Shown: positions 1 to 39,239, counted from the stretch's first letter. The stretch is DNA of 39,239 nt from Armatimonadota bacterium (GCA_043754515.1 JAYUUO010000126.1:1-39239); one strand, 5' to 3'. Numbers and translations are program-made. Notes: generated by a model not told the origin, from the sequence alone.

Positions 1-50
1 GCCAGTTCGTGTAACTTCTCCAGCGTTTCCGCCGAGCGGTCTAGTTCCAT
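1..50 (-). CDS. Partial CDS running off the window (MELDRSAETLEKLHEL...), hypothetical
   Basis: ATG at 50 with GAGGAG 8 nt upstream; frame open to the window edge. Confidence 0.4.
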   Translation of the reverse strand, partial: MELDRSAETLEKLHEL

Positions 51-95
51 AGGTAAAACTCCTCGTCGCCCTTGCTACGTCCTCAGACAACGGTG

Positions 96-626
96 CTAGT
101 TTTCGCGAAGGGGGGCGGCGATTCCTGCCCGGCACAGCGCGTCTACGCGTTTCACCAGCGTCGGGAGGCGGAACGCGCCGTGCATGCGCCCGACGTATTC
201 CGCCGCATCCGCTAAAGGCAGGCCGACCGCCGAGACATAAAGCGGGCGTACCGTCACGACGAGACCGTGAACGACGTCCGCAACGGGTTCAGTGCCCGCG
301 AACCGCGTCTTCGCTACGCCGATCACCGGCACGGAGCCACCGAGTGCGCGGGACAGATGCGCCCCGAGGCCCGGCATCGTCTCGTCGCCAAGCCAGACGT
401 AGCCATCCACCACGCAAACGGACGGCGGTTCCGGTAGCGTCGCGAGGACGGCGAGTCAGCACGGCAGCTCGCGCTTGTAAAACTGGCCCGGCTCGTACAG
501 CGCGACCTCGGGAACCAGGGTGGTGTGCTCGTTGAGCGGCTTGTCGTCCGCCCAATCCCTCGCCGTGACGCAGGCAGCAACGGCCGTTCCATCCGCGCGG
601 TAGTCAACATCGAGAATAGCTATCAT
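96..626 (-). pseudogene. nfi: Endonuclease V-like protein interrupted by one in-frame TGA (456-458)
   Basis: Reading from ATG 626: MIAILDVDY...YEPGQFYKRELPC*LAVL...VVDGYVWL...GLGAHL...VIGVAKT...PLYVS...RLPTLVKRVD. These are EndoV-family motifs and both halves are in one frame. Confidence 0.8.
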
Positions 627-1221
627 ACGCCTGTATACCCGGAGACGACGAGCACGCCATTGGGCCGCGATGGTTGTACAACATCCTGACCAGGAATACT
701 CCGTTTCAGCCGATCCATTTCTGCTCGCATCGTCTCGCGCTCGCCATCCATCTGCCGCTATCGCTTCCCCTGCGAGATGTTCAGAGAGGCATCCAGCATC
801 GAGTTTGCAACGCGTAAAATATCAACCGACTCGTTCAGAAGACGACCATTTTATCCCATTTTCACTTCGATACGCTTCGTAGAAGCTTCCAACTGTGCGA
901 ACGCATGGAATAGAGAGATTCGGCTGGGTGTCCGTCTCAAAGTCAGCGTTCCGCCCGATAGTGTTATCTTCTTACGGATCGGTCGTATTTTGTTGGCGAA
1001 TATCATTCAGTGGTGCCCTGCTAATCTACTTTACCACAGAGTTATAATCGGGTCGGGCGCGCTTAGGTCGCCAACCTACTACCCTTTTCGGGAAGCGTGG
1101 GGCAAGATACTCACCCCGTATCGCGATGCGTGAAACCACCTCACGTGCGCCCCTGACTCAGGGCGGTTGAACAGGCAAAAGTGTAAAAAATATTCGTGCT
1201 AGTCGGCAGTAGAAGTTGCCG

Positions 1222-1950
1222 TCATAAAGTTGCTACGACCTGAAGGACGCCATCAACCCAGTGCTCGTACCAATCGAGAAACCCGGTACTGTCAAAGACG
1301 GGTATGTACCGATCAAGTGCGATGTGACATGTACGGCCCGTGTACTCGCCGTTCAGGATGAGCACCGAGCAAAATGTGCATCCCTGGTCACTTAGACAGA
1401 GGGTACCGAAATAAGGACTCCACTCATCGGCATTCCATGCCTCCTCATTCGCTTCAGAACCGATGAATTTCAGCCACTCATCCGTGGACCTGACATCCGC
1501 TCCCGGATCTAAACCCATCTCGACTCGCGTCCGCTCCGCGAAGTCATCACGCAAAAGACAGGGGGCGGATAATGCCCGCTGTAGCACGGTGGGGGTCAGT
1601 TCGTAATGTTCCGCCCAGTCCGCGGGAGTGTTCAAGCCGTAATAGGGGCCAGCACCGCCCCCGCTCACAAGCATCAGAAACGACCGGTACTGCTCGGGCA
1701 ACCGGATGCCGTAGCGATTTTCCAGCTCGATCACGGCCGTCAACGTCAGCGGCGGCTCGAACACGAAGCGGTGGCCGAATTGTCTGCTCGCAGTACCAAA
1801 CAACGCATGTTCGTAAGGCTTGCTCTCGTCCAGCCATCGCGCGACGAGGGCGCTACGGTGGGAGCTAATAATCCGTATCTGCGCGGCTATCGCCGCGCAC
1901 CGGGCGGTGATCTGATCTTCGTCCATCACACTGCTTTGATCTTCATCCAT
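1222..1950 (-). CDS. SMI1/KNR4 (SUKH) family immunity-like protein
   Basis: PPLT..VIELENRYGIRLPEQYRSFL...GGAGPYYGL; C-terminal GC...L...GE..G and FLDWYEHW motifs. Confidence 0.85.
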   Translation of the reverse strand: MDEDQSSVMDEDQITARCAAIAAQIRIISSHRSALVARWLDESKPYEHALFGTASRQFGHRFVFEPPLTLTAVIELENRYGIRLPEQYRSFLMLVSGGGAGPYYGLNTPADWAEHYELTPTVLQRALSAPCLLRDDFAERTRVEMGLDPGADVRSTDEWLKFIGSEANEEAWNADEWSPYFGTLCLSDQGCTFCSVLILNGEYTGRTCHIALDRYIPVFDSTGFLDWYEHWVDGVLQVVATL

Positions 1951-1981
1951 TCTGCTGTATAGTCACGACGCCCGGTTTTGC

Positions 1982-3178
1982 TCAGGCCCCTAATCCGCCG
2001 CCCGCCGCCCGCGCCGGGTTCGACTGGCGCCACGCCCGCCGCTCTTTAATTATCTCGTCAGACCGGTAGGCTTTGAGCGGGTCCCCCGCCCGCCCCGTCT
2101 CCTCGCGCAGTTCGGCGAGCACGGGGCGCACATCGGTCTCATAAGCGTCCCGTAGCACCGCGTGCGCTCCGAGTACGTCGCCCGCTTCCTGCAACCGCTT
2201 CAGTTCGGCGCGGTCCACCAGCACCGCCTTCGCGTAGGCTGTCTGGACGTTCAGCACAGATAGAATCATCGCCTCGATCTTGTTCTCGATCACGTGCGCC
2301 TGATCCAGCATGTAAGCGACCGGTGCCGCCGTCTTGCCGTCGTGCCCGTTGATCAGTTCGTGGAAGATCAGAAACAGCGCGAACGGGTTCGCCGAGCCGA
2401 CTATCAGGTCGTCGTCGGCGTAACGGCGGTCGTTGAAGTGGAAGCCGCCGAGCCGCCCCTCGTCCAGGAGCGCACACACGATAGCCTCAATGTTGGTGTA
2501 GTGGCCGTGGTGTCCCGTATCCACGAGCACCTTCGCGTTCGGGCCGAGATGCTGGCACATCAAGAGCGAGGTGCCCCAGTCGGGAATATCGGTCGTGTAG
2601 AACGCCGGTTCAAAGAGTTTGTACTCGACCAGCATCTCGACACCGGACGGGAGCGCGGCGTAAGCGAGCGCGAGCGACTCCTTCAGGCGGGTGCGGCGTG
2701 CCCGCAGATCGTCCTGCCCCGGGTAGTTCGTGCCGTCCGCGAGCCAGACCGCTACCTGCTTCGATCCCGTCATACCGGCGATTCCGGCGCACTCGACCAG
2801 GTGCGCCACAGCTTTGGCGCGTACTTTCGGGTCGGGATGGCAGACCGAACCGAGTTTGTATTCCTGCTCCTGGAACAGATTCGGGTTAATCGCGCCGATG
2901 GCGACACCCTCGCTCCGGGCGAAGTCAGCGATGGTGGTCCAGTCGGTGCCCACGGGCGGGAGGTCCCAAGGGATATGAACGGCTATCGTTGGCGACGCGC
3001 CCGTCAGGCGGTGGACGCTCCCGGCGTCCTCGATCTTTTCGTAGACGTCACGGGCGACACCCGGCTCGGGGAACGCGCCGAAACGCGTCCCGGCATTCCC
3101 GAACCCCCACGAGGGCAGTTCTATAGGTAGCGACTTAACGGCGGCTTTGACCAGTTCTTTATTCATTTTGTGGCTCAT
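1982..3178 (-). CDS. rhaI: L-rhamnose isomerase (RhaI type); start may be ATG 3166
   Basis: IELPSWGFGNAGTRF, HIPWD, INPNLFQ, WLADGTNYPGQ, EYKLFEPAFYTTDIPDWG, VDTGHH, GGFHFND..YADDDL, YMLDQAH. Confidence 0.9.
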   Translation of the reverse strand: MSHKMNKELVKAAVKSLPIELPSWGFGNAGTRFGAFPEPGVARDVYEKIEDAGSVHRLTGASPTIAVHIPWDLPPVGTDWTTIADFARSEGVAIGAINPNLFQEQEYKLGSVCHPDPKVRAKAVAHLVECAGIAGMTGSKQVAVWLADGTNYPGQDDLRARRTRLKESLALAYAALPSGVEMLVEYKLFEPAFYTTDIPDWGTSLLMCQHLGPNAKVLVDTGHHGHYTNIEAIVCALLDEGRLGGFHFNDRRYADDDLIVGSANPFALFLIFHELINGHDGKTAAPVAYMLDQAHVIENKIEAMILSVLNVQTAYAKAVLVDRAELKRLQEAGDVLGAHAVLRDAYETDVRPVLAELREETGRAGDPLKAYRSDEIIKERRAWRQSNPARAAGGGLGA

Positions 3179-3180
3179 CC

Positions 3181-3211
3181 CCCGCGCCCGAGATCAGGCA
3201 TCGGGCGCGGG
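3181..3211. repeat. GC-rich intergenic hairpin (11-bp stem)
   Basis: CCCGCGCCCGA-N9-TCGGGCGCGGG between two co-oriented genes; no U-tract. Confidence 0.5.
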
Positions 3212-3229
3212 TCATCTCAAGCGGCGTGC

Positions 3230-3982
3230 TTACGCCTTGCCCATCTTCTGGAGGTTGCGGAACGAGGTCGCGATGGCGTCGAGCGGCGCGACTTCATAGG
3301 TATTGTCCTGTTCGACGATGTAGTATTCGACGACGCCGACCGATTCCGCCGCCGCGAAGATCGGCGCGAAGTCCGTGATCCCCTCGCCGACCTGCGCGAA
3401 CTTGCCGTCCGCCGTCATGTCCTTGACGTGGATAAGCGGCACCCGCCCCGCGTACTTGTGGATGTAGGTGGCCGGATCGTAGCCCGCCTTCTTCACCCAG
3501 AACGCGTCCAGTTCGACCTTGACGTTCGGCGCGGAGTCGAACAGCACGTCGTATCCCGGAACGTCCCCGCCGAACTTCTCGAACTCGAAGTCGTGATTGT
3601 GATAGGCGAACTCGAGGCCCGCCTTGTTAATCTTCTCGGCCAGCGCGGAAAGACTCGCGCCGAGTTTCTTGTAGTCCTCAATGCTGGTGCGCATTTCGGC
3701 GGGCAGGTAGGGAACGATAAGGAACTTCGCGCCGAGGATCTTGTACGTCTCTATGGCGGCTTCGACATTTTGCAGGTCGGATAAGCCGACGTGCGCTCCG
3801 GGCACGATCAGCCCGTTGTCGTCGAGAACTGTCTTCAGTTCCTTCGCGTCTTTGCCGTAAAGGCCCGCTAGCTCGATGCCCGCGTAGCCGATGGCGGCTA
3901 CTTTTTTGAGTGTGTCGTAGAAGTCCCGCGCGGAGTCGTCGCGCACGGTGTAGGCTTGTAAACAGACCGGAATTGTTGCCAT
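3230..3982 (-). CDS. Sugar phosphate isomerase/epimerase (xylose isomerase-like TIM barrel)
   Basis: LQAYTVRD, GYAGIELAG, YHNHDFEF, ELDAFW, HVKD, YIVEQD; AAGGAAG upstream of ATG 3982. Confidence 0.88.
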   Translation of the reverse strand: MATIPVCLQAYTVRDDSARDFYDTLKKVAAIGYAGIELAGLYGKDAKELKTVLDDNGLIVPGAHVGLSDLQNVEAAIETYKILGAKFLIVPYLPAEMRTSIEDYKKLGASLSALAEKINKAGLEFAYHNHDFEFEKFGGDVPGYDVLFDSAPNVKVELDAFWVKKAGYDPATYIHKYAGRVPLIHVKDMTADGKFAQVGEGITDFAPIFAAAESVGVVEYYIVEQDNTYEVAPLDAIATSFRNLQKMGKA

Positions 3983-4357
3983 GATATTTTCTTCCTTGTG
4001 TCCCGTAAGGTGACTACTCGGGGTTCGCGCCGGAGCATTGGGTTTCCTGCCTGATCCGGGCAAAAGTTTTCATGCGCGCGGCGCGGCACCGGGATGTTTA
4101 ACGCACCGGGCACGGTGGTATAACGCGGGTGTAATGCACTAGACGCTCCCAACGCGAAGAGACGGAGAGCGGGAGACACACAGGCAAGTTTCGATGTTCC
4201 GAGAATATGGATAGGTGGAGACGGGGCGAGATTACAACAGGTTAGGTATGGCGGGAAGATCACACGGAAAATACAAGCGAATCTAAAGTGCGGGAGCGGG
4301 GTGGCTATCGGAAACGGTAGCCGCCCCGCCTGTTTTTCGGTACACTGAGAAACCGCC

Positions 4358-4864
4358 ATGCCCCCTCCCCCCCTCCAGCGCAAGCAGTACCAGATCTTCA
4401 TTGACCGCAACCCCGAAGCGGTCTGGGCGTTCCTTACTAGCCCGCAAAATCACGCGCGCATCTGCCCCGACGACATGCCCGATGAGTTACTCTCCGGCGC
4501 GGACGCGGAGCTGACGAACGGCTCGCGCATCGTGCTCCGGGTCAAGCGTGGCGCGGTTGCTTTATCCGTTCAGCAGACCGTGATATGGGAGGTCGCCGAG
4601 TGGAACCCGCCGCACGGCTACGCGCTCCGTCAGGTCGAGGGGCCCTTTTCCCTGTGGGTCAACCGGCGCAAGTTCACCGCGTTCCAGGGCGGCACGCTCC
4701 TCGCCGACCAGTTGGAGTACGTCGTGCCGGGGGGACCGTTCGGCGCGCTCGCCATCCGTCCCTTCATCGGGCCGAACATGGACAAGTATTACCAGCACCG
4801 GCACAACGAAGCGAAGCGGCTCGTCGAGCGCATCGGGCGCATCAAAGGGCGCGACGCCGTTTGA
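4358..4864 (+). CDS. SRPBCC/START-fold protein
   Basis: I.R.PEAVWAFL..PQN, W...V.EW.PP....RQVEGPFS.W...F....GGT.L.D.LEY..PGG.FG pattern. Confidence 0.8.
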   Translation: MPPPPLQRKQYQIFIDRNPEAVWAFLTSPQNHARICPDDMPDELLSGADAELTNGSRIVLRVKRGAVALSVQQTVIWEVAEWNPPHGYALRQVEGPFSLWVNRRKFTAFQGGTLLADQLEYVVPGGPFGALAIRPFIGPNMDKYYQHRHNEAKRLVERIGRIKGRDAV

Positions 4865-5245
4865 AGGGGTAACTCGCCCCTGTCCGCCACGTTCGGGCGG
4901 CGTGGGACGGGTCTCCCGCCGGATGGCTTCCCGACGGCACTGACCGGGGTATTCTACACCGACTCGGCGCGGCACCGGCAGTGGCGGAACTTCCGCCGCA
5001 AAGCCCTCGGCGCAGCGCGGGCGGAGCCGAACGCCGACCTCGCCTCTTTGGTAGAAAGCCTACGTGCCTTTCTCGTCCCTCCCCTCGCCGCGCTCGCGGC
5101 CCGGGAGCCGTTCAGGTTCGACTGGCTCCCGGGCCGGGGCTGGCGGGCTAGACCGGGGTTCGGCACCGAGCCGCCCACGCCGCCGCCGTCCGGCGTGCCT
5201 TGATAGCGACGACGTAGCAAAGCAAGCGTTGGCGGTAGTGCGACA

Positions 5246-5273
5246 TGTCCTAGAAACGACCGTTAAAGAGACG
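5246..5273. repeat. 28-bp serine-recombinase crossover-like site (isolated copy)
   Basis: TGTCCTAGAAACG-AC-CGTTAAAGAGACG; right arm identical to that of the 36142 site. Confidence 0.65.
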
Positions 5274-5303
5274 GTGAATGGCTTATCGCTACTGGTGCGG
5301 CTT

Positions 5304-5717
5304 TCAGATCGTGGTCGCCGCCTGGCCGGCTTCCGTGAAGAATGGGTGCTCGACCGTGGCCGACAGCGTCTCCACCGTCGTCTTGTCCGCGTCGCCTTCC
5401 GCGTAGAACTCGACCACGGCTAGCTTATCTACCTGATGCTTCCACGTGTTCGTCACCCTGCGCCACTCCGGTTTGCCCGTCGCCGGGTCCGCCGACACCA
5501 TCCACTCCGACAGGCCGTTCTCGAAGCCCCACACCAGCGCGGCGAAGTCGCCGGACGCGCGTGCCAGTGCCGGGTCGCTTCCCGGCTTCTCATCCCCGAT
5601 CGCCCACGCGCCTGGCGTCGTGTCGGCGGTGAAGCACCCAGAGCCGATGCGCCCCACGATGTCGAACATGCACGCCGTGTCCCACAGCATCGCCCCCGTG
5701 TAGCGCGTCTCCCCCAT
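5304..5717 (-). pseudogene. Truncated polymorphic-toxin-type Hint (PT-HINT) fragment
   Basis: GCFTADT (block A), VSADPATGKPEWRRVTNTW, LSATVEHPFF (block B TxxH). Stops before the C-terminal HN motif and has no toxin tip. Confidence 0.75.
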
Positions 5718-5764
5718 TATATCGCCGGACGCCTTCGCCGCCTCGAACCCCCTCCTGTCCGCCG

Positions 5765-6296
5765 CTAGTGTTGAACAATTACATATACAACTGGTTTCCC
5801 CTCGATTTCCGTGTACTGTTTCGGGCCGAAAATGTACACGGAGTTCGCTAAGAACAACTCGTATTCGTCCATTAAAGATGGCTCATCCCCAATCACTCCC
5901 CCGTTGTTCGAGTACTTCAACACCGTCTGACGAGGCGCATCCGGCTCTTTTCTGAACTCGTACCCCTCCAATAACTGCATCAAAAAACAAGACTCAGATT
6001 CACCAGGGAACGAAGCGGGTTCTTCATCTCCCAGGTACCAGTAGGGGACACCTCCCACCTTATTGAAGGGATCGCCGGAATCTTCCACGACTACGGGCGA
6101 CCATCGAACGAACTGTAAAACGGGCACGTACTCGCTTCTGATTTCCGAAGCTTCGTCCGCGAAGGATAGAAACCGAAAACTATCAAAATAGTCTCGCAGA
6201 AAATCTTGCGTGACGTCTGCTTTGTCAGATCCCTCCACCATCCGTGGGATCAAAGAATTTTTCGTTTGACATCTCGTGCAAGCAAACAAAAGCAAG
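5765..6296 (-). pseudogene. 5'-truncated immunity-like protein (YwqG/DUF1963-like)
   Basis: KVGGVPYW, CFLMQL and YIF motifs; lower GC; the first ~40 codons of the ORF call are really resolvase DNA in another frame. Confidence 0.45.
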
Positions 6297-6482
6297 TAGC
6301 GTATTGCCTTCCCGAAGTGCCCTACTGAGTGCCTTGAGTCCCGGACGGGCATCCGTTTTCCCCGAAGCCCGATCCTCGTAAATATGGCCCGCCTCCACGC
6401 CCGCCGAAAGAAGCGCATCCTTCTGCAAGTCGAGCGTTTGTGACCCGTCCGCCTTAGAAACCCGCATATAGCCGATTAGCAT
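6297..6482 (-). pseudogene. tnpR: Tn3-family resolvase, 3'-truncated after about 62 codons
   Basis: MLIGYMRVSKADGSQTLDLQKDALL.AGV...IYEDRASG..D.RPGL...L.EGNTL, then homology ends abruptly. Confidence 0.85.
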
Positions 6483-6494
6483 GCTGTCATCCAC

Positions 6495-6600
6495 TGTCAC
6501 CTGAACGAACGTTTATGTGACAGGTGGAAGGATGCCGCGGAAGCACTTCCTTGCTGTCACATTACCCGTGTTATAGACTATATCCCGCAAACGGGTGTGC
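6495..6600. promoter_or_regulatory. res site of the Tn3-family element (site I 6495-6522 plus accessory subsites)
   Basis: TGTCACCTGAACG-AA-CGTTTATGTGACA dyad between divergent tnpR and tnpA; second TGTCACA 32 bp further on. Confidence 0.75.
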
Positions 6601-6628
6601 GGCGGATTAAAGGACACATATAAATTCC

Positions 6629-9600
6629 ATGCCCAGCGCCAGTGACACCGCCTATCCCTTCTTCAAAGCCGAACCGACAGACAAAGAACTTGCCGAGGTT
6701 TACACACCCATCGAAGACGAAATCGTATTCGCCCGGAAACGGACCAACCGGTCCCGTGAGTTGCCCTGTTGCTGTTGCTCAAAACCTTCCAACGCCTGGG
6801 ATACTTCGTCTCCTTTGCCGAAATACCGGAGTCCATCGTTCGCCACGTCGCAAGTTGTGCAGGTTTCCCCGATTTCCCCGAGATTCGGGAACTCCTGCGG
6901 GCGTATGACCGCGGAAGTACCCGGGACCGACACCGGGTGCTCGTGCGCGAGTATCTTGGGGTTATCGCCGATGGCAAAGCGGCTCGGAAGGTACTCATTC
7001 AAACCTGCTTCCAGGCGGCACGCACCCGCGAGGACCTGCCCGACATCATCAACGTAGCCATTGAGGAGTTGGTTCGCCAACGCTACGAGTTTCCCGCGTT
7101 CAGCACACTCTTACGGATCGCCCGAGCCACCCGCTATTCTCAGAACCGCGCCTATCAAGAACAGGTGTACCAGGCACTCTCTATAGAATCCCGGCAGCGA
7201 CTCCAGGCACTGCTTCGTCGGGAGGAGGGCGAGGCGCTCAGCGCGTGGGATCGGATCAAACGCGAACCCCACCGAGCTACCGCACTTCATTTCAAAGAGG
7301 CTCTGGAGCAATCCCATTGGCTTGAGCAACTCAACGCCGCCGCCGATGCGTTCGCCGATATTCCCGAGGTGAAAATCCGCCAGTTTGCCGCCGAAGCCCG
7401 GTCCCTGGATATGGCTTCGTTGAGCGACATGCCCGAACGCAAGCGTTTTATTCTGATGGCCGCCTTAATTCGTAAGCAGGTCGCCACGGCTCTCGACGAT
7501 GTGACGGACATGTTCTTGCGCCAAGTCAAGAGGATGCACCACCGGGCTGAAGAGGCACTTACTCTCTACCGAACCGCCCAGGCCGACCGTACCGATGCGC
7601 TCATTGAACGGCTACGCGACATCACCCTGGCCTACACGCAGGAAGGCACCCGTGACCAGCGTCTCGCTGCGGTCGAATCTCTCCTGGAGAAAGATGCCCC
7701 GCGCATCCTCGCCGACTGCAACGCCCACCGTGCGGTCGCCCTGAACAGTCATCTGCTGTTTCTGCCGCAGTTCTACAGCGGGCGACGTAGCGTCCTGTTC
7801 GCATTTCTGGGAGGCGTCACTCTGGTCCCCACAACACAGGACTAGGCCCTTCTCTCTGCCATCATCTTTTTGCGTGCCCATCGTGAGATTCGTGCAGAGC
7901 ATCTCACGATTTCGCTCGGTGAGGACCTTTCCCAGGCATCCCGACACCTGGATCTTTCCTTTGTTTCCGAGAAGTGGTGGTCCCTGGTCACCGGCAAACG
8001 GGAGAGGACTTCCATGGTGACGCGTGTGCACCGGCGTTACTTTGAACTATGCGTCTTCTTTGAAACGATGCAGTCGCTCAAGTCCGGGGATCTGTGTCTT
8101 CCGGGCAGCGAGCAGTTCAGCGACTACCGCCAGGAGTTGGTTTCCCAGGAGGAGTATCTACAGGGCATCACGGTGTATGGCGAGCAGGCCGGAATCCCTG
8201 TGGAAGGGAAGCTGTTTGTGGCGCACCTCCACCAGCAACTGGAGAGTGCCGCCCATACCACCGATGCGGGCTTCCCGGAGAATGAATACCTGCGCATCGA
8301 GAACGACGAACCCGTCTTGAAGCGGCTCCAACGCAAACCCGAGCCGACTGGTCGTCCAGAGATGGAACAACTCCTTGCCCAGCACATGAACGAAGTCGGC
8401 ATTGTGGACGCGCTCTCGGACACCGAACACTGGCTCCACTGGACCCGGCTCTTCGGTCCGCTCTCCGGGCATGACGCCAAGCTGGAGAATCCCCGCCACC
8501 GCTATCTGCTCACGACCTTCTGCTACGGCTGTGATCTGGGTCCGACGCAGACAGCCCGTTCGGTAAAAGGGCTGGACCGCCGCCAGGTCTCCTTCGTCAA
8601 CCAGCGGCACATCACCGAAGAGAACCTGAACCAGGCAATCACCACCGTGGTCAACGCCTACGCCCGGTTGCCGCTCCAGAAGGTATGGGGTTCGGGCAAA
8701 TCGGCCTCCGCCGATGGCACCAAGTGGGACATGAACGCTCAGAGCCTGATGGCGGAACACCACATTCGCTACGGGAGCTATGGTGGAATCGGCTACTACC
8801 TGGTCGCCGACTCCTACATCGCGCTGTATTCGCGCTTTTCGACCTGCGGTGCCTGGGAGGGCCACTACATCCTAGACTTCATTGAGGAGAACACCTCCGA
8901 CGTGCAACCTGACACCATTCACGCCGACACCCAGGGACAGAGCACCGCCATCTTCGGCTATCGTACTTGCTGGGTATTCATCTGATGCCCCGAATCCGCA
9001 ACTGGAAAGACCTGACGCTGTTTCGTCCCAGCAGCCAGCATCGCTACACCCACATCGATATGCTCTTCCGCGAGCAGGTAGACTGGGAACTGGTTCGGAC
9101 CATGTTGCCGGATATGCTGCGCGTCGCCCTCTCCATTCGAGCGGGCAAGATTATGCCCTCGACCATCCTGCGTCGGCTCGCGACCTACGGCCGCAGGAAC
9201 AAACTGTACTTCGCCTTCCGCGAACTGGGGCGCGTGGTGCGAACCATCTTCCTGCTCCAGTATGTCCAGAGCGTCGAGATGCGTCACGTCATCCAGGCGG
9301 TGACCAACAAGTCTGAGGCGTTCAACAAGTATGTGGACTGGGTCGGTTTCGGAGGCGCGGGCCTGCTCTCGCAGGGCACGCGCGATGAGCAGCGCAAGTT
9401 CATCAAATACAACCATCTGGTGGCGAACCTGCTGGCATTCCATACGCTGGTGAACATGACGCAGGCACTTCAGCGCATCCAGCAGTCCGGGCAGACGATA
9501 GACCTGGCGGCACTAGCCACATTCAATCCTTACCACACGGAACAATACAACCGGTCCGGCAGCTACACCCTCAATCCCAACCGTTTACCCGAGCCGTTGG

Positions 9601-9641
9601 CGCAGTATCTGGAGTTCCTGATCCCGGGAATTCCAGGCTGA
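6629..9641 (+). pseudogene. tnpA: Tn3-family transposase with two frameshifts (~6765, ~8960) and an in-frame TAG (7843-7845)
   Basis: DUF4158-like N-terminus (LLKTFQRLGYF), LKSGDL...GS..F.DY, WGSGKSASADGT, IHADTQG, LMPRIRNWKD, FRELGRVVRTIFLL, NKSEAFN. Confidence 0.92.
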
Positions 9642-9646
9642 TCCGG

Positions 9647-9684
9647 AAAAGTGTGGGTTTTTAACACGAATCCTTACTGACCCC
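9647..9684 (-). mobile_element. 38-bp Tn3-family terminal inverted repeat (right end)
   Basis: Reverse strand reads GGGGTCAGTAAGGATTCGTGTTAAAAACCCACACTTTT, immediately after the tnpA stop. Confidence 0.8.
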
Positions 9685-9758
9685 CTAGATATGTTGTATA
9701 CTGAGCGGCATGCTCAATGACGCATTGTTAAGTCGGGGGAGGCATTCGGGTTCCACAT

Positions 9759-11399
9759 ATGGATGAAAAACGAAATGGCGTTGCTGCGCCACAATGGTTA
9801 GTAAATTGCCCACGTTGGGTCGCGGAAGCGAACGCGCTAGTACCCAAACTGCGCTACGAAGAGATTAATCCAACAAGGATAGTTTCGATCACGCCTGACT
9901 CAAATGCCTTTCAAGGATGGGCTGTCAGCGACGCCACGGACATAGACCTGGCTGACCTAAGCAACGTTGCTTTGACCAAGGGGGACAGCTTCACACTCGA
10001 CTTTGCTGGGCATCGGGTCGGCTATTTAAGGCTCAAACTTGAATGTAATCAGTGGTACAACGACGCCCCGGTCAGGTTACGACTTGTCTTTGGCGAGATG
10101 CCGGCGGAAGTCGTTGAACCGTTCGACCCCTACCCGGGCCGGTTGAGTCGCGCCTGGTTGCAAGACGTGCAGATAGATGTTGATGAACTTCCGGCGGAAA
10201 TAAGGCTTCCTAGAAGGTATGCGTTTCGTTTTCTACGCATTGATGTTATCGCCACTTCCTCGGATTTCTGTGTGCGAATTGTCGACATATCTTGCGACAC
10301 CGTCACTAGTGCGGGAGCCGATCTGGGCGGGACTTCCCTTGACGGAATTGACCAGGAGTTGGACCGCGTCAGTGTGCATACTTTACGTCAATGCATGCAG
10401 ACCGTTTTCGAGGATGGTCCCAAACGTGACCGCCGTCTCTGGCTAGGCGACCTGCGTCTCCAGGCACTCGCGAACTATGTTTCCTTCAAGGATTATAACC
10501 TCGTAAAACGTTGCTTGCTCCTGCATGCCGGGCTGGCGAGACAAGAAGATGGCATCGTGTCTGCCTGTGTCTTCGAACGCCCTACGCCAATCATCGGACA
10601 CAGTTTCATACTGGATTACGTCGCGATGTTTGGACCGACTCTGCTAGATTACGCCAATGCGAGCGGCGATAGGTCCTTATCTAAGGACTTACTGCCCGTC
10701 GCACTGCATCAACTCGACTACTGCCTAAGTTTTGTCGACCTAAAGACGGGACTGTTCCGAGATCCCGGTGACCAGTGGCTGTTCCTTGACTGGCACCCAG
10801 AATTGCACAAGACTGCGGGGTTGCACGCGGTCCTAATATACTCTACCCGTCGCACTGCTGAGTTAGTGCGGCTGCTCGGAGATGACGAACAAGCCTGCCA
10901 TTTGGAATTAACTGCGGACCGACTGGCTGCCGCCGCACGGGAGCTGTTGCGGGATACGAACACTGGTTTATATGTCAGCGGACCGGATCGCCAGGTTTCT
11001 TGGGCGACGCAGGTGTGGATGGTACTCGCAGGAGTACCCCGTGACTCACAGGAAGCGGCGGCACTGTTCGACGCGTTGGATGAAAGTGTCGGAGCGGTGC
11101 GCCCGGCAGGTCCATATCTATGGCATCACGTCGTAGAATCCCTTTACATGTGTGGTCGGGATGTACAGGCACTAGGTATTTTGCGAACTTATTGGGGTTC
11201 GATGTTGACGCACGGTGCGACGACATTCTGGGAAGTGTTCAACCCAGAAGATGAGTGGCTATCCCCGTATGGCAGCCATCTCGTCAACAGTTACTGTCAC
11301 GCATGGAGTTGCACTCCTACTTACTTCCTTCGTACTATCAGTAACGGGGATAAAACAAGGCTACGAGAACCACCGACAGGGCAAGCGCATCTAATTTGA
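9759..11399 (+). CDS. Alpha-L-rhamnosidase, GH78 family
   Basis: EDGPKRDRRLWLGD, FLDW, GATTFWE, SYCHAWS motifs of the (alpha/alpha)6 GH78 domain. Confidence 0.88.
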   Translation: MDEKRNGVAAPQWLVNCPRWVAEANALVPKLRYEEINPTRIVSITPDSNAFQGWAVSDATDIDLADLSNVALTKGDSFTLDFAGHRVGYLRLKLECNQWYNDAPVRLRLVFGEMPAEVVEPFDPYPGRLSRAWLQDVQIDVDELPAEIRLPRRYAFRFLRIDVIATSSDFCVRIVDISCDTVTSAGADLGGTSLDGIDQELDRVSVHTLRQCMQTVFEDGPKRDRRLWLGDLRLQALANYVSFKDYNLVKRCLLLHAGLARQEDGIVSACVFERPTPIIGHSFILDYVAMFGPTLLDYANASGDRSLSKDLLPVALHQLDYCLSFVDLKTGLFRDPGDQWLFLDWHPELHKTAGLHAVLIYSTRRTAELVRLLGDDEQACHLELTADRLAAAARELLRDTNTGLYVSGPDRQVSWATQVWMVLAGVPRDSQEAAALFDALDESVGAVRPAGPYLWHHVVESLYMCGRDVQALGILRTYWGSMLTHGATTFWEVFNPEDEWLSPYGSHLVNSYCHAWSCTPTYFLRTISNGDKTRLREPPTGQAHLI

Positions 11400-12024
11400 A
11401 AGAACTTTCTGTAAGTGGTTCGTGCGTCACCTTGCCCATTTCTTGCGCTTCCTCAGGCTCATACCCTGAAGCGATTTGGGAAGGTCGTCAGGCTCACTTG
11501 CCTTGAGTAGAAATGCCGCCATACGTGGAAGCGTCGCCATGTTCTGTGCCTCATGACCTATACGAACCCGACTTCCGTCCTCGCCAAATGTCATGTCGAT
11601 GATCTAATGCAAGTTTTTTCCAATCGCCCAACTACGGTCGCCGCTATCGGCGAATGTAGCAATGCGAACGAGCAAAACCCATCAATGCTTCTACACCACC
11701 CGAACCACCCGAATTGCTGCTAATAAAATAACGCGAATGCCGTTATCGAGTCGAACGCCAATCAGATACCGTAATGATTGGGTACCATGAGCTACACTCC
11801 AGACCTGGATATCGTCGAAGCTGTCCGCACCACAACAAAATGCGGCAAGTCCGAGTGACAGAATGTCCGACAAACGATGCAAACGAGTATGATGGACACG
11901 CGGATCGGTCAAGGTATCGAAATCTTCTTGCAAAATTTGAAACAAAGAAAACAATAAAGGCAAGGTAAGAAACATGCCATTATATTAGCCTATTAGCCAG
12001 ATCCATTTAGAAGCGCTCGCCCTG
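11377..12024 (-). mobile_element. Internally deleted ISAs1-family element (648 bp) with 18-bp IRs and a 10-bp target duplication
   Basis: IRs CAGGGCAAGCGCATCTAA / CAGGGCGAGCGCTTCTAA; flanking GAACCACCGA (11367-11376) and GAACTACCGA (12025-12034); N-terminal DPR..H.L.DIL...CGADSF and degraded C-terminal LH*IIDMTFGEDGSRVR..QNMATL remnants. Confidence 0.88.
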
Positions 12025-12163
12025 GAACTACCGAAAGGCGACCCTAAAGTCGCCTGAAGAGCTGCGCTGCCCGGAAGCGTTACAGACGTTCCCTATAAGA
12101 CACGGTAAAATCTCAGGGTTATTAGCTCTTCCATTTTCACCGATTAATATTTCTATAAAAACA

Positions 12164-12193
12164 TTGACATATTAATCGTATGTGTGATATATT
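12164..12193 (+). promoter_or_regulatory. Sigma70-type promoter of the GntR/LacI regulator
   Basis: TTGACA-N18-TATATT with extended TGn; overlapped by the IR CGATTAATAT...ATATTAATCG (12141-12178). Confidence 0.6.
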
Positions 12194-12244
12194 TCAGGTG
12201 ACGGAATCTTTGACGTTTCTTATACGTGTTAAAATATTAAGACA

Positions 12245-13567
12245 GTGATGTTTAAACTACCCAAGACGAAATCTCCTCTCACGCAAGATCATGCCAAGGC
12301 AACTCGCCCTGGACGACCACGGAAGGATATAGCGGGACCGACCTACCGTCGCATTGAAAAAGATTTGCGGGAACGTATCGTCCGTGGAGCGTTGCCCGTA
12401 GGTACACTACTGCCAGGATTACGCGAGCTATCTTTGGAATACGGGGTTTCCGCTCCGACAGTACGTCTTGCTATCGCTCATTTAGTAGACGATGGAATTC
12501 TATATGTTGAGGCGCGGCGGGGGACGTTTGTTTCAGGCGACACCCCGGCTGCCTTGTCGGAGCGCAGTGTGGTTAATAAACTTACTGCCGGGTCTGGGGC
12601 ACTGTTGGAAGATACGGTGCTCGTTCTGTCGCCTCTCGGGATGAGTGTGTTCAATGTTGCGAAAGACGACCCGATTGGATGGGATGACGGTATATGCCTG
12701 TCAGTCGCGGGGCGTGTCCGCGAGGAAAATCTGCATCTTATGGTGCTTAATGTTGACAGAAAATTATCCCGGGTAAATTTTCAACAGCGGCTATCGCGGT
12801 TATTGCAGTGTCAGCCTTATGGGATCGTATTCACACAATTTTTTGAGGATTTGGAATTAGAGTCTGTGGTCGCGGGGATGGCAAGAGAACATGGTGTCCC
12901 TCTTGCTGTTTATGGTGGTGATCCGACGAAGATATCCTATGGAGATCGAGTGGTTTCCGATCATGCACAGGGAGCATACGAGCTGACGCGGTGGTTAATT
13001 CAGGAAAGAAAGCGGCATCAGATACTATTCTTGGGGTGTAGTGATCCGGATCGCTCCTGGTGGATACAGAAGCGGTATGCCGGCTATTGTAAGGCGATGC
13101 GGGAGGCTGAACTGGAGCCACTGCCAATGCTGATCATCCCGGACCAACTCAAGGTTGCCAACAAAGAAGACTTTGCCAACAATGTTCGTTGCAAAGCCTC
13201 TCTCCTGATTGAGCCTGTTCTCGGCACGGGAAACATTTTCCTTACGCCCTGTGATGCGGTCCTCGTTCTGTCTGATGGGGACTGCTTCTCGGTAGCTGCG
13301 GCGATTCGCCTCTTTGGCAAGGAACCGAATAGAGACATTGATGTCGTCGGTTATGACAACTATTGGCACTCGTGTCAAGAACGTGCATGGGAAGAGAGCG
13401 TGCCTCTTGCAACCGTAGATAAGGATAACCGCCTGTTGGGAGCGCAACTGGTGGATTTACTGGCAGCACGGTCGAAAAACAACAACCAAAGAGACACTCC
13501 CTTTTTACAATTGACTTCCCCTGTGTTTATCGTCAACGATGACGAAGTAATTCGTCATCCGCGATAA
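12245..13567 (+). CDS. GntR-family wHTH fused to a LacI-type sugar-binding domain (AraR-like regulator)
   Basis: YRRI...LRERI..G....G..LPG.REL..EYGVS..TVR.A...L...G....RGTFV; C-terminal D...GAY.LT..L, VVGYDN, LATVD. Confidence 0.88.
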   Translation: MMFKLPKTKSPLTQDHAKATRPGRPRKDIAGPTYRRIEKDLRERIVRGALPVGTLLPGLRELSLEYGVSAPTVRLAIAHLVDDGILYVEARRGTFVSGDTPAALSERSVVNKLTAGSGALLEDTVLVLSPLGMSVFNVAKDDPIGWDDGICLSVAGRVREENLHLMVLNVDRKLSRVNFQQRLSRLLQCQPYGIVFTQFFEDLELESVVAGMAREHGVPLAVYGGDPTKISYGDRVVSDHAQGAYELTRWLIQERKRHQILFLGCSDPDRSWWIQKRYAGYCKAMREAELEPLPMLIIPDQLKVANKEDFANNVRCKASLLIEPVLGTGNIFLTPCDAVLVLSDGDCFSVAAAIRLFGKEPNRDIDVVGYDNYWHSCQERAWEESVPLATVDKDNRLLGAQLVDLLAARSKNNNQRDTPFLQLTSPVFIVNDDEVIRHPR

Positions 13568-13692
13568 CTAAAACACGAAGTTTTGGAGGAATACAAATAA
13601 TGTGCCTATTGAAACTATTGCTATCTTTGTTTCAATAGCATCTCTTGCAATTCTCTTGCAATACAAACGCAATCTTTTTGGAGGATACGACG

Positions 13693-16600
13693 ATGTTCTA
13701 TCGAAACCTAGCACCGCAGCACCGACTTGCTCACTTTGGGCGGCATTGTGTTTTTGCCGCCACTTTGTCTCTGTCACTATGTTCCTGTGCGAATGTGACT
13801 GCGCAAACACTTACCTACAAGACCTCATGGTTCGGTAACTCCGGGGGGGCCGAGGCAAATCATATCATGGGGAATGTTGATTCCTTCTTTGCTTCCAGCG
13901 ACGGTAAATTATACGGCGCGACCTTTTGGGATGAGGGCGGGTCGAACGTTCTCGTTTTCAGCCAGACTGATGGTTCTATCCTTTGTCGTCCCAAGGAATC
14001 GGGGACTGGAAGTTGGGGGAGAAACTCTCAAGGCTTTGCTACCGGTGATGGAACGTATGTATATCAAGCCATGTCACAAGATGGTGGATATGATGGCTCG
14101 GTCTCCAATGGTTTCGGAGGAGTTAAGTACCCGGCTTCGGGTGGTAAATGGCAAGTGATCCGGCGATACCGACTCAGCGATGGTTTAGGAGCTTCGTCTA
14201 CGAATGGGAATGGGTATGACGGTTCATATCTTGTTGTTTCAAACGGTAGCACTGCGAAACCGGTGGTAGGATTAGCTGTCAAAAACAATGAGATCTACGC
14301 CGTCGATTCGCAAACGAACACGATCAAGGTCTACGATGCGACGACAATGTCAGCGACACCCGTGCGAAGTTGGAGTGTGACCGATCCTGGCGAGATAAGT
14401 GTAGATAGTGCTGGCTACATATGGATGTTGCAACCGACAAATAAGAAGCTGGTTCGCTACTCGAACATCGGTACGCTTCAGTCACAGTCCATTACTTTTG
14501 CTGCCGCCGTTGTACCCCGTGGGTTCGGAATCGACACAACACAGAACCGTATTCTCGTCGCCAATGACGGCATCGATCAAAATATACTGGTATATAACAA
14601 CATCTTGACTTCTCCTGGTGCCAATGGAATATTTGGCATCCGAGGTGGCATCTTTTTTAGCAATGGGGCGCAAAACGGCTTGGTAGGTCCTCTTTTGTTC
14701 AATCGCCCGGTTGGTGTGGGAGCGGATAGTAGCGGGAACATATACGTCGCCTGTAGCGCAGGGCCTGATGGCGGCGGCGTGGTGCTGGAGAAATACGATT
14801 CGCTCGGCAATCGCCTCTGGAACAAGATAGGGCTTGAATTCGTGGATGGTGCGGACACGGCGCCCTCCTCTGAGACCGACCTTTATACGAAGGACAAGCA
14901 CTTCGTTATGGACTATAGCAAAACCACGGCGGGGACAGAGGCTACCTATAAAGGCTATACCCTCAATCCCTTCAAGTATCCGAACGACCCCCGCCTTCAT
15001 GATATCCAGCAGCACCAAGCATCCCCGATGATTCGTGAGATGGACGGTAGGCGTTTCCTATTCATTTCCAATATGTACGGTGACCCACCGTCAATCTATC
15101 GATTCAATTCCGCGACCGACGGGGAAGTGGCGATTCCCTGTAGCTACTTCCGATGGACTGGTACCACAACGGATTGGATGCCTACCCGGCCCGGTAGTGG
15201 AGATTGGTACTGGAGTGATCTAAACGGAAACGGGAACTTCGATAGTAACGAATTCACTCAACCATCTACATCATTCACTTTTGGAAAATGGTCCGTTGAT
15301 ACGCGGGGGGACATCTGGATCACCAGTAATGACACCGTGAAAACGATTTCCAAGATGCCATACGGCGGGCTTGACTCGGTTGGGAACCCGATTTACAGCT
15401 ATAATACACGAGTGTCCACCACGGCTCCTTCGATTTTTACGGAGTTGTGTCGCATAGAATACGAACCGGCTACGGACACCATGTGGATCGCGGGATATAC
15501 GACGACAAATCCACTGGTGCGCACGGATTACTGGGGACAGGTCGGTCGAGAGATCGTTCGGTACGATAATTGGAACGCGGGCAACCGAACTGAAAATCTC
15601 CGCATTACTCTCCCCTATGACTTCACGCTCAATCCGCCCATTACAATCAAGGCCATGGCACTCGCGGGGAACTATGTATTCGCGACCGAGAGTCGTGCGG
15701 CTAAAGTTCATGTCTATGACCGGAATACCGGAGTAGAGGTGGGAATAATAAGTCCAGGACCGGAAGTGGGTTCCCAGAGTGGCTGGGTAGATGTTGACAA
15801 TGGTATCAATGTCAAACTTCGTGCAAATGGAGAGTATCTTATATTTGTGGAGGAAGACGCGAATGCAAAAGTAATGATGTATCGCTGGACTCCAGCGTCC
15901 GTTTCCGCAGCTTTCAAAGGCCCCCACAACCTTCCGGGAACATTCCAAGCGGAGGACTACAATACCGGCGGCCAGGGCGTTGCTTATAATGTCAGTAGCG
16001 TCAATGGGTCTGGTAATAGCTACCGGTCCGATGGGGTGGATTTGGAGTCGTGTTCCGAAGGCGGCTCGAACCTCGGCTGGACAGCGGCGGGTCAATGGTT
16101 CAAATACAGTGTCAATGTTCAAAGCAGCGGCAACTATGGTCTTACAATGCGGTTTTCCGGTATCAGCATGGGAACTCTACACATAGAGGATGAGAACGGT
16201 ACGAACCTCACGGGGAGTGTTTCGTTGCCGAGTACGGGTGGTTGGCAGACATGGCAATCACAGACCGTTCCCGTCGCGCTCGCTTCGGGCAATCATACGC
16301 TGAAGGTAGCACAGGACAGCGGCGGATTCAACATAAACTATATCAGCGTTTCCGCTTCCGTGAAGCTCAACGGAACCGTGATAGGTACCACCGGTTCTTG
16401 GAACAATCTTGGCAACGACCGCACAAAAGCCTTCGACTCGGACTCCGCGACGTTCTTCGACGGACCGACTTCTAGCAATAACTGGGTCGGACTTGACCTC
16501 GGTAGCGGTGTCACCAAGTGCATCACAAAGATCAAATACTGCCCGCGGGCTGGTTTTACATCTCGTATGAACGGCGGAGTGTTCCAGGGCACAAACGACC

Positions 16601-16767
16601 TGAATGGCACATGGACCAACTTATTGACGCTGTCCAGTAATCCGCCCGAAGGCTATTCGGAATCTGTGAGCATCGGTTCCACGACCACATTCCGTTACGT
16701 CCGTTATCTGTCGCCGACAAACAGTTACGGTAACGTTGCGGAGATCGAGTTCTACACAACGCAGTAG
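13693..16767 (+). CDS. Large secreted beta-propeller (NHL-like) protein with CBM6 and a C-terminal galactose-binding/discoidin-like domain
   Basis: GGAGG upstream of ATG 13693; signal peptide; F.RPVGVG.DSSGNIYV repeat; PG.FQAEDYN...GWT.AGQW.KY.V...STGGWQTW...GFNINYI (CBM6); AFD.D..TF...WVGLDLG...RYVRY...VAEIEFY. Confidence 0.8.
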   Translation: MFYRNLAPQHRLAHFGRHCVFAATLSLSLCSCANVTAQTLTYKTSWFGNSGGAEANHIMGNVDSFFASSDGKLYGATFWDEGGSNVLVFSQTDGSILCRPKESGTGSWGRNSQGFATGDGTYVYQAMSQDGGYDGSVSNGFGGVKYPASGGKWQVIRRYRLSDGLGASSTNGNGYDGSYLVVSNGSTAKPVVGLAVKNNEIYAVDSQTNTIKVYDATTMSATPVRSWSVTDPGEISVDSAGYIWMLQPTNKKLVRYSNIGTLQSQSITFAAAVVPRGFGIDTTQNRILVANDGIDQNILVYNNILTSPGANGIFGIRGGIFFSNGAQNGLVGPLLFNRPVGVGADSSGNIYVACSAGPDGGGVVLEKYDSLGNRLWNKIGLEFVDGADTAPSSETDLYTKDKHFVMDYSKTTAGTEATYKGYTLNPFKYPNDPRLHDIQQHQASPMIREMDGRRFLFISNMYGDPPSIYRFNSATDGEVAIPCSYFRWTGTTTDWMPTRPGSGDWYWSDLNGNGNFDSNEFTQPSTSFTFGKWSVDTRGDIWITSNDTVKTISKMPYGGLDSVGNPIYSYNTRVSTTAPSIFTELCRIEYEPATDTMWIAGYTTTNPLVRTDYWGQVGREIVRYDNWNAGNRTENLRITLPYDFTLNPPITIKAMALAGNYVFATESRAAKVHVYDRNTGVEVGIISPGPEVGSQSGWVDVDNGINVKLRANGEYLIFVEEDANAKVMMYRWTPASVSAAFKGPHNLPGTFQAEDYNTGGQGVAYNVSSVNGSGNSYRSDGVDLESCSEGGSNLGWTAAGQWFKYSVNVQSSGNYGLTMRFSGISMGTLHIEDENGTNLTGSVSLPSTGGWQTWQSQTVPVALASGNHTLKVAQDSGGFNINYISVSASVKLNGTVIGTTGSWNNLGNDRTKAFDSDSATFFDGPTSSNNWVGLDLGSGVTKCITKIKYCPRAGFTSRMNGGVFQGTNDLNGTWTNLLTLSSNPPEGYSESVSIGSTTTFRYVRYLSPTNSYGNVAEIEFYTTQ

Positions 16768-16843
16768 GACAATTGGTGTGACTTCGATTTGTGGCGTATT
16801 ATTTCCGACGAGAGGCGATTGTTGGGGATAGAACTGGTATTAC

Positions 16844-16937
16844 ACAAAAGAGGACAATCGTTACAGCGGATGGACTTTACTGTCGCCACCTAAGGTGTCG
16901 ATAAAGTCCATCCGCTGTAACGATTGTCCTCTTTTGT
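16844..16937. repeat. Perfect 36-bp inverted repeat with 22-nt spacer
   Basis: 16844-16879 is the exact reverse complement of 16902-16937. Confidence 0.95.
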
Positions 16938-17156
16938 CTTCTGGCAACAACATTATTAAGCTAAGTAGATTATCCTGTTGATTCACCCCATCACCCGGTT
17001 TTTAGTCCAGCATGCGGTTGGGTATCGTCAGGTATGTGTTATACATTCTTGCCAGACCTAGACAACATCACGCTGCAAAACATCCAGGTGTGCAGAGGCT
17101 TCGTCACTTTCCAGTTAAAGGCTACGGCAAGGCAGGCCAACTGCCTTCAATGTGGC

Positions 17157-18321
17157 TGATATGTACCCCATCTTTTGATCCATTCGCTGAGTGAGTCGCT
17201 CTTAGTCTTTTTGCTGTCGCTCCCAATCCGCACGGAAGGCGGCAGGAGAACGATAGTCCAATGCCGAATGAGGAGCGACCTCATTATACCAACACCGATG
17301 TGTCTCCAATCGAACCCTTACTTCCCGAAGCGAGGCAAATGCTTCCCAATCCAGAAATAACCGGGATCGCGCCGAGGTGTACCGAAATGGTATCACTGCC
17401 GGTGCTCCCGACGCCATTCAAGTGGTTGACCGGTGGCATCTGCTCAAGAACCTGGGTGACTCTCTGGAAAAGTCATCACTCGGAAGCACCGGCTTCTGCG
17501 CGAGGTGATGAAGTCAACAGGCAATGTGCCTGCAATTCACAACGGTGCCTCCGAAAAATTACTGCCTTCCCCAGATGCGATTCCGACGAATCGCTCGCCA
17601 CGCCAGGAGCGCAGACGAGAGCGATACGATGAAGTGGTTTCTCTCTGGCGTCATGAAATGGGGGCAGGTCAGAACGCGCTTTGCTGGATCGGTTGTGTGA
17701 GTCGTATCCTGAGGTGAAGACAATATCGGAGTTGGGAATGGCGTTCTGCGAGATGGTTCGCAATCGTCAGGGAGATTGCCTATCTTTGTGATTCACTTCT
17801 TCTCGCGAGAGCAGGATCGCCGAGATGTGCTCGTTCGCTGCCGGACTGTCGAATGATCTTGCCGCTGTTACGGCGGCGTTGACGAGTAAATGGAGTAATT
17901 CGTGCAAATGGCCATTTCACTGGTCAGACAGAGGGTCAAGTCAATCGCCTGAAGTTTTTGAAGCGTCAAATATATGGACGCGCCGGATTTGAGTTGCTCC
18001 GAGCGCGAGTCTTGCATCGAGCAACCGTAGTGAGACGAGCGTGTTCCTTTTCTAGCTCTCGTAGTTTCTTGACCTCATTGGTCTGCATATAGCCAAGCTT
18101 GCGTCGCCAAGTATAAAACGTGTTTTGGCTGATGCCTTTTTCCTTGCAGAGATCAGCGAGGGTTTTCTCGCCTTTCTCCGCTTCCTGCAAAATCGCGACA
18201 ATCTGCTCGTCTGTCATTTGTCCTGCTTTCACCTCTGTTCCTTTCTGTAAGGGGAACCTTATCCCTTTTTTGAGGGAAGAGACTAATGCAGCAGGTGGTA
18301 CAGTTTTTGGGGAGCAGACTA
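17157..18321 (-). mobile_element. Degraded IS3-family (IS407-like) element: orfA 18232 to ~18030, orfB tail ~17360-17202
   Basis: TDEQIVAILQEAE.G....DLC...GISQNTFYTWR.K...EVKKLRELEKE; YNE..PHSALDY.SP; imperfect IRs at ~17157-17182 and ~18296-18321. Confidence 0.8.
17360..18025 (+). pseudogene. ISL3-family transposase C-terminal fragment nested in the IS3 remnant
   Basis: FAAGL.NDLAAVTAALT.KWSN...QTEGQVNRLKFLKRQIYGRAGFELLRARVL, with stops and frameshifts. Confidence 0.8.
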
Positions 18322-18588
18322 TGGAGTCAACTGAAATATTCCAGATGTGTCAAATACATGGTACGTCGCAATTCCGAAAAATATTTGAAGCGAATTTTCT
18401 TTTAAATCGAATCAGTGTGATAATAAATGCTCATTGTTATTTTTGGGTCTATTTAATTCACTTTGCTCCAAGAAAATGTTCAAAAACGACTGTTTACCCC
18501 AAAGCCACCAAGTGACATTTTGAATCAATAACAGTATTAGTGGAACAAAAATAAGATCGCAATTCTCCTAAAAATGTGAGAATTATAC

Positions 18589-18618
18589 TTGACATAATAA
18601 AATGTCATGTGGTATATT
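18589..18618 (+). promoter_or_regulatory. Sigma70-type promoter with overlapping operator-like dyad
   Basis: TTGACA-N18-TATATT (extended TGn); TGACAT-N6-ATGTCA at 18590-18607. Confidence 0.6.
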
Positions 18619-18799
18619 AATTTCAGAAAGATACAGTGCAATGATGCAAAATATGCTGGTAACAAAGCACGTTGGGTTACCTCGAAATCCTCTACAATGC
18701 TGTACCTGATTGCAACCATTGCCTCTCGTTGATCGAGAGTGTATCTTAGCACACATCACTTGCCGCATCAGTGCCTGCGGCATAAAAGGAACTATATCC

Positions 18800-19597
18800 A
18801 TGTTATGTAACAATCGTTTGTCACGTCCCCGCAACGCGTTCACGTTGATCGAACTGTTAGTTGTTATCGCGATTATCGCGATACTCGCTGCTATCCTGTT
18901 CCCGGTGTTCAGCCAGGCCCGTGCGAAGGCGCGGCAGATTTCATGTTTGTCTAATCTTAAGCAGATCGGTCTGGCAACGTTGCAGTACACGCAGGATTTC
19001 GATGAGGTTTATCCTCCTGCCTACAATGCAGGAGGAATTTGGAGTGTGCTCATTGATCCCTACGTCAAGATGCTCGGCAACAAGGACGGCTTTCGGGGGG
19101 GAGGGGCCTTCCTTCACTGCCCTGACGATAGTCTGACGGAGGCAGATTACGGTAACTTGAGCTATGGTGTTAATGCCTCCGTAGCCGGAGTGGATGATGA
19201 CGGTGCCAACTATCATGAAGATTCTACTCCGATGGCTGACATCAAAAGTCCGGCGAGTGTCGCCTGGATCGCGGATGGCAACCGGGCTTGGTATGGTTCG
19301 TGGAGTGCCACATTTACGGATTGGGTCCGCCCGACCCGTGACGGTGGGTGTCAAAAAAAGGTGTCAACAGATCCCTGTGCGTTGGCTCTTGTGAATAACT
19401 GGATGGCGCAGGATTACACGGATGTAAAAGCGTTCCCGTGGTCCTTCACCCCGGCGTGGAGTAACAAGGGGCCCGCATATCGTCACAATCGCACTGGACA
19501 GAAAAGTGGATGGGCGAATATCTGCTACGTAGATGGTCATGCGAAAGCCATGAAGTTCGGGCAGTTTACAGCTGCGAATTTCTTCACCGATCTTTGA
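18800..19597 (+). CDS. DUF1559 / prepilin-type N-terminal cleavage-methylation protein with H-Xn-DG C-terminal motif
   Basis: [55 protein letters not shown]...[17 protein letters not shown] upstream of ATG 18800. Confidence 0.92.
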
Positions 19598-19617
19598 TGT
19601 TGTGTTAAGGAAAAACC

Positions 19618-19971
19618 ATGACTATGAATCTGCTTGCCCTCCTGCGTAAGGAGGGCAAGCAAGTGTTAGAAATCAGAATTCTGACACTTGCTTTATTACT
19701 GATCAGTACGGCGTCCGGCTGCGCTCCAGAAGCCAAGACATCTGATACATCATCCATCTCTTCTGCCGTAACCAATCCCTCGCCCACATCTTCGTTGGCA
19801 GCAGGAGCGGCGAAAGCGACAACGACTTCGGATATGGATTGGTTGCAGCACAAAGCAGGTGAAACCAAGGGGGATTTCTCTCTGCTAAGTGCGGAGGACA
19901 AATCGCGTGTTCAAGCAATCACTAAGGGGCATGGGACAGAGGTGTTGAAAGGAATGGCGCCGTCTAAATAG
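19618..19971 (+). CDS. Small putative lipoprotein
   Basis: Hydrophobic stretch then ASGC lipobox-like motif; Ser/Thr-rich linker; AAGGA RBS; the real start may be downstream. Confidence 0.65.
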   Translation: MTMNLLALLRKEGKQVLEIRILTLALLLISTASGCAPEAKTSDTSSISSAVTNPSPTSSLAAGAAKATTTSDMDWLQHKAGETKGDFSLLSAEDKSRVQAITKGHGTEVLKGMAPSK

Positions 19972-20160
19972 GTCAGGCATGATGTCTGAATGTCAAATCG
20001 CGATCGGTGATAGTGTCTGATAACTATGAAACCCGCTGATACGCTATGGATAATGGATCTCCGCACCTTCATGGATAAGAATTGGGCAGTATCAATACGA
20101 TTGGGAAACGCTATAATCTCTCCCTGATACTCTGGAGAGCGTCATTTTCAACAGAATTTT

Positions 20161-20198
20161 CGCTAATTTAGATCGAATCTAAATTAGCGGGTGTTTTT
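20161..20198 (+). terminator. Hairpin (13-bp stem), possible terminator or operator
   Basis: CGCTAATTTAGAT-CGA-ATCTAAATTAGCG followed by GGTGTTTTT. Confidence 0.45.
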
Positions 20199-20254
20199 AT
20201 CCGAAAGATTCTAGCTATCCGTATCTTGCGGGCTGACGGTTAAAGGGAAAATCA

Positions 20255-21349
20255 ATGCGGATCATTATTAAACCATTAGGTGCAACACTCTTAATCGGTA
20301 CTATCGGATTTCTGACATTCAGAACAGTAGTATTGCAACGAACAGTTATTAAGAATGCACCTAATCCTGTAAGTGAAAAACCGATTGGGGGGATGCTCAT
20401 CGGAAAAACGATTCAGGCGCAGAAGACTCAACGACTCGATGTTGGAGGAGTAACGGCATGGGTGCATTGGGGTGGGGATCAGCAAACAGACACTAAAGGG
20501 TTTGATCTTGCGGTGATTTCTTTTGATCCCACTAGCAAAAAAATAGGCGACCTACTGAAATCGGAACCGTATGATAACGATCCTAGAACACTGACCTGGG
20601 AAAACGGCACTGGCACTACGATCGAAAGTCGCCGGGGAGTCCGCATATCGCAGTTGGATAGTGGGTTCCTCCTAACTGTTCCGGCAGATAAATCAGAGCG
20701 AACTCTAACATTTCATGCAGGAGGTATGAACAGTAGCGCAAAATTCGTTGCCCGACTGTCGGACGGTTCTGCCCCTATTTACTCAGGGATGACCCGGCTC
20801 CAGAAGGGAGTCTATGCACAATCTACTATGTGCTTCTATCGTGCTAAATCCGATGGTCAGGCGTTGAGTCTGACATGGGTAAAGGCAGCCGGGAAGGGAT
20901 ATGTTTCTGTAAACGGGGCGTCGCTGGAAAACGGACTTCAATCTCAACAGACACCATTACCGAATCTTATTCCCAATGGCGTTTCCGGCATAATCTATGA
21001 AGCCAAGAATCCAGTGAATACGCTGGGGGGCAGTGCGCAATTGCAGCCATATGGTTGTAACTGGCTGGGGAAGGGTGGCTATATCACCTTTAATGATGTG
21101 AAAGTGATAAGCAGCGGGACGAAATCGGTTGCCGTCACTTATACCAATCCCCATGGAGCTACACAATGGTTTAATATCTCAGTAAACGGAGGGAGGCCAA
21201 TAGCACTCGCCTGTCCTCGTACACCTGAGAATGCGCTAGTATTTGCCACTGTGGACGTTGCCCTGCCCCTCTCGGCGGGGACAAACACAATCAGATTTTA
21301 CAACGATAAAGATCAGGCACCCGACTTAGACAAAATTGACATCAAATAG
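20255..21349 (+). CDS. Membrane-anchored/secreted protein with C-terminal CBM35/CBM6-like module
   Basis: N-terminal hydrophobic segment; YEA...L.G.A...G.ITFN.V...Y.N...ISVNGG...L.AGTNTIRF.N...APDLDKI. Confidence 0.7.
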   Translation: MRIIIKPLGATLLIGTIGFLTFRTVVLQRTVIKNAPNPVSEKPIGGMLIGKTIQAQKTQRLDVGGVTAWVHWGGDQQTDTKGFDLAVISFDPTSKKIGDLLKSEPYDNDPRTLTWENGTGTTIESRRGVRISQLDSGFLLTVPADKSERTLTFHAGGMNSSAKFVARLSDGSAPIYSGMTRLQKGVYAQSTMCFYRAKSDGQALSLTWVKAAGKGYVSVNGASLENGLQSQQTPLPNLIPNGVSGIIYEAKNPVNTLGGSAQLQPYGCNWLGKGGYITFNDVKVISSGTKSVAVTYTNPHGATQWFNISVNGGRPIALACPRTPENALVFATVDVALPLSAGTNTIRFYNDKDQAPDLDKIDIK

Positions 21350-21423
21350 CATTCCGAAAGGTGTGTTTAGTCGCCAGGGATGTGACTAAAGAAGTCAACG
21401 TGTAATTGTGAAGGAGATAAACA

Positions 21424-23694
21424 ATGAGTAAAGGGATAGATATTTGCGAAGGATGTAACCCCGAACCGATGAAAGAACTTGCCCCTATAGTTTTGCCAAA
21501 CGGCTATATCATTGAGTTTTTAATTTCGGAAAGCGGGACCGTCTCAGGCATTGGGGCAGTGCGGCAATCCGGTGGCATTTTGTTGCGCGATCCAGAAACT
21601 CCCTGGTGGGTGCATATTCGGACCCCGGAAGCGATTTTGTTGACAGATTGTCGTTTTCAATCGCGCCGGAAACTTCACGATGGCGGTGAGGTACTCGAAT
21701 TTGCTCTGAATGCAGTCATTGAATCTGCCGTTCCGATGGAATGGATGCTACACGAAGTACGTCCTCGAATCCAGACACGAGGATGGGCCGACGAATTAAC
21801 TCATACCACAATAGATGCATTGCTGAAGTTAGAGGTTCACCCAGTCCATCGAGATATTCCAGGGCACGAAACGGCAACGGGTTTCTCTTATCGCTGGCAT
21901 TACCAGAGCGAAAAATATCCGATCTATAAACTGATGGAGCGCGGTTCCTGGGAGATACACGGTGCAATCACCGGGAATACTTTGTTATTGCGGAACGCGT
22001 TCTCACCGTCTGTAAAAATCTTCGAGAGTTGTTCGCAGAAATTCTCGACCGAATGGTACCTGCCGACAGCGACAAACCCCAATGTATTCCAGTTCCTCCC
22101 CTGGCAGACTGCCTTAGAGGGATTTACGTTGATGTCAGCCGCGGATACAGGCGTGATCATTACCTGGGCGACGGAAATCGCACACATTCGCTCGCTTTTC
22201 GAAAAACACCCTGGAAAGAACGTGCTTGCGCACTGGCACGAACATTGCGCCGATTTGACTAATGACTTTGTGACTAGTCCGATAGAAGTTCTCTTCTTGC
22301 CTAGAACTTTAGCCAAAGGAAACGAGCTGGCAAATCTGTATCTGGGCGTCAAGGAAATGGTTAAAAACTATCTCCATGAAAAGGCAGGATTGTGGCGGGA
22401 TCGAGTGACTCCTTATGGAGTGATTGAGCAATGGGGTCCTGCCGATCTGAAACGATACCGCGACCGGGGTGTTCCGAAATTACTTTCCGCCGGCGTTCAG
22501 ACGATATTTCTCGCGAATCACTTTGAAAATAATATGAATGCCTACGGTGTCGGCAATATGTGCTGCACGGTGGATTGGCGCTTTGCTCAAAGTGTCGGTG
22601 GCGACGCCACAATTATTTCTCTGTGTGCCCGGTGTAAGGTCGCGGGTGCGCGAGTGGAAATGTGGGGGAATACCGCGCTTTCCACGTTCGGGCTCAAGGC
22701 TTGGGAAAACGATACCCCTAGTCCCCGGTTGTCCCCATTACCCCAAGAGAACTCCCCTGTTGCTGCAATGCTTAAAGAGGCAAAAGACCCCTTTGTTCGT
22801 AATGCCGCTGGGCATATTGAATGCGACCACTATGCACCCGTTTTCGCGCAGTTAAACCTTCGTGATCCTGTTGTTTTTCGTTGCTGGAACGCAGCCTGGC
22901 AGCACGCCCATGAAAATATAGGCATCGGTGGAATATTTCTCGATAGTTCTTTCAACATGACAAGCGATAAGTTTCACTGGATCGCCAATCCCGTGCATGG
23001 AGCAGAAAATGGAGGGACTATTGACCAGACACATCTTTTGGGGAACAGCCGTCCGCTAACCGAACCATTATTAGCGATTCAGACTCAGTACCACGCTCAT
23101 TTGGCAATGGTCCGTGCAATGCAAGCAGTAGGATATTCCTACACGGGCGAAGATATTGGTGTTTTCGGAGTTCACCGCGCTGGACCAGGCATTGTCGCCC
23201 GGCTGGATAATCTCTTCTGCTGGGCGGATTCTCTTTGCACCTTTGACGGATCAGCACTTCAAGCAGTTGGGAAAAATCCGAATGAAATTTTTTTCCGCGG
23301 TTTGTCTTACAGGATGATGTGGATGCTTTACTGGGATGTCGAAAGAGATCTGCTAACATGGAACTACCCGACCTCTGATGCGCCGACAGATACGTCAGAG
23401 GTCGCACCGACAGAACTACAAATCGCCCTCCTCAAAGTGTTCGGGAAATTGCGCCCGATAATGGAAGGGGCAGGTGCACCGACTATCCTCACCGGCAGGG
23501 ATGGGGTCGAAGCAGGAGTTCTCTATCGCTTAAAGAACGACCCTACCAGAGCGATTGTCTGGACATTTGTGCCGGTTGATCTGCTCGCCGAATTCCCTCT
23601 GGTTATCAACGCGGAGAATATCCTCGCTGGCCAAATGCATTCATTACTTGACCCGTTAGAGGCATGGCAAATATATCATCTCAAAATGGGATAG
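21424..23694 (+). CDS. Conserved hypothetical protein, possible glycoside-hydrolase-like TIM barrel
   Basis: 756-aa ORF with GAAGGAG RBS; LNLRDP...W.......GIGGIFLDS resembles GH-like barrels; no family recognised. Confidence 0.6.
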   Translation: MSKGIDICEGCNPEPMKELAPIVLPNGYIIEFLISESGTVSGIGAVRQSGGILLRDPETPWWVHIRTPEAILLTDCRFQSRRKLHDGGEVLEFALNAVIESAVPMEWMLHEVRPRIQTRGWADELTHTTIDALLKLEVHPVHRDIPGHETATGFSYRWHYQSEKYPIYKLMERGSWEIHGAITGNTLLLRNAFSPSVKIFESCSQKFSTEWYLPTATNPNVFQFLPWQTALEGFTLMSAADTGVIITWATEIAHIRSLFEKHPGKNVLAHWHEHCADLTNDFVTSPIEVLFLPRTLAKGNELANLYLGVKEMVKNYLHEKAGLWRDRVTPYGVIEQWGPADLKRYRDRGVPKLLSAGVQTIFLANHFENNMNAYGVGNMCCTVDWRFAQSVGGDATIISLCARCKVAGARVEMWGNTALSTFGLKAWENDTPSPRLSPLPQENSPVAAMLKEAKDPFVRNAAGHIECDHYAPVFAQLNLRDPVVFRCWNAAWQHAHENIGIGGIFLDSSFNMTSDKFHWIANPVHGAENGGTIDQTHLLGNSRPLTEPLLAIQTQYHAHLAMVRAMQAVGYSYTGEDIGVFGVHRAGPGIVARLDNLFCWADSLCTFDGSALQAVGKNPNEIFFRGLSYRMMWMLYWDVERDLLTWNYPTSDAPTDTSEVAPTELQIALLKVFGKLRPIMEGAGAPTILTGRDGVEAGVLYRLKNDPTRAIVWTFVPVDLLAEFPLVINAENILAGQMHSLLDPLEAWQIYHLKMG

Positions 23695-23766
23695 GTAAAT
23701 GAGATAGGTAGCGGTGCGGTATGGCGCAATCAATTTAACAATCGAAAGACAAATGACCTTAATCAC

Positions 23767-24117
23767 ATGCAATTGAAGTTACGTCGGGGACTTTTGAGAG
23801 ACGGACGTATCGCAGGCGAGTTCGCGGACGGCATTATTGATTCCGAAACCGGGATATTACTTACCGTCGCAAACCGAGCGCAAGAATCGACAGTACGCTT
23901 TGAAGATCGCTATCGAATATCGCGACGCTATGTCGGATATATCGCTAATATTCACCCGATGCATGCCGAATGGGCGATCAAGGCGGCTGAATCAGGGAAG
24001 CACATTTTGGTTGAGAAGCCAACCGGCATAAATGCCTTATGCCAATTATGCCCTAGCCAAGTCGGGCACGCGGCCTTTCGCCTCACACGCCTCACGGGAA
24101 TACACCATCGATCCTGA
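23767..24117 (+). pseudogene. Gfo/Idh/MocA oxidoreductase fragment
   Basis: GRIAGEFA and HPMHAEWAIKAAESGKHILVEKP motifs; truncated and degenerate. Confidence 0.7.
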
Positions 24118-24265
24118 ATTTACGTATCCTTTGTCAGGCGTTTCCGACATTCCCTTTTGTCGGTCTAAAACGTCCTCGCGAAGTAGACACCAATATGCGG
24201 GCACTCGACATTCATCTCTCGCGTGAGGAGATGCTCTGGCTTAACCTGAAAATGGAACTAAAACA

Positions 24266-27200
24266 ATGAATTTGAAGCGCAAGAGCTTACCCAGTAGGGT
24301 TGCAATTGTTGGTTCACTCGGTCTTCTCGCTCTGTGCACAACAAGTGCTTCGGGGCAGATGGTAACCGGGAGCAAAATGACAGATTTCAATGCAGTTTTC
24401 GGATTGACGGAAAGTCCAAGGCAACAAGAAATCGAACCTAAGTTAACCGCATGTAGTATTCCGGGAAATATTCTCTGGCCAGACGATAAGCCAACCTTTA
24501 CCGTAACCGTAACCAACAAAACAAGTGCTCCACTCACACTGAAGGGTAAAGTTTCTGTGATTGCCTACGGGACGAAAGGCAAATCGGGTGATATCTGGAC
24601 TCCCACCGTAGTAAAGTTCGGGGATTCGGGAGCCGTTCCCGTAATTCTGCAACTGAATTCTAAGGGAGCATCGTCATTCACGATCTCACCAACTATTCCA
24701 GCACGCTTCGGTGCTTACGCCTTGATTCTTGATCTGGGAGCAAAGCACGGTAAACATTTCTTAACTTCCTGTGTCCGCACCTTCCGCCCGCAGACAGGAC
24801 GTATCCAATATCCTTCTTTCTGTCTGGATAATCTGGGAGTTGACGTTTTATCACGTCTGGGTGTTCATGCGATCCGTTGGGGCATTACTTATAAGCCAAC
24901 TTCGGATAAAAATTTCGAGGAATGGTATCAACAACAAAGTGAGGAACTGCGACGACTCAATGCCGCCAATATTACGGTTCTCGCCATGTTCGGTGGCGGG
25001 GATTTCTATCATCAAAACCAACCATTGGGAAGACCGCGGCCCTGGCTCGACGATAAGGGGACTATGCAGGATACCAAGTTTGATCTGGCATGGTTGCCCT
25101 CCTATGACCCTGATTTCAAAAAAATGGTTGCTCGATTGATCAAAGATTACGGTTGGCCCAAAGGTCCGATTACGGCCGTCTCGCTCTGGAATGAGCCGTG
25201 GGAGGGCATTTCGATCTCTGGATGGGGAGCGGATATGCCCCGTTACCGCGAAATATATTCCGCAATGGTAGAAGGGGTAAAAGACGCACGCCGAGACGGG
25301 GCAGACGTGCTTGTCGGTGGTTGTGACTCTTCATCGAATGCCCTCGATAAACTTTTTGGCGATGGTTCGGACAAGTTTCTCCCGTATTTCGATTTTTTGA
25401 GCGTACATTATCAGGGGATGCAATCGTTTGCGACGTACAAACCATTCGTTGATCGAAGAACCAAAAATGGGCGCGTGAAAATATGGGACACGGAAAGTTG
25501 GGTCGCCAATACCGATGATCGCGTCGCGGCGGTGGTCGCGACAAACCGTGCTGCCGGGTATGACCGTGCAATGGGGGTTTATGGCGGGAACATCTCCGAC
25601 TCCGACCCACATACAGATGGCGGTGCGAACGCCTGGCCGGTTGCTGCTTCCGTCGGTGCCGTCCAGTATTTCATCGGTGACCGAGAATTCAAAACCCTTC
25701 TCTTTTTAAATGGCTTGCCTTGGGTAATGGTTTTCGATGGTAGGAATGGGAATCAGGAAGATGGAACCGTGGTCGTTGTCGGCGATATTGGCGAGGAATT
25801 CGGTACAAATAGTGTAGCGTTCCGAACGGCTCGTGGTCTTACGGAAATGAATCGCAAGGAAACGATTCGGACACAGTTATCTACCTTGTCTGCATCTCAA
25901 TTGGACGCCCCCATCCCTGGTAATAAGTCAGGCGAGAAAGGCAGCAAGCCGCTTACATTGCGACAAATGTTGTTGCATTTACTGGAAACCGATCATACAT
26001 TGACCGACGCCTCTATAACTATCGTCGCCGACGGTCAGAATAGGTACAGCCTTTTCGACTTTTATGGGAATCCGGTTCCGACAAACAAAAAGAGAATTAC
26101 CATCCCCTTGGATGGGCGTGGGTTCTTCCTGCGTGGGAATGGAAAGCCGGGATCATTCGCGGCACTTTTGGCGTCGCTCAAAACAGGACAGATTCGTGGG
26201 GTCGAAGCACTTGCGATTCAGGTTCATGATCTGACATCCACTATAGAAACCAATCCGGAACTACGTTTGACGGTGACCAATGTGTTGAATCGAATCGTTA
26301 CCGGAAATCTTGCGGTAAATGTGGGAGGTATAAAACTTCAGCAACCTTCCCGCATGTTGACGCTAAAGCCGAACGAAACCCGCACTGTAACGATACGAGT
26401 TTCAGGTGGGAAACCTAATCCGAGCAACAGCTACCCACTTGCTGTCCATTTCGGGGCGGGCGACACTGTCGCCACGCATTTCGAAAATCTGCATGTCAAC
26501 ATCATTGCAAACCGGAAAATTGATGTAGACGGGAATCTTGCCGATTGGGATGGTGTGTTGCCGCAGACGATTGTTGCGCCAGGAGATGCTTCGCCAACGA
26601 TCACAGAAGCTGCATGGTTTCCATTTAAAAAATTCGACGTGAGTACTGGCAGTGGCCTAGCGACGGGATATGTTGCCTCCGATGACGACAATTTCTATTT
26701 TGCTGCGAAAGTCGCGGATACTACACCCGACGGAGGAACATTCCGATTTGAAACTTTGGATGCGGATCAATTCTTCTATCCCGAGCGCAGTTTTGCACCA
26801 GTCAAACACTTCGGAGGTGCGCCTGAAGCCCCCCTTGATGGCATGGTGTGGCCAGAGGGAGTACGCCGTTATTCCTACCGCAAAGACCCGGTACTGCCTG
26901 CCGGAAACGCGCCGAATTTCGATAACGTCCAGATCGCTTTCAACGTTCTGCCGACAGCAGAAAAGCGGTTTTACCCGCATCCGCCCGGAACATTCACCGG
27001 GTTTACCACAGAGAACAATTCATCAGATTATGAGTTCGCCCTGAACAAAGTCGCGCAGAAATACGGCGGTGGCACCGAGATCTGGCGGTTAAGCACTCCC
27101 AAAATGCCACTGAAACATTTTTATCCGCGTCAGGGAAAATCGCCGTTCGATGGCCCTGTAAGAGGGGGAAAGTTGGTAATTTTGCAGGAACTGAACACAC

Positions 27201-27430
27201 GTATAGTCGAATGTGCAATTCCATGGTCGGAAATCCCGGAGGTTATGGCAGCGAAGAAGGCGGGTACACCCATCCAGTTCAGTTTCCGGATAAACGATAG
27301 TGCCGGGATTGGATGTATGGAACTCGCACGTGGACGGAGTATCGCAAAAACTGGTGGGTCTTTCCATGCCGAGTGGGTGGAACACTGGGAGAATAAAATT
27401 TCGTTCGGATGGGAATCTTCGAGGCATTAA
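24266..27430 (+). CDS. Large secreted clan GH-A-like glycoside hydrolase (GH39-like) with C-terminal CBM9/DOMON-like sugar-binding domain
   Basis: Signal peptide; SLWNEP (acid/base), DFLSVHY, KIWDTESW (nucleophile); IDVDGNLADW and DDNFYFAAKVAD. Confidence 0.7.
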   Translation: MNLKRKSLPSRVAIVGSLGLLALCTTSASGQMVTGSKMTDFNAVFGLTESPRQQEIEPKLTACSIPGNILWPDDKPTFTVTVTNKTSAPLTLKGKVSVIAYGTKGKSGDIWTPTVVKFGDSGAVPVILQLNSKGASSFTISPTIPARFGAYALILDLGAKHGKHFLTSCVRTFRPQTGRIQYPSFCLDNLGVDVLSRLGVHAIRWGITYKPTSDKNFEEWYQQQSEELRRLNAANITVLAMFGGGDFYHQNQPLGRPRPWLDDKGTMQDTKFDLAWLPSYDPDFKKMVARLIKDYGWPKGPITAVSLWNEPWEGISISGWGADMPRYREIYSAMVEGVKDARRDGADVLVGGCDSSSNALDKLFGDGSDKFLPYFDFLSVHYQGMQSFATYKPFVDRRTKNGRVKIWDTESWVANTDDRVAAVVATNRAAGYDRAMGVYGGNISDSDPHTDGGANAWPVAASVGAVQYFIGDREFKTLLFLNGLPWVMVFDGRNGNQEDGTVVVVGDIGEEFGTNSVAFRTARGLTEMNRKETIRTQLSTLSASQLDAPIPGNKSGEKGSKPLTLRQMLLHLLETDHTLTDASITIVADGQNRYSLFDFYGNPVPTNKKRITIPLDGRGFFLRGNGKPGSFAALLASLKTGQIRGVEALAIQVHDLTSTIETNPELRLTVTNVLNRIVTGNLAVNVGGIKLQQPSRMLTLKPNETRTVTIRVSGGKPNPSNSYPLAVHFGAGDTVATHFENLHVNIIANRKIDVDGNLADWDGVLPQTIVAPGDASPTITEAAWFPFKKFDVSTGSGLATGYVASDDDNFYFAAKVADTTPDGGTFRFETLDADQFFYPERSFAPVKHFGGAPEAPLDGMVWPEGVRRYSYRKDPVLPAGNAPNFDNVQIAFNVLPTAEKRFYPHPPGTFTGFTTENNSSDYEFALNKVAQKYGGGTEIWRLSTPKMPLKHFYPRQGKSPFDGPVRGGKLVILQELNTRIVECAIPWSEIPEVMAAKKAGTPIQFSFRINDSAGIGCMELARGRSIAKTGGSFHAEWVEHWENKISFGWESSRH

Positions 27431-28462
27431 GTGATAACAGATCCAATCGTTCTTGTTGGGAGATCCCTCATTGCTTCCCCTGAAATTGTCCTCACCAATC
27501 GCATCATCAAGGCATGGGTACTTCTTCCCGACGCAGTTCACGGATATTATCGCGGCCCACGCTTCGATGGATCTGGTATCGTGCGTCGAGTTGAATATCA
27601 GGATCATGTCTATTTTGATCGGCTACTCCGACCGGATATGCCTGTTGGCGATCCCAAAAACCACGAAAGTGGAGCCATCGGAACCGCCAGCGAGTTTGGT
27701 CTGGACATACCACCGCTTGGATACGACGAGGCAAAACCTGATGGCTCGTTTTTGAAAATTGGTGTGGGAGAGCTGCAACGCATTGATCGCGAACCATATG
27801 GCTTTTGGAAGCCGTACCCGCATGTAAAGCCAGGAAAATGGCATATGTCGCGTCGCCCGGTTACTGGGGCGGCGCAACAAATCTGCTTCCGTCAAGAAGT
27901 AATCGGTCCGCGTTACTGGTCTTACGATTACGAGACTGTCGTCGGATTGCCATACCCTGACCGTCCTGAAGTACATATTTCGCGCCGACTACACAATAGC
28001 GGTAAAAAGATGATTCGAACGGAGCACTACGTCCACAATTTTATGGGAATTGATCAAACGCCCATTGGACCCGACTACCGACTGGAGTTTCCTTTTGCTT
28101 CAGTAGCGACTCATCCATTCGATCCCGTAGTAGTTGATTTACGTGTCGTTTCCTCCGCCAAGAGGGAAACTATAATCCGATTTCATAATACTCCTCAAGT
28201 TGACATCTATGGCGAGCTAGGTAGTATTCCTAAATCCGCCTCGGGGAATGCGGCAGTTCTTGTGAACGAAGCGACCGGAGCAGGCATTCGCGTGGCGGGG
28301 GATCATGGTCCCTCGACCATTCATATTTGGGGAACATCCAGGGTCCTATGCCCAGAATTGTTTGTGCCGATAGTGCTGGCACCGGGGCAGACTATGAATT
28401 GGTCAATACGTTATATATTTGAAGCTGATAGTCCCTCGTTGCGCGCATCCAAACTAGGCTGA
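27431..28462 (+). CDS. Conserved hypothetical protein, possible galactose-mutarotase-like fold
   Basis: GTG abuts the upstream stop; GYYRGPRFD.SG, FLKIGVG.L, L.NSG...HY.HNF, CPE.F..I.L.PG....W...Y.F. Confidence 0.65.
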   Translation: MITDPIVLVGRSLIASPEIVLTNRIIKAWVLLPDAVHGYYRGPRFDGSGIVRRVEYQDHVYFDRLLRPDMPVGDPKNHESGAIGTASEFGLDIPPLGYDEAKPDGSFLKIGVGELQRIDREPYGFWKPYPHVKPGKWHMSRRPVTGAAQQICFRQEVIGPRYWSYDYETVVGLPYPDRPEVHISRRLHNSGKKMIRTEHYVHNFMGIDQTPIGPDYRLEFPFASVATHPFDPVVVDLRVVSSAKRETIIRFHNTPQVDIYGELGSIPKSASGNAAVLVNEATGAGIRVAGDHGPSTIHIWGTSRVLCPELFVPIVLAPGQTMNWSIRYIFEADSPSLRASKLG

Positions 28463-28464
28463 CC

Positions 28465-28599
28465 GGTCGTCCCCGTGTGCTGGATGCGAGCAATCAGCAG
28501 ATAGCTCAGTCGCTTCGATCCGCCCTAAAGCAAACCATTACTGCGATCTGAAAGACGCTTGGCATCTCCCGCGCCACCTTCTATCGCTATACAAAATAG
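28465..28599 (+). pseudogene. C-terminal HTH remnant of a serine resolvase (paralog of 32124-32690)
   Basis: GRPRVLDASNQQIAQSLRSALKQTITAI*KTLGISRATFYRYTK* aligns with GRPAALDVGKQKIAQTLRDDTSQGVAAICKTLGVSRATFYRHT. Confidence 0.8.
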
Positions 28600-28691
28600 G
28601 GCAGGGTGAAGCACCCCTAGCAATCACCCGCTGCAGTAACCCGCTCGAAGTAACAAACCGAAGAGCCGACGAAAGGAGCGACGACCGTCGT

Positions 28692-28804
28692 GAAATCGTC
28701 CGGCATGCCGGACGATTTCGCATGTTTTACCGACATGTTTTACCGAGCTGATGGAGCCAAGTCAATACCGGTTTCGTCACCGGTTTCGTCAATACTGGTT
28801 TCGT
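28692..28804. repeat. 28-bp perfect palindrome plus short tandem repeats
   Basis: GAAATCGTCCGGCATGCCGGACGATTTC (28692-28719); CATGTTTTACCGA x2 (28721-28746); three GGTTTCGT units (28761-28804). Confidence 0.85.
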
Positions 28805-29048
28805 GGGCGGGCCTTTATCGACGATGTATTCCCGTCATCTGTGTCTGGTCTTATGATTAAACAGTTATGATAAATATGATTGCGCAAGATCACCTTATCA
28901 GAAACCTGCTCATGCTTCCAATGGTGGCAAATGGTGGCAACTTGAGTTAGTAACATACACTTTTGATTCCGTTCTTCCGATACTTTTATCAAGAGCAATG
29001 ATAGGAAGACGTACATTGCTCCCGCTTGTTTATCAGAAAGGTTCCCCG

Positions 29049-30092
29049 ATGCTCTGCCGTTCGTTTGAGAAAGGTCCCGTGGCACTTGTTTCGTTTCTTT
29101 CGCTGGTCATGTTTCTGGCGACTCCAGTGCCCGCTCACGCTGTTCTCTATCGCGATGACCTCACGACTCCTTTGGTGAACGATCCCTATGTAGGCAGCCA
29201 GGCGACGCGGCAAGCCGGGTATCTGGCCCTGGCAGGTCTCTCCCAATTCGCACCCGTGGGAAACCTGCAACTCACCGGCAATGCACGTCTCGCCTCCGGG
29301 ACATTGATCGCGCCGCAATGGGTTCTCACTGCCGCGCATTGCACCACCGATGGAGTAGGGGTATCGCAATTCAATATCCATGATTATTCCTCGAATACCG
29401 ATGTGCCCTATAACGTCGATCAAACCTATACGAACCCCGATTACAATTCCTCGGTCAGTTACTCGAACGACATCGCTCTTGTGCATCTGTCCACCCCGGT
29501 TATCGGAGTGACGCCCGCGTACCTGTACGGTGGAACCGGTGAACTGGGGCAGATCGGTGTCAGCGTCGGCTATGGACGCTCCGGCACCGGACTGACCGGG
29601 GAGCAGACCGGCTCACCGAACGGTGCGGGCAGAACCATCGCTTATAAACGCGCCTGTGAGAATATCATTGATGTAGCTGGAAACGACACTTATGACGGAT
29701 TGAGCAATGTCGTCGAATCCGATTTCGACGCGGCGACGGGTTCACAAAGTAGTAACTCGCTGTCGGCGTTCGGTTCGAGCGCCACACCTCTAGGACTGGA
29801 GGGATGTATTGGTTCAGGTGACAGCGGGGGACCGGTCTTTTCCTTTATCGGCAACGCCTGGCAGATCGTCGGTGTGCACAGTACAGTTTGGGGAAGCACA
29901 GTAGGCTATTATGGCGACTGGTGCGCATCTACCCGCGTTTCGTCTTATGCGTCCTGGATTCAAAGCGTCAGCGGCGTTTCCACCTTCAAAACTACGGCGG
30001 TTGTTCCCGAAGCAGGGACGGTCGCGCTGGCGGGATGGGGCGCGATGGTCTTCGTGGCTTTCGCTGTCCAGCGCAATCGTCGTGCCGCCTGA
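29049..30092 (+). CDS. Trypsin-like (S1) serine protease with PEP-CTERM sorting signal
   Basis: SGTLIAPQWVLTAAHC, NDIAL, GDSGGP triad; signal peptide; VPEAGT-TM-RNRR tail; start uncertain (28998/29049). Confidence 0.9.
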   Translation: MLCRSFEKGPVALVSFLSLVMFLATPVPAHAVLYRDDLTTPLVNDPYVGSQATRQAGYLALAGLSQFAPVGNLQLTGNARLASGTLIAPQWVLTAAHCTTDGVGVSQFNIHDYSSNTDVPYNVDQTYTNPDYNSSVSYSNDIALVHLSTPVIGVTPAYLYGGTGELGQIGVSVGYGRSGTGLTGEQTGSPNGAGRTIAYKRACENIIDVAGNDTYDGLSNVVESDFDAATGSQSSNSLSAFGSSATPLGLEGCIGSGDSGGPVFSFIGNAWQIVGVHSTVWGSTVGYYGDWCASTRVSSYASWIQSVSGVSTFKTTAVVPEAGTVALAGWGAMVFVAFAVQRNRRAA

Positions 30093-30296
30093 GTTTGTGC
30101 CTTCCGCTTGCCGTTTTAAAAACGATTCCGCCCGCGGGCATGCCATGCCGCGAAGCGTCGCTTACGGCGCAAATCCTTCTTTGGGTCGGGTCGTAGTAGG
30201 TCCAGAACAAACATACTTGAATAAACATACCTGACCAAACATAGCTGTCACCCCGGCAAAACGCGTTTTGCCTGAGCCACCACATTGGGATTAGTC

Positions 30297-30420
30297 CTGA
30301 GATTTATCGCTCGTTTGCGTGACAGGCTCCTTGAGGTTGCTGGATAGAATAAAATCTGTCACATATCCCATCACTTAAACTATGTGACCTAAACGGTGAT
30401 TGGATTCACCAGCGTGACAG
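30297..30420. promoter_or_regulatory. Second Tn3-type res remnant (right half of site I plus accessory subsites)
   Basis: CGTTTGCGTGACA-N32-TGTCACAT...ACTAT...AAACGG aligns without gaps to 6510-6594. Confidence 0.7.
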
Positions 30421-30434
30421 CCGTCAAAACGGCG

Positions 30435-30469
30435 AAGTGTGGTTTTTTACACGAATCCTTACCACTCAC
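30435..30469 (-). mobile_element. Degenerate copy of the Tn3-family terminal IR
   Basis: AAGTGTGGTTTTTTACACGAATCCTTAC versus AAGTGTGGGTTTTTAACACGAATCCTTAC at 9649-9677; terminal CCCC is degenerate; same orientation. Confidence 0.65.
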
Positions 30470-30542
30470 CGTATACGGTCGGGGCGTGTCGGCTGCCCGC
30501 GCCGCGCGGCGTCCCGTGCCGTCCCGTCCTGGCGAGTCGGAG

Positions 30543-31854
30543 ACCCACGCACATCCCCACCACCGTTTCATTTCGTCTGAGATCTCGGACGAAATGGACC
30601 GGCCCGTCATCAGGGGGATGCCGGCCGAAGCCGCCCCGCCGGACGCCGACACGCTGATCCGCTCGTCGCCGGTGTCGGCCCGCGCCAATGTCGCCATCAC
30701 GGGACGCATACGCAGAAGGCGGGCGCGGTGGATGGCGTCCGGCACCCCGGTGGTTGAGGTTCGCGTCCGTTTCGTCGGCCCGCGTCTCGTCAGACCCCAT
30801 CGCCATGATCCGGTTCAGACTTCGTTCCCGTCACTTGCCTCACGTGCCCCCTTCGTCCCACCCGCCTCCTTTCCTCCTTGCGGCATTGGTCTCTTGGTGG
30901 CGGGCCTGCGAACAACGACACGCACCGGGCGGGATGCTTCGTGGCACCTGGTCACCCGGACCGGGTGTCTGATGCGCGAGAACCTGGCACCCTTTCCCGC
31001 CAGACCGCGAGACCGCGGTCGGGGCCATGTCCGGCTTCCCCGCGTCACCTTCGGCGTGGTCTTGCCGCTACTCGGGCGACCGATGCCGCAAGGAGGAAAG
31101 GAGGCGGGGGCGGGGAACCACGGAACCAAATGGAGGCGGGAAGCGGATGGAGAGGGAGGCACTGGTCCTCCCGGTAGGTCGCCATGCGGAGCTGAGATGC
31201 CTCGCCACGGACGGCCTCCTGGAGTTTGACGACCTGACGCTCAGCTTTCGTGTGGTCGCCGAAGCGTACCATGATCCCGTCATGCAGCCGGGAGAGCAGG
31301 TAGACCTGGCACTCCGATTTCAGCACGGGGACGCGAACGAGTGGCGGTAAGGGCGGCGCGGGGAGACGCCCACGCGCCCGCCCGTAGCCGCGCCGGGGCG
31401 CGGCTGGTCTCCACTTGGAGGGGAAAGCAGAAGAAGCATATTATTCTATGATGTTGATATAAAATGCTTGTAATCCCTTGTAAGAAATAGGGCCCCCAGT
31501 GCAAATCAATTCATCCCGATCGCGGCACCGGGCGCGAGCCGCGCGTCGGACGGCGGTACGGCGGGCGCGGTGACGGGGGGGTGACGATCATGTCAGCCGG
31601 CGCGGGTCGGGAGCGGGGCGTCCGGAACCGCGGCCCCCGACGCGCGGGAGTACCCGCGGCATCCATCCGCAGACGGGGCGCATGAGCGGCATCCGCCCGC
31701 GCCCGTACCGGCGTCCCGACCGCGGTGGCCCGCCTCGCCCAGCGCGGGTATGTCAGATCAACGCGGCTTCGGCCGGCGGCTCCCTGATGAGGGGCCGGGG
31801 GATTTCGTCCGTGATCGCGGACGAAATCGACCGGCGGTGGGGACGTGCGCGGGC
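30543..31854. repeat. Nested inverted repeats: 92-bp outer pair and 31-bp inner pair
   Basis: 30543-30634 vs reverse complement of 31763-31854 (75/92 by manual count, ungapped); 30861-30891 vs reverse complement of 31078-31108 (30/31). Confidence 0.85.
31147..31350 (+). CDS. Small hypothetical protein (67 aa)
   Basis: GGAGG upstream; protein-like composition (DGLLEFDDLTLSFRVVAEAYHDPV), unlike the surrounding R/P/G-rich shadow ORFs. Confidence 0.4.
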   Translation: MEREALVLPVGRHAELRCLATDGLLEFDDLTLSFRVVAEAYHDPVMQPGEQVDLALRFQHGDANEWR

Positions 31855-32123
31855 AGGGAGCCGCCACGGGATGCGGACCCCGGAGCGCGGGAGCCGCCCG
31901 CGCTCGTGGAGTGTCGGGCGCGGGCAGCCCGCCGGAGTCGCCACGCGGCGCGGCGGGGACTACGCGGACGGGCGGTTCGCCCCCGGGCGAGCCGAAGCCG
32001 CGCTGCCCGCCCCCCGCGGTACGGCCGCGCGGTCCCGAGCGGCTGGTGGGCGGTACAGGCGTTACGGGCGGGGTGCCGGAAGTCATAACGGCGACGCCCC
32101 GCCTCGGGCGGCGCATCCCCGGC

Positions 32124-32690
32124 CTATGAAGGACCCCGGGCCGGGCCGACCGTATGCCGGTAGAACGTCGCGCGCGAGACGCCGAGCGTCTTGCAGATCG
32201 CGGCGACGCCCTGGCTCGTGTCGTCGCGTAGCGTCTGCGCGATCTTTTGCTTGCCCACGTCCAGCGCGGCGGGGCGGCCGCCCTGCCGACCCCGCGCCCG
32301 CGCCGCCGCGAGGCCCGCCCGCGTCCGCTCCCGGATCAGCGCGCGCTCGAACTCCGCGAGCGCGCCGAACACATGGAAGACGAGTCTGCCGCCAGGTGTA
32401 GTCGTGTCAATGCTTTCGGTCACGCTCTGGAATCCGACCCCGATCCCCTCGAGTTGCTCTATGACGGCGATGAGATGCTTAAGCGAGCGCCCGACCCGGT
32501 CGAGGCGCCAGACGACGAAGGTATCGCCTACGCGGGCGGCATCGAGCAGGCGCAGTAGTTCCGGGCGGTCGGTCTTGCCGCCCGACGCCTTCTCCTCGTA
32601 AACGCGGTCGCAGCCGGCGCGCTTCAAGGCGTCGCGCTGGAGGTCGAGGTTCTGGTCGTCGGTGCTGACGCGTGCGTATCCGAGTTTCAT
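32124..32690 (-). CDS. Small serine recombinase (Pin/Hin/resolvase family), intact
   Basis: MKLGYARVSTDDQNLDLQ, YEEKASG, VVWRLDRVGRS, IDTTTPGGRLVFHVFGALAEFERALIRERT.AGL.AARARGR.GGRP, HTH LGVSRATFYR; TATAAT 7 nt before ATG 32690. Confidence 0.95.
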   Translation of the reverse strand: MKLGYARVSTDDQNLDLQRDALKRAGCDRVYEEKASGGKTDRPELLRLLDAARVGDTFVVWRLDRVGRSLKHLIAVIEQLEGIGVGFQSVTESIDTTTPGGRLVFHVFGALAEFERALIRERTRAGLAAARARGRQGGRPAALDVGKQKIAQTLRDDTSQGVAAICKTLGVSRATFYRHTVGPARGPS

Positions 32691-32697
32691 GACGCCC

Positions 32698-32862
32698 ATT
32701 ATACCCGGCCGTATCAGAAGTCAGCGCGCCGGGGCGGTTCCGAAACGCTGATAAAGAGACGGTTTTCGGGACGAAAAGGCACCACCGAAGGTACGGATAG
32801 TGCCCCCCTACTTCGCTTCTTTTCGCTTCTTTTCCATCTCATTAACGCCCGTTTTTGAGACG
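32698..32862. promoter_or_regulatory. Promoter and res-like region of the resolvase, with crossover-like site at 32835-32862
   Basis: CATCTCATTAACG-CC-CGTTTTTGAGACG; accessory-like TCCGAAACGCTGATAAAGAGACGGTTTTCGGGACG at ~32739-32773; -10 box at 32698-32703. Confidence 0.7.
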
Positions 32863-32916
32863 AACGGAATAGGCCGGGGAAGGCGGGCGACCTTCCTCGA
32901 CGGTGGCCCCCCGTTC

Positions 32917-33807
32917 TCAGCCGGGGGGCCACTCGGGGAGACTCAAGCCTGCCCGCAAACCCTCCCAGAATAGTGGGTAGTCGAACTCCCGCCCGGTTTG
33001 GCGTAGCACCTCCCGTACGCCTGGTGCCCGGATACTCCCGTACAGTTCGCGCGCCCAATCGCGCACGTCCCGCGCCACCGGATTCGCCTCATACCGCCCC
33101 GCGATCACCGCCCCTTCGGAAATCTCCGCCTCGGTCAGCATCGCGGTAAGGACATACACATCGAACACGTGCTTCCCGCCGTTCGGCTTGGGCGGCAGTT
33201 CGCCCCGCTCGCGTCGGAGCCAGTCGTGGGCGGCGGCCACCTTCATCGTGAGCCAGGCATACGGGTGGGGGACGTGGACCGCCGCGTCGATAGATTCGCC
33301 CCGCGAGTTCGTGCCGGAAACGGGCAGCCGCAGGGGGCTGTCCTCGACCGCGAACGCTTCCGGCGTCTCGCGGCCGTGCAGATCCACCCCCGACCCGGAG
33401 CCGACGCGGCGGCCCTTGACCCGCACCGCCTCGCCCCCCGCCGGGGGGCGGGCGAGCAGGTCTATCTTGACGGTGCGTCCCGCCGCGTCAGGGCCGGAGG
33501 GCTTACCGAACTGCCACCGCGGCGTGTGCTCCTCGTAGCCCAGCCGATCGATGAGAGAACGCACCGCGATCCCCCGTTCTTTCTGGGCGAAGAGAGCCAG
33601 GCGTAAGAAGAAGTCCAGGTCCTGCGTCGCCCGCGCTTCGGGGACGACGGGGAACAGGGTGCCCGCGTCCGTCGCCTCCGAGTGGATCTGCTTGAGGCGC
33701 AGCCCGTACCCGCCGGCCAGTATCAGGCCCTCCGACGCGGGATCGGATAGGATGTCGAGCAGATGCCTGCGGAGGGGGTCGGCCGTTTCATTCATGGTCG
33801 TCATCAA
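32917..33807 (-). CDS. AbiEii-like nucleotidyltransferase, putative type IV TA toxin
   Basis: LILAGGYG...RATQDLDF (pol-beta NTase G-G/DxD), KIDLL, MK..A, K...D.Y.L; ATGA overlap with the upstream gene. Confidence 0.75.
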   Translation of the reverse strand: MMTTMNETADPLRRHLLDILSDPASEGLILAGGYGLRLKQIHSEATDAGTLFPVVPEARATQDLDFFLRLALFAQKERGIAVRSLIDRLGYEEHTPRWQFGKPSGPDAAGRTVKIDLLARPPAGGEAVRVKGRRVGSGSGVDLHGRETPEAFAVEDSPLRLPVSGTNSRGESIDAAVHVPHPYAWLTMKVAAAHDWLRRERGELPPKPNGGKHVFDVYVLTAMLTEAEISEGAVIAGRYEANPVARDVRDWARELYGSIRAPGVREVLRQTGREFDYPLFWEGLRAGLSLPEWPPG

Positions 33808-34871
33808 AAGGTTTCCCCTTTCAGGAAAAGGGCCTCCAGCACCTGCGCGGCTTCCTTCTCGCGCGGGCCGGAGTTAGACAGTTCCACGTAGGCCTGCACG
33901 GGCGACGCCCAGTCCGACGCCCCGTCCGTGCGCGCGTCGAAGTAGACCGCATCGCCGGCCTCTTCGACGATCTCGATGTTAGGGAAGACGCGTCCCGGCG
34001 TTATCCGGAGCAGCGTCTGCGCCTTCTCGAAGTCGTCCACATACAGCGACAGCCTCGCGGCCCCGGAGAGAAGCCCGTACCGCCCGGCGGAACCATCCCC
34101 GGTCGCGACGGCGCGCATCCCCGCCCCCCGCAGGAGCGACCACGCCTCGGAAGGAGGCAGGGTGGTCTTCCCCTCGACGCGCCTGCCGCGCGGCCGGGCG
34201 TAGTTCTGGCGCAGGTTCCGGAGCAGGAGTGCCGGGGAGAGTAGACTCAGCCCCGTCCCGGATCGCACGATGACGCGCTCCTCCTCGAGCACCCGGGCGG
34301 CTTTGGACGCGGTGCTCTTGGCGAGCCGGCTTTCCTTAGAAACCCCGGCGGCGGGGAGGAACCGGTCCAGCACGAAGGCGCGCAGGGCGGTGAGCGACGG
34401 GAAGACGGGCCGCAACAGGAAAGCGCGGGCGAAGAGCGCGCTGCTCCCCCGGTAGACGTTGCGCACCGGCTGCGATTCGCGGAAGCGGTTAGGGTGCCCG
34501 CCGCGCCAGATGGCCATCCCCGGCGCGCGGATCACGCCGTTGCCGCACAGATCGAAGGCACTCATGCCCGCCTCTTCGAGGTGCCGGAGCGATTCTTCGG
34601 GCAGGTAAGGGACGATCACGAGCGGCGACAGGCGGGCCGTCTTCGCGGCCCGCGACGCCTCCGCGACGGCCTGTTCGAGGGCCTTGGGGGCACTGCGGTT
34701 CTTGTAGACATAGGCGAAGTGGGCGGTGGCGTCGCCGAACCGGATCTCCAGGACGCCGCGCGCGTCACCCTCCCGGAGCCGCATCCGCGCGGGGAAGGGG
34801 CCGACGTCCCCGCACCTGAGTTTTTCGGCGAGGACGGCATCGGACCAGGGGGCACTGTAAGCGGTATCCAT
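33804..34871 (-). CDS. AbiEi-like antitoxin/transcriptional regulator (type IV TA)
   Basis: PLVIVPYL......L...G....DLCGN, central HTH-like LAKSTASKAARVLEE, C-terminal SPVQAYVEL...GPR.KEAA..L. Confidence 0.72.
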   Translation of the reverse strand: MDTAYSAPWSDAVLAEKLRCGDVGPFPARMRLREGDARGVLEIRFGDATAHFAYVYKNRSAPKALEQAVAEASRAAKTARLSPLVIVPYLPEESLRHLEEAGMSAFDLCGNGVIRAPGMAIWRGGHPNRFRESQPVRNVYRGSSALFARAFLLRPVFPSLTALRAFVLDRFLPAAGVSKESRLAKSTASKAARVLEEERVIVRSGTGLSLLSPALLLRNLRQNYARPRGRRVEGKTTLPPSEAWSLLRGAGMRAVATGDGSAGRYGLLSGAARLSLYVDDFEKAQTLLRITPGRVFPNIEIVEEAGDAVYFDARTDGASDWASPVQAYVELSNSGPREKEAAQVLEALFLKGETF

Positions 34872-34905
34872 ACGGTTGTGCTATGATACCCCGTTTCGCG
34901 TGATA

Positions 34906-34957
34906 TTTCCAAAAACGGACGTATTTCTATTATCGGAAACACGTCCGTTTTTGGAAA
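34906..34957. promoter_or_regulatory. 17-bp inverted repeat operator upstream of the AbiE-like operon
   Basis: TTTCCAAAAACGGACGT-N18-ACGTCCGTTTTTGGAAA overlapping the -35 position of a TATCAT -10 box (34883-34888, minus strand). Confidence 0.75.
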
Positions 34958-35014
34958 CACGGTTGCTAATGTCGAACGCCCCGCCGCCCCGTCTAGCTCG
35001 ATCCGCTATTGATC

Positions 35015-35042
35015 GGTCTCATTAACGACCGTTTCTGAGACG
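35015..35042. repeat. 28-bp crossover-like site
   Basis: GGTCTCATTAACG-AC-CGTTTCTGAGACG; 24/28 identical to 32835-32862. Confidence 0.8.
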
Positions 35043-35098
35043 GGTGATGCGAGGCAGCGGACGCCCCGTTTGTAGGCTGTGAAGGCGATTGAAGGCGA

Positions 35099-35698
35099 TT
35101 AACGGGAACGTCGCCGCGTGGCGCGATCAAACACGGGCGGCGCGATCCATTCGCCCAGTTCGGCTAGGCGCGATTCGATGGCCGCGCGTGCGGCCTCCGG
35201 AACGGCGCGAGTGGCAAGAACATCGAGCAGTGCCTGACGCTCGGTCTGCCAGCGCAAGCACCGCGCCCGGTGATACGCGAGCGATTCGCGCCAGAGGAGC
35301 AGGTGCTCGCTCGTGTACACGCCGATTTCCGTGAGCGGCGTGAGCGTCCCGTCGTCCCCCGCCCGCAGATGGCGGTCGTGGTCGTCTTCCGCGCGGCAGG
35401 GGTCGAGGAACCGCCGCCCCGCGTCATAGTCGGCGGGTGTTGGCCATGTGTCGCCTTTGTTCTGGTTGCATTCGCCGCAGCACCAATACAGGTTCTCGTA
35501 AACGCTCACGAGGTCGGGCCGGGCGGACGCGCCGGCCTGAGGGCGGTGGTGATCTATCTCCATTCCCGCCTCGCCGCCGACGAAAAATTCGTGCCGCAGG
35601 CAGTACGCGCACCGATGGCGAAAATCGACGCGGAGCAACAGGCGATAGCGGGTGTAGTCGGCGTAGACCCGGCGCGGCACGGAGCGGACGAAGATCAT
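35099..35698 (-). CDS. HNH endonuclease
   Basis: RCAYC...EIDHHRPQ...YENLYWCCGECNQNKG...FLDPC; ATGA overlap with the upstream ORF. Confidence 0.88.
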   Translation of the reverse strand: MIFVRSVPRRVYADYTRYRLLLRVDFRHRCAYCLRHEFFVGGEAGMEIDHHRPQAGASARPDLVSVYENLYWCCGECNQNKGDTWPTPADYDAGRRFLDPCRAEDDHDRHLRAGDDGTLTPLTEIGVYTSEHLLLWRESLAYHRARCLRWQTERQALLDVLATRAVPEAARAAIESRLAELGEWIAPPVFDRATRRRSR

Positions 35699-36117
35699 GG
35701 TACGGAGGCGACCGGCGGCAGGGCTTCGATCTGCCCGCGTAAGCGGGCGAACTCCTCGTCAATGAACCGCGCCGCACGCTCCCGTTGGTCGGCGCGTGGT
35801 GATTCGCGGTCAGCCGCGGCGATGTCGCTGCGCAGGCGATCCCATTCGGACTCTTCTTGAGCCGTCAGCCCCGCGGCCAGTTTTCGGTCCACGAGGGCGT
35901 GATAGCGTGCGAGAGCCCTCCCGTCGAGTGAAACCAATGCCGGAACGTCTTGATTGTGTGCCTCGGCGAGCAAACGCCGAAGCAAATCAGATAAGCCGCC
36001 CTCTTGTCGCTTTCCCCACTCGGCGAGCGATTCGTCTAAATAGACGGTCACCCGCGCGCGCCCGGCGTGCGCGACGGGGCCGCGCCGCCGCGTTAGTGAA
36101 TCCGTCTCTATTTGCAT
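35695..36117 (-). CDS. Putative antitoxin: RHH/CopG-like N-terminus plus helical C-terminus
   Basis: RVTVYLDESLAEWGKRQEGGLSDLLRRLL (strand-helix-helix pattern); RYHALVDRKLAAGLT.QEESE; TATAAT 6 nt before ATG. Confidence 0.6.
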   Translation of the reverse strand: MQIETDSLTRRRGPVAHAGRARVTVYLDESLAEWGKRQEGGLSDLLRRLLAEAHNQDVPALVSLDGRALARYHALVDRKLAAGLTAQEESEWDRLRSDIAAADRESPRADQRERAARFIDEEFARLRGQIEALPPVASVP

Positions 36118-36141
36118 ACCATAATTATACCGTAACAGTGA

Positions 36142-36169
36142 CGTAAAAGAAACTCACGTTAAAGAGACG
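36142..36169. repeat. 28-bp crossover-like site (left arm degenerate)
   Basis: CGTAAAAGAAACT-CA-CGTTAAAGAGACG; reverse complement starts CGTCTCTTTAACG like the other copies. Confidence 0.6.
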
Positions 36170-36289
36170 ATATATGTTTGGTTACTGTAGGCGGCCTTAG
36201 ACGCGGGAACTGCTTCGGGGGGCGTTCGGGGGTCTTCGCCGGCGGTTTTCCGCGCGGGCGTCGGCGGCGTGTCCCGACGCGGCGTCTTT

Positions 36290-36766
36290 CTACGGCTCTT
36301 CCGCCTCCTCCGCTTGCTCTTGCCACGCTCGCGCCTCGTGCTTCTGTACGATGACGTGGAGGGCGAACTTTGCGACGAACCAGAGTGCCGCGAGTGTCGC
36401 CGGGGCGATGAGCACCGACCAGAGCAGGCCGACTACCATAGTCCCTGCTCGCGCCGCGACCGGCGCGTTTACTGGCTCGTGTTCTGATTGGTAGCGCGTG
36501 ACGAAGGCTCCAACCGCCAGGAGGAATAGTACGGCGGTCTCGGTGATGGCTTGCGCGGCAAGTTCGGTGCGACGGGTTAGCGCGAAGTAGCCGAAACCGT
36601 TCCAAAGATTCGGCTCTATCTCGCCCGTCGGCGCGTCGTCCGCGTCGCGTGTGGTTGCCGGTAGTGTTCGCTCTCGCTCCGTTGTCGTGTCGTCGAGATG
36701 CCTCGGCGGCGAAGCGGCGTCCGACGCCGCGCGGGTCGCCCGTTCGCCGAGCGGCAGAGGCGGCAT
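36290..36766 (-). CDS. Hypothetical two-TM membrane protein
   Basis: TGATG coupling with the upstream gene; two hydrophobic segments. Confidence 0.6.
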   Translation of the reverse strand: MPPLPLGERATRAASDAASPPRHLDDTTTERERTLPATTRDADDAPTGEIEPNLWNGFGYFALTRRTELAAQAITETAVLFLLAVGAFVTRYQSEHEPVNAPVAARAGTMVVGLLWSVLIAPATLAALWFVAKFALHVIVQKHEARAWQEQAEEAEEP

Positions 36767-37365
36767 CACGGCGCGGCGTCCTTCGCCGGGTTCGTCGCCA
36801 CGGTCCGGAGCGCGGACAGAACGCGGGCGGCGAGTGTTGAGGCATTCTTTTCCGCGTCGGTATCGCCTTCGTGCGGTTTGATGTAGCGAATGGTTCCATT
36901 CTCGTCTAACGCAAGCAGGCGCGGGCACGGCAGGGCATGGTACAGCGTGTCGGTGACACGCAGGTCGCCGTCGAGCAAAACGGCGGTACGCTTGGTGTCG
37001 AGTCCGGTGGCGCGGGCAAAGGTGCGGGCTTCTTCGGCTTCGTCGCTCTGGTATACGATCACCGTAGCGGCGGTTGTTGGCAGTACGCCTCCACGCTGAA
37101 ACCTGCCCCAGTGGGTTGCAACGGCGTGGCAGGCAGGACAACCGCAAAAGAAAAACAACGCGACTGGGCGTTTGGCAACGACAAACTCGGACAGTTTGCG
37201 TTTTATGCTGGTGTTCGCGTCGGACAGCGTGAAGTCTGGCGCGGCGGAACCGATGATAGGTAACTCGCTAGGCGGCGCGGCGTTGCTAACTTGTCCTGCT
37301 TGTACCGGCACGGCGAGCGGGAAGAGGATGGAAAGAACAAGGGATAACAGTCGCGGCGGCGTCAT
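36766..37365 (-). CDS. Exported redoxin (AhpC/TSA-TlpA-like thioredoxin fold)
   Basis: Signal peptide; IGSAAPDFTLSD, FFCGCPAC, LLD.D..V....Y.A..CP....LDENG.IRY. Confidence 0.8.
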   Translation of the reverse strand: MTPPRLLSLVLSILFPLAVPVQAGQVSNAAPPSELPIIGSAAPDFTLSDANTSIKRKLSEFVVAKRPVALFFFCGCPACHAVATHWGRFQRGGVLPTTAATVIVYQSDEAEEARTFARATGLDTKRTAVLLDGDLRVTDTLYHALPCPRLLALDENGTIRYIKPHEGDTDAEKNASTLAARVLSALRTVATNPAKDAAP

Positions 37366-37375
37366 GGCGGATTGA

Positions 37376-38605
37376 CTACCGTTTCGGCGCGGCGGGCTTG
37401 ACTTCCTGCTTCGCCGGGGCGGGGGCCGCCGGGGCGAGCCTCTGCTCCAGGAACGCGCTGACCGGGAGCGCGAGCCGCTGGCCGTTCGCGAGGCGCACGG
37501 TGACGCGGGCCTGGAAGAAGCCGCCGCCGTCCGCCGCCGCCACCCTCCGCGCCGCGTCCGGGGCGAGCGTGATGAGCAGCGTCCGCTCGGTAGCGGTCGC
37601 CGATGCCCCGGTTGCGGGCGGCAGGAGTCTGGCGGACACGGCGGGTTTGTCACATTCCGCCGTGATGCCGACGAAACAGGCCGCGACCCGCGCGGTCAGG
37701 GTCACCGCGCGGGAGAGCGAGGGCGGCGGTGTGTCCCCGGCTTTCGATGCGGCGAGGCCCGGCGCGGACGTCGCCCCCGCCCCCGGCGCGAGGGAGAACG
37801 CGACGACGCGTGGGCTGGCGGCGATGTCGCCGACGATCTCGCCGGTGACCACGATGCCCGCGCTCCGCCACGCGGCGGCGCGGACGCTCTTGTCGGACAC
37901 GGACGGCGCGAACGAGAGCATGCCGAACACGGGGCCGACGGGCGCGTCCGGCGCGGCGGACACGCGGTAGCGGAGCGCGCCGTTCTTGGCGTCCGGGAGT
38001 CGTTCGGTGCGGACGCCGGGGACGGCGGACGCGAGCGGCGGGACGGCGGCGTTGCCCCTGAGGAGGCGCGGGTCGGGCGTAGCGACGAGTACCACGCCAC
38101 CAGCAGTGCTTCGAGGCGCGGCAAGGTCGAGCGTGCCGAGCGGCAGGACGGAAAGGCTCGGCGCGGCAGAAACAGAACTCCCGGCGGCGAAGGAGACGGC
38201 GGGCAGGAGGGTGCCGCGCACGGCGAGTCGGGTGAGGACGAACTCCGCGCCACCCGTAGACGGCTTCGCGTAGACGACGACCGTTTTGGTAAACGGGCCG
38301 GGGCGCAGTTCGGCCAGGTCAATCGAGACGGCGACGGACAGGGTTCTGCCCGGCGCGAACACCCGGGGGAGGCTCGCGGCTTCGCCTGCGGCAGATAATG
38401 CTGCCGAGACACAGTGGCAGGACGGGGATAGGCGCGTGACGACCACGGGGCCGCTTAGGGCGCGGAGCGTGAAGATCCGCCGGGCGGCAGGCGCGACGTC
38501 TAGAAGGGAGACGACGCCGACGTCACAGGCGTCGGCGTTCGGCACCTGTAGCTCTTGGTGAAGGGCGGGAACCGCAGGCGGTGGCTGAAAGGGAGCGGTA
38601 ATCAC
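37376..38605 (-). CDS. DUF1573-domain (Ig-like) protein
   Basis: FTL.....PVVVTRL.PSCHC.SA...PG....V.V.ID.....G.F.KTV.V; GTG start 5 nt after TATGAT. Confidence 0.65.
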   Translation of the reverse strand: MITAPFQPPPAVPALHQELQVPNADACDVGVVSLLDVAPAARRIFTLRALSGPVVVTRLSPSCHCVSAALSAAGEAASLPRVFAPGRTLSVAVSIDLAELRPGPFTKTVVVYAKPSTGGAEFVLTRLAVRGTLLPAVSFAAGSSVSAAPSLSVLPLGTLDLAAPRSTAGGVVLVATPDPRLLRGNAAVPPLASAVPGVRTERLPDAKNGALRYRVSAAPDAPVGPVFGMLSFAPSVSDKSVRAAAWRSAGIVVTGEIVGDIAASPRVVAFSLAPGAGATSAPGLAASKAGDTPPPSLSRAVTLTARVAACFVGITAECDKPAVSARLLPPATGASATATERTLLITLAPDAARRVAAADGGGFFQARVTVRLANGQRLALPVSAFLEQRLAPAAPAPAKQEVKPAAPKR

Positions 38606-38642
38606 GACCCATCATACCCCGCGCTATGCGGACGGCAGTGGG

Positions 38643-39239
<597 letters not shown>

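Follow-up and report, generated by a model that had tools for sequence, protein, structure and literature searches.

Integrons and pdif modules are worked by tyrosine recombinases and their cassettes always carry their recombination site; integron cassettes are mostly promoterless. Among serine recombinases, an account of Tn3-family transposons places toxin-antitoxin (TA) genes beside site I of res and the resolvase gene beside site III, and describes how modules are swapped through recombination taking place at site I or close to it (Lima-Mendez et al., 10.1101/848275 = PMC7157771). PMC9501444 summarises the CinH-RS2 system of Acinetobacter plasmids and the 'shuffling function of resolvases' (Kholodii 2001), and also covers the pdif modules of Acinetobacter. 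Gin/gix and Hin/hix invertases are treated in PMC3985619, whose Table 1 gives the core sequences, and in PMC3575834. According to published descriptions, site I of Tn3 does not recombine by itself (PMC12217951), and small serine recombinases acting on sites with mismatched centres yield trace recombinants only (PMC11607074). The usual account has a single TA pair parked at a single res, whereas at the locus described here the site is copied beyond the modules. Exchange of TA modules at site I has already been published; the literature searched contained no example of modules bracketed by bare site I.

The window is a stretch of 39,239 nucleotides from an Armatimonadota bacterium (GCA_043754515.1 JAYUUO010000126.1:1-39239). 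It contains a recombinase gene, its res and four copies of a 28-bp dyad:

32124..32690, minus strand: small serine recombinase, 188 aa, intact, with a Gin/Hin/Pin-clade catalytic domain and a helix-turn-helix (HTH)
32700..32779, unstranded: subsites II/III of res (accessory), which overlap the promoter region of the recombinase
32835..32862, plus strand: site 1, cognate copy of crossover site I with CC at its centre, located 144 bp upstream of the recombinase start
35015..35042, plus strand: site 2, bare copy of site I, arms oriented as in site 1, centre AC
36142..36169, minus strand: site 3, hybrid site, arm orientation reversed, 24 bp upstream of the module B start
5246..5273, minus strand: site 4, extra bare copy of site I close to the island's left edge, plus-strand centre AC

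The recombinase matches Pfam Resolvase (1.8e-47) and HTH_7, and its top matches in the PDB are Gin invertase (1.4e-53) and gamma-delta resolvase (2.7e-27). It has the catalytic domain and C-terminal HTH of a small serine resolvase, with an intact active site in which the motifs RVST (the R8/S10 equivalents) and DRVGR are unbroken. Positions 104, 106 and 114 follow the family norm, and no activating residue peculiar to this protein was found. All three parts of res lie 5´ of the gene, site I distal and the subsites proximal; judged from its position behind this three-part res, the enzyme is predicted to be in use as a resolvase. A profile built from 61 family res regions, the window's own left out, gives the accessory subsites 19.9 bits at about 32700-32779, where 2000 control fragments peak at 4.6, and the region comprises blocks conserved in the six closest recombinase homologues. 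The same profile detects no accessory subsites at sites 2, 3 and 4, and a second full res of the same type was not found in the genome assembly. The preliminary description had reported an intact Pin/Hin-like recombinase with its res/promoter region and accessory-subsite-like sequence at the first dyad only, and both observations are borne out.

A related dyad lies upstream of the resolvase gene at 75 of 107 homologue loci, so that the enrichment near this family, set beforehand as a test, is observed, and site 1 stands at the distance from the recombinase start where the family dyads sit. On sequence grounds, the 28-bp dyad is the crossover site I of a Gin-like resolvase family. A reading as dif/pdif (11-6-11) was rejected, since the dyad goes with the serine resolvase and keeps a constant spacing to it. 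In a matrix derived from 71 family sites, those of the window excluded, site 1 scores 25.9 and site 2 scores 24.8, values reached by 0 of 5.08 million other genome positions; site 4 (19.5) is equalled at no other position, and three other positions score as high as site 3 (15.8). Sites 1 and 2 are identical at 24 of 28 positions, and the reverse complement of site 3 is identical to site 1 at 19 and to site 2 at 20 of 28. The dyads first noticed at 32835, 35015 and 36142, with plus-strand centres CC, AC and CA, are all confirmed; the first reading spoke of four sites and listed three, missing the copy at 5246-5273, which does exist. All four copies have the arm variant TCTCwTTAA, found in only 1 of 86 other cognate sites, which argues that they belong to one lineage and are not random members of the family. 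The arm of site 2 that faces module A is the arm that faces the accessory sites in site 1.

Two modules lie beyond site 1:

32917..33804, minus strand: second gene of module A, AbiEii-like nucleotidyltransferase resembling a type IV toxin, its stop codon 54 bp away from site 1
33804..34871, minus strand: first gene of module A, an AbiEi-like antitoxin/regulator whose gene is coupled to that of the toxin
34906..34957, unstranded: inverted repeat of 22 bp that covers the promoter of module A, arms 95% complementary
35099..35698, minus strand: second gene of module B, HNH endonuclease resembling PtuB, its stop codon 56 bp away from site 2
35695..36117, minus strand: module B gene 1, small putative ribbon-helix-helix (RHH) regulator/antitoxin, coupled to the HNH gene

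Module A has the make-up predicted for an AbiE type IV pair, with coupled AbiEi- and AbiEii-like genes and an inverted-repeat operator, in agreement with the coupled pair and separate promoter first proposed. Its nucleotidyltransferase exceeds the Pfam AbiEii cut-off (24.9 against 22.5 bits); the product of 33804..34871 has no Pfam match of its own and clusters with AbiEi_2 in the ESM Atlas at 0.95-0.97. PADLOC gave no match on module A. The AbiEii-like gene is paired with an AbiEi-like gene in 15 of 15 homologous regions. The inverted repeat is likely the AbiEi operator: all four promoter-like matches in the region fall within it, and comparable inverted repeats precede the homologues of the module. 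Site-like scores at 34905 and 34931 belong to this operator and were discarded as crossover sites.

For module B, the coupling and the HNH protein (Pfam HNH 22.8 bits, cut-off 21.4) stand as first described, whereas the RHH label of the partner found no confirmation in libraries or fold. PADLOC models of the PtuB/PtuA HNH match the endonuclease to 7e-14, and its NCBIfam scores are under cut-off. Assignment to Septu (PtuAB) or to a retron HNH effector was rejected, the partner being a 140-aa non-ATPase and neither PtuA nor a retron. In this partner, RVTVYLD followed by two helices is conserved across nine aligned homologues, which makes the RHH label plausible; the families and structures searched gave no confirming match, and the fold prediction (pLDDT 62) leaves the RHH fold unconfirmed.

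Site 3 differs from the co-oriented consensus copy that the preliminary description took it to be. Its arm types show it to be inverted with respect to sites 1 and 2; the outer one is a true site I arm that matches the corresponding arm of site 4 exactly, and the inner one is a promoter/operator motif belonging to module B. In relatives, the inner-arm half-site scores 12.4, 8.3 and 7.9 in 3 of 7, and the outer arm is absent in 6 of 7 (scores of -15 to -36). Here the true arm stands exactly 2 bp outside the inner arm, as expected if a join fell at the crossover point of a pseudo-site. Two other readings of site 3 were dropped: it lacks the GGGG end of a Tn3 inverted repeat, of whose inner end it was reminiscent, and differs from the island's repeat; and the inner arm shared with G012, which has the closest recombinase, is the promoter motif of the module and not a site that the module carries. 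That site 3 overlaps the module B promoter, and that site 2 is located 143 bp upstream of module A, could also mean that the extra dyads are mere binding sites from which the recombinase represses or insulates the adjacent TA promoters. This is extremely improbable, as the modules come with regulators and operators of their own, and numerous bare sites of relatives are found between convergent genes or with no recombinase gene close by.

The locus is part of an island with further mobile-element debris:

6225..9686, unstranded: broken Tn3-family transposon (Pfam DUF4158, DDE_Tnp_Tn3 and Resolvase)
6225-6482, minus strand: its truncated resolvase
6495-6522: its own dyad
6629-9641, plus strand: its transposase, in pieces
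9651-9686: its inverted-repeat-like end
28480..28593, plus strand: C-terminal piece of a further family resolvase (60% in tblastn across residues 143-180, internal stop)

Genes in common with genomes of the same genus stop at about 4862, and the island also holds an IS21 remnant. An ORF remnant at 4952-5203, considered as an AbiEii C-terminus, has no match in Pfam, NCBIfam, PADLOC or plasmid tblastn. The resolvase is not enclosed by an intact transposase and terminal inverted repeats: the only transposase found is the broken one, 23 kb away and with its own truncated resolvase. One family homologue (G018:C150) adjoins the start of a DUF4158 transposase.

Such debris invites an explanation without unusual recombination, in which nested Tn3-family elements each brought a module with a full res, and later insertions and deletions left only site I. 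The broken transposon, the two further resolvase remnants and the IS21 remnant fit this history, as do full res without a resolvase gene in relatives (L234, L235, L240, L244, L245, L248) and the normal position of TA pairs just downstream of site I, seen for module B at site 3 and in G012. Differing centres would be natural among different elements, and site I is cut off from the rest when an element inserts into the spacer of res: a bare-looking site on pBS1142, examined as a cassette border, proved to be a cognate site I separated from its accessory sites by a transposon, a route that counts against capture as the origin of bare sites. Random deletion would, however, have to halt just a few bases from the arm on three occasions, erasing spacer and subsites; it also leaves to be explained the rare arm common to all four sites and the way in which site 2 turns towards module A the arm that faces the accessory sites in site 1. 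We consider this history possible, with a real but minor share of the probability.

The layout of res, passenger module and bare site I recurs in unrelated loci, at 6 of 67 other resolvase loci, where about 0.1 is expected. Six bare sites lie beyond res in 317 kb against a background of 0.39 per Mb, and the crossover site is enriched about 50-fold over chance on the far side of modules, in several phyla; the contrast between upstream (6/67) and downstream (2/72) is weak. In the stricter count of extra sites, those 285-533 bp from the resolvase were excluded as probably displaced cognate sites, and dyad pairs 69-191 bp apart (L236, L237, L242, L247, L083), possibly subsites belonging to a single res, were not treated as modules. 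Among strong sites in related genomes, 5 of 19 are accompanied by another site at a distance of 0.25-6 kb (0.06 expected), and clusters of three or four sites occur in G002:C558 and G063:C135. Among the loci with a bare site beyond res is a complete Salipiger plasmid, where a parDE pair is enclosed by the site I of res and a bare site, the latter 9 bp beyond the stop codon of the toxin gene. Next to the closest recombinase (G012:C145, 76% identity), the same RHH-HNH module lies directly past site I in the opposite orientation, and a weak dyad (score 13.5; background 3.3 per Mb) follows right after the HNH stop. Homologues of the two modules mostly lack bracketing by the site, which occurs at 0 of 15 AbiE regions and 1 of 24 HNH loci.

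Genes beyond site I differ in every close homologue, and a near-identical platform with different cargo was not found among the relatives. Module homologues are distant (24-66% protein identity), and a DNA search of 71 class genomes for breakpoints returned only coding similarity, so that no junction could be mapped to any site centre in the window. A scan of genome contigs for the exact window consensus gave 10 matches, about the chance number and none by a resolvase. The degenerate family pattern with one mismatch gave 35 sites in 25 of 401 phylum genomes, no more than its reversed-pattern control (about 31); later work therefore used high-scoring sites only.

By their centres, sites 1, 2 and 3 are mutually incompatible, with no match in any of the three pairs; the centre of site 4 is the only one compatible with site 2, at a separation of 29.8 kb. 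Contigs from four sequencing runs, which can show presence only, contain no joints at sites 1-3. In relatives, the centres of res/bare pairs match directly in 1 of 8 (chance about 10%), and the cargo between sites is mixed and not mainly defence. Together with the siteless state of most module homologues, these findings leave the operating integron- or pdif-like array first proposed without support, and the caveat attached to that proposal, that the sites are scars of past events, is the reading we prefer. A working integron-like platform would use res as attI and the bare copies as cassette sites, with modules usefully excised, reinserted and reordered despite mismatched centres. One full site followed by simple sites, self-contained modules with their own promoters, the recurrence of the layout and of site clusters, and an enzyme nearer to Gin, which uses simple dyads with a similar core, all speak for it; incompatible centres, a hybrid and inverted third site, modules unbracketed elsewhere, short arrays and the ordinary family residues of the enzyme make it quite improbable. 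An integron further has a tyrosine IntI and folded attC-type sites, where this locus has a serine recombinase and double-stranded dyads, and its cassette sites are co-oriented and compatible.

A multi-site inversion switch of the Gin/Hin/Min type, in which module B between sites 2 and 3 flips and changes how gene and promoter face each other, is suggested by the Gin-clade enzyme, by the opposite orientation of module B in G012 and by a perfect inverted, centre-matched site pair 868 bp apart beside a homologue in G055. A switch of this kind works on inverted sites with matched centres; sites 2 and 3 (AC against TG) differ at both positions, each module has its own promoter, and the gene has a resolvase-type res, so we regard inversion as very improbable.

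On balance we lean, if only slightly, towards rare resolvase-driven recombination at site I and its look-alikes, which would have stacked the modules and left scars that are now locked. The normal job of the enzyme would be to resolve dimers between two full res. Bound at res, it may rarely join site I to a second site I or a half-site mimic, each join marking its junction with a bare or hybrid copy of site I, and events would be kept if they brought an addictive TA-like pair with its own promoter. Repeated joins could thus have stacked modules A and B past site I and left the further scar at 5246. What the sequences show is the identity and asymmetry of the sites, the hybrid make-up of site 3 and the recurrence of the layout. 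We infer that the recombinase made the junctions, in what order it did so, and, from the differing central dinucleotides and the presence of accessory subsites at one copy only, that the sites are now locked. Exchange at site I has precedent (10.1101/848275), and promiscuous recognition of res has been reported (PMC9501444). Against capture, canonical strand exchange should leave matching centres flanking a module, and these are mostly absent. Nor does capture account for the presence of the common arm without its neighbouring spacer.

If the recombinase makes the junctions, resolvases would offer a way of capturing and stacking genes, and the rule by which site I needs accessory sites and matched centres would have evolutionarily relevant exceptions; four natural sites with known centres offer a ready substrate set for testing. 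A broader proposal is that the Gin-clade resolvases of this family form a general gene-capture platform, with res attI-like, bare sites and TA-promoter half-sites as cassette sites, and low-level, mismatch-tolerant recombination building and reshuffling TA and defence arrays. We think it unlikely; if true, integrons and pdif modules would have a counterpart built on a serine recombinase, and the frequent siting of such recombinases beside TA and defence genes would be accounted for.

The closest solved structure is that of Gin, and the locus resembles Gin/gix and Hin/hix in its 13-2-13 dyads with the core AAAC(C/G)-NN-(C/G)GTTT; invertases need two inverted, centre-matched sites and Fis, whereas here the centres are unmatched and subsites lie beside one site. 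With CinH-RS2 it shares a small serine resolvase that, as summarised for that system, recognises foreign res and reshuffles adjacent DNA; in that summary the sites are full 119 bp res, and its description of them makes no mention of bare 28-bp module borders. Integrons (IntI, attI, attC) and Acinetobacter pdif modules are similar in having a platform site, modules between simple sites and TA-rich cargo, and differ from the locus, which has a serine recombinase and modules with promoters that are mostly siteless elsewhere. The described Tn3-family TA transposons have a single TA pair downstream of site I at a single full res; here, two stacked modules, both reading towards res, are split by bare or hybrid site I, and no intact transposase is linked to the resolvase.

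The recombinase gene (32124–32690, minus strand) and the three 13-2-13 dyads at 32835, 35015 and 36142 are confirmed as the preliminary description gave them. Site 1 shares 24/28 positions with site 2, and site 3 matches both best via its reverse complement (19/28 and 20/28 for sites 1 and 2, respectively). In a scan of the 5.13-Mb genome with a matrix from these three sites, a fourth site at 5246 of the same contig ranks next (score 30.5), and the top score on any other contig is 18.8. When an independent matrix was trained on 71 family sites with the window left out, the scores of sites 1, 2 and 4 were equalled by 0 of 5.08 million other genome positions, and that of site 3 by 3. With the TCTCwTTAAC arm named T and the other arm A, the plus-strand order is:

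5246, site 4: dyad, arms A/T, centre AC
between site 4 and the recombinase: broken Tn3, then a 49%-GC sugar-utilisation block
32124–32690, minus strand: recombinase gene
32700–32779: accessory sites
32835, site 1: dyad, arms T/A, centre CC
between sites 1 and 2: module A, an AbiEi-like and AbiEii-like gene pair with an inverted-repeat operator
35015, site 2: dyad, arms T/A, centre AC
between sites 2 and 3: module B, a small protein and an HNH nuclease
36142, site 3: dyad, arms A'/T, centre CA

Contigs of one sequencing run, from the study that may have supplied the window, cover site 1 and sites 2–3 with no difference from the window, and near-identical pieces of the recombinase and modules are present in three other sequencing studies, so the layout is no assembly artefact. 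The T arm is seen in only 1/86 other cognate sites (a recombinase gene's own upstream crossover site); the four copies therefore share a lineage. Sites 1–3 have no matching centre pair in either orientation, and the sole centre-matched pair among the four, sites 2 and 4, lies 29.8 kb apart.

Among 107 homologue loci whose upstream sequence reaches 200 bp or more, 75 (window counted) have a related dyad there, mostly 106–208 bp from the start codon, with the consensus core AAAAC(G/C)-NN-(C/G)GTTTT. Its central dinucleotide varies freely and is palindromic in just 4/75; this wide variety with palindromes avoided, as opposed to the AT of Tn3 res, may enforce directionality. A profile was built, window left out, from 61 regions that run from the start codon to the dyad; it matched 32700–32779 at 19.9 bits (top score in 2000 low-GC control fragments, 4.6). 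It matched neither flank of sites 2, 3 and 4, at a sensitivity that is incomplete, since two tested cognate sites (loci L181 and L237) were missed; accessory subsites thus accompany the first copy only, as first proposed. The closest solved structure is Gin (1.4e-53, versus 2.7e-27 for gamma-delta resolvase), the catalytic motifs are intact, and residues 104, 106 and 114 are the usual ones of the family. Based on the closeness to Gin, the family dyad position and the accessory profile, the recombinase belongs to the Gin clade and has a res of the resolvase type, in which site 1 serves as the crossover site; sites 2–4 are bare copies.

Both modules read towards res and stop short of the next site by 54 and 56 bp. 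The small protein of module B is a putative RHH protein by its sequence pattern. The expectation that homologous modules would be bounded by the motif did not hold: 0/15 regions with AbiE-pair homologues are bracketed, and a strong site lies within 1.5 kb in only 1/24 HNH loci (G012:C145, a related genome). Five more module B HNH paralogues in the window's own genome (contigs C246, C5, C304, C258 and C281) have no site I within 1.5 kb. The modules, then, mostly do not carry the site. G012:C145 encodes the closest recombinase found (76%). The RHH-HNH pair there comes immediately after the recombinase's site I and is oppositely oriented; its promoter is preceded by a decayed match to site 3 (17/26; equalled by 2 of about 40,000 positions), and a weak dyad (13.5; background 3.3 per Mb) stands right after the HNH stop. 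Each arm of the AbiEi operator (34905–34958) scores as a weak site I (15.1 and 13.9); the operators of homologues are less site-like.

In 7/7 homologous loci that include upstream sequence, the small gene is preceded by the motif TTTACGTC, resolvase present or not. Scored as a half-site, this motif reaches 12.4, 8.3, 7.9, 3.9, 3.1, -0.1 and -11.9 in these loci, and at the outer-arm position six of them score -15 to -36 and one scores 2.7; the arms of site 3 score 7.2 and 8.7. The outer arm of site 3 is genuine, has the same sequence as the corresponding arm of site 4, and sits 2 bp outside the module promoter motif. Site 3 is thus a hybrid of a promoter mimicking a half-site and a true arm, and capture at a pseudo-site, the inferred origin, would leave just such a join; relatives are too distant for the junction to be mapped by DNA comparison. 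That the dyads are operators and nothing else is very improbable.

An initial count found 17 non-cognate sites across 113 other loci, where shuffles averaged 1.0; displaced cognate sites made up some of the 17. A stricter count took in 149 resolvase loci, of which 87 have a cognate site. Beyond site I it found 6 extra sites in 317 kb (6/67 loci offering 1 kb or more), and past the gene 3' end 2 in 335 kb (2/72 loci); two of these regions (L181 and L237) had been lengthened after a site had been spotted there. The background is 0.39 sites per Mb in the window's own genome. None of these extra sites has accessory subsites over the control level. The cargo between res and bare site is mixed: parDE on Salipiger plasmid pPABY8, where the bare site lies 9 bp past the toxin stop, and elsewhere an EamA transporter, a kinase-TPR gene, an HTH gene, DUF6785 with an IS, or an inverted pair without a clear gene. 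The layout occurs in 1/10 named plasmid regions scanned; one look-alike was rejected because its site I had been detached by transposon insertion. In related genomes, sites also cluster without a resolvase gene (5/19 strong sites have a second at 0.25–6 kb; 0.06 expected). One same-genus contig (G002:C558) has three sites: a full res that lacks its gene is followed by a module and then a bare site, and another bare site precedes an AbiEi gene. These sites (locus L234, 1767–6150) lie within or next to an island delimited by a duplicated rpoC 3' end, which also contains a tyrosine-integrase fragment. Res and bare-site centres match directly in 1/8 pairs and inverted in 2/8 (about 10% expected for each), which counts against a canonical integration origin. 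Upstream of a family recombinase, L181 (G055:C118, 5149–6044) holds a perfect inverted, centre-matched site I pair 868 bp apart, a candidate invertible segment.

Genes common to same-genus genomes end at about 4862. A remnant frame (4952–5203), toxin C-terminus-like by eye and without a match in family libraries, stops 42 bp short of site 4. On their outer, T-arm sides, sites 4 and 3 adjoin DNA (5304–5717 and 36290–38605) that has paralogues next to RHS/Hint-type genes in other parts of the genome (C200; C250, C269 and C40; 79–91% identity). Within 6225–6522, the start of the truncated Tn3 resolvase follows a site-I-like dyad by only 12 bp, and a weak accessory signal (6.6 bits) lies towards the transposase, which reverses the order normally seen in res; two plasmids carry TniR-type resolvases with a similar dyad directly before the start (L275, 1371; L281, 3429). 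A carbohydrate-use block (9759–30092, 49–55% GC; rhamnosidase, GntR regulator, CBM proteins and a trypsin-like PEP-CTERM-type protein) is flanked by a Tn3-type inverted-repeat end (9651–9686) and a similar same-orientation sequence at about 30440–30480. A 91-bp inverted repeat (82%; 30544–30634 and 31763–31853) surrounds a 1.1-kb GC-rich stretch, and one glacier contig joins both arms on opposite strands, a hint of inversion or of a repeat family.

According to PMC11607074, sites with differing central 2 bp give at most trace recombinants and wild-type enzymes require accessory elements; Tn3 site I by itself is described as not recombining, with fusions only in special circumstances (PMC12217951). 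Because the centres differ here and sites 2–4 are bare, the array should be nearly inert in its present state. Contigs from four sequencing runs contain no excised or rearranged joint at the sites. An active cassette system, for which the recurrent layout could speak, is accordingly improbable, and an inversion switch, despite the inverted site 3, more so. Decay of nested elements, the main rival, is unlikely, although the island contains a fragmented transposase and remnants of two resolvases and of an IS21. We lean towards rare recombinase-driven events having made the layout, because the four copies share an arm, site 3 is a hybrid and bare sites recur at module ends; such events would bring in addictive modules and be retained for that gain.

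Promiscuous res recognition by CinH is described in PMC9501444, which cites Kholodii (2001); Gin and Hin core sequences are given in PMC3985619, and Gin activation is treated in PMC3575834. Full-text literature, with most subscription papers and supplements outside its scope, yielded no description of modules bracketed by bare site I or of arrays thereof. That toxin-antitoxin pairs adjoin res site I and are exchanged there has already been described (10.1101/848275). Of the integron-like cassette array first proposed, the layout stands as real and recurrent, and the evidence falls short of an integron analogue; the locus is a testable variant of resolvase-mediated shuffling, here most likely preserved as scars.
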